Of a DNA stretch of 64,000 bases, positions 1 through 64,000 are shown in pieces. Source of the DNA: Piromyces finnis finn. Lineage: Eukaryota > Fungi > Neocallimastigomycota. The notes beneath the pieces were generated by a model. The model ran no database searches. It saw nothing but the letters and a program-made list of their open reading frames with translations, and was not told the DNA's origin. The stretch's first letter is position 1. Each line of letters starts with the position of its first letter. The translations under genes were made by a program, and so were the position numbers. The stretch is taken from the NCBI GenBank assembly GCA_002104945.1, contig MCFH01000005.1, forward strand, positions 992,001 to 1,056,000. The letters are read 5' to 3'.

Positions 1-1344
1 AAAGATATTAATGTGACAGATCAATTAGGATTTACTGCCTTAATGCATGCTGTTATTAATGGTAATAAAGAAAATGTAAAGTATCTTATTGACCATGGAG
101 CAGATGTTACTATTAAGAATAAACGAGGTCAAACTGCTGCCTTTTTTGCTATTAATAGTAGTAATAAGGAAATAGTTAAATTACTAATTCGTAGTGATCA
201 TGATCTAATTAATAATAAGGACGAATTAGGCGCAAAATTATTATTATTTGGTGTTAAAAAGGGAAATCAAGATATTGTTGAATTATTATTGGAATTGGGG
301 GCTAATGTTAACCATACCAATAGTAAAGGTGAAACAGCTCTTTTCCATGCTATTAAAATTTGTGATGATGAAATTGCAATTCAATTAATTAATAAAGGAG
401 CTAATGTTAATGCTCAGGATATTAATGGGGATACTCCAGTAATGATAGCAGTACGTTTAGATGTATTTGAAAGTTGTTATATGACAAAGATATTAATAGA
501 ACATGGAGCTGATATATTAATGCGTAATAACAATGGTGAAACTCCATTACATATGGCTTTAAGAAAACCAAAAACAGTTGTACTACGATTTTTAATTTCA
601 CATGGGGCTGATATGAATGAAGAGAATTTTGCGGGTGAAACACCATTAATGTATGCTATAAAGATACAAAACTTTGAAGGTTTTGAAATTTTAGTAGATA
701 GAGGTGCAGACATTAACTATAGAAATGCATTTGGTCTTTCCGTCTTTATTTATATTATTCAATTAAAAATACCTGAATATTTAAAGATTGCCTTTTTAAA
801 AATGTTAATACGTCATGGAGTAGAAGTCAATGCTCAAGATTATCATGGTAAATCTGCATTATTTTATGCAATTAAAAAGAATTCACCAGATCTTGTCCAA
901 TTCTTATTAGAAATTGATGAAGTAGACATCAATTTAACAGACCGTTTTAATCAGACTCCTTTAATGGTAGCAAGTAAAGGTAATAAAAATCCAGAAATTT
1001 TGAAGCTTCTTATCGCTTATGGTGCTAATCCAAATATTCAAGATAATAATGGAAAAACTTCACTTATATACCTTTGTGGTAATAAACGTTACTATCAAGA
1101 TCCATCTATTATTGAATATATTATAGATAATGGTGCTGACCCATTAATTAAAGACAGTCAAGGTAAAACTCCATTAATATGGGCTAGTAAATGTAAAAAA
1201 ATTAAAGTAGTAGAGACTTTAATTCATAAAGGAGCTACTGTTAATGATAAAGATAATTTTAATCATACTGCACTTACTTATGCTATTAAACATCAATATA
1301 ATGATATTGTTAACATTTTAAAAACCAATGGTAGTCAAATTTAA
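1..1344 (+). CDS. Ankyrin-repeat protein (about 12 repeats visible), 5'-truncated by the window edge; no intron in the visible part
   Basis: Frame is open from base 1 (KDINVTDQLG...) to TAA at 1344. Repeated G-x-T-[AP]-L-x-x-A ... L-L-x-x-G-A-[DN]-[VI]-N motifs. Confidence 0.95.
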   Translation, partial: KDINVTDQLGFTALMHAVINGNKENVKYLIDHGADVTIKNKRGQTAAFFAINSSNKEIVKLLIRSDHDLINNKDELGAKLLLFGVKKGNQDIVELLLELGANVNHTNSKGETALFHAIKICDDEIAIQLINKGANVNAQDINGDTPVMIAVRLDVFESCYMTKILIEHGADILMRNNNGETPLHMALRKPKTVVLRFLISHGADMNEENFAGETPLMYAIKIQNFEGFEILVDRGADINYRNAFGLSVFIYIIQLKIPEYLKIAFLKMLIRHGVEVNAQDYHGKSALFYAIKKNSPDLVQFLLEIDEVDINLTDRFNQTPLMVASKGNKNPEILKLLIAYGANPNIQDNNGKTSLIYLCGNKRYYQDPSIIEYIIDNGADPLIKDSQGKTPLIWASKCKKIKVVETLIHKGATVNDKDNFNHTALTYAIKHQYNDIVNILKTNGSQI

Positions 1345-1667
1345 ATAATTTATTATTTTTATTTACTGAATCTTTTTTTTCAATAAAATAAATATGTAAT
1401 AAATAATATTCATCAATAAATAACTATACCAATAAATCATACTCAATTATTAAAATTATATTTATAAATTCTACACTTCCAACTGTTAAAAAAAATCTTA
1501 TTTATTTAATAACTCCAACAAAAATTATCACACTTTAAATTTATAGCTTTTAATTTTTAAATTTTTTCTTTTTATTTTTAATAATTTTATGCATAACTAC
1601 AATTTTTATTAATATTCTATAATAGAAAAAATAACATTATTTCTATTTAATTTTTTATAAATATTTT

Positions 1668-1765
1668 TCAACACTGATAACTGCTACTATCGATATTCTA
1701 ATAAAATTTTTACTAAATTATAGTAATAATTAATTTAGAATATAAGATAGTGCATTATCAGAGTT
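1668..1765. ncRNA. Putative pre-miRNA-like hairpin, copy 1
   Basis: 5' arm 1668-1700 pairs with 3' arm 1736-1765: ctgataa(c)tgc(t)actatc / gatagtgcattatcag, plus inner stem atattcta / tagaatat. Transcription is not shown and the strand is unresolved. Confidence 0.4.
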
Positions 1766-1804
1766 TAGTTCTTTATTTTAATTTTCAGATACATTTTACT
1801 ATAC

Positions 1805-1905
1805 TCAACACTGATAACTGCTACTATCGATAATCAAATTTTTAGGTACTACTAAAGTTTAATAATATGCTCCTTCTGATTATAAGATAGTGCATTATCA
1901 GAGTT
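1805..1905. ncRNA. Putative pre-miRNA-like hairpin, copy 2
   Basis: Arms 1805-1832 and 1881-1905 are identical to those of copy 1. The loop differs, and a different inner stem (ataatca / tgattat) still pairs. Confidence 0.4.
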
Positions 1906-3381
1906 ATTTTTTTATTACTTATTTTTTATTATTAAATTTGTTTTATTATTAGTGTACTGAATTTAAATCATATAGGAAAAAGAAAATGACTTCTTTTTAT
2001 ACTTTTTTTTTTAAATGTATATATTTAGTTAAAAACAGTTTTATTATTGTTTTACATCAAAGTTTTAATATATAATATATTATAAAATTTTTTATATATA
2101 TTTAAATAAACTATTATTATATAGTATTATTGAGAAAAATAAATAAAGTTTCAATTAAAATATTAATTGATTTTTATTGAAATTGATTGGTTTTTACTTT
2201 TAAATTGAATTTTAATGGCTATGGAGTATTACCTTAAAAAACCTTAAATTTCTTTAATTTATATTAATAAGTATATTCTATTATATAATATAATATATAT
2301 TTTTATATATTGATTTGATATACAAAGTCCAAAAAATGAGTTGAAGTAGGCTTAGAAAAAGAATATTTTCAATGACTCATTAATTTTTTTTTTCTAACGA
2401 TATATGACTTATTAATAAATAAGTCCAGGTTTTTTAATAGCTAGAAAAAGAAACAAAATTGTTTATGCAATAACCTATTATTTATAAGGCTAATAAACCA
2501 AAAAAATAGACATTTATTTTTTTTATTGTTATAAGATATCAATGTTTTTTATTATATTATTTTCAATATTCATATATAATTTTAAATCAGATAAATTTAT
2601 TATTAATTAAATTTTTTTAATTAATTTTTTTAATTAATGGACAAGAATCCAATTATTAAAATGTTTACATTATTTAATACATAACAATTTTCGTATTTAC
2701 ACAATTACATCACATTACATTACAATTAAATACATAATTTACATTCCGAATACATTAACAACTTATTGTATACACTATTAATTTACATTAATCAAATTAC
2801 AAACTAATATTATCATTAAATATGCTGTCTGTTTTTTTTTTTTTTTTTTTTTTTTTTTCATATAACGTTATGCCCACTATTTAGATAAATCTATTATATT
2901 ATTATTTGCATATTTTAAACAATAATAATGTGTAATTGAAAATATTAATTTATTATCTTCTAGTTATTAATAAAAAATAATATTAAAAATTCAAGATATA
3001 TACTAAATTATATAGTAAAAATATTTATAAAAATGTACTATTGCTATTTAGAATATTGTCCATTATTAATATTACAATAATAATAAGCATAGTAGTAATA
3101 ATAATAATTAATAATTAATAATAATATGATATTGAAATTAAGAGAAAAATAAAGTAAAAGTATATTTAGTTTTTTTAAAAAATGATCTTTTTATTTTTAT
3201 AAAATTAAAATTTTTAAATGTAAACAATTTTTATATTAATTCAAATTCTAAAATCATATATATTAAAGTTTTGATTTTGGATGATGGTTTATATTAAAAT
3301 ACTGGGATTAGTTATAATTTATTTATTAATATTTAAAAAGAAACATTATAAAATTAAGGAAAATATAACTGCTTAAAAGAA

Positions 3382-6093
3382 ATGAGTGAAGAAGTTGTTA
3401 TTGAAGGTAGAATCAATTTAATTAAAAATATAACTTTATATATTATAAAATATTATACAAATATATTTATATAATTTATTTTTTATTATGAAATATATTT
3501 CAATCTAAAATATATGATGAAAATACAGCTAATAATTTACCACCTCCAGAAAATGAGGCATTACAAAAAAAAGTTGAAGAAAAAGAAGATTCAAATGAAC
3601 AAAGTAATATAGAAATATATACAAACCCTATATTTCTAAGAATTAATTATTAATGATAGTTTCTATTTTTTTTCCTGTATTTTCTAATACATTCATACGA
3701 AATAACTAAAAAAAAAAATAAAATAAATAAGAATCATTATGGAATATTGATCAATTTATTCAACAAGAAATTGAAGATGGAAATAATAGAAAAGAAAATG
3801 AAAATGAGAATACAAACGATAAAGTTATAGGTATTGATGATGTAGAAAATGTAACTGAGGACATTAGTTATGAAGCCATTGCATTTGCTGATCCAGATAT
3901 GAATTTTTCTGATGATGAACCTTTATCATTAAATATTGATGTTTCAGGTTAATATTTTTAGTATATAAACTAAATCTATTGATACAGTACTTAAGAAATA
4001 ATGAAACATTTATTAAGCGAAATATACAAATATAATTATATATATATATACATATACATATATCAATAAACAGATGTTCCAACATGTGAACTTAATAAAT
4101 TAGATGTATATAAAACTGCGTGTGAAATAATCGATGTTATACCAGTTTCATATTACGCAGATAATATGAATAATGAAGAGCTTATTATGCGTAATCATGG
4201 ATTAGGTCCAAAAGGTGCAAAAGCAATATCTGAATCATTAAATGTAATTATTAAATGAATAATGATTAATTATATATTTGAACCTATTAAACATTATATA
4301 TATTAATATATATATAATTAAAATAGAAAACACAAATCAAAGTACTTGATTTATCAAGAAATTGGATAGGTAATTTTTTTTTTTGAATAAATCCATTAAA
4401 GAATGAATAATTGCTAAAAACTTTTGATAATAACAATAAATTTTGATTAATTATATAATTTATCAAAGATGCCGGTGGTAAATACTTAGCTAAAACTATT
4501 GCAGATAATTGTTATATAACCGAATTAAATTTATCTGACAATCATCTTGGTAATTAAATAATAATATAAATATATATATAAATTTTTATGCATTTAACAA
4601 ATTATAAACTTAAATTTTATAATATTTTTTTTTTTTTTATTTTACTATTAAGGTATAAAGGGTGGTGAATTGATGGGTTATATGATTGCACAAAATGTAT
4701 CTTTAAAAATATTAAATCTTAGCAGTAGGCATTAAATTAAACATTATAAAATAGCAATGATATATCTATAATAAGGATTAAAATAATAAATTTTATATTT
4801 ATATTAATTAATATAAATTAATATAGAAAATAACTTAAGTAATAGAGAAATAAAGGCTATAGCAGAAGGATTAAAGGAAAATAATACTTTAGTTTGTAAG
4901 TATTAAAAAAAAAAGTTTGATAAAATATAATAAAAAATTTTCTTAAAAGAAAAAATAATAAAAATATTTAAAATAAATTACTTTAGCTCTTGATTTAAGC
5001 TACAATAAAATTGGCGATATTGGTGCTTTACAACTTGGAAGAGCATTAATGGTCAATGATAGTATTAAAGTATTTAATATTGGTGAGTAAATTAATAAGA
5101 ATTATGATGATGATAATTACTAAATTATTAATATTAATAGAAACTTTAATATTTAACTTAATTATTAATTAGGATGGAATGAAATTAGAATGAAAGGAAT
5201 GGCGGCCTTTTTCCAATGTATAAAGGTATAATAGAGTTATAAACAAATAGAAATATGTATTTTTTCTATATATTATTAAAATATTTTTATATCATAATAA
5301 TTACTAAATCCTTAATTATTTTATTATATAATAATATTATAAATGTTTAGTCAAACCAGAGTATTACAGATTTAAGTGTTAATGTAAATGATTTAAATGA
5401 AGCATATATCGAATATTTAAATATTTTTGAGAATGATCAAATATTAATTTTATATTGAATATTATTATCATAAAATTACATACAAAGAATAATGGTGCAG
5501 CAGATACAGGTGGTGCAGAAATTGTTAAATATATTGATATTAATCGTGTTATAACAAGAATTAATCTTTGGTAAAAATATTATTACAGTTCATCAAATAC
5601 ATTTTATTGTTAATAGTTTTTTTTAATATTAATTATTTTTTAATATTATATATATATTTTTAAATTATAAAAACAATGAAAATAATGTTTATGATAGTTC
5701 TTGTCGACTTCCTGATAGTATCTGCCAATCTTTATTCAAGGCTTTAGAACAAAATACTGGCTTAACTGAAATTAATCTTGATTATAATTGTTTTACTGAT
5801 GAATGTTTCCAATATTTATCTAATTTCTGTCAAAAAACTACTGTTCCAAGAATTATTCATATTGAAGTAATTTTTATTTTATCTTTAATTACATATAAAT
5901 GTTTATATATTATATTTCTATAAATTATTAAAATCAATTTTTAATTAATTAATTATTATTAAACTATTATTTCTTTTTCTTTTTCTTTTCTTTTTTTTTT
6001 TTTTAAACTTAGAATATAAAATTCTCAGAAGATATTAATAAAAAACTGGAACAATTAAAGGATGAAAAATCCGATTTTACAATATATATATAA
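3382..6093 (+). CDS. LRRC74: RNI-like leucine-rich-repeat protein, LRRC74-like (about 13 exons)
   Basis: Spliced exons give YKTACEIIDVIPVSYY...MRNHGLGPKGAKAISESL followed by LDLSxNxIG-type repeats, as I recall for LRRC74A/B. GT-AG junctions keep frame from ATG 3382 to TAA 6093. Confidence 0.8.
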
Positions 6094-6376
6094 ATTATTA
6101 TTAATATAATTAAAAAAAAGATATAAAACTAAATCACTCTAATTTCTTTTTATTTTACCAGTAACAGTTAATAATTAATGAATTTATTAAAAATATTAAT
6201 TACATTAATTACAAATAAAAAAATTTATTAAGATTCAAAGTGCAATTTTTTTTTTTTATGTAGTACTATATTTAAATAAAAGAAAAAATAAAATAATATT
6301 AATATTTTTTTTTATTGTACTTTTATAAAATATTTAATTTTTACATAAAATTAATTCTTTTTATATATTAATATTA

Positions 6377-6409
<33 letters not shown>

Positions 6410-6432
6410 TTTGCTTTATATATTTATTTATT

Positions 6433-6465
<33 letters not shown>

Positions 6466-6803
6466 GTGAATTTAAAATGATAGATTTTTTTTTTTTTCTT
6501 ATTTTCTATTATTATTATTATTATTATTTTTAATAAGATTTCATTATTTTTTTTTCTTTATAGTAATGAAAATTAAATTAGTTAAATTAAATAATAATAT
6601 ATTTAATTGTAAGAATCATAATATCATTTTGTAATATGATATATAATTTTTTTTATTGTGTAAAAATAAATTATAATTATATCTAAAAGAAAAAATAATT
6701 ATAAAAGAGTTATTATTACTATTATAAATAATAAAACATACAATAATACAACTATAATTGATAAAATTTATAGAATTAGTTAAACTAATTTCGATAAATT
6801 TAT

Positions 6804-8649
6804 CTATAATTTTGGAATGTATTGTTCCTTTCTTCTAACATAATCTCTTGTAATTTGATCAATACTAGTACAACCAGCTAAAGCCATAGTTAATCTAAAT
6901 TCTTCTTGAATTATTTTTAACATTTTATCAACACCCTTATCACCATCATAACATAATGCCCAGAGAGTTGGTCTTCCGACAAAGACAGCCTTAGCACCAT
7001 AAGCAAGAGCCTTGAATACATCTGAACCTCTGTAAATACCGGAATCAAGATAGACTGGAATTCTATCTTGAACAGCTTCAGTAATCTAATTTTTTCATTT
7101 ATTATATAAATAATTTTTATTTAATATTTTTATTTCTCTTCTTTTTCCATCATAAATAAATGTCATTTATTTTTATTTTTTATTTTTGCTATTAGTTTAT
7201 TTTTATAATCTATTTAATTTCTCCAATAGAAAAGGCTACTTACTTCTGGTAAGGCTTCAATGGATGGTGGGGCACCATCTAATTGTCTACCACCATGGTT
7301 AGAAACAATAATGGCATCAACCTTGTATTTAACAGCAAGTAAGGCATCTTCAGCAGTTAAAATACCTGATAATACGAATTTTATAGAAAGAATTTTAAAT
7401 ATAAATATTATTAATTGTGATTAATATTTATTTATTCATATTTATTAAACGCTCTATATACCCTTTAAGATAATTGGTAATTTAGTAGTTTGTCTTAACC
7501 AAGCAATATCAGTAGCCCAATTTAAGGAACTATCGACGGTACCGGTCATACCTTTATTGAAAGTACCTCTATCTTCATTTTTATTTTTTTCTTCCTTTAA
7601 ATTTTGCATTTTCATATCAGATGGTCTTTTGAATTTATTTTTAGCATCTGCAATACGACGACCGAGCTTTGGACGATCAACAGTGACAACAAGACCTTGA
7701 TATCCAGCAGCTTCAGCACGCTTGATTAAATCACTAGCAGCAGTACGATCTTTATGAACGTAAAGTTGAAGGAAACGAAGACCATCTGGAGCGGCCTTAG
7801 CAACATCTTCCATAGAATAAGTTGAGTAAGTACTTAAAATCATAAGGGTATCATTAGCAGCAGCACCTAATAATTTTTTTTTTTTTTTAAAAAACGTATA
7901 TTGAAAAAAAAAAAATTGTTATTTATTTTTAAATCATTTTTATAATTAGTATTATATATATAAATGCTAAAAACATATATGAAATAAATAATAATGATAT
8001 ATACCTTTAGCAGTAGCTAATTCACCATCTGGGTGAGCTAACTTATGCATAGCCATTGGGGCTATTGATGTTTTAAAAATTTAATGGAAAATAAGTTAAT
8101 TTTTTTTTTTTTGAGTATTATTATTTTTAATAGAATTATTTTTCTATTTTTTATTTTTAACTTTTAATTTTTATTTTATTTAATACTTTACCAATACCAA
8201 TTGGCATTGAAATTTTGTGACCTAAAATATCAGCTGTAGTATCGACATTACTAACATCTCTCATAACTCTTGGTCTAATTCTAATCCTAAATTTTTGAAA
8301 AAAAAAGTTTGAAAGTATAATTATGGGTTAACTTTTTTTTTTTTATTTATATTATTAAGAATATATTCTCATTGTATTTACTTGGAGAAAGCCTTTCTGT
8401 TATTTTTACGAGTTTCATTATCCATTGCACCTAAAGCCTTTTATTTAAAAACAATAGTGTTTAATAATAGTTATTATCATATTAAAATATAGTCATTTAT
8501 TATAATTTATTCGAAGTATTTAAATAACTTTTTAAATATATATATATATATATTATTACATAATAATCATAGGATGATTTTGGCATAGTAGCCTTAGCAT
8601 AGTCATGAAAATCATCAAGAGAAACACAAACTGGCTTATTATTTGACAT
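6804..8649 (-). CDS. FMN-dependent alpha-hydroxy acid oxidase/dehydrogenase (glycolate/lactate oxidase family), no cytochrome b5 domain, C-terminus ...YIPKL*
   Basis: Family motifs LQLYVHKDR, TVDRPKLGRR, LPIILKGI, IVSNHGGRQLDG (catalytic His), DSGIYRGSDVFKALAYGA and VGRP. Multi-exon, ATG at 8649, TAG at 6804. Confidence 0.93.
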
Positions 8650-9917
8650 GGTCAACAAAATACTATATAGAATTTTTTTAAAATATAAGAAAAAACGAAG
8701 ACATAATTTTATACAGTTATTAGTAATTAATATTAGAAATTATAATTATTATTGTTATTATTAACAAATTTCCAAAATCAAATTTCAAATTAGAAATTTC
8801 GATTGGAAATGTCATTTCTATCTTTTTAAAATCTATTTTTTTTTCTTAATAAAGTTATCCCTTTTTCTTTTTTACTTATTTTATTAGTATTTTATTTTTT
8901 ATTATGAAATTTTTAAATTTTTAAATTATTTTATTTACTATTTATTTTATAAATGATTTATTCATTTTTAAAATGTTCTTTATATATATATAAATCATTT
9001 ATTTAATTATTTCTTGATAAAAGAATAAGTATTTAATTAATAAAGATATGTATATTACATTTACTTTTATATAATCTATAAAAAAAGAATAAGATTTCAA
9101 AATAACTTTTTATTTTAAAATTAGCTTTTAGAAAATTTAGAAATTTCAAAAAGTATTTTTTTTTTTGCCTAAAAATTAATAACCACAATTTTAAAGATTA
9201 TATATTAAATTTTATTGATAAGAAAATGTTATATTTTTGATAAAATCAAAATTTTTAAATTAATAAAATGTGGCGCATGACAAATTCACTTTTAATAATA
9301 GAAATACATTCTTTTTTTTGAAATAATGAAATATATACTTTGCATAATAACTCTAATGCTTTTTAATTATTAATGAATTATCATTAGTGTTAGGAATTGA
9401 AATAAAAAGTTTTATAGTGATAAAATTATAAAATTTGTAATTTTAAAAAGTCTTTTTTTTTTTTTTTTCGGAAGAACATTGATTCATTTAATTAAAAAAA
9501 TATTTAATTATTTAATTCAAAATTTATATTAAAGCCACAATGATTATGAAATTTTGAAATATATGGATCATTATTAAAAGTTTTAAATATAAATATTATA
9601 AATATACCTTTTATTAATCCTTTTTAATTGAAATAATTTCAAGTTGAGGTTAGTATAGCAGTATAGTTATTTTTTTTAATGAGTACAGAATATAAAAATG
9701 AAATATTCAAATAGATATATAACTAAATATAACTAAATGTATTACTAGTCTTATTTGTAGTAAAAACATTTAATTTAAAATTAAATTTTTCTCTAAACTA
9801 TATTATACTTGATTTAATATATATATTTTATTATATAATAAAAAATTCAATAATAAGTTAATAAAACAATAGCAACAACAAAGCAATAAGACAATTAAAG
9901 AAATAAGACAAGGAAAA

Positions 9918-10513
9918 ATGTGTCAAGAGTGTGTTATTGAGGTTTCTCCAGATAGAGGAAACATTACTGTTGAATCTGGTTTTTATCCTTTAAATATGAA
10001 GAAATGTAAAAATTGTCAAACATTTTCAACTCCTAAAACTACAGATTATGTTAATGACGAAACTGAAGATTCAACTTCTATTACTATTACATATAATCGT
10101 AATATTTAAATATATTAATTTTCATTATTCAGAATTATATAAAATATTTCAATAATTTATTTTTTTTTTTAAAAATGGAATAAAGGATTTTAATAATTTA
10201 TTATTATTGTTTTTGTAATATGTAATATATATATAAATAGATACTTGTAGTAAATGTAATCATTTAATTGCAAGTCATGAATATACATATCAATTAAATG
10301 ATGGCTATCACGTATATATTTTACTATATTTTAAAATGTTTATTATTTTATTATTATTTAATTTGTTTCTTATATTGAAAAATTTAATATGTTTTTATTT
10401 AAAAATTTATTTTTTAGGAATATACCATGAATTGTGATTTATGTGGTATGGGTGAAGCAAATGTTTCAGTTTTACCGGTTGATCCAAAAAAAATACTTGA
10501 AAGTTATTCGTAA
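9918..10513 (+). CDS. CHURC1: Churchill-domain zinc-binding protein; exons 9918-10098, 10241-10311, 10418-10513
   Basis: Spliced product MCQECV..PDRGN...CKNC...YNHTCSKCNHLIASHEYTY...YHEYTMNCDLCGMGEANVSVLPVDPKK matches the Cys/His pattern of animal Churchill (MCxxCV..P.RG; H.C..C.H.IA.HEYT; EYTM.C.LCG; S.LP.DP). Confidence 0.9.
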
Positions 10514-10664
10514 CTATACACACACTAATTAAAAGTAATATAGAGTTAAAACAAACAAAAAAAAATTATAAATAATAAATATACCAGTATTATAAATGTA
10601 AAATAGTTCTAAATAAAACAATACTCCTAAGTAATAATAAAAAAATTTAAATAATTAACAATGC

Positions 10665-10695
<31 letters not shown>

Positions 10696-10848
10696 GTTTA
10701 AAGCTTATATATTTTAAATAAAATTTTATTTTATATGGATTTTATTAATAGGCTTTTAAATTTAGATAATAAAAAGAATAAATATATGAAAATATATATA
10801 GTATATATAGTATATAATAAATATTAAATATTATAAAGATTTTTCTTT

Positions 10849-10881
<33 letters not shown>

Positions 10882-11214
10882 TTTTTTACTTAATGTAATT
10901 ATTTAAAGAAAAAATAAAATTAATAACATAAATTTCTTCTTACAATATCATAATAAATAAATACTAAAATATTAACTTACATACATTTAAACATATCTAT
11001 AAAATGTATGTATCAGTATATAAAAATTTGAAACTAATTTTCGTATAATTATTATTCATGTTTAATTAGAATAAAAATAAACAAAATAAAAAAAAAAAAA
11101 AAAATTAAAAGACAAAATTTAAATCTTGCAAGAAATTTGGATTAGAAATACTACCTTTTGAAATATAGCATTATTATTAAATTTGATGATTAAAAATATC
11201 TATTATAAGAATAT

Positions 11215-12175
11215 TTATTTAGTATTTGGACTTTGTGGTTGATATGGTGTTGATGGTAGTGGAGGTGTGGCAGCTTCAGTTGCTGTTGAAGATGTAGATG
11301 GTGGAAGTGGTGGGGTATTTGATGGTAAAGGTGGTGAACCTGCTGGAAGTGGTGGTTGATAATAGTAATAAGGATAATACATATTATAATTTGCATATTG
11401 TCCTTGTGCAGCAGTTGGTGCTGTTTGATAATAAGATTGTGCAGTAGCAGTTGTTGATGAGGCATCTGTAGTAGCTGCTGTTTGAGATTGTGTTGTATCT
11501 GAAGAGGTAGTTGATGGTAATGGAGGTGCTGGGGTATTTGGTAATGCAGGAGTAGATGTTGCTTGATATCCTGTTTCTGTACTTGTTTGTGGAATTGGGG
11601 CAGTTGGGTAAGCGGTATATCCTGAGTAAGTTGTATATCCTTGGGCTTGGTAAGGATTTGGTTGTTGATAAGTATTATATGGATTTTGATTATATGCGTT
11701 GTAATGTGGTGGTCTTGGATTATTTGGTCTAGTAGCTTTAAATTGCTTAAATCTCTCATATTCAGCTTTAACAGTTTTAATTAAATCATCAACTAATTGT
11801 TTAGCTTTTTCTAAACCTTCTTCAGTTACAGAACTTTTTGTGTATATATAATAAATAGTAATAATTACATATTAATTAATATAAAAAATTATGCCAAAAT
11901 ATTAAAAGTTATAATTAGTTATTTATTATTTTCCAAAATCATATATATCTAATTCAATTATTAATATTTACCTGATTTGGAAAAACATTGGTTCAAATGC
12001 TTCAGTTCCAGATGTTGGCTCAATAAACCCAGAACCTTTACCACGAAGTTGTAATCTTGCGCCTGTTTCACGATTAATATGTTTAACATTTGCTCCTTGT
12101 ATACCAATTAATTTTGTTTTTGCATTAAATGAACGATCATCAATACCGATAAATACTTTTGCAGTATGAAAGCGC

Positions 12176-12217
<42 letters not shown>

Positions 12218-13225
12218 TTTTTTTTGAATTTAGAATATTTTAATTTTTCATTTTTAAATATACATTATAATAATTATTTTAAAATAATATCATACTTTTG
12301 ATGGTTGGCCAGCTGGTTTGTGATATGCGCTAGTTGTAGTATCAGAATGAACAATAACGGGTGGTGTACTGTCAATAATTTCTTGAATTTTTTTAACAGC
12401 GTTATCTAATATTTCTTGAGTTTCAGCAGCAACATGGAGATATAATGGCTTTATGGTAATAATAATGAAATATTATTTCATATAAATATTTTTGATGAAA
12501 ATGAAATAATATTAATACTTTAGTTTTTTAAAGTAACTATAAAAAATTTTTTTTAAAATAATTTTAAATATTATTTACTGGATCCTTTGGAGTTGCAAGA
12601 GCTTTATTTGAATAATATTTTCCTCTTGTAATAATTTCAGCTTTAGTTTCTTCTTGAAGCTTATCTAATAATGACGCTTTGGTTAACATATATTTATTCT
12701 TTACATCATTAATTTCAATATTTTTACAAAAGTTTCCTTTATTTAAGCTATTATCTTTTAAATTATATGGATCTGGATTTACTGTTGGAGAAGCTGTTTC
12801 GCTGGTAGCTGTTGGTGTATTTCCAGTATTATTTGATTTATTATTTTGAATATTGATACCTTTAGCTTGTAAATTAGCTGTAATTTTTGCCAACTGCTCA
12901 TTAACTTGCTGTTGAATAGCTATTTTAATTTTATTGAAATTTAATAATACATAATATATAATAATACATACATATATAAATAAGTATTTAAAAGCTCTAG
13001 TACGATGCATAAAATATTATAAAAAAAATTACAATTGGAATTTTTAGTAGCATCAGTAGATGTTGGAACTGGTGGTGTTGATGAAGATAAATGTGAATTT
13101 GAATTCTGAAGTTTAGCAGCTACAGCAGCAGCAGCAGCAAGGGCGTCTGAAGGGTTTGGTGGTGCTGGTGCTTCTTGTTCTGCACTACCATGGTCATCCC
13201 ATTTTCTTTTGCGACTAAAAATCAT
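11215..13225 (-). CDS. KHDC4: KH-domain RNA-binding protein, KHDC4/BLOM7-like, with Pro/Tyr/Thr-rich C-terminal tail
   Basis: RKWD and ALAAAAAVAAKL at the N-terminus; IEIND...IITRGKYY...PLYLHV (KH1); IG..[37 protein letters not shown] (KH2). Multi-exon, stop at 11215. Confidence 0.88.
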
Positions 13226-14748
13226 GAAATATTATTATAAATAAAATTTTTTATTATCCAATTATTACTATTATAATCATTTTATTATTAAAACTATTTA
13301 CGTTTTATTATCCGGTGTAGTCATTGCAATTTGTTTGATTCAGTTTTTTATAATTAATTTTAAAGGTCTAATGATATATTTATATATATATTGATTTTAA
13401 ATATAATATAATCGTGTTTAGCTATTGCTTTTCTTAATTAAAATTATCTTTATTATTATTATTAATATATATTTTTGTTTTGAGTATAGAATTATTATAA
13501 ATATATGAGTAATAATTTCTATTTTTTTTTATAAAAGATATATATAATGATATTATATTTATAAAAAAGTTAGTAAAAAAGTTGAAATTATTCTTTTAAT
13601 GAAATATATATATAGATTTAAATGGTATTAGTATAACTTTTTATTTTTTAACTTTTTTTTTTTTATCTTCCAGAAACATATGTTATATATATATATTTTT
13701 TAAAAAAAATTGATTAAAAAATTGATTAACTATTAATTGTAATTAATCAAAATATAATTTAAAAAAAATATAAAAGAATAATTTAAAAACAGATAGTAAT
13801 AATGTTAATAAAAGACAAAGCAATTTTATATACTCAATAACTGTTAAAATATATTGACCATTTAATTTCTTTTTATAATTTAATATTTTATTTTTATTTT
13901 ATATTTACAAAAATGTTTTAGAATTTTTATGTCATAAAGGAAAAAAAAAAAAAAAAAAATCTATACATGATTAATACTATATTTACATTCTATTAAATTT
14001 AATATTAAAAAAAATTAAATTTTAAATATTTAGTTAATCATTATAATTTATACATTGGCTGATTTTTCTTTTATATTGTGGAGTTATTCTAAATTTATTA
14101 CTGTTTGAATGGATATATCGTCTTTATTTTAAAAACAAAACAAATTGAGCATAATTAAATTTAAATATAATTGTAATAATATATAAATAATAATTAATAA
14201 TGATAATAAATTTATTATAAATATTATATTATAAAATAGTAAAAGAAGAAATAAAGATTTCTAAATGCATCTCATTATTTTTCATTTAATTAATTAATTT
14301 TTACTATTAATGTTATATTTATATATTTTTTTATATGCATATTTTCTGATTATTTTACTTAAAAAAAATGTTTTTTTTTCTACCTTTTTATTTTTTCTTT
14401 CTTTCTTTTAATTAATTATAATATTGTAAAATTTTATTTTATTTTTAATGTTTTATGATTAAAATATACTCTATAATCTTAAACAAATATACTTTTATCC
14501 CTTTAAATTTAATAAACAATTTTTAAAACCATATCAAATAGTAATTTATCTTTACCAAATATTTATTCTAATTCAGAGGTTTAGTACAATTATCAATAAT
14601 CTTATATTTCAAAAAAAAAAAAATCTTTTTTATAAATTAATAATTTACATCAAAATAATTTTTTGTGTTATATGTATACATTTTAATACGCTTTTAATAC
14701 ATTGTAATATAATAAAAAATATTATCGAATCATATAAAAATTTTTTAC

Positions 14749-15142
<394 letters not shown>

Positions 15143-15690
15143 TATTTTTATTGCATATTATCAACAATAAACATTTCTTTTTATATTTTATTTTAAACAA
15201 ATATTCATTCTAGTATTTATATTATGTATTTTCATATGTTAATGATTATTTTTATTATATTAGAGGTGTATTTTATTATATAAAAATAGTATAGTTAATA
15301 AAAAAATTTCTTTTTCCTTTTTCTTTTTTCCCCTATATTATATATTTTCATTATTTTCATTATTATTATTATTATTATTGTGATATACTTTATTTTTTTA
15401 GTTAACCGCCAAAAAAAAATTTAAAAAGTCAAATTGATTTTATTATTTAAATATATTAAATTATATTATAATATATATTAATAATCAAAAAAATAAATAT
15501 TAAAAATCATATGCTAATTTAGTAATAAAATTATTTAATAAAACAAAAAAAAAACAACTTTAAAAATTGGGGAAATAAAGTAAAAAAAAAAAAAGATATT
15601 TTGTAATATATTATTATAATTAAATTTTTAAATAGGAATATTGAAATGATAATATATAGATATATAATCATGCAATATTTAAAATTAAAT

Positions 15691-15722
<32 letters not shown>

Positions 15723-15769
15723 GAAATGACTTAGTATTTTTTTTTTTTTTTTCATAAAAACTTAATATT

Positions 15770-15860
15770 TAAATGATTGCTAAGGCTGCTGTTATAGCTC
15801 CTTTAATATAAATTTTTTTTAATTATAAAGGACTATAGCAGTAGTCTTAATAATTATTTA
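15770..15860 (+). ncRNA. Putative pre-miRNA-like hairpin with G·U pairs
   Basis: aaggctgctgttatag(c)tccttta (15782-15805) pairs with taaaggactatagcagtagtctt (15826-15848), with three G·U pairs and one bulge. The stem extends outward via taaatgattgct / aataattattta. Confidence 0.45.
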
Positions 15861-17039
15861 AATATTAATTCTTTGCTTAGTATATACTCAAAAAAAAGGT
15901 CATTATCTCATTTTGAAAATTTTAAAAAGTATTAATATCCTAATAAAACTGATATTAAAACCAATCTTTGGTATTTTTGAAAAGATTCAATAATATTAAT
16001 GTATTATCAATTGTATTTGAATATATGATACCAATATATTTTTCTAATTAATAAGAATGTTTTATCATAATTAAATGTAAAATATGGATAATTATTAAAA
16101 AAATTTTGTTATTATTTAAAAGTATTTTTATTATAATTTAAAGTTTATTAGTGAATAATTATTATATTTTTTGTATTTTTTGTTATATATTTAATATATC
16201 ATTTTTAGTGTTTAATATTATTTTATTAAATAAACCTCTTTGTTATTATTTTTTTTCTTCAAATTCTTCTTTAAACTTTTTCACTTTCAAAATAAAAAAC
16301 AAAAAAAAAAAACAAAACTAAACTAAATTCTATGCGCAAAATTAACAATAAAAACAACATAGTCATTAAAATCAATTAATATTATTGAGGAGATATAGAC
16401 ATACATCCAAAGTATTTATATACTAATTAATTAAACAATGTTATTTTGCTATACTATATAATTAAAGCCTTTTAATAAAAGATAAAAAAGAAAAGGTAAA
16501 GGAAAAAATTTTACTCTTACTAGTAATAATAAATGTACAAATTAATGTTTTGCTAATTTTTTTTTATTTTTATTTTTATTTTTTTACATTTGTAATTCAA
16601 ATTTTATATATAATAAATAGGTTGATATACCATAAATATTATATAAAATTATTACAACAGTAATTGAAAGAAATAAAAAAACAAAATACTTCAGAATTAA
16701 AATTAAAGCATATTAAAAACAAATATAATCTTTTACAATTTTGTATATATATATAATTAATATATATGTTATTTTACCCAATAATTTTGTTATAAACTTC
16801 AAAAAATAGATATAACAAATATTTTAACAATATATATATTAAAAAATATCAGTAGTCTTTGCGTTTTTTTTTTTGTTTAATCCATTGTAACCATATTATT
16901 TGGGAAGATTTATTATATTCTTTCAATATCAAAAGATAATTTTAATTTTATTTTTAAAAAGAGAAATTTATTAATTTAAGAGAAAAATTTATAATTTTAA
17001 AAAAGAAAAATTATTTCATAAATATTATTAATTATTAAA

Positions 17040-18105
17040 ATGGACATTGCTAATAGTTCAAAGCCTTCAAAATTTAAGAAATTATATCGTTCATTAATGC
17101 AAGTATGTATATATATATTCGTTTTTTTAAAAAAAAAATAATAATAATAAAAAAAACAAAATATTTATTTTTTTTATTATATACTTTTTAAAGAAATATA
17201 ACAATACTATTGGTGTATTAACACCATATACACTTTATAGATGGATATTTACAATATCGTTTATAATAATATATCTCATTCGTACGTTGATGTTACATGG
17301 ATGGTTTATAGGTAATTAATAAAATTAAATATTTAAAGTACTGTATATAAAATAGTATTGTTATATTAAGATTAAATTTGTTTTATAATTTTACAAAATT
17401 TAATAAATTAGTTACATATGCATTAGGAATATATTTATTGAATATTTTTTTGGCCTTTTTATCACCAAAATTTGATCCAGCATTAGAAATGGATGATGAA
17501 GATGAATATGAAGATGAAGATGAAGAAGGTTTATCATTACCTGTACATGAGGATGATGAATTTAAACCATTTATTCGAAAGCTTCCAGAGTTTAAATTTT
17601 GGTAAGTTTAATAAGATTATAAAAATTAAAAAATCAAAAATTAAAAGGTTAAAAAAGTAATGATAAAATAGTGGGATTGTTTAAAATAATAAAAGTGGTA
17701 TGCAAATAAATATCTTAATATGGATGAGGAAAAAAACACAAAAATAAGTTTTATTAATATCAATCTACACTATATTATATTTTATTTAGGCATTCTGCAA
17801 CTAAAGCAGTTCTTTTAGCATTTTTCTGTACATTCTTTGATTGCTTAGATATTCCAGTCTTTTGGCCAATATTATTGTAAATAATTTTAATAATATAATA
17901 AATAGTATATTTATATAAATAAATTAATTCTTACTTATTAAATTTAAAATCATCTTTATTTATAATGCATTTTAAATATAGAATATATTTCTTTGGTTTA
18001 TTTGGTGTTACCATGAAAAGACAAATTAAGCATATGATTAAATATAAATATATTCCGATAAATATAGGAAAAAAACATTATACCACAGAAAGAAGTTGTG
18101 AATAA
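17040..18105 (+). CDS. RER1: Golgi-to-ER retrieval receptor Rer1 (5 exons)
   Basis: Motifs [54 protein letters not shown] and [16 protein letters not shown]. Confidence 0.95.
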
Positions 18106-19230
18106 TCAATCAATTACTTCTTTTGTAAATTATTTTTATTATCTTTAAAATCTAAAAATATATATAATGACAATTTAAAAGTAAATATCTGTTTAAAGTT
18201 GTTATTATTAAAATCAATATACACTTAATCTATATCAACAATTATAATCTTTTTAAAAACATAAAACATATTAAAAATAGATTATAATCCCATGTATTAT
18301 TCTATTTATTATAATTTTTTTTATATACATATACATATACATAGATTTATTAATATTATATTAATAAGTAGTAGGTGATGGGATTTAAAAATAAGAATTT
18401 ATTTTTCATTAAATAAAAATATATATTTAAAATTTTCTTTATAATAATCCTTAAAATATATTTTTTATTATTTCGTATTGTTCATATATTGAAAATAAAG
18501 AAAAAAAGTTTAGCAATGATCATTATACAGGGAAAATTATATAATACGTTTTATTATACCTTTAGATTTAATATTTTAATATGACTTATAATGGAAGATT
18601 TACTTTTTTTGAATAATTAAAATTTAAACATTTTGAATAATTGTTATTGGTTTATTTTATTGATATTTAAAAAACGATTGGATAAAATTTAATTTCAATT
18701 TTCAATTTTTTAAATATTAAATATAATAGAAGTTGATTTTGGCAAGAACTTGGATGTAAAACTAGGTTTCTTGTTATAATTTCTGGGTAAGAATTTCTTT
18801 TAATATTTTTTAAAATTTGAATTTTTATAATATTTTTTTTTTTTTTTTTTTTTAAAAAAAAAACTTTTTATATTTCTAAAATTTTAATTCTTAATTTGAA
18901 ATTATAAAGGTAGTTTAAAAATAATAATTTTTAAAAGTAGATTTTATTTTTTCTTATATTTATTGATAATTTATTTTATTTTTTTTTTTTATTTTAAAAG
19001 TATAAATTATGATTTTTTTTTTTCATTGAATATAATATAATAATAATCATGATAAATGTATTTAAAATTATTCTAATATAAAAAAGATTTATTAATTAAT
19101 TTATTTTTGAAAGAAAAAAAAATAAGAAATTTAAATATTAAACTAAAACTTTTAAATTCTTCTTCCCTCTTTTCCTTTCTTTCTTTCTTTTTTTTTTCTT
19201 CTTTTTTTTACAGTTACAATAATAATAATA

Positions 19231-21164
19231 ATGGCTGACACAACAACCGAAACAATTAATGACGAAAAACAAAATCAATTAAATCTTGACCTTGTAAAGG
19301 CTTGTGAAGAAGGTAATGTTGAACAAATTAAATCTTTAATTGAAGCTGGTGCCGATATTTTATATCATGATGAAAAAGGAAAAACTTTACTTCATATTGC
19401 TTGCGAAAAGGGTCATAAGAATGCTGTTTCATGTTTAATTAGAAATCATTTAGCTTGGTAAATATTATTAATATTTTTTGTATAAATTATTATATGAACT
19501 CAATTACTATTGAAATATATTTTTTTTATAATTTGAGAATTATTTTTGTATAAAACTTACACAAAAAAGAAAATATGGTTATTATTTGATAAATAATACA
19601 TTTCAAAGCAGTAAACAATCAAATATTTTTTTTAATCAATTATGAATAAGCAAAAAAGAGATTTTATAATTTTTAATATAATGCAGCTTTTTTTTTATTT
19701 CAATATTATAATAGAATTTTTTTTTTTTTTACAGTTCAAATCAATGTCAATCATATTTCATTTTATAATCATAATATATTTATTAAAATAATAAAAAGAT
19801 TTATTGAACTATATTTATAATTAGAATTATCATATTTAATATAAAATTTTATAAAACAGTGATTTTAAGAATAATATACCATATGTTTGAATGTGCATTT
19901 ACTTTATTCAATATTTATGAAAAATAGAAAAAGCAGAATATCATAATTATGTTATTAAAATTTTCAAATAAAATAATGTTACACAAGAATCAAAATTAAA
20001 AATTTTAACTTTTTTAAAATTTATATAATTAGGAATTCTGTTGATTTTGAAGGTGTTAGTGCTGCTGAATATGCTAAACAAGCTGGTCATGAAGACATTT
20101 ATCAAGATTTAGTTGAAGAAGGTGTTAGAACTGAAGTTCTTCTTGCTTACTTAGTAAGTTTTAATATTTATATATAAAATAAAGTATAATGTTTGTGTTT
20201 TTATTATTATAGACAATGATCTTAAATATTCTTTCCAACCAAATTATTTTATTTGTTTAGGATAATCGTGAAAAGAAACCAGAAGAAAAATTAGCTGCTT
20301 CAAATGCTGATTACTTACAACGTCCATTAAAATACCAAGATGATAAATTATTAGATTCTGAATTAAATGCTGTTATGATGGGTTGGGAAGCACCAATTAT
20401 GGAAAAGACTGCCAAAATTCTTTGTCCAAAGGAAGGTCTTTCTGTAATGAATATTGGTTTCGGTCTTGGTCTTATGGATGAAGCTTTACAAAAATACAAA
20501 CCAGCTCATCATACTATTGTTGAAGCTCACCCAGATGGTAAATATGATAATAATTATTATTATATTTATTATTATTGTTGTTGTTTGTAGAGGGGAAATT
20601 CGTATATTAGTATCAATGTTTATTACAAAATGGTTGAAAATATTCACCCTTTTTAATTACAGATTTAATAATATAAATTTAAAATAACATCATAGGTAAT
20701 TACTCATTAAATATTTTTATTTTAAATTCTAATTATAAAAAATAGTATACAAGCACATGTTAGAACTCGGTTGGGATAAAAGACCAGGTGTTAGAATTTT
20801 ATTTGGTCGTTGGCAAGATGTTTTAGAACAAATGAAAGATCGTTTATATGATGGTATTTACTTTGATACTTTTGGTGAATACTATGATGATTTACATGAA
20901 TTTAATGATCATGTACCAGATATGCTTAGAGATACTCCAGAAGCTACTTATTCTTTCTTCAATGGTTTAGGTGGTACCAATCCATTCTTCCATGATGTTT
21001 ATTGTCGTGTTGCTAGCATTGACTTAAGAAATTGTGGTCTTACTACCGAATATATTACTATGCCAATGACTGAACAAGATTCTGAAGTTGTTTGGCAAGG
21101 TGTTAAAAGAAGATATTGGTCTTTACCAACTTATAATCTTCCAATTTGTCGTTTCGAACTCTAA
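19231..21164 (+). CDS. RMT2: Type IV protein arginine N-methyltransferase 2 (N-terminal ankyrin repeats plus GAMT-like SAM domain)
   Basis: Ankyrin exon 19231-19457, then NAVMMGWEAPIM, VMNIGFGLGLMD, HTIVEAHPD, GRWQDV, YDGIYFDTFGE and YSFFNGLG. Confidence 0.93.
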
Positions 21165-22240
21165 AGAAAAATAATAATGAAAAGTAATAATAAGTAAAAA
21201 AAAAAAAAAAAGGATATAAATGTTTATTATATTTTTATCATCCTTTTATTTAAATGGGAAAATTATTAATAGTTTAAATGAAATAATTTTTTTAAATATA
21301 AAAGAAAAAGAAAAGTAATTGAAAAATTCTCTTTTCTTTTTTTCCTAATTATTTCATTATTAATATATCGTATTATAATAGTATGTTAGATTTTAGATTT
21401 TCATTATAATTGTATTATTATTATATATATAAATAATTACATTTAAACAAAAAACGTTAATTACATATATAAATAAATTTTAAAATCATCAAAAAAACTA
21501 ATGTTTTTTTTATTGTTATACAGGTTTTATTAATGCATCTTAAAACAAAACATTTTTAAAGTTAAACTTTATTCAATTCATACAATTTGTATACATTATT
21601 TAAATGTTAGTTATTCTATCAATAAATATATATATATTTGATAATTTAATTATCTTTTTTTTTTTTATTCATTTTCATATTTCAACATTAAGAATACTTT
21701 TAGTATTACTCTAGTTAAAAGTAGTATGAAATACTAAAAAAAAAAAAAAGATAGTAAACTAAAAATTTATTTAATTTGTTTTACTTTATATACTAAAAGT
21801 TATTTTTATATATATATATATTATATATAAAATTTTGAAACATAACATAAATTTTTTTTTTTTTTTTTTTTTTGTATTCTTATGTTTCAAGAAGGAAAAA
21901 AAAAATTTTTTTTTCTTTGAAAAAAAAAAAAAGTTTAAAAAATAAATAAATAAATTCAAACATTAAACTAGAAAAAATAAAAATAATAATAAAATAATAA
22001 AGCTCCAACAATTTTAGATTTTATATAGAAATATATAAATTGACACAAATCAAATCAATTTATATTTTTCAAAAATTAAAAAAAAAAAAAAAAAAAAAAT
22101 TAAAAAATATGAAATCTAATTTTGAAATTCAATTTGAATAATTAAAGAAAGTCAAAATCAAAATTATTGTAAAAATAACAAAACAATATTAAAATAATAA
22201 AAAACTAATATCTAATATTAAAATATTAAAAATAAATAAA

Positions 22241-23967
22241 ATGAAAAACATCATTTTTAATTTATTATCTGTTTTCCTACTTATTATTGAATTAGTTTAT
22301 GCTATAGAGGAAAACTATGATGATAATAATGCTAACACAACTACTATAATTGAAGTAAGTTCCACCATTAATGATTTAACACCAACAGAAACTGTAGATG
22401 CAACAGAATCAGTTGAAGTTGCAGCTAAAAATATTACCTCCGAAGATAATCCAGATGAAGTAAATAATTTCGATAACATGACACATATTTCTATAAGCTC
22501 TGTTTATAAATCTGTTGTAACAAATCACATGAAGGCTGAAATTCATTGTCTCTATAATAGAGAAGATCAATGTGAAATTTTTCAAGATCAATTAAGAGAT
22601 ATTTTAAGTCAATTTGAAAGCGTTTTCGGTATGTATACTATATTTATTAATATATTAATAACTAATAAGTTTAATTTTTATTAATATTTTTTTATTTCTA
22701 TATTCATGTTTTTAATATCAAAAAATGTATCAATTATTTCATATGATATATTTCACGGATAATAGTAATTAAGGAAGATATTTCGTTGTCATTATTTTTA
22801 ATGGATTTAACCTATATGTGTAAAGATTGTTTAGGTATTGTTTTACCTCCAAGTTTTGTTTATTTAAAAGAAGAAGGTTCAGATAAAGTATACACCTATC
22901 CTCAAGCTCTTGCAAAGCAATTAAATTTTGATGGAAAAGAAGATATACAATTTTCATCTGTAGATTTTACCATGGTTATTAATGTTGATCAAACAGACGA
23001 AGATATAAGAACTTTTGGTGAATATATATTGGCAAGAGAAATTCTTCATGGAATCGGTATTGCAACCACAGGTGATTTAGTTAATTCTAACGGTTATCCT
23101 GATTTATTTAATGAAGATTTTTATGCTCCACAAAGACATCCTAAGATTAAAGTAGATGATGAACAAGTTGATGGAGTTTATGTTAAATTTAAAAAATTTT
23201 ATCCATTGAGTATATTCGAAAGATATATTGTTAGACAATCCAATCCAAATGATTTTATATTTAATAGTTTAGGTGATATGTATAAAGTTGAATTCCCACC
23301 TCAAGATTATTACAAATTTATGAATGATACCAAAGGAATGGATAAAATTTATTTAAAAGAAAGTTATGATCAATTTTTGTATTCATCATACTATGAACCA
23401 GCAAAAGAAATTGCCAGATTATATAAGCAAAAGGGAAGTGTTGGATTTAAAACTTCTGATAATTCAGTTATTCCATTACAAACCTTTGATGGGGAATACT
23501 TAAAATCTTTAAGTATTAATCATATTGATATACCAAAAATGAAAAGCTATTATTATTATGAATATGACCCATTCAATAAAAATGAAATTAAAGATTATTT
23601 AAATGACGATTTCATTTTGAATTATACTTATATGTTTATGTATGATTTAAATACAATTAAATCAATTGTTAATAAGGATGGTAAATATGGAATTTTTGGT
23701 TCAGGCACCGTAAAAATTTTAACTACCCTCGGTTGGAAATTAAAGCATGATAAAAATAATGATGATCCAACCATTAGTGCCAATATTAAATATCAAGTTG
23801 CTACTGAAGTGGACATTCCTTACAATAATTATTATGATGAATTAATGAGAATATCCGATGAACATGATTACTATGGTTACGGATCTCTTGCTAATAACAA
23901 AATGGTTTGTGACATTAGAACTTATACCATTGCTTTACTTGCTATTGGTTTAACTTTAGGTTTATAA
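22241..23967 (+). CDS. Secreted or membrane-anchored zincin-like protein with altered zinc motif (REILHGIG); exons 22241-22628 and 22766-23967
   Basis: Hydrophobic N-terminal signal (MKNIIFNLLSVFLLIIELVYA), Thr/Glu-rich linker, HExxHGxG-like motif and hydrophobic C-terminal tail. The intron joins the two ORFs in frame. Confidence 0.75.
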
Positions 23968-24579
23968 TAAATAAAATTATTATTAATACTATTACAGTAA
24001 ATAATAAGATATTTACACATTAAAAATAGCAAATCATTAAAAAATGAATTAAAAAAAAAAAAAAAAATAGAAGATAATATAATATAATAAAAAAGTAATA
24101 TTAACGAACAAACTACAAAAAAGTTTAAATTTTTATTAATATTAAAGTGTTTATGTAGAAGTAGTACAAAAACTTTAATATATAATAACTTTTATAAATT
24201 TTATGTTTTTTAAAAAAATATTTGAAATTTCTTTTATTTAATATTATATTAAATTTTACATTGTTTTTTTTTTTTTTTTTGAAAAAAATATAAATATAAA
24301 AAAATTATTAATCATACTTTTTTATATTTATTCTATAATGGTATTTAAGAATAAAATACTATATTTCATTATATATATTTAATATTCACTATTATATTAA
24401 AAAAAAAGTAAATAATAAAACTAGATAAAAAAATAATCTAAATTGTCAAGTAATTAAATATACTTAACAGAAAGATATAAATATTTATGAACTTATTAAT
24501 TGAATCTTTAATGAAAAAAATAAATTAAAAAGTAAAAGGAAATGATAATGATTTTTTATGGTGTTAAATAATATAGTTT

Positions 24580-24616
<37 letters not shown>

Positions 24617-24753
24617 GATGTTAAGAAGAATAATTAGAATTATTTACTTATATTTTTATATTGTAAAATAATATAATATTTGATCTACTTTAAATATTAT
24701 CCTTTAGTTTTATTTAAACAATATATATTAAAAAAAAAAAAAAAAACATAAAA

Positions 24754-24968
<215 letters not shown>

Positions 24969-25099
24969 GAAAGAAATAAATAAATAAAATAAATAAATAA
25001 ATAAGGAACATTCTTCATTCTTTTTTTTTTTTTTTTTTTGTCCAATTGATTTAATAAAATTATGTTATTTGAGTATACTATTGATAATACAAATTAAGT

Positions 25100-25660
25100 T
25101 TTATATAATTTTTTTTTTAACGGCATCAAATATTTTTTAAAACTTTAATTAAAATTATAATACCTATTATAAAAAAATAAAAATAAAAATAAAATAGGTT
25201 TAAATAAACATAAATGAATAAAAATTGGGTATAATGTATTCTAGGTCATTTTAATTAAAATAAGAAAGTCACTATTATACTAAAGTATGATAATTGTATT
25301 TGACTTCCAATGGGGCACTAAGCCAAAGATCAAAATTTTGTCATGAAACATAATTATGATCTTCATTGGTTGCGCTGACCCTCCTGGCCTGTCTTACTGT
25401 TTCTTCAGTATTGACGCTCTTGGATGTTGCTTCAAACCTTTTGAACATTGACCATTGCTGGTCAATAACAAAAGGCATGATTTTGGTTAGAAGTTCCGCT
25501 GTTACCGTCAAGAATGGTGTTCCTTCTTAAGTGCCCGATTGAATCTGACACTTGCAAAGTTCTTTCCATTCCCTTGAATTGAAATTGATATTATTAAAAC
25601 TTCTTCCCCCAAGAAGGAATTTAAATATTAGTTATATACAAAAAAGATTCTGAATACATT
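25100..25660 (-). mobile_element. 5'-truncated LINE copy (ORF2 C-terminus, 3'UTR and poly(A)), same family as 52586-56050
   Basis: Closely matches 52590-53140: FLLGGRSF...WKELCKCQIQSG...PFLTVTAELLTKIMPF, with one in-frame TAA. Shares the terminus gatgccgttaaaaa followed by an A-tract on the minus strand. Confidence 0.88.
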
Positions 25661-28241
25661 AATTGAAAAGAAACGAAAAAAAAAAAAAAAAGAAATTTTA
25701 TTTTATTTTTTTTTTTTATTTTTTATTTTTTATTTTTTTTTATAAAACTATTCCATTTGGTTTCATAAATTTCTTTTTACTATCTAAAATCTACAACAAA
25801 GTATTTTTTGAGTTTTTTTATTATTTATTTTATTTTTAATGAAAAGAATTTTTATGTTCCTTATCAAATAAAATAAATTAAATAATATTATTCTATAATG
25901 ATATATATTTTTCTCTTTTTTTTTTTATTATTATTGTTGTTGTTAATATATATAGTTATATATACATATATAATTTATATTATTTTTTTTAAAAAATTGA
26001 AAAAAAAAAAAAAAAGAAATATATATATTATAAATTATTGTTAAAAAAAAAAAAGTATTACATTAACATTCTGTAAAGATTAAAAACAAAAGTTTTTTTT
26101 TCTTTTTTTTTTTTTTATAATAATATTATTATAATAAATATAGTATATTTATTATAAAAAATGGAGTGTATAAACTAGTAAAACATAAAATACATAAAAG
26201 AAAAAATTATAATAATAATATTAATAATAAGGAAAAAGAAAAAGAAAAAAAAACCTTTTTGTTTTGGATTTAAATTTTAATCTTTTACATTTATATTAAT
26301 TACCTTTTTTTTTTATTTGAATGCTAATTGAAATTATTCATGGTTTTTTTTTTTTAAATAATGATATTATTATGAAATGTTTAAATGAAAGTTGAGATCT
26401 TGCTTTTTACATGATTTATATCTTTTTTTTTTAAAAAAAAAAAAAAAATATCGAAATCTTATTCTCTTTTAATTCTTTGGATTGAAGATGTGATTTTGTT
26501 GTTTTTTGTTTATTTGTTTTGCTTTTTTTTTTTTTTTTTTTTTTTTGATTTATTTCAACAGTTTACCTTTTATTTTTCATTTTTTTTTTTTTAATTATAA
26601 ATTTTGATATTCACCATTATCAAAATATATATAATATATATTTATAATAATTAATTTTTGTTAAATAAAAATTAAATTTGGAATATTACGTTCCAAACTA
26701 TATCCTAGGATATGTTTATATATACTCTTCAATTTAATATATTAAATTGAAAATAAAGAAATAGTAGTATTAAGAATAAAAAAAAAAAAAAAAAGAATTG
26801 CTATATTAAATATATTAAAAATTAAAAATTTTGTTATTGAAAATTATTAAAGATGTTTATATAGATTAATTTAAATCTAGTATAGGAATCTTTTATACAA
26901 AAAATTATTTTAATCTAAAATAATTAAATTTATTTTACCTTTATTATTTTATGAAATAAAATGAATAAAAATAAAAATAATAAACAATGATAATAATATT
27001 AAAAAAAAAATAGACAAATTTATAAGTTAACAATAATTAAATTATTTATAAATATATATATATATAATTAAAATGAAATTTATTAAAAGGATAATCTATA
27101 TTTTTTTTAATAAAAAAATAATAAATAAACCTGTTTAAATAAATCTTTCTTTTGTTAGAAATTGGTGAATACCATTATATTTTACAAAGATTTTTATATT
27201 TACTTTTGATGATTTTGTTATTTATTTACGTTTGTTTTATTTAATTTTTATTAATTTTTGTTTTGTTTATTTTTCTTTTTTATTGTTTTTATGCATGAGA
27301 TATCAATGGCACACGAATTTAAAAGAATGTTTAATATTAATAGGTATAGAATAAATCTATGAAGTTATATATACACAAATTCATTACTATAAAAATTAAT
27401 TAGTTATTCTCTTAAATTAATATACCACGATATGTGTTTGTTTGTTTGTGAATTTATTTTTATTTTGTTTTATTTTGAGTAATTGCTTACTTTTTTTTGT
27501 TTTATTTTAATTATTGATTGTATTTGTTGACTTTAAATTTTTCTTTGTTTTTCTTATTAGTTTCATTTTTTTATTGATTTGATGTTTTTTTTTTTTTTTT
27601 TTTTTGTAATATTTTAATTTTTATATCATACTAATAAATAATACTTTATATCAAGTATATTATTACTATGAAATAAAAAAAAAAGTTCTCTGTAAAGATT
27701 AATAATAGAATAATACCTATTAGATAATCTTTTATAAAATGATAAAAATATTTATATTAAAAATCTTAAGGATATCTTTTTATATATTACTTTATATGTT
27801 ACTGACTTTACCTTAATCGAAAATTCTTGGATTTAGTTTTTGATTATTATATAGATTTTTCTTTTTTTTGTTTTTTTTTTTTTGTTTTTTTTTTTTTTTT
27901 GTCTTTTTAAATTTGATTATTAATTATTATAATAAAATTTTAATTATCTTTTACTAAATATAAAAATTATATAAAAAAGCTATCATAATTATACTTTTGT
28001 TTAATAAAACAATAAAGTATAAAAATGTATTTCCTTCAGTTTAGGTAATTATAGTTTCTTTTTTTATATAAAAATTTTGAAAAATATAATTCTTATTAAA
28101 AATAGTGAATATCTGTATATATAATATACTCATATTTTGTATGGATTATAGCAATATTTCAATGATTAAAAAAACTTCCAATATATTTCTTTTTTTAAAA
28201 AAAATATTAGTCTTACAATAACAGTAATATTAAAAATAGAC

Positions 28242-28272
<31 letters not shown>

Positions 28273-28483
28273 TATATTTTGTTCTATATAATCATATAAT
28301 ATCTCATTTATTCTTGTCATGAATCATCATGAATAAACTATAAAATTATTTTCAATTTCTTTTTGAAAATAGTATAAGCTGATAAATAAATAGAAATATA
28401 GTTATTCTATATATGATAAAAAAAATTTTTTTTTTCTTTTTTGTCTTATAAAAGAAAATCTCACCAATCATTTTTCTATTATT

Positions 28484-31135
28484 TTAAATAGCAACTTCTA
28501 CTTTACCAGTTTCAGGATTATAACTAATAACAGATCTTTTACAAAGGTTTTGACGTACATGTCTGGTACAAGCATCTGATCTAGCAAATCCTTTAAAACA
28601 ATTCGAACATATGTATGGAGTATCACCGGTATGAATGCGAACATGACGATAAAGATCGTGTTTACGACAAAATTTTCTAGTACAATATTCACATTTATAT
28701 GGTTTTTCATTTATATGTAATCTTAAATGTGCTTTTAATTGGAAATGTTTTAAAAACTCTTTCTGGCAAATATCACATTTAAAATGAGAAGAGTTTTTAG
28801 TTACTCTATAAATATCATCTTTTCTTTTAGCAATAGCTTTATTCTTAACTGGTAAATACTTCAACACAGCTGGCTTATTATTTTTAAAATTATTAATATG
28901 GGAACTAATTGGTTTAAAATCTGAAAGATTAATAGTAACAGTATGCTTTTCTATTGGTTTATTGTTTTCTAATACTGGAGAAGATGATGGAGTAATGATG
29001 GTGGTAGTTGATTCTTTTCTTTTAATATCATCGTTTTTACTTGGTTGTATCTTTGGTAGTATTTGGTGATTAAGAGATGGAGAAGGTGCTACACCTTGAT
29101 TCATGGATATCATTTCATAAGAAGATCCTTTCAATGTAGGTGTAGTAGTAGTAGATAAGTAAGTAGATGTTGGTTGATATGATGAATTTTGAATTGATTG
29201 TAATTGAACTACAACTTGCTGAATAGTATTTTGTTGTGATGATTTTTGCGGTTGTTGTTGTACTGGAACATAAATAGAATTTCTTTCTATTGGTGAATTT
29301 ATAGGGACAGAAGAAGCAGCAACCGATGGTACGTTTGATTGAACAATAACTTGTTGAATTGGTTTAACGAGTTGCTGCACCATAATATTTGAAGCGTATT
29401 GATCATTAGCAACAGTAGGCTGATAAATCACGTGTTGAATTGGTTGTTGAACAACAATCTGTTGAACAGATGAATTTGACTGAACATAAACTTGAGGAAT
29501 ATAATTTACAGCATTATTATTATTATTATTTTCATTATTAACATTATTATTACTATAAATAATACTAGGTGTATTCATAGATCCTACTTGGATATTTGCT
29601 TGATTTGGTTGTTCTAATGAAACCTGAACTTGGCAATTTGTTGGGTATTGAAATGAAACTTTAATATCATTGGCATTGCTTTGTTTTGGAAGAAGTAATC
29701 TATTAATTAATGGGCTTTGGTGGATATTGGATGAGGAAGAAGCAATTGTTGTTGGTGTTATATTAGAAACACTTTCTAAATTTTGTTCAACTCTTAATGG
29801 TGTTAACTATGAAATGAATTTATACAAATTATTAATGTTAATAGGATAATTAGAGTTAATAAATAAAACTAAAAATTGTCTTTCGTTATAATTATAATAA
29901 CAAATAAATAATTTGATAATATTACATATTTTAATTCCTGCTTTCTTTTATCATAAAAACATGTATTTTTTTTATGATGTAATGGTTGTTGGTGTAATTT
30001 CCAATTACCATTGATATTAACATAATTTAAATTTTCTTGTGTTTGTTGACTTATTGTTGAGGATTGGTTTTGATTTACATCATTTGTATTCAAATCCCTT
30101 TGATTATTAATATTGGAAAAAAAAGTTTGAGTATTCAATTGTGGATTATTATTATTAAAGAAAGTATTTTTTGAATTATTTTCATAATTACATTGGGTGA
30201 AAGAATAATCATCCACAACACTACTATTACTATTTAAAGTTAATGATGAAACCGGTGTTGAACTATCATTTCTTGAACTTGGTGTTAATGTAGCATTTGA
30301 ATCAATGAAACTACAGGGTGAATTAACCCTAATTTTTGGTGAAACTGGAGATAATGGATATGCTGTAAAAAAAATTATTATGATTATTATGATAATATCT
30401 TTCAATGGAAATTATAACAACAATCTTAAGAATTTTTTATACTTACATTTTAAATTTTGGTGTTGATTCCTGAAATTACCAGTATTTTGCTGAATAAATG
30501 GAATTGATGGTGTAATTACTGTCGTAACAGTAGTTGAATTACTAAGTTCAGGAATTTGAATTTCTTTTGGTTCTGGAGTTGATAAATTATTTTTTTCTAT
30601 TATAATTATTTATAATATAATAATATATATTAAAAATTCAAATTTAAAAATTTAATCACATTGATTTTATCTAATTAAACTGAAATAATTAATCAAGAAT
30701 AATAAAAAAAAAACACTGATTTTTATATATTTACCTCTTGCAACATTATAAATCCCTAAAGAAGATTTTTTATCAGGTAATGGTAAAATATTAATACCTT
30801 CAGTAGCATCAGCCAATACACTAAAGTATTGTTTCAATGGTTCTCCACCCATTTTCTTTTCACCAACAAGATTTTCAGCACTTTGACAGAAAAGGGCTAT
30901 AGAAAAAATATCATAGATAAGGTTTTAATATAAAAGTTATTATATAATAAATACTGATATAAAAATAATTACTATTCTTTGAAACAAAGGCGTTAGAATC
31001 GTTCATTAAATAATCGTTACTAGAATTCATTAGGTTTGGGATACTTTGATTAAAATCTAAGGAGAACTTAATACTATCAGCCGAAATATTATACGGATAG
31101 GGAAAAGAAGATATTTGTGGACTTAAACTACTCAT
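28484..31135 (-). CDS. C2H2 zinc-finger transcription factor (3 C-terminal fingers, long Q/N/S-rich N-terminus, about 5 exons)
   Basis: FKCDICQKEF..H.QLKAHLRLH-INEKP-YKCEYC..F.RKHDLYRHVRIH-TGDTP-YICSNC..FARSDA. The upstream ORFs at 30911-31135, 30667-30852 and 29869-30405 splice in frame. Confidence 0.88.
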
Positions 31136-34100
31136 ATATCTTTTTTTATTTATTTATTTTTTTATTCTTTGTTTAAATAAATTATTTTCTATATTTGTTT
31201 ATATGTAATATCAATTAATTAATTTTAATTGTATAAATTATTATTAGTATTATTTTGTTATACTGTTTAACTAACCTTTAATAAATATATTTAATAAATT
31301 ATATTAATGACTTAATTGAAATTACTGCTATAATTTTTATACTATTATTTTTTTTATAAAAATTATTATAAATAAATATATTTTTATTGATAAAAACTGG
31401 TTATAAATTTTTATCTCTATATTGCTAATGCTAGTTTGTAATAATATCTTATTCTTTCCAAAAAAAATTAAAGTATATTTAATATTTTGGAACAATAAAA
31501 AAATTCTATTAATATTAATAAAAACTTGCTTAAAAAATAATTATTATTATTGTTGTTGTTCTATTGAAAGCTTTTCTAAACTTTTTATTGAAAATTTATA
31601 AATCTATATATAAATAAATATAATCTTTTTATCGTATTTTTAATAAGAATTACATTAATTTTTCTTGTTTTTTTTTAAAAAAAAAAAAAGTTATAATTAA
31701 AAAATTATTAAATATTAATATTATTGGTATTATTAAATTAATTTATATTATATTTTTTTTTTGAATTTATTCTAATATATATTTAATGATATAGCAATAA
31801 TAATAATAAAAAAGTATACTTTTTTTTTATTATTACTTTATATATTAAATTATAATTTTTTATTAAAAAAATGAAATTAATAATTTATTACGTGTGTAAT
31901 AGGTAATAATTTCTTTTTATTCTAAATTATTATTTTTGTTTGCTTGCTTGTTTTCTAAAAAATAATTCTTTACTTTCAAAACATTAATTTTTTATATTAT
32001 TGATATTATTAATTGATTGAAATGAATATATAAACATTGATATTTTATTTTATATAATATTATATATACAAGAGTTTTATTAATTTAAATTTCAAAGAAT
32101 TAAAAGTTTTTATCATTGAAATTATTATCCAAATAATAATAAACTAATAATTATAATATGAAATTCCTTTTGTTTTTATATATAAATTATTCTTTATGAA
32201 AACTAAAAGAAAAAAAAAATCTATATTAAATTAAGTTTTTTTATTGAATATATTATATTATATTATTTTGTCTTTGTAATTAAAGATAATTATATTAGGT
32301 TGTTATTGGTAATAAAAAAATATAATAATATTTTTTTAATTAAAATTTAATTACATAATAATTTATTATTTACTATTTATTATTATTAATAATTGAGGAA
32401 AAACATTCTTTTCTAAATAATAACTAAAAAAGATGTTTTAGCTAATTTTAATATAATTTTATTTTAAGAAAAAATAAATTATTACTTTTTCAATAAATAA
32501 CTTTTTTTAAAAAAAATATTACTTAAACTATTAAATTATATAATTTAAAATTGGATATATAAAAACTATTTTTTTATTATTTTTTAATTATCTTTAATAT
32601 ATTTAATTTGTATTTGTTGCTTTGCTTTTATTTTGCTTTGTTGATATTTTTTATTAATTTACTTTTGTATTGTTTTTTATGCTGTTTTATTCTTTTTATT
32701 TTTTTCGTTTTTGTTTTGCTTTTTTTTTTTTTTTTTTTTTGAAAAATAAAAGTATATAAATAAGTTTATATTTTATCTATCTAAAAAAAAGATTGTTGGT
32801 ATAATTAATATAATTATTTTATTTTTAATAATTAATTATTATTTTTAACATTAACCTATAATTTTAGTTTGATAATATTAAAAAAAAAAAAAACTAATTA
32901 TATATAATAAAATATTATGTAAAACTATTTATTAATAAATATATCTTTCTAATAAAAAATGTAAAGCATAAAATTTTAAATCAAATTTTATAAAACTATA
33001 TTTTGTAATGGATATATTTTATTCTCTTTCTATTCTTGTTTTATTGTATATTATTATATCTAACTACTATTGTATTTTGATATAGTTTATATCAATAACT
33101 TTTTTTTTAAATAAATTTTTAAAACTTAATAAGTCTCTGTATATCAGTTTATTTTTTATTCAAATAAATGGATATACATAAAGACAACTATTATTAAAAT
33201 ATTTATCTACTTTTGTTTTTCTTTTTTTTTTTTTTTTTTTTAAGTTTTTAAAAATGTTTTATTTAAAAACAAAGAAAAATTTTAAAAAAAAATAAAAAAA
33301 AAAAAATTCTTTAAATATTTATATGAAATGAGCACTGAACCTTAATTATTAATTTTTTTAAAATTTTAGAATAAAAAAATTTAATGAAAAAAAAAATAAA
33401 TTAATTTTTTTTAGTTGTAACAGTCCACATTTACTTTTAACACTAAAAATTATCATATATAGGTGCTTAAATTTATTATTGCTAATATCGTTTACTTTAT
33501 TTATGATTTCACAGTCTTATTCTATCCATTAAATTCAATAGATATTAGCAAGTGTAAAGACATAAAAAAAGTGACAATTACTACTTTTTTTCACTTTACA
33601 TTGTACAACTCATTCATTAATTTTTAACTGTTAAACTTTAGAAATTAAAAAAGTGCATTATTAATTATTAAAATATATTATGAATGCATATCATTATATA
33701 CCATTGTATGTATAATAAATTATAATTTAATATATTATATATATCAATGATCTAAATATTAAAATTCTGAATTTTTATTGGATAAAACATAATGAAAATA
33801 TTATAATTAAAAGTAAACTTTATTTATTATAAAATACTTCATAAATATAAATGAATATGAAATGGGAAACCTTTTGATATTATATAAAATAATATATGAT
33901 ATATATAAATTTAATTATATCTTTAATATATATCAAGATATATATTAAAAAATTGTAATATAAATTTAATATTTATTATTAATAAATCAATTTAGTTTAT
34001 TTAGTTTCAAAATGTATTAATTAATCCATTAAATATTTAGTTTTTTTTATACGTTATATTATAAATATAATAATACTATATAGAAAATTTATCATAAGTA

Positions 34101-37100
34101 TATTAATTTTTCTTCATACTTATTAATATTATTTTTTTTGAAAAATGAAAATAGTTAGATAGGAATAAAAAAAATATTTTTCTATATAAATTCGATTTTT
34201 TCTTTTAAAATATAATGAATTTCTAACTATAGATTTTCACCATTTTATTTTAAGGATAGCCCATTTTTTATATCTATTAAAGTTTATAAAAAGGTAGGAC
34301 AAATTTTAACATTCTATTAATGGATAAGATTCAATATGAGTAAAAATTAATCAATATTATGTACATTATACAATATATTATTTTATGTATAGTATACTCT
34401 ATAAAAATCATTTTATACAATGCTTTAATATTTAATTTATTTACTATAAATTAAAGTTTAAAGTTTAAAAAATAAAGCAGAAAAAAATAAATGATATTCA
34501 TTTCATTGATAAAACTAATAAAAATGAATACTATTTCATGATTTTCCTTGAATTAATAGTATAATATAAAGATGACATTAGAGCTTTTCATTCATCTAAT
34601 ATAAATATTTTTTTCTATACATAATATTGCATTTTTTTAATATATGAAATATTGTAATATATATTTCAATTGATTAAAAAATCTAGAGTATTTAAATAAA
34701 TTGTTATCTTGTTAATTAATTATTTTAAATTAAAAAATTATAATAAAAAAAATTTATAGTAAATTTTGTTTCAATTTCAAAGTTATCCATTTTATTATTA
34801 TTATATTAATCACTTTACTAATAATTAAAGTTTTTGATAATTAAAAAAATGAACAAATAAAAAATTAGATTTGGTTTAATATAACCATTTTAAGAAATTT
34901 AAAACAACATTACATATTATATGTAAAATTAAATACTTTGTAATTAAAAAAAAAGTGCATGCATAGAAAACGTTATCAGCAGCTAAGCAAAAAAAAAAAT
35001 AGTACTAAATAATAAAATAGCAATTTCTTTATGTTTAAATATATATTACCATTAAATAAATTAAAATAATATAGGTAAGCACTTTAGTGTTCAATTTCAA
35101 AAGTTTCTAATGTAGAAATAACAGTTTATTAAAAAAAATAAAAAAAAAAATACAAATAAAAAATAAAAAACTATTAAAATATATTTTATTTTTATTGTTT
35201 CACCACCAATACAACGGTAAGGAAATAAAATTCAGTAATATACATTATTATATATAATTGATTAAATATCCAAGTAAAACAAAATTATAAACAATACTAT
35301 TTATTTAACTAAAAAAAAAAAGTCTTTACACTTTTCAACCATAATAGGAAAATAATTTTAAAAAAAAGAGTCCATATAGTAATTATTTATACATTGTACA
35401 TTATATGAAAAAAATTTTTTTAACATTAAAAAGAAAATAGGTATAGCTTATTATGATGCTAATAATGATGATTATCAATAATAATTATCCACATCATTAA
35501 AAATAACTATCCATCATTATTTTTATTATCATTATTATTTTTATTATTATTCTATTTAATATTAATTATCTTTGATAATTTTAAACCTTATTCTTTCATT
35601 TTTCATGTAATAACATATATTATACAATACAATTTGAATGTAATTTTTTTAGTATGTTTAATGGTATAAAAATTTAGTAAAAATATCCTTTTATCCACAT
35701 TTATAACTTTCCTTTAGTCATTCATTAGGTAAAATAGTGGTTGTAATATCAAATACCCTTTTTTTAAACAAGGATTATTCATTTTACATAAACTTTTTTA
35801 CCACTTAAAATTTTGGATTTTGGATTTATCATCATTTACAATACACCAAAAGGTAATTTCGGTTAAATAGAAAAACAATTCTCCGATTTATTCCGAACTG
35901 GTTTATAAGGAAATATAACTTTAAACTTTATTAAATAGTAGATTAATAATTTAAAACTTAATTTCGTTTCATATTTTTTTTTCTGAAGTATTATATAGAT
36001 TTTAATTTTTCATTTCTATTTTTAGATATTTCAAAAAATGAATAAATATATTTTGATTTATAATAGAAACTATATTAAAGTATATATATTACTATATATT
36101 TTTAAATATATTTAAATATATTAATTTATATAAACATAAATTATTTTAATTTTTATACTAAATTTTTTATTGTATTAATTAGTTTATTCTTTAATATATT
36201 AAAATATAAAATAAGTGTATATTATATATATTATATGTATAATACAATTAATATTTTAATATATTTAATTTTTTGTTTTTTTTTGTTATTTTTTTTGTTT
36301 TTTGTTTTTAGTTGGAATAAATAATTAAATTTTAATTTAAAATAAATTAAATTCTGTTAAAAATTAAAGATTAATTTATTTAATTAAATATAAATTAATA
36401 TTATACTTTTATGATAATAAACTATAATAATTATTTATTTAGTTAATTTTTTGTTCATTTAAATTTAAATTTAAATATGAAAATGGTTCTAGACTTTGTA
36501 CACTCAATAAAAGTATTAATTTAAAATGATATATTAATATTCTTGTATTAATATATGAATAACAATATGTAAAATGATGAATCATTCGATTTGTTCCCAA
36601 AAAAAAAAAAAATCAGGTTCTAGTTCTAGTAAAAATAAAAAACTTTTCCCCATACTAACATAATAGTAATAACGATTTTTATTTCAATTCTTTTGAAAAA
36701 AAAATAAGATTTCAGAATTAAATTAAAATATTTTAGAGTTAACTCTATATTTATCAAACGTGATAATATTCCATTCTTGAGATTAAATTTCGCTATTTCA
36801 ATATATTATAGTATATTAATGAAATAAAGAAATAAAAAAAAAAGAGACATATATATTAATAATGAAATGAAAAACGTTTCAATTTGTTTTAATTAATATT
36901 AAATAGTATGGATGGTGTGTTTTATTTATGATTATAGTGTTTCATATGAAATGAAAATGTTTTAATTTCTATCCCATTTGTTTGCTTTTTTTAAAAAAAA
37001 AATCTATTTATATTATGTATTTTTATTTCAATTATACTTTTTTTATTAATCTTAACATTTTAACCTTAATTTGTAATATAAAGCATCCTTGTTATAGGTT

Positions 37101-38492
37101 TTTCCTTAAAATTAAAAGTTCTTGTATTGCAGGGTATGGTTGGCATTTCTTTTTAATAATAGTCTTGTGTTGCTGTTATTCTCTATCAAAATACAAAATT
37201 TAAAATTTTAAACATTTTTCTAAATATAGTATAAATTGCTTTAATCATTTTTTTTTTTTTTAAATCCAAATATGGCTAAATAAATACTTTGAAATAATAA
37301 TGAACAAACTCTGTACACAAGAAGAATAATGAACAAAAGTAATAATTATTTTTCCATATTAGTATGACAAAACCTTTTTTTTTTTTTTTTAATAATTATT
37401 AATAATACTAATGAATATATAATAATGCTAAATAATAAATAATATAGGATGAAATTAGGAATAATAATCAAATATTAGTAGTGTGGATAATGATAAATTT
37501 AATAATTAAATTTTAGTATAATCTTTTTTTTTTTTTGTTTAAAAATATCATTGATATTTAAAGAAATAAGCAATATGAATAGATCAGTGATGATGATGCT
37601 TTAATTCCAAATGATCAGAGTATACTTTTATTATAACAAAATATAGTTTAAAAGTTTTATTTTTAAAATAAAAAAAAAAAAGTAATAGAAAAATAGAATT
37701 TTCCTTTTTGATTGGTTGAAATTAATAATCAGAAATAGAATACTAACATTAAATAAATATTATCATAATATCTATTGTACATTAACATTATATACAAAAA
37801 AAATAAATTACATTTTAATATTTTATCATATAATTTCTTTATTAAATCTATTTATCCTTCCTAAATTAGATTATATCTCCCTTTTTAATAAAAAAAAGGT
37901 AAATAATAATAGTGGTACTTTTCATCAATTAGTATATAACAAATAACAAAAAACTAAAAGAATACTAAATGATTAATTATACTTATAATTGTTAAAAAAA
38001 ATAGATAGAAAAATATATTTTAATGTTTTGGTATTTTTATAAAATACTAACCCATAATATCCACTCTTATATTTCATAAAAATTAAAATATATATATGTA
38101 TGCTGTTGTTTATGATATTTAATAGGAATATTAAAAATAACATATTGTTTTAAATACATATAATGTTATTCTATATTGTATTAATATTATATTTATTCTT
38201 TGAAAGATAGAATAGATTAAAGGATCTTTATTAAAATCTTTACTTATTTCGATGGAGATAATTATAGTTTTTTAAAAATTAAGGGTTATGTTATGGGTAA
38301 ATTAAATAAAATATGAAAAGTATACATTAATTAAAAAGGTTAATTAAAATCATGGCTTTTAATTAAAATTATCAATAATTATAAAGCGATAAAGCTTCCT
38401 CTTTTTTTAAATTCACTATGATACAAATAGTAGTAAAGAGAGAGAGAATAATATCTATTATTAAAAGATGAATTTTTACCTTCATAATATTT

Positions 38493-38622
38493 AATTATTA
38501 AATAGATATAAATATACTAGAGTTGTTTATTATTATCTTTTTTTTTTTTTTTTTTAAGATGTTATAATTATTAAATAGATATAAATATACTAGAGTTATT
38601 TATTATTATCTTTTTTTTTAAG
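38493..38622. repeat. Two-copy tandem duplication (about 45 bp core plus T-tract)
   Basis: aattattaaatagatataaatatactagagtt(g/a)tttattattatc(t)n-aaga occurs twice, about 73 bp apart. Confidence 0.85.
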
Positions 38623-39394
38623 AATATAACTGTTATATCAATCATGTTATTATTAATAACTTATTATTTTAAATTATAATATTAAAGAATCTTTATTATT
38701 AAATAAATATATATATATATAATATATAAAAAATAAAATCTTTTTCGCTTTATATTTTTGAAATAATAACTTTTTAAAAAAATTTAAAATTACTCAATTA
38801 TTTTATTATATTTTTACTTTTTTTTCTATTTGATTTGAATATTAAAAAAAAAAAAAACTTACTTAATATAAAATCCAATTTAAAAAGTAAATAATATGTT
38901 TAATAGAAATTTCATTATTATTTTTTTTTTTTTATTTATTCATTTATTTATTTGATTTTTAATTATATAAATTGAAGGAAATATTGATTTCCTAATTTTC
39001 TATAATAACAACAATATTATTTTTTTATACATTCATTTACATATAACTTAAATTATTGAAAAGAGCATATAATATTTTATTTTTTAATATTAGATATATT
39101 CATACCTTTGAATATTAGATATGGAAAAAAATTAATATTTAAATATATTTATTTTATTATTTGATTGTTTATAGATATTTATTAAATAATATTAAATTAA
39201 AATTATATTAACATAGTTGTGGAAAAAAAAAGTTTTTTTTTTTTTTAAATGTACATTATATAAATAAATATATATATTTATATTATTTTTATACCAATAT
39301 ATTATTATTGTTTTATTATTTATTATTTTTTTTAATATATAAATATATATATATCTTTTTTTTTTTCTTCGATGCTGTTTTTTTTGAAATTATC

Positions 39395-42300
39395 TTATAC
39401 TTTCCATTTAGAAGTATGTTCGTGACAGTTACCAGTCACATTATTACCCTTTCCTTTATATGCTTCACCTCCACATGCGGTAATACCCTGAATCCAATCG
39501 GATTCAATAATTTTTTCCATTGACCAACGTGTTTCTGGATTAGGATCAAGCATATGATAAAGTGTTTCATGAGTAATTTGTGGTAATTCCTCAATAGGTC
39601 CGAAATTGGTGATATGACTTAGGTAATATTCGTAGTATTTATCACTGGAATTAGCTTGTCTCCATGGTACAGACATATGATTCATAGTATAAAATACAAT
39701 TGCTTTTTTTATTTTAATTTTTATTTAAATTTTATATATTAAAATAGTAAGAGAGAAAAAAAAAAAAAAAAGTAAATATATATATAAAGTAAATACTTAT
39801 TTTTTTTATTATTTCATTATATATTGATTATTATTTTTAATTTATAAATAGGATATACACATACCACATGCCCATATATCTACTTTAATTGGATCATAAT
39901 CTTTATCTTCAGACCATTCTTCTGGGGCAATATAAGGTTCACTACCACAAAGTCCTGAAACTCTTTTTATTACATTTTTTTCCCATGGAAAACGGAAGAC
40001 TTCAGATACTCCAAAATCTGTAATTTTTAATATAGTACCAGTTTCATCCATTAATAAATTTTCGGGTTTTAAATCTCTATGGCATACACCGACGGAATGA
40101 AGATAGGCTACACCTGTTAACAACTATTTTTTTTTTTATTTTTAATTTATTTTTTAGCATAAACATTTCATTGGTTATTGTTTTTAATTTCATATAAAAA
40201 ATAGAAATATAATATATATGTATATTTTATTTTTAGTTTAATATATATATATATAGATAGATATAGCTATATAGAGAATTAATACTTTATATATCTATTT
40301 TAATAATATTCTTACTTGTTTAAAGTAACAATTTATTTCATCTTTATTTGTTAAGGTTCCTGTATTAATTCTTGTATATAGGTCACCTCCACTACAATAT
40401 TCCATTACTTCACACCAATTTTCATTTTTATCTTGAATTAGATCAACAGTTTCGACTACATTTTGATGCTTTAAACTTGAACTATATAAAAGAAACATGA
40501 AAATTAAAAATAATAATAAAAAAAGGAAATATATGAATTAATAAATATTTCTAGTTAAATCGAATAATTTATTATTAAAAATAATATTTCCATAATACAT
40601 AATATATACTAAGAAAAAAAAATTACCTAATACAAAATTCACTAATGACTTTTTTAATATATGATTTATAAGGTTCATTTCTTCTTCTTTTTCTAAATTG
40701 CTGTACAATAAATATATATTATTAGTATTACATTAATTAAATATTTATATATATATTATACATTTTTTTAGAAAAAAACTATACATACTTTAATAGCATA
40801 GAATTTTTCATTATCTAAATTTTTAATGTTACCGGTATATGATGATTTAGCTAATTTTACAACAGCATTCTATATATATGATTTATTATAAAAATAGAAA
40901 TAAGAAACTTTTATTTTTTTTTAAGAACAAAAAATAAAAAGTATCAATAAATCTTATTTTAAATTATATATTAGATACTAACAGCACCCTTTCCTAAAAC
41001 TTCCTCACACCTATATTTAGATTCATCTTCATTTGTATCATTTGCATAGGATTCTGATTGACTATCTTTGTGAATATTTTCATTACTCTTGGTCTTCTTT
41101 GAGGAATTTTGATTTGAATTATTATTAAAAATACGTTGAATTGGTAAGAATATTTCTTTTAATTTATGCTTTTTACTTTTCTTTCTTAATTTTGATTTCG
41201 AAGATTGAGATGGCTGACTTTCAGTTTTAGAATGTTCCTTTGATGTATCATTCAATGTTGAATGACTATGTTTATCATTATTTTCATTACTATGATCTAC
41301 ATTCTCATTGGAGGATTTGTGAGGTTTTTTATTAGCATTCGATGGAAGGAAAGAATCTTCCATAATATTTTCTTTTTCGGTATCAGAGGATGATTCTGAT
41401 GATGATTTATACCCTTCCGAAATTACACTTCCATTACTTACTTTAATATTTCCATCACTTTTATAAACTCTTTCTGATGAATCTTCTACTGAACTTATTT
41501 CATCATCAGTATTTAAATTTTGTTGACTTTTATTTTTTGTTGGATAGTATTTATTTAAAAGCTGTAATAATTCATCATTAACATTTGATTTAATTGTTGT
41601 CACTGATTGTTCATTATCTGTATTATTCTTTGTATTAGTATTGTCAGATATTATTTTATTTTGTAATTCTTCTTCTTCTTCATCTTCCTCTCCATATTTA
41701 TTTTCATCTTCATTTGAGATTGAATTAACACAATATATTTCGTTTTTTTAAAATTGTTTACCAAAGCAAGTCAAAAAAAAAAAAAAAAAAAGATTATTAA
41801 ATTAAATGTTGATAAAAAGAATTAAATAGTAAAATTAATAAAATATAAATGAAAATAAAAATGAATATTGATAATTATTTTTAAGTGGTGGTATTATATA
41901 TGCGTATATATAATTTATAAAATAATGTTTATTATTATAGATATAGGTTAATAATCATAATCATAATATAGATAATAGTAATGGTAGTAGTAGTAGTAAT
42001 AGTAGCAATAATAATAATAATAATAAAAATAAGAATAAGAATATTATATTAATAAATAATAAATTAATTGAATAGAATAATTATATATAAAATTACTTTT
42101 TTTATTTGGTACAATTGGTGGTTTTTGTGAATTATTCATATATAAAGGAGGTTTTTTGTTTTCACTAGGTGTAGGTGGTTGAAACATAGATGAGGATAAT
42201 ATACTTGGAGTAGAATTTCTTTTTTCCATTTTATATGATGATGAATTTTTAAGAATATTTTTGTTTGTTTCTTCTGATTCTCTACGTGATTGATTTTGAG

Positions 42301-42739
42301 GAGTGGAAGACAACTCACAAGCTTCTTCTTCTTGGATAGGTGGAATAAATAATTCCATTAGTCTTAATTTACTCTTTTTATAGTTTCTAGATTGTTGTTG
42401 TTGTTGATAGTGATTATTTTGACTATTTTGAATATTTGGATCATCCCTAAAAGCACCTTGTGCGGTAGCTTCTAGTAATTTTTTAGCTGTATTAGCATTT
42501 AAAGTAAATTGATATTTTTCAATTTCATCATGAGCACTTTGTATAGCTGATTCTAAAGATCTTCTTAAGATTTCTGGTTCAGCACAAGTATAATTATTAT
42601 TGACACTATTACTGTCTGTTGGTGAATCAGCTCCAGAATGAGATAAAAGACTTATTTTAGGTATATGTTTTGGAAAATGATTTTGCAATGAAAGTTGTTC
42701 ATTGCCAACACTCCAAAAATCATAATCATTTGGATTCAT
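39395..42739 (-). CDS. HAL/NPR1/HRK1/SAT4-family Ser/Thr protein kinase, multi-exon
   Basis: [75 protein letters not shown] and VDIWACG. The join between exon 1 (42739-~42107) and the next exon is uncertain. Confidence 0.9.
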
Positions 42740-43275
42740 AATAATTATATATATATATATATATATTTTTCTATTTATAATGAGAATAATTATTGTTATA
42801 TTTGATTGGCAAATATAACTTTTTCTTTTATTTCTTTTACTGTATTATATATTTAATTTATTGTATCTCTATTTATTATATTTAAAGAATTAAATCTATA
42901 TTTATGAATTATAAATATACAAAAAAAAAGAAGATAAAAAAAAAAAAAGGTTTTTTTTCGAATATATATAATAATATATTAATAATTATTAATATTAGGA
43001 TAATTTAATAAAAACTATGATAAATTATTATAGTAATACAAATAAGTGAATTGGAAAATGAATTCTTTTTAATGCTATTTCATATCAACTTTTCTTCTTT
43101 TCTATATATATTTAATTTTTCTTTTTTCTTTTTTTAAAAAAAAATATAATTTATATTTATATATTTATTCATTTCAATTCAACATTTAAATACAATTTCT
43201 ATTTTCAAAATTAGTATAGTTTTATAAAAAATATAATATTCTTTTTTTCTTTCTCATTTATTAATTATTTATTTG

Positions 43276-43323
<48 letters not shown>

Positions 43324-44085
43324 AAGTATTATTACTATAGAAGATAAAAAGTTTTTATTTTTATTTTCTTGGAGGTATTGCTTAAGTTTATTTCATTTTT
43401 ACATTAACAATAATAAAAAAAAGTAATTGAATATAAAATAATTTTTAATAAATAATATTATACCTTTCAATAGTTTTGAGTTCTTTTAAATTAATTGACT
43501 GAATGCTTTTTATCTCTTTCTTCTTTTAAAATATTTTCAATTGCATTATATTTATTATTAATATTTAATTGAAATTTCAATTTTTAAATTGAATAAATTC
43601 CTTCTCTCCTTTTTATTATATTTATTATTTTTTTTAACTTAAGTAAACAATATATGAATATTAATTAATATAGATAAATATTATATGTCAATGTGACAGT
43701 ATTATATATAAAACAAAAACCTTTTTTTTTATAAAAAAAAAAGGTTATTTTTTTAAATATTATAATATATAAGTTTTGTTGCTTTTATAATATAAATATT
43801 TAATAAAAGTTTTATAATTATTTTATTATTATTATTATTAACAATGAATTTTATTATCTGAAAGTTACTTAAATAAAATAATTAATAAATATATAAATGC
43901 AGCATGCTATATTATTTCTTATAAATATCTTTATTTTTATTATTATTTGTTATATTTAGTTTATGATTTTTTTCTTATTTTTGTTTTTATTTTTTAAAGT
44001 TTAAAAATTTAGTCAAAATTTCCTAAAATATATTATAAATTAAAATTTTAATTATTAAAAATGAATTATTTCCTTTTTAAAACTT

Positions 44086-44121
<36 letters not shown>

Positions 44122-44574
44122 GTTTAGGTGGATCATTTAGCACTAATTATTAATTTATTTTTATATATTATTTTTTTATCAATATTTACTTTTATATTTA
44201 TTTACCTATGCTATGTTTTTTTTTAACAACAACTATTAAGTATTATTACTATAAAGAATTTTGTAAGAAATATATATAATATTAGATTATAAAATTAGGA
44301 TAAATATTCATTTATTACAGCTTTTCATTTTCATAGTCTAAATCTTAATAAATATATTTTAAATTATTACTTATTGAAAACCTCCAATATATTTTTTTCT
44401 TTAATTTTATATGAGAGGATTGTAATAATTAATTGAAATAAGGTTTTATTCTTAAGATAAATATCGGTAATTTTATTATCTATAAATATTTATAAACGAA
44501 AATAATTAAAAAAAGATGAAAGGATAAATTATATGCAATCATAATTATTACTATTTAATATATATACATAAAAA

Positions 44575-44605
<31 letters not shown>

Positions 44606-45050
44606 TATTCTGTGAATAATTTGATAGTTTTATTAAATATATAATAATAGGTTCTTTAATATTCAAATATATATATATTTTTTTTTCTTTTTTTTTTTCT
44701 TTTTCATATTTATTTAATAGCATACATTTACTTCAATTAAAAAAAATTATATTAATATTAACAAAAATAAAAATTTAATAAAAAATTAATATCATTATAA
44801 TTATGTTGTTATAGTGATTTTTCTTTTTTAATAATAATTTAAAAAAGGAGATTTTTTAAGTTTTATATCAATATATAATCAAAGTAATAATTTTTATTAA
44901 CTTCATATAAATATATTTTATATATTTATTCAATTTTTGTTCAAAAAAAAAAAAAAAAAATAAAAATAAAAATAATAATAAAAAATATTAATCAAATGGA
45001 TAAATAACTAATTTTTTATCATTTAATTATTTGATACATATATAAAGATA

Positions 45051-47169
45051 ATGGAATTAGCAACAAGTTTACCGGAAAAAGGTAATGTCTCTTTATTAAA
45101 AGAAAATGTACTTTCAAAATCAACTAGTATAACTATTGAAAATAAAGAGGAAGTTAAAAAAGATATTGAAGAGGAAGATGATGATGAAGAATATCCAATT
45201 AAGCCATTTGGTAAACTTAAAAGTTCACTTGAAAACATTAACAATAATGAAACTCCAAAAGATTTATCAAGTGACAATGTTCAATCATCATCATCGAAAG
45301 AAGAATTGAAAATGGTATTAGAATATGAAAAGGTCTTAAGATCTTATCTTCCATTCCATTTACAAAATTACTTAGAAAGTCTGTGTGAAGAGGAAGCAGA
45401 TACAATGAAAACTTCAAATATTGAAACATTCTGTGTCATTGCTGCAATTAACATTTCTGGTATATTTTTTAAAAGATGATTTAACAATAAATAATTATTA
45501 TTAATTATGTTAAATATTAACTTATCTTTATTTATATTAAATAAAATGATTAATATAAAAATAAATTTGGAATTAAAAATAAATTTAATACAAATAATAA
45601 AAATATTAATAAAAATTTTTCGATAATAAATTCAATAGAAATTGTTGATTTTATTAATCAATTACAAAATAAAGGAAAAGCCGGTGTAAAATATTTAAAA
45701 GAGGATATAAATAATTATTTTAGTGAAGTTATTGAATTTATTGTTAATAATAAAGGAGATATTGGTACGTTTTATTAATTTATTTTTAAATATAAAAACT
45801 ATTATTAAAATATTATTATTATTACTATTTAATTAATTTACAATTTTTTTTTATTATAAAGTCAATTTGTCAGGTATTTTATTAATTTCAAATAAAAAAA
45901 AGTATTTATATATATTAATTCTACTGAACACTACAATTATAACCATTTTTATAATGATAAATGAACTTTTTAACATATTATAGAGAAAACATTAGTTATT
46001 TCTTGGACAATAAATGAAAATGATATGGATGTAGATGATTGTTCAAAAAATGATTTAACATTTGATGCTATAAAAGCATGTTTAAAATTATTAGAAAATT
46101 ATGGAACTCATACATTTGAATTTGAAGATCTTCATTTAGACTATGTAGCAAAAATTGGTATGGATGCTGGATTAAATAATATATTATTAATTGAGGTTGA
46201 AAAAGATCATTTATGGCAGTATATTAATCAAGGTAAATATTTTACTATCTTTATCATTATTTTAAATATTCTATAATATTATGTTTTCTTATTTTATTTA
46301 ATAACTTTTAATAAATATAAAGGTCCTGTAATTACACAAGCATATTCAGTATTAAATTATAATACGCCAGGTGATTATTAATATTAAAAAATGACTGACA
46401 CTGTAATAAATTATATATATATTTATAATAACTAAAATAATAATAATTAATATAGGTAAACTTGGTATATCCCATCAAACTTTAAGATGTATTGGCGCAA
46501 TAATCAATATTCCATCACTTAATCTTGGCGCATATGATAAAAAATGTATTGTTATTGATAATGTAGATGGTATCACGAGGAAAGTTGCAGAAATGGAGGA
46601 AGCATCAGAAAATGGAGGAAGTGAAGAATCAATAGATATAGAAGATAAGATTGAAAGATGTGCTCAATTTGTAAATGATGATTTAGTTTACCGTTTTCAA
46701 TCATGTCTTTATGAAATTCCAAAGTATCATGAGGAATTAAAACTAACAACATTATTTATTAAAACGGATGAATTTCCATTGGAAACAAATGATGATTTAG
46801 AAATTATGCAAAAATTAATTAATCTTATTATTAAAACTTTAACAAAATATGAAGGAATATTAAATAATTTGTATTATGAAGAAAATAAATTAAATTTTGA
46901 ATGTTTATTTGGTATACCACCATTAGTTCATGAAAATGATGCATTGTACGCTGTGGAAGCTGCAATTGAAATAGCTGGATTTTTAAGAAGATTGATTAAC
47001 AATTGTTATTATATATCAATAACAACTGGTATATCTTGGTATACTGGTTTGGTAAGACTTTTATATTTAACTTTTATTTATTTTTTTGTTCTGTGCTATT
47101 ATTAATATTATAATATCATACTATTTAATAGGGTAATAAAAACTTCGGAAGATTTTTCATGGTATTTTA

Positions 47170-47247
<78 letters not shown>

Positions 47248-50200
47248 TATACTATTATTCTTAATATTGCTATTAATAAAATGTATATTTATTATTTATT
47301 TAAATTCTATTATAAAAGTTTGGTGAAAATACAGATTATACACGTTAGTTTAAATAAATGCATATTAATTAAAAAAAATATCAAAAATATTAACCATTTA
47401 TATTAATGATTATTATATCATTTAATTTATTTTATTGTTAATTATTATTCATAAATATAGATAAAATATTTACATCTCCACGATCAAAATATAGTATCCT
47501 CTGTGATGAAACAACTTATTTATTAACAGAATCTTATATTAATTTTGTAGATATTGGAGCAATGAAATATAAAAATAATAATTGTTCAAGTAAATACTTT
47601 TTTTAAAAATAAATGTACGGAAATAAATATTAAAATTAATAATAAATACTTATAATTATTCTTCTTCTTTTTTTAAATAAATAAAAATATAGAGAAGTTA
47701 TATATAGTAATCAATCTTAAAAAACATGTTAGTATAATGCCATCATCTAATGATATTAGTATCGATGAAGTTACTAAAAACGATTATAATTTAATTGGAA
47801 AAGCATATCAATGGAATTTAAGTGTATCTCTTCTTAGAAAATTTGTACATAGTGGAAAAAGAAAGGTAATAATTATTCAAGGTGAAGAAGGTTGTGGTAT
47901 AACTCCATTTGTTAAAAACTTTGAAAAAAAGGCAATTGAAGAAGGGTGTTCAGTTTGGTATGAAACAAATGAAATTAATTATATATTATAATAAATTAAT
48001 ATTATTTTATTTATAAATACTTTTTTTTTTGGTTTATTACTATAATATACAATATTAAAAAAAATATGTTTAATAGTATTGGTAAAGTAAATAATAATAC
48101 ATCATTGGTACCATTTGCGATATTTGAAAGTTTATTAAGAGAAGTTATTAAAGTTACAATAAATGAGAAAAGAAAACAGGAAAGACAAAGACGAAGAAGA
48201 AATTTAGAATCTTTAATAGAAGAGGATGAAGAATATGGAATCGATAAGAAATCAATCAATGAATCTATTAAATCTTTAAGAGATTTACCAATAGTTAATA
48301 ATTTTAAAATGATTGGTAGAAAATCAGCATTGAAAAAGTCTTATGGACCAAGAAGCGCTTTAAGAAATGGTAAAATGAAAAAATCAGCATCATCTACTGT
48401 TTCTTTCGAAAATTCTGTTGTAGTTAATACAGAACATGATCAAGATAACAATGATACCTTTAAAGTTGGAGAAAAGAAAAAAATTAAAAAAAGATCAAAT
48501 ATGTTTGATGAACAAGAAACAATTATTACAAATAATACTAATATTAAAAATTACACTGGAAATACATTTGAAGAAGATATCTTAGAAGCTCTTTTTTATT
48601 TGGATGAACGTGAAGAAATTGCACCATTACTTAATATTATTTATTATAATAGATTTGAATCCACGAATGAAGTTAAAATTATTAATAAACGTATGATATT
48701 CTTTGAATTTTGTAATCTTATTTGTAGATTACTTACCAAACTTTCTTTCATAACACCATTGGTCATTATATTAGACAATGCTCATATGCAAGATTACTTC
48801 TCATGGAAACTAACTAATATGATATTTAAAAAATGCACAAAGCTTTTCCTATGTATTTGTACTAGACCTCAATCTTTCTATACTACACCAGAAATTAAAA
48901 CTATAACTAAGGAAATATGGAATAGCTTATATACTACAGCTATTACATTAGATAAATTTTCTGAAACGGATACCCAAAAATTTATGACTCTCTATTATAA
49001 TGAATTTAAAAAACTAAAATATATTAAAAATAAATGTTCAAAAGTTAATAATGAATTTATATTCAATCTATGGAAATTAACAGAAGGTAAAAAATTTTTA
49101 ACTGAATGATATCATTCAATATAAAATTAGAAATTAAAATTTAATTAATATAAATTTTATATAAAATAATGAAAATAATCGTATAATAATATAGGAAATC
49201 CATTATTGGTATTAAGAACTGCAAATTCATTATTTAATGATAATATTACTCAATTAGATGAGGATTTCACTTTACAGTTACAAAAGCCCTTCTCTGAATT
49301 AGAAGTTACCAAGCATGCTAGTGATCTAAAAAGTATCCTAAGATATCAAATTAGTACATTAGATCCTGATTTTAGAAATTTATTATTTCTTTTCTCATTA
49401 ATTAATAGAAAGGTATTCTCAATAAATACTATAAACGATTTTGTTAAAATGCATTGCAATTCTAATAAAAAATGTGAAAGCGTAAATAAGTTTATTAACC
49501 AAGATAACCTTAATTTTGGTACCTATGATAAATATGGTTTTCTAAAAAGATTTTATAAATTCAAAAAAAGAGAAGAATCAATTGATTGTGAGAGTAAAGA
49601 TTCTTCATTAACTAACATATCAATAAACAGCAATAGTAAATGTTTAATTGGAAATGAAGAATTACCAATTGGTATTGATAGTACTAATTATGATGTTATT
49701 TTCTCGTTTAGTGGAGAATTAATTAAAGAAATTATTTATGAAGACGAAAGTATTGATAATAGATTAACACTTCATGAATTATATGGTAAATTTATTGAGG
49801 AAAAGGATGAAGATGACTATTTCAGTCTCTATTATCATTTTTGTAATTCAAACAATAATCAAAAAATGGTTTATTATCTTTCAAAAGTATGTCATGTTAT
49901 GTACAAGATGGGTGCCAATCATTTAGCCTCTTCTGCCTATGAATTATTATTAACTTATTACGGCGAAATCATTGAAACAGATGATAATACAAATAATAAT
50001 ATTGATAAACAAAATATATTCTTATTATCAAGAAAGACGATTAAAAATCCAAAGGAAAAAGTAAAAATAAATGAAAAACCTTGTAATTATGAATTGGCTC
50101 AAATGTTTTATGAAATGGGAATATGTAATTATGCACTATTTAAATATAGAAATGCTGAGCTTTATTTCTTGAAAACTCTCGATTATTTAGTCTATAAATT

Positions 50201-51617
50201 CCCTGAAAAAAATGTTTCTTTAGTTGTTAAATTAATCAAGGAAACTAAAAAAAGAGAACAATATAAAAAATTATCTGAAAAAGAAAAGGCTGAAATGAAA
50301 AAGGGAGAAATGAATAGAATAGAAAAATTAATTAATGAAATTAAGGATGAAAAAGAACGTAATAAAGTTCTCGAGAAGTATAAAAAGAAAATAGAAAAAG
50401 GCTCTTTATCTTTATGTCAAAAATCTTTATATATGTTATATGAAGTGTATAATATTTATCACAAATCAATTCATGCCCAAATTGCATTATTAATGGCATT
50501 AAACGATCCAAGCACATCTGAAACTGGATTCAAATATGCCGAAATTCTAGCAAAATATGGATTAGAATTAGTTTGGGTTTATTCAACCAATGCTACAGGT
50601 TGGTCATACTTGAATTCCGCTGAAGATATTATTAATCCAGATAAAAATGATTTGCCTATATTAAAGATGACTCGTAGTCATTTAATAGTTTATGACTGTT
50701 TAGCTGTAGCAAATATTTTCTTAAAATCTTGGTCCAAAGGAAAGCATTTTGTAGATATTATTATTAAACTCTCTCAACAAACAGGTGATACAGAAATATG
50801 GGGCAGAGCAACAATTCTAAAATCACTACTTTACTTCCAGACTGGTGCTGTTGATAAAAGTTTCCGTTTAGCAAAAGAAGTCTATAATAATTCAACTGAA
50901 CGTAATATTTGGAAATCTCAATGTACTGCTCTTTTAATGACCCTTCAATATTTCGGAGCGAAAGAAGCTATTGATAACATTTTTACACCATTAAATGTTA
51001 TTAATATTGTTTTTAATTTACCATGTAAAATAAATTCTTCTAATAACGAGGATGTAGTACTATATGCTGGTCTCATTTTAGATGCTTGCTTCCGTTTCAA
51101 AGTACCAATTTCAAATATCTTTGATTTTGTAAAAAGAGTTATTCCAAGTTTAGAAAAATTAGAGCCATCAAGTTATTATTCAGTATTTTCATTCCCTCAA
51201 TATGTTATAGTTCTCTTCCTCTTCTACGAATTTGGATATCTCAAAAAAACACATCCACGATATGAATTAGCTAATCAACTATTAGTTTCCTGTTTACAAG
51301 CAATGGACCTCTTTAAAGAAACACAAATTGTTCAACCATTAATTTCTATGCTTAAGGGTCTTAATTACCTAATTCAAGGAAATAATAATAATGCCTTAAT
51401 ATCATGGGAAAATGGTGCTAAAAAAGCAAAAAGATCACAATTTTATGGTACAATGCTTTATTGGAAAATGGCATATTATGGTACTGGTGAAATTGCAGAG
51501 AGAAGTAAGGTTATCGTAAAAAAATTGACAGACAAAATCAACGTATCATTTGACTTAGACATTCAAAAAGAATGGGAATTTGATACATTTAAAGTATTAA
51601 AAGCAAGAAAAGGTTAA
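45051..51617 (+). CDS. Soluble adenylyl cyclase (ADCY10)-like protein: two class III cyclase-like domains, STAND NTPase-like domain and TPR-like helical region; catalytic motifs degenerate
   Basis: SYLP; INNYFSEVIEFIVNNKGDI; AKIGMDAG; CLFGIPPLVHENDALYAVEAA; ISITTG; IIQGEEGCGIT; LVIILDNAH..DYFSWKL; GNPL; long helical C-terminus to TAA at 51617. Includes a 12-nt micro-exon at 45862-45873. Confidence 0.8.
47169..47246. repeat. Intronic (AAT)n microsatellite
   Basis: Pure AAT run inside an intron of the cyclase-like gene. Confidence 0.95.
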
Positions 51618-52129
51618 ATGTATATACAAGGAATTTTATATATATGTGTTTAAAATAACTTTACATATAAAATATTTTTATTGCTATCTTCATAATATAA
51701 AAGAAAATATATAAATATATATATTTATTTTTTATAATCATATGTATTAATGATTATTTTTATTTTTTAAATATATATAATTTTGCTTTAAAACGCAAAA
51801 TATTATTTAGTAGATTATTGTAAATAATAGTAAAAATTAATAAAATCATTCTTTTTTATTATTTATTTTAATTTAATAAACATAATCTCTATAATATCAA
51901 AAGATACAATGTAATAATTTTTTATTTTCCATAGTCATAAAATTCTTTCTAATTCTTAAAATATTATGCAGTAATAATTTTTAAAAACTACTTAAAAAAG
52001 AAGCGAAGATTAATATCTTTTTTTTTTTAATGGTAGCGAATATTTTAAAGTCTTTATTAATTTATTTAAATTATAATACATGTATTGAATAATAAATTGA
52101 AAAATTAATAAAATATATATAAAAAAAGT

Positions 52130-52585
52130 AGTTTTATTGCCTGTCTTACCAATTTCTTCCACATCGTTGTTCTTAATTTTTTCTTTGAACCTTTTAAGCA
52201 TTAACCATTGTTGTCTAATAATAAAAGACATTATTATGGTTATAAGTTCTGTAGTAATCATCAAAAATGGTGATCTTTAATAAGTGCTTTATTTAATTTG
52301 AAACTTTCAAAATTCTTTCCATTCCTCTGAATGATCATTATTGTTAAAACCTCCCCTCCAAAAAAAGGAATTCAAACTTTTTTATTTTTCATATACTAGA
52401 AATAATTATGCACATTAATATTCACTGGAATATTAGAACTGGCATTAACTATATTACTATTTAAACTATATCCATTTGAGTTTTTTAAGCATTTTCGTAA
52501 GGTGCAAATATAAATATATAATCATACCATCTGAAAATAGTTAAAACAAGGTGCGTATCTCCTAAACTAACTTCGAGATATTCAC
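52130..52585 (-). mobile_element. Older, internally deleted LINE remnant (RT core fragment joined to ORF2 C-terminus)
   Basis: Minus-strand translation gives LEVSLGDT...LFSDGMII..FAP (compare LGVSLGDT...LFADDIVIYAP), then NIPVNINVHNY, GGFNNN..EEWKEF and PFLMITTELITIIMSF...QQWLMLKRF, with stops and frameshifts. Confidence 0.7.
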
Positions 52586-53271
52586 TTTTTTTTTTTTTTC
52601 TTATTTTTAACGGCATCAAATATTTTTAAACTTTATTAATAATTTAATTAAGATTATAATACATGTAAAATAAAAAATTAAAAATTAAAAATAAAAAAAA
52701 TATGTTTAAATAAACATAAATGAATAAAAATTGAGTATAATGTATTCTAGTAATTTTAATTAAAGTAAGAAAGTCACTATTATACTAAAGTATAATAATT
52801 GTATTTGACTTCCAATGGGACAACGAGCCAAAGATCAAAACTTTGTCATGAAACAAAATTATGATCTCCATTGGTTGCGCTGGCCCTTCTGGCCTGTCTT
52901 ACTATTTCTTCAGCATTGACGCTCTTGGATGTTGCTTCAAACCTTTTGAACATTGACCATTGATGGCCAATAGCAAAAGGCATGATTTTGGTTAGAAGTT
53001 CCGCTGTTACCGTCAAGAATGGTATTCCTTCGTTAGTGCCTGATTGAATCTGACACTTGCAAAGTTCTTTCCATTTCCTTGAATTGTAATTGATATTGTT
53101 AAAACTTCTTCCCCCAAGAAGAAATTTAAATATTTTATTGTACACACTAGAATAATCATACATATTAATATTCACCGGATTATTATAACTATTACTATTA
53201 TTAACTAAATTACTATCTAAATTAGAATTATTATCTTCACTATTGCTATTGCTATTACTATTACTATTATA

Positions 53272-53333
<62 letters not shown>

Positions 53334-56050
53334 GATTACTATTGTTACTATTACTATTGTTACTATTACTATTAATATGATTGCTGTCTCTACTGTTATT
53401 AACATTTTCAATATTATTGATAGGACTATTGGAATTACGTTGACTGAAAAAATTTAATAGCTGGACTATGGAATCAATGTTTAATACGGATATCTCTAAG
53501 TGTTGGACAATCTAATAACCAATACTTAATACTTTGAACACCACAGTTGCATCATGGACAGTAGTTAGGACAAATTGGATCAACAAATTTAGCAGCTTTG
53601 GCAACTCTAGCATCCAAGTTGTATCCACTTCTTGCTTTTAATAGCCAGTAGAAGACATAGGCAAACTCTGGGTTACTCATAACATAATTTGATAAAATCC
53701 TTAGTTTCAATAAATTTATTATCATCATAATATTGTGCTTTGATTGAATTTCCTTTGAGATCTTTCCAATAAAAGTTTTTAACTGCTTTAACATCTCCAT
53801 GCTTCTTTAATTTTTTATCAAGTGTCCTACTTGATTTGCACCATGTATATTTTCTAAATTTAGGAATGTAATTGACAAGGTGTGAGATAATACAATTTGA
53901 GTTTTTCCATTTGTTAAAACATCTAACCTGAGCTAATACACATTTGGCTGACAATGGAGGAATATTCAAATCTTTTGAGATAGTATAGAGATATAAACTA
54001 TACAGTTTTATGAACTCCGGCAACTCATCGTATTCCTTTGTTAACATTCTTCTGAGCAATCCTAGACCTAGCTTTGTTGGATCCAAGTAATGATGCAAAG
54101 TATGAAACTCTGCTAATCACTTGTGAGTTAAGTACTAGCTTTTTGAAAGGAATAGGAATATTAGGATTTTTTAAGAATTTACTAAGTTTTGAAAAGAGTC
54201 CTTTCAAAACTTTGTTATTAAGAGTTTTAATAACTGGTTTAAGGGACAGATTCTTATCAAATGGAACACCAAGATAAGTAGTTGGAATAGGTTTTCCTGC
54301 TAAGTAAAATGTTGAATCTTTCTTGTTCTGATTTACTATTGATTCAGGACGAATCACCATCGTTGAGCATTTTTGGATACCAAATTCCATTTCATTATAC
54401 AAAGCCCATTCATTAACTCTTTTTAGCAACTTTTTTACGCATCTTCTTGATGGAGCATAAATAACTATATCATCAGCAAAAAGTTCACCATAGCATCGAG
54501 TGTCACCTAAACTGACTCCAAGATCTTCACACTCTTTAAATATATCATTAATAAAGAGATTAAAGAGAATAGGGGAAAGTGGGCAACCTTGACGGACTCC
54601 TTTCTTCACATCAAAAGATTTTGAGAATTGACCATCTAATTTGACATTAGCCTTAGATGTTAAATATAAATTTTTGATAAATTGTAAACCTTTACCTCGG
54701 ATTCCTAAGCAATCTAATTTATGGAGAATATTACCGATTGGGACTGAATCGTATGCTTTCCTGAGATCTAAAAAGGCCAAATATGTCTCTTTATTATCTA
54801 ATTGACGTCTACGGCATATTTCTTGGATTGAAATGAAAAGACTGATACTTTCTTCCTTTTTTCGAAAACCAAATTGTTCAGGTCTAATGAAATTATTCTT
54901 TAGACCATATTCTTAAATTCTAGTAGTGACAATTTTTGAAATCAACTTAATACCATTATTGATAAGTGAAATACCTCGGTAGTTATCACAATTTGTCAAA
55001 TCTTCCTTCGAATAGAAACAATACTAGACTCATTCCATGAGCTGGGAAAGTCTCCATCCCAAATACGGTTGAATAATTTAAGAATAAAATTTAAACCATG
55101 AGCATCATTATCTGAAGTGGTATTACCAGAAGAATTATTATCTGTAGCATTATTAGAATCATTACTATATCACTTGATATATCAAGTGATATCCAACTAT
55201 ACTTATCGGATACGATGATTTAGTATATATATCTCGAGCGGCGAATATGAATATGTTCAACAGGATATCCATCCTTTGACAAATTAGATCGGATTGTTGA
55301 TGAGATAAATTGATTGCTGAATTGATTGTTGAATAGAATGTTGATGTTTATTAGAAACTAAAATTTTATGTTTGAATGTGGAAAAAGTGTATTTGTGATT
55401 CCTTCTACTACGAGCTGAAAAGGAAATTGAGGTAATTGAAAGTTTCTTCTTTAACAAGTGTAAGATTTTAATACAATCTTTCGTTGAACCATGAACCTTG
55501 ACTAAAAAAAAGTGATTATTGAAAGTCTGAAAATATTTAACACTAATAACTGAATTAAATTTATCTTCCAGAATAACCTCGAGTTTTTTCCATAGCATAT
55601 TAACTGACCATGATCGAATACCACGGATAAAGAAGGTGCTAATATCATCTAAGCGGATACCATAAGACCGGGTACCACGTCTGATATAATTCTTATCTTT
55701 TATATAAAGGACTGGAATGATAATTAATTCTAATTAAAAAATATTGAATATAAAATAAATACTAATAAAAATTATAAATATAACGTATATGGTAAATAAA
55801 ATCTGTCTCTCTCTTCTTAAAAGTACTGGATAGTACAAAAATTGTTACGATGCTTTGATTAAAGTTTCTTTTTTTTTGAATTCTAGTTGTAAATTTTCTT
55901 TAGAAATTCTAGTTTTGGTTTGTTGTTAGTAAATTCGATTCGCTTTTTGACACTAAAATTATTTGACTTTACTTTTCATTAAATATTTAAATTGGTAAAA
56001 AAATTTGAGTCAAGAATGTCGACGCCAGAAAGCTTGTGAATAGTATTTTT
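52586..56050 (-). mobile_element. Decayed non-LTR retrotransposon (LINE): ORF1 remnant, RT, CCHC knuckle, C-terminal domain, 3'UTR and poly(A); endonuclease region deleted; 5' limit uncertain
   Basis: RT motifs NYRGISL, QFGFR, AFLDLRKAYDSV, GVRQGCPLSPILFNLFIND and LFADD; CPNYCP*CNCG..SIKYWLLDCP knuckle; T-tract at 52586-52599 is the poly(A). Several frameshifts and stops. Confidence 0.92.
52846..55165 (-). pseudogene. LINE ORF2 (reverse transcriptase) pseudogene
   Basis: ORF-track pieces 54025-54780, 53673-54098, 53552-53800 and 52846-53175 are consecutive fragments of one frameshifted ORF2. An AAT-derived Asn-rich linker lies at about 53220-53420. Confidence 0.9.
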
Positions 56051-56499
56051 ACATGATGTAGAGTAAATCAGTCTCTTACAAGAAACAATACAACAATAGC
56101 TACATGAATATAAAAATAAAATGCAAATGCTAAAGTTGACTACATTGGATTCTTACAAGAGAAGAGTAGTACTACATGAATACATGAATAAAAGAAAAAA
56201 TACAGCAACAAAATGTATTACTCTTCTAATTAAATACTATACAAACTTACCTGAATACCAAACATTCAACTTATCTATCAAATACTTTTTTTTTTTTTTT
56301 TTTTTTTTTTAGACTAGGAAGAGAATACACATCTTTTATTTATTTACTTATTTAATTAGTGATATTACATAATATTAGGTGATAATACATATTGATATTG
56401 ATATAATAAATAATAAATAAAAATAATAAAATATATATAAATATAAATATAAATATAAAAAAATATAAAATAATTATTTAAGTTGCATAAAAGTTCAAT

Positions 56500-57150
56500 G
56501 AACGCTGCAATTTGTATTGTGTGGGATTGGTCCCTACCTAATAAATTAAATGAAATAAAAAAAAAAAAGTAACATCAGGTATGATAGTGTGGTGTCCACT
56601 AAACTCTCCCATGAGTTCATAATGTTTTCATTCGAATTTGAGGAAATACTAACATTGAACCCTGTGTACGGAACATTGGAAATGTTCCTTTGCCATATCG
56701 GTACGACGTCGGCGCTCTTGATTACGCTAGGTGTCTTACTAAACCTATCAAAAAGTAGCTTCATAGAGCTACTAATGATAGGGATTGTTTTAGTAAGAAA
56801 AGCCGCGAGACCCTCTACATATGGAACATGAGACCCCGATGAACTGTAAAGCTGTTCATTCAAATGTCTTTGTTCCGCCTTATCGAATTGTAGCTCATCA
56901 TAAGCTAAAGTTCCACCAAGAAGGAACGTAAAAATATAATTATAAATTGTTTTTCTTACTTCCGTTTCGGGGAGTAAGTATGTTCCATCAAATACTTCGA
57001 GATCTTCACAGTCTTTAAAAAAAATACTAATAAAGAGAATAAAAAAAAATTGGAGAAAGTGGCTAACCTTAATAAACACCTTTTTAATATCAAAAGACTT
57101 TGAGAATAAATTTTTGACCTATCGTAAACATTTACCACTAATAATGCTTA
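56500..57150 (-). mobile_element. 3' fragment of a second, divergent LINE family
   Basis: ORF 56546-57079 has IYNYIFTFLLGG and VPYVEGLAAFLTKTIP....LFDRF, matching VYNKIFKFLLGG and IPFLTVTAELLTKIMP....MFKRF of the neighbouring LINE at protein level only. GC is elevated over the flanks. Confidence 0.65.
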
Positions 57151-57846
57151 CACCGTCTAATGACTATTATTTTAAGAATACAACAGAATTTGCTAATCTT
57201 TTTATTTTTTTTTAATTATAATTGCAATGATTGTTTGATATTTTACTTTATTTTCTTTTTTTTTTTTTTTTTTTTTTTTGTTATTTTTAAAAAAAAATAA
57301 TATTAATTACTATTAAATATTATTAATTTTTTAATAACTATCTACATTAATGTCTTTTTATAAAAAAAAATATATGAAAATAACTAATATATATAAAAAA
57401 AATATTTATTTATATAATAATATAAAAAATAATATGAATGAAAAAAAAAATCATTTCTATTTTTGTTAATTATAAAATATTAAATTAAAATTTTTATTGC
57501 TTTTCGATTGTTCGCTATTATATTAATAATAATAAAAATTTAATGAATTAAAATTATGGCTTTTGAATAAATAAATTCTTTTTGATCTATAATTAATACA
57601 GTTATTTAAAAATATATAATAAATCTATTACTGATAAATATTTTTTTCTATAATATTTTTTGTATATATAATATTGACTTCTCTATTATTTTTATTAATA
57701 TTATTAATATCTTAAACAATATAAAATATTAATTATATTGATAAAAATAATAAATTAAAAATAATAAAAAAATATATACTCAGATAAATTATATATTTTT
57801 GTCCTTTATAATTAATAACTTTATATTTTCTATGATTTTAATTACT

Positions 57847-60373
57847 TCATTCACCGTCATTAGATTCATCCCCCGAATCACTTGATTCACCAGCACTTGA
57901 ATATTCACTTAAATTTTGAATTTCTTGATTAACTGGCTTTTGAACTGTCTTTACTGGTTTTGACACCTTTTTTACATATCGGTATAATTTCCTCAAAGTA
58001 ACAGGATCAATTGTTTCAATATCAAGTTCTATTTCTTCTTGTCCATCTTTAAGATCTGGTATTCCTGATCTAATAATATCTATTACACCATTTAGATTAT
58101 CTTCATCTAAACGACTTATCATTTCACTTAATTCTTTCTTTTGAGCATACGTGATACTTTGGACCTTTGGTTTTTTAATAGGAGCTTCAACTTTTTGTCT
58201 CTTTGCCTTTGGTGGTGGATTAATATTTGGAGTAGAAACTGCTGAGGAAGCCAAAGAACCAGATTGACTTGGAATAGGTTCCCCATTATAAATTTTACCA
58301 CTCTTCCATTTTACACCACATTTATTACAAAGTGAACCTTTACCACTTGGTCCACGTCTCCACATTGGAGTTTCGGAACCACCACAATATTCACAAACTT
58401 TTCCTTGACTATTTGCTGGAGAACGTTTAGCAGGTGAACTAGTTTCACTCTTTGTTTTCGAACGTTTTCTTGTACCAGTTGTTTGTAATGCTGAATTAGT
58501 AATTGCGGTTTTTCTGATATTATTTTGCTTCTTTCTACCACGTGAAGCCGGAGTTGGACTTGGTAACACATTTGAAGTTGAGCTTATTCTTCTATGCGCA
58601 GCAGCAATGGCTTTATTACTTATTGGTGTTTCTTTTTCAGAATTTGAATAATATTCAGAAAATGTTGATATTGAACGTCTTGACTTCTTTCTTGCATGTC
58701 TAGACATGCTAGATTGTGCTTGTAATAATTCTAACTGTTGTTGAACTTGTTGTAAACATGCTGTTAAAGCTGTAATTTGTTGCTCAACTAATTCATCTTC
58801 CGAATCAGAAGAAGATTCTGATAATTCTTCATCATCACCAATATCTTCCTCATCCATTTCACGATAGGATCTCTTTTTTATTCTTTTCTTTAATGTGGCC
58901 TTTGACGCAACTTTTATTGCCTTTTTAGCTGCCTTTTTCACCTTTGCTGTTGTTGCTTTACTTGCTTTTAATAATTTAATATCATTATCCTCTTCATAAG
59001 TATCCATGTCCAATTTTTCTTCTTCTTCTTGTTTTGAAATATAATTTTTCATTTCATTTTGTTCCATTAAACTTCGTTTTTGTTGTTGCTTTATTCTTTT
59101 CATTAAAAGCTCATCTTCCGGTTCAAAATGTTGTGGTGGTCTTACTTGGCGCCTTGGTCTCCTTTCAGAATTCTCCATTGTTGACAAATCAATATTGAAT
59201 TTATGTAATAATATTTCAGTAAAATGATCTGGGTATTTTTTTAATTGTTCAATAAAAAAATCTTTCATCTCTTGTCCCATTTTATGTACAGGATTATTAG
59301 GTGGATTATATGTCATACAATTTTTAAAAACTAAATCAACATCATCAACAAATTCATTCATAGTAGGGTATTCTCCTTTTTTAAGCTTCTTTAAAATGGT
59401 TGAAAAATCCATTGGTGTTTTAATTACATTGAAATAATCGGGTATATTTAAAGCTACTGGATCTACCGGTTTTAAAAATGGTATAGCATTTGGTTGACGT
59501 TCCATAGTTTTTATTATCATTGAGCATACACTAGATTCTTTTCTTGGCATATGTCTTTTTTTCTGTTCACTATCAATTGGCGACATATCATTACTTTGCG
59601 ATATTTCCTTGTCACTATAATTATTTGTATCGTTGATATTTGTATTTGATATATCAGATTGATTTGATATTTCATTATTTGAAATTTTGGAATCATCGAT
59701 CATTTGATTCTCATTTTTATTATCTATATTTTCTACTTTTTCTGATTCACCATCTATGCTATTATTTTCCTCTTTTTTAAATACAGTGTTCACTTCTACT
59801 TTAACACTATCTGAATCATTTACTTCCTCGTTTTTTATGACATTTACTTTTGAATTATCGTTATTTTCCTCTGCTGTTTCGCTTAGTTCTTCTTTATTAT
59901 TATTTTCTATAATTTTTTTATCATCCTCTTCATCAGACGTTAACCCTATTGAATCTTTATCATTATTTTTTATATTTGTCGCTTCTTTATCTTCATTTGT
60001 TATTTTATTATTATTATTATTAATATTATCTTTTGATATATTTAAATCATCTTTATTGTCTGTTTTTTCATCATTATTACTTATATCTTCATCTATATCC
60101 ATTTTATCTATATCTTTAACCTCCTTATTATCTATTTCTTCATCTTTATTTTCTTCTACACTCACTTTATTCTCTATATTATTATCTTATTTTTATAATT
60201 TATAATAATTAAAAAAATATTATTAATTATTTCAACAATAAATTTATCTATTTTTTTAATAAAAACATCAACAAAAAATTACCAGTTTTAGCATTGTCAT
60301 TTTCATTTTCTATAATCTTTTCCTTTTCCATGCTTGCATCATTTATTATATCTTTAGAATTTTCAACTACCAT
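57847..60373 (-). CDS. BET-like chromatin reader: one bromodomain, a GATA zinc finger and an ET domain; exons 60373-60283 and 60173-57847
   Basis: Bromodomain [27 protein letters not shown]...CMTYNP; GATA CEYC-x18-CNKC with TPMWRRGP; ET domain [14 protein letters not shown]....L.GVIDII......[17 protein letters not shown]. An upstream ATG exon splices in frame. Confidence 0.9.
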
Positions 60374-61331
60374 TTTTTTTCTTTAATAATTATAAATGTT
60401 TGTATTATCTATTATAAAATTAAACATTTAATTTAGTTTCTTTAAAAATTAAAATATTTAGCATAACCCTTTAATATTTTACAAAAATTAATAAGGTACT
60501 AATTTATTATAGTAATAATAATAATACTTACAACAAAAAAAATTATTTGCTTTACAATTTATTATTGCGTTTTGACAATGGTTCTTTTTATATAATTTAA
60601 TAAAATAAACAATAACAGTTCACTTTGTAACTTATGTTAAAAAAAAATTGTTTTGAAAATACTGAATTTTATAGCTGGTATATTTATCACACTTTATTTA
60701 AGTTTTATTATTATTACTGTTATAGATACATGCATTTATTATATATAATAGTATGAAATAAATATATATAATTAATATTCAAATTGTTTTTCATTATTTT
60801 TTTTTAATTAAATCATTTATTTTTAAAAAATAATTTTTTCTATTAATATTTTTTATCTAAAATTTTTTATTTATATAATTAATATATTGGGTTTATAATA
60901 TTATATGATATTTATAAATATTGGAATAAATAAAAAAAAATATTTATTATTCAATCAATTAAAATTTTCTAATTAAAAATAATATATTATTAATATATTG
61001 TATATTATGTAAATTTTACATTAATTTTCAGATTTTATGGTATTAAATTTTATAAAACATGGCAAAAATTGCTATAAAAATATTATTAATATAAAAAAAT
61101 TTTTTTAAAGAAAAATTTTTTTTTTAGAAAATTGAAAATTTCTTAATTTTTGTTTTTTTAAATTATCTTATTGGTTGAGTGGTAAATATTATTGTCTATA
61201 ATTTGGTAATATGATTGGTTTTTATATCAGCCACAATATTTATATATTTGTTTTAGAGTACTAACAACTATTCATAAGATTCCATGTCATTAATTGTAAA
61301 ATAATAATAATAATAATTAATAATAATACTA

Positions 61332-61567
<236 letters not shown>

Positions 61568-62190
61568 AATATTTCTTATTATAAAGTTTATAAAGTAAAT
61601 AAATAATATAAATAAATATTTTATATTAATAATTTTATATTAATAATATATAGTTATTTTCAATAGAATGAATTAAATAAAAAGATGAATATAAAATATT
61701 AATTAAGTAAATAAACATTTATTTATAGTGACACTAATTTAAAATTTTGGTTATTTTTAAATGCAATTGAATTAATTTCATTAATTATAGAAAGCTTTAA
61801 TAAATATGTGTTAATTTCTGTGAATGCATTTATGGTTAAAATCAGCAGATATTTTTAGTTATTATAAAAACTAATAATTCATTAATTAATAATAATTAAT
61901 TGAAAAAAAAAATAAATAAACTAAATTCATGTGTAATGATCAAAATACTAATATTGATTATTTTTTATATTTCTGTATTATATTAACATAAACATAAATT
62001 CAATAATTAAAATGAATTTTGAATTTTTTTATATTATTTCTTATTGTATACTATTAAAATAAAAGAATAATAGATTAAAAAGAAACAAATAAACTTTTTA
62101 ACTAATTCTAGTTCTAGTCGTTGATTTTATATTTTTATATATTTTATCATTATAAATCATATTCAACAAAATAAATGAAATTAAATTACA

Positions 62191-62274
62191 ATTAACTTTT
62201 TTAAAAAAGTTTATGGAAAATATTCTTTTTTATTATTTAATATTTTCCATAAACTTTTGAAAAAAAAAGTTAAT
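62191..62274. repeat. Near-perfect inverted repeat (about 34-bp arms, 14-nt spacer)
   Basis: attaacttttttaaaaaagtttatggaaaatatt versus aatattttccataaacttttgaaaaaaaaagttaat. Confidence 0.85.
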
Positions 62275-62918
62275 AACTTATAACTTACTTAAAAAAATAT
62301 TGAATTCGGAATTTAAAATTAAAACATTTTTAAAATTAAATACTTTCATAATTATTGATATTGATATAAACATAAAGTAGAAGTATTACAATAAAGTTCA
62401 AATTATTCACACAATTTACTTTTTTTTTGTTAATTTTAAAAAACTAAATAACTTTTTACTGTAATTTGATTCATGTACTTATTTATTTGTTAAAATATTT
62501 TTTACATGAAAATATATATATTTATATAACATTAAGTATCCTATTTTCCTTGTATTATAGTCGAAAATATATATGTAATTTTTAGCTTCAAATAATAAAA
62601 AAAAAATAAAAATTAAAAACTTTAATAACCTTATTATACTTTATACCATTTCTCCAAAATTTTTCATATTTTAAACTTTTAACTAAAAATTTCGGTTCAT
62701 TATTTTCATTATTTTAAATAAAATGATATATGAATAAAGTTTTGAAGTATATCAATCTAAAAAATAGGTAGATTATTATTTTATCAAAATAAATATTAAC
62801 TAAAAAATTTTTTTCTTTTTTATTTTATTTACTATTCAGCATTCGATTAATAAAAAATATTACATTTAAATTAATTATTTACACAATATAGCAATTATAT
62901 AATACAAATAAAATCAAA

Positions 62919-63286
62919 ATGAATGTTAATGTAGTTGATATACTTAAAATTATTTTATGTATTGTTTTACCACCTCTTGCTGTTTTTCTTGATAGGTAAT
63001 AAATTTAATCATCATATATTACCATATTTTAATAAATGTTTATATTGTCAAAATATTAAACTATTTAATAAATTATATAAAATAAAGAGGATGTGATTGT
63101 TCTTTCCTTTTAAATATTATCCTAACAATTTTAGGTTGGCTTCCGGGTTGTATTCATGCATGTAAGTTAAAAAATTCTATCACATATACTATCTAATGAA
63201 TAAATACATTTTTCATTTTTCTTACTAATTATTTTTTAAAATATATATATAATAAAATATATTTAGTAATTGTTATATGCAAATAA
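62919..63286 (+). CDS. PMP3: Plasma-membrane proteolipid Pmp3/UPF0057; exons 62919-62995, 63088-63161, 63267-63286
   Basis: Spliced product MNVNVVDILKIILCIVLPPLAVFLDRGCDCSFLLNIILTILGWLPGCIHALIVICK*, with the LPPLAV and LNI.LT.LGW.PG.IHA signatures. Missed by the ORF track because it is short and spliced. Confidence 0.92.
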
Positions 63287-64000
63287 TTTCTCACTAATTA
63301 ACAATATAAAAATCAATATTAATATATAAAGCAATATTTTATTTTTATTACTTTTCCTATTTTCAGTTTTTACATAATATTTAAAAAAATATAAAAAATA
63401 TAAAAATATATACAAAAAAAAATAACAAAAATGTAACTTTTCATTAATATTTATGTAATAGACATTAACAAATTACTCAATTTTTTTTAAAAATTATTAG
63501 CTCCATTACTCATATAATTGATAATACGTTTTCATAATTTATTATAACAGCATCTTTAGGAATCTTTACACACTGCAATATTAATTTATTTTTAACTATT
63601 ATTAAATCATATTATTATATGTAATGTTTAGTTAAAATTCATCATGTTTAATATCATTTTATTCATTACAAAAATAATGGTAATGAATTTCGTAATAAAG
63701 ATTTAAATATAAAACAAATAATAAATAATATTTTTAATGAGTTATTATTACTTAAAGTTTATTTTAATTATAATTTTGTATGAATTGTTAATTGTAATAT
63801 ATAAGAAGTATTTTGAATTTTTATAAGCATTTTATTTAGTTATTAATAGAGGTATTCTTGTTTTAGTTAAATAGTTACGAAAGAATTACTATTTAGAAAA
63901 TAAAGTTATTTAATAAAATATATATTATTTAAAATTAAATTCTTTCTACATAAAATTAACCTGTATAAAAACATTGATCATATGCTTTCCTATATTTTTT

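Follow-up and report, generated by a model that had tools for sequence, protein, structure and literature searches.

An intergenic locus of the anaerobic gut fungus Piromyces finnis contains a tandem pair of hairpins for which the preliminary description of this DNA had proposed a role as a functional hairpin RNA, and this proposal is strongly supported by conservation and covariation. From the sequence comparisons, it is almost certain that the locus represents a structured RNA that is functional, and the promoter-like and end signals that accompany it are conserved as well. The RNA is most likely made from the minus strand, and not as part of the mRNA of the adjacent ankyrin-repeat gene. The best single mechanism, to which we assign about an even chance, is that of a Dicer-processed, miRNA-like precursor. 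The locus is a good candidate for the first conserved microRNA-like gene of the Neocallimastigomycota, a phylum for which no endogenous miRNA-like RNA is reported in the literature that we searched.

The two units, each of about 100 bases including a variable outer TC, occupy positions 1668-1765 and 1805-1905 of the window, the 64,000-nucleotide stretch of contig MCFH01000005.1 that was analyzed as a whole. On the proposed minus-strand RNA, hairpin 2 (1807-1905) comes first and hairpin 1 (1670-1765) second; both have a stem of about 38 bp, which in hairpin 2 is closed by a small terminal loop. The 5′ arm of the lower stem consists of 25 nt (minus strand; 1881-1905 in hairpin 2 and 1741-1765 in hairpin 1), and the 3′ arm consists of 26 nt (minus strand; 1807-1832 in hairpin 2 and 1670-1695 in hairpin 1) and begins with U on the minus strand. 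Each arm is identical in six of six hairpins from P. finnis and two related taxa. Between the arms lie the variable upper stem and loop (minus strand; 1833-1880 in hairpin 2 and 1696-1740 in hairpin 1), in which the sequence has diverged and the pairing is kept. The hairpins are separated by a spacer (1766-1806, minus strand) that is poorly conserved in sequence and similar in length across the three taxa.

The layout described earlier is basically correct. Within P. finnis, the 28-nt arm is identical at 1668-1695 and 1805-1832, as is the 25-nt arm at 1741-1765 and 1881-1905, and the spacing given as about 140 bp corresponds to start-to-start distances of 137 and 140 nt. Across species, the invariance of the 28-nt arm begins only at AAC (1670 and 1807), as its outermost TC varies in the related taxa. 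The inner stems indeed differ between the copies while retaining their pairing in each, and the loops, which had been called unrelated, have diverged between the copies; nevertheless, residual similarity between the copies persists, and the orthologous loops align well. Both units fold into long bulged hairpins, as had been claimed, and on either strand they are far more stable than the shuffled controls. The fold energies of hairpins 1 and 2 are -32.3 and -25.3 kcal/mol on the plus strand (z -9.2 and -4.7) and -33.1 and -31.2 kcal/mol on the minus strand (z -8.6 and -5.3), and none of the shuffled sequences folded as well as either unit.

In the minus-strand fold, the stem of each of the six hairpins runs almost without interruption for 37-41 pairs and is capped by a loop of 5-9 nt; its basal ~25 bp are invariant, and its upper ~20 bp are variable yet paired. 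The lower stem comprises 22 Watson-Crick pairs, one U·U mismatch, two one-base bulges, and one small internal loop, all of which are invariant, and no paired extension exists below this conserved duplex. With its single hairpin, few mismatches, and small bulges, the lower-stem duplex has the form required of a miRNA precursor. The arms are small G+C islands inside a spacer with a G+C content of about 15%, and T-rich runs follow both hairpins on the plus strand. Rfam covariance models gave no match over 1668-1905 at E values up to 10, and a tRNA search found none in the window. An H/ACA snoRNA was considered and rejected, since the stems are nearly continuous and hairpin 1 is followed by GAAAA, not ACA.

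The pair is unique in the genome. Each arm occurs exactly twice in the window, with no other occurrence even when three mismatches are allowed, and no arm match arose when the window was shuffled with its dinucleotides preserved. We searched the P. finnis assembly (56.46 Mb, 232 contigs) with the arm patterns at up to three mismatches, with BLAST of the 291-nt region, and with a covariance model of the six homologues, and found only the two copies at this one locus, besides a single 25-nt near-match to one arm on another contig. The suggestion that the units might be a pair of MITEs is thereby refuted, as the two copies lie at a single locus and at the same position in three taxa. The hairpins do resemble MITEs and other short elements with terminal inverted repeats (TIRs), as a short AT-rich interior lies between terminal repeats of about 25 nt that are inverted and imperfect. 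They differ from such elements in their number (two), in the lack of target-site duplication, in their orthologous placement in three taxa, and in a wobble-pair strand bias of the RNA type, which is unexpected for a DNA element. No duplicated bases were found in the hairpin flanks, and the search of the 56 Mb revealed neither further copies nor an autonomous transposon partner.

How far is the pair conserved? The intergenic hairpins follow an intronless ankyrin-repeat ORF on the plus strand, which encodes 985 amino acids and whose stop codon lies 324 nt upstream of the units. A search with its protein sequence retrieved two orthologues on metagenome contigs, with 87% (taxon A) and 81% (taxon B) identity; taxon A is represented by ten contigs, each from a different sample. 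In both taxa, the tandem pair of hairpins is again found downstream of the ankyrin stop codon, with hairpin 1 at L021:3911-4007 and L030:4094-4191 and hairpin 2 at L021:4049-4146 and L030:4229-4325. The sampling of conservation covers six hairpins from three closely related taxa, and the hairpin-bearing JGI and ENA contigs were reached solely through the ankyrin protein. The exact P. finnis ankyrin protein had no match on record. Scans with the arms gave no further homologues: the 5′ arm pattern had no match in the metagenome collections, the 3′ arm gave eleven unrelated chance matches, mostly in coding DNA, and the viral-contig collections yielded nothing relevant.

Over the 26 + 25 nt of the arms, there is not one change at the 51 positions among the six hairpins of the three taxa. 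The four-fold degenerate sites of the ankyrin gene provide the neutral yardstick, and they differ at 36% between P. finnis and taxon A, 56% between P. finnis and taxon B, and 55% between taxa A and B. The absence of any arm change across two paralogues and three lineages, measured against this yardstick, points to very strong purifying selection on the arms, stronger than that on the adjacent ankyrin protein. Meanwhile, the DNA from the stop codon to the hairpins is mostly unalignable, and its length is 324, 628, and 943 nt over the three taxa. The unit length remains constant, at 98-101 nt in the six hairpins, despite the turnover of the loops. A conserved duplex, a free loop, and a retained structure are the pattern expected of a miRNA or milRNA precursor.

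Words from the locus also occur in public sequencing runs. About 8% of the 31-mers sampled from the hairpin region occur in nine faecal metagenome runs and in compost, soil, and gut runs, and these matches may reflect the invariant arms in other gut fungi. The search also recovered the source DNA run and two further runs from the same organism, possibly of RNA, that contain all or about half of the sampled words; none of the runs is recorded as small RNA.

Which strand encodes the RNA? Apart from the unpaired bases, the arms pair by Watson-Crick pairs only, and are therefore uninformative on this point; it is the variable part that makes the minus strand more likely, and not the plus strand on which the hairpins had been read previously. 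On the minus strand, the upper stem has 98.1% of its cells paired and seven pairs changed on both sides. The covariation score is 0.217, as compared to 0.099 in the shuffles, and none of the 500 shuffles reaches 0.217. When the alignment is slid as a control, only 22-54% of the cells pair. In the 28-pair main helix (helix 1), 100% of the cells are paired on the minus strand versus 95.8% on the plus strand; four pairs of this helix are changed on both sides on the minus strand, and seven cells that are G·U on the minus strand become A·C mismatches on the plus strand.

The fold energies point in the same direction. The consensus energy calculated with RNAalifold is -27.1 kcal/mol for the minus strand and -20.1 kcal/mol for the plus strand, with covariation terms of -2.5 and about 0, respectively. 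The single-sequence folds range from -28.9 to -34.6 kcal/mol on the minus strand and from -21.3 to -32.3 kcal/mol on the plus strand. The minus-strand RNA is the more stable one in six of six hairpins, with the plus-strand fold weaker by up to 12.6 kcal/mol. Over the six folds, the G·U pairs number 17 for the minus strand, in 13 distinct column pairs, versus one for the plus strand. A transition in a DNA palindrome is expected to create G·T equally often on either strand, and the two-sided binomial probability of 13 versus 1 column pairs is about 0.002. The G·U imbalance thus argues for selection on an RNA of the minus strand. The compensatory changes and this G·U strand bias would be left unexplained if the arms were only a cluster of GATA sites, as had been offered as a further alternative.

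The flanks of the hairpins contain conserved signals in the corresponding orientation. A 16-nt block composed of an A-run and GTATAAAA(A/G)G lies at 1993-2008 on the minus strand, and is invariant in the three taxa except for the one A/G position. It includes the canonical TATA box GTATAAAA in the minus orientation, at about 2002-1994, and begins 96 nt upstream of hairpin 2, in DNA that otherwise aligns poorly. Just downstream of the TATA block is ATTTTC (1982-1987, minus strand), with invariant columns across the taxa, and the presumed 5′ leader contains a conserved A-rich block, CTAATAA..AAACAAA (1937-1952, minus strand). At the other end, a T6 run (1626-1631, minus strand) follows hairpin 1 by about 37 nt, and a T-run is aligned there in the other two taxa. 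The TATA block is not the promoter of the next gene, a leucine-rich-repeat gene, as that gene starts at about 3731 on the plus strand.

The alignments and BLAST comparisons covered the DNA up to 2061 and from 2099, on either side of the 2062-2098 segment. In local BLAST, the three-taxon similarity is limited to about 1621-2012 and ends about 45 nt past hairpin 1, while the similarity to the closer taxon A extends from about 1630 to 2035 and appears again at 2099-2306. The edges of the conserved segment coincide with the TATA box and the T-run, which suggests a compact unit of about 390 bp, with a predicted transcript of about 340 nt. The metagenome contigs end at homopolymer runs, and are therefore uninformative on the transcript ends.

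As a reference for Pol III transcription, we located two U6 snRNA genes of P. finnis, L044 and L045 (G000:C90:380707-380814 and C154:509082-509190), with a TATA-like element near -30; they are a useful Pol III promoter reference for this genome. A TCGT(T)AAA-like motif near -55 to -60 is common to the two genes, each of which ends in T8. This motif is absent from the hairpin unit, the T-runs of which are T5-T6. In addition, T4 runs occur inside some of the upper stems, and a T5 run occurs in the spacer of taxon B. The internal T-runs argue against simple Pol III transcription and, together with the absence of the U6 motif, lead us to lean toward Pol II.

Does P. finnis possess enzymes that could process such an RNA? 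The check for Dicer and Argonaute genes recommended at the outset yielded three Argonaute loci with a Piwi domain and three Dicer-like loci with two RNase III domains each. According to a published survey, Dicer, Argonaute, QDE-3, and QIP are present in four anaerobic gut fungal genomes, which have no clear RdRP, and RNAi works experimentally in one of these fungi, Pecoramyces ruminantium (PMC5796279). With RdRP lacking, endogenous double-stranded RNA has its most obvious origins in transcripts that form hairpins and in those that run convergently.

On these grounds, we propose the following model. A small, independent non-coding RNA gene would lie on the minus strand, between the plus-strand ankyrin-repeat and leucine-rich-repeat genes, and its TATA-box promoter would drive a transcript of about 340 nt with the two tandem hairpins of about 100 nt. 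The total stem of each hairpin corresponds to about two Dicer lengths, namely the invariant base of about 25 bp and the free-sequence stem of about 20 bp above it. A Dicer-like enzyme would cut the hairpins, possibly stepwise from the loop to the base, so that the lower stem would be set free as a conserved duplex of small RNAs, about 22-25 nt long. The released small RNA would then be loaded into an Argonaute. The tandem layout, the invariant duplex of Dicer length, the free upper stem of Dicer length, and the presence of several Dicer-like and Argonaute genes make this the best reading; the transcription, the polymerase, the Dicer cutting, the mature small RNA, and its targets are all elements that we infer from the sequence. 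A fuller version, in which the locus is the first deeply conserved miRNA-like cluster in the early-diverging gut fungi, driven by a TATA box and cut in two measured steps by a giant Dicer-like enzyme into one invariant duplex that is more strongly constrained than the neighboring proteins, is tentative, and we consider it somewhat less probable than the precursor mechanism itself; if true, it would point to a regulatory target that is both ancient and essential, in fungi that lack RdRP.

The proposed precursor resembles several known systems. Like clustered miRNA precursors and fungal milRNA hairpins, it consists of tandem imperfect hairpins of about 100 nt with an invariant duplex and a free apical region, and is intergenic with its own promoter, here a predicted one. 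It differs from them in that both arms are equally invariant and in that no Rfam family matches it. The long foldbacks of the plant miR159/miR319 type are processed from the loop to the base. They share with the P. finnis hairpins a conserved duplex (here predicted) at the base of a long stem and an upper stem that is kept in pairing and length, not in sequence, so that the whole spans about two Dicer steps; there is no sequence relation between them, and no detailed relationship links the Dicer-like enzymes of the fungus to plant DCL1. In being kept in related species, the locus is also similar to the few fungal milRNA loci conserved between species; such conserved small-RNA hairpins are uncommon in fungi, where a re-analysis counted no more than 25 loci shared between species (PMC9757828).

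The strongest competitor is a structured minus-strand RNA that is not diced, with its lower stems docking a double-stranded-RNA-binding protein or a non-Dicer nuclease; it could be, for example, a folded domain at the 5′ end of an antisense transcript or long non-coding RNA directed toward the ankyrin gene. We regard this as possible, though clearly less probable than the miRNA-like precursor. Both arms, and the unpaired bases within them, are invariant to the same degree, which is stricter than is usual for a passenger strand and would fit sequence-specific protein binding as well. An undiced RNA would also be suited by the bulges and mismatches, which have changed no more than the paired bases, by the synteny of the unit with the ankyrin gene in three of three taxa, and by the search for a conserved target, described below, which found none. 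Against it, the interval between the unit and the ankyrin stop codon is far from constant (324, 628, and 943 nt), the conservation stops about 45 nt past hairpin 1, and a tandem layout and a stem of two Dicer lengths are both commonly seen in small-RNA precursors.

Much less likely than the two minus-strand RNA readings are those that place the element in the ankyrin mRNA or at the DNA level. In the former, which we consider improbable, the hairpins would be a plus-strand element in a long 3′ UTR, serving as a stability, localization, or RNase III cleavage signal. They do lie downstream of the ankyrin stop codon, on the strand of the gene, in three of three taxa, their plus-strand folds are also far better than the shuffles, and the plus strand has T-rich runs after both hairpins; yet these folds are weaker by up to 12.6 kcal/mol with seven A·C mismatches in helix 1, the orientation of the TATA block is that of the minus strand, and the distance from the stop codon is not conserved. 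Finally, palindromic transcription-factor sites, a cruciform, or the domesticated TIRs of an extinct transposon are very improbable, because, although the arms are exact Watson-Crick partners that can be read on either strand, contain TGATAA/TTATCA and GATAG cores of the GATA type, and are positioned between two genes, binding to double-stranded DNA would not account for the compensatory changes of the variable stem, the 13-to-1 strand bias of G·U over A·C would stay unexplained, and the 56 Mb contain no target-site duplication, other copy, or autonomous partner.

Returning to the miRNA-like precursor, we searched for its possible targets. The sole other near-match in the genome, of 22/25 nt to one arm, is at L033:3579-3603 (G000:C113:738579-738603), inside an Argonaute ORF of 1976 aa (L033:2754-8684), where it falls in the N-terminal extension rich in Asn and Ser. 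Of the three differences, two would be tolerated as G·U wobbles by a complementary RNA. In plants, miR168 targets Argonaute in the miR168-AGO1 loop, and the 22/25-nt match inside the Argonaute ORF is reminiscent of this feedback. The best ungapped complement of the site is the plus-strand RNA, not the favored minus-strand RNA. The chance expectation for that arm is about 0.07-0.08 such matches per genome under an i.i.d. model, and chance matches are more frequent in codon-structured, low-complexity DNA than this estimate implies. Unlike a miR168-type site, the match is absent from the three Argonaute orthologues: it is kept in none of P0121, P0122, and P0123. In the Argonaute from a taxon A sample, in which the hairpin arms are identical, the site differs at about ten of the 25 positions, and the other two orthologues lack the region of the site in the alignment. 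In the ankyrin and Argonaute mRNAs, none of the arms had a conserved site. Argonaute feedback was accordingly rejected, and the near-match is probably a chance coincidence, or at most a species-specific target.

The locus provides a precise candidate, with defined coordinates, strand, predicted promoter, and expected small-RNA positions. If the miRNA-like precursor is confirmed, it would show that a fungal phylum of early divergence has miRNA-like regulation, and that this regulation is under strong selection. The hairpins would also constitute a natural scaffold for knock-down tools in the biotechnologically important gut fungi.

Several features of the genes and of the window are recorded here in their own right. 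The Argonaute at L033:2754-8684 has a low-complexity N-terminal extension of about 1,100 aa before its ArgoN/PAZ/Mid/Piwi core. In the Argonaute orthologues of three metagenomic relatives (L034, L037, and L039; 1970-2260 aa), the length of the extension is kept while its sequence diverges rapidly.

A fold scan of the whole window indicated that long AT-rich hairpins are rare but not unique. Two others are intergenic, at 15761-15870 (plus strand) and 62181-62290 (minus strand), with energies of -47.1 and -33.2 kcal/mol, respectively, and the former has several G·U pairs on the plus strand. Neither has any sequence relation to the tandem pair, and in the remainder of the window, the covariance model picked up nothing beyond a weak, generic hairpin match at 15776-15856.

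On the other side of the hairpins from the ankyrin ORF, a seemingly empty AT-rich spacer contains the leucine-rich-repeat (RNI-like) gene at 3731-5571 of the window (plus strand), a multi-exon gene with many short exons. A search with one of its exons returned only one short contig, and the gene has about 71% DNA identity to taxon A over 2 kb. The next clear gene beyond it, at 6800-8700 on the minus strand, comprises exons of a protein similar to FMN-dependent 2-hydroxy-acid oxidases/dehydrogenases.
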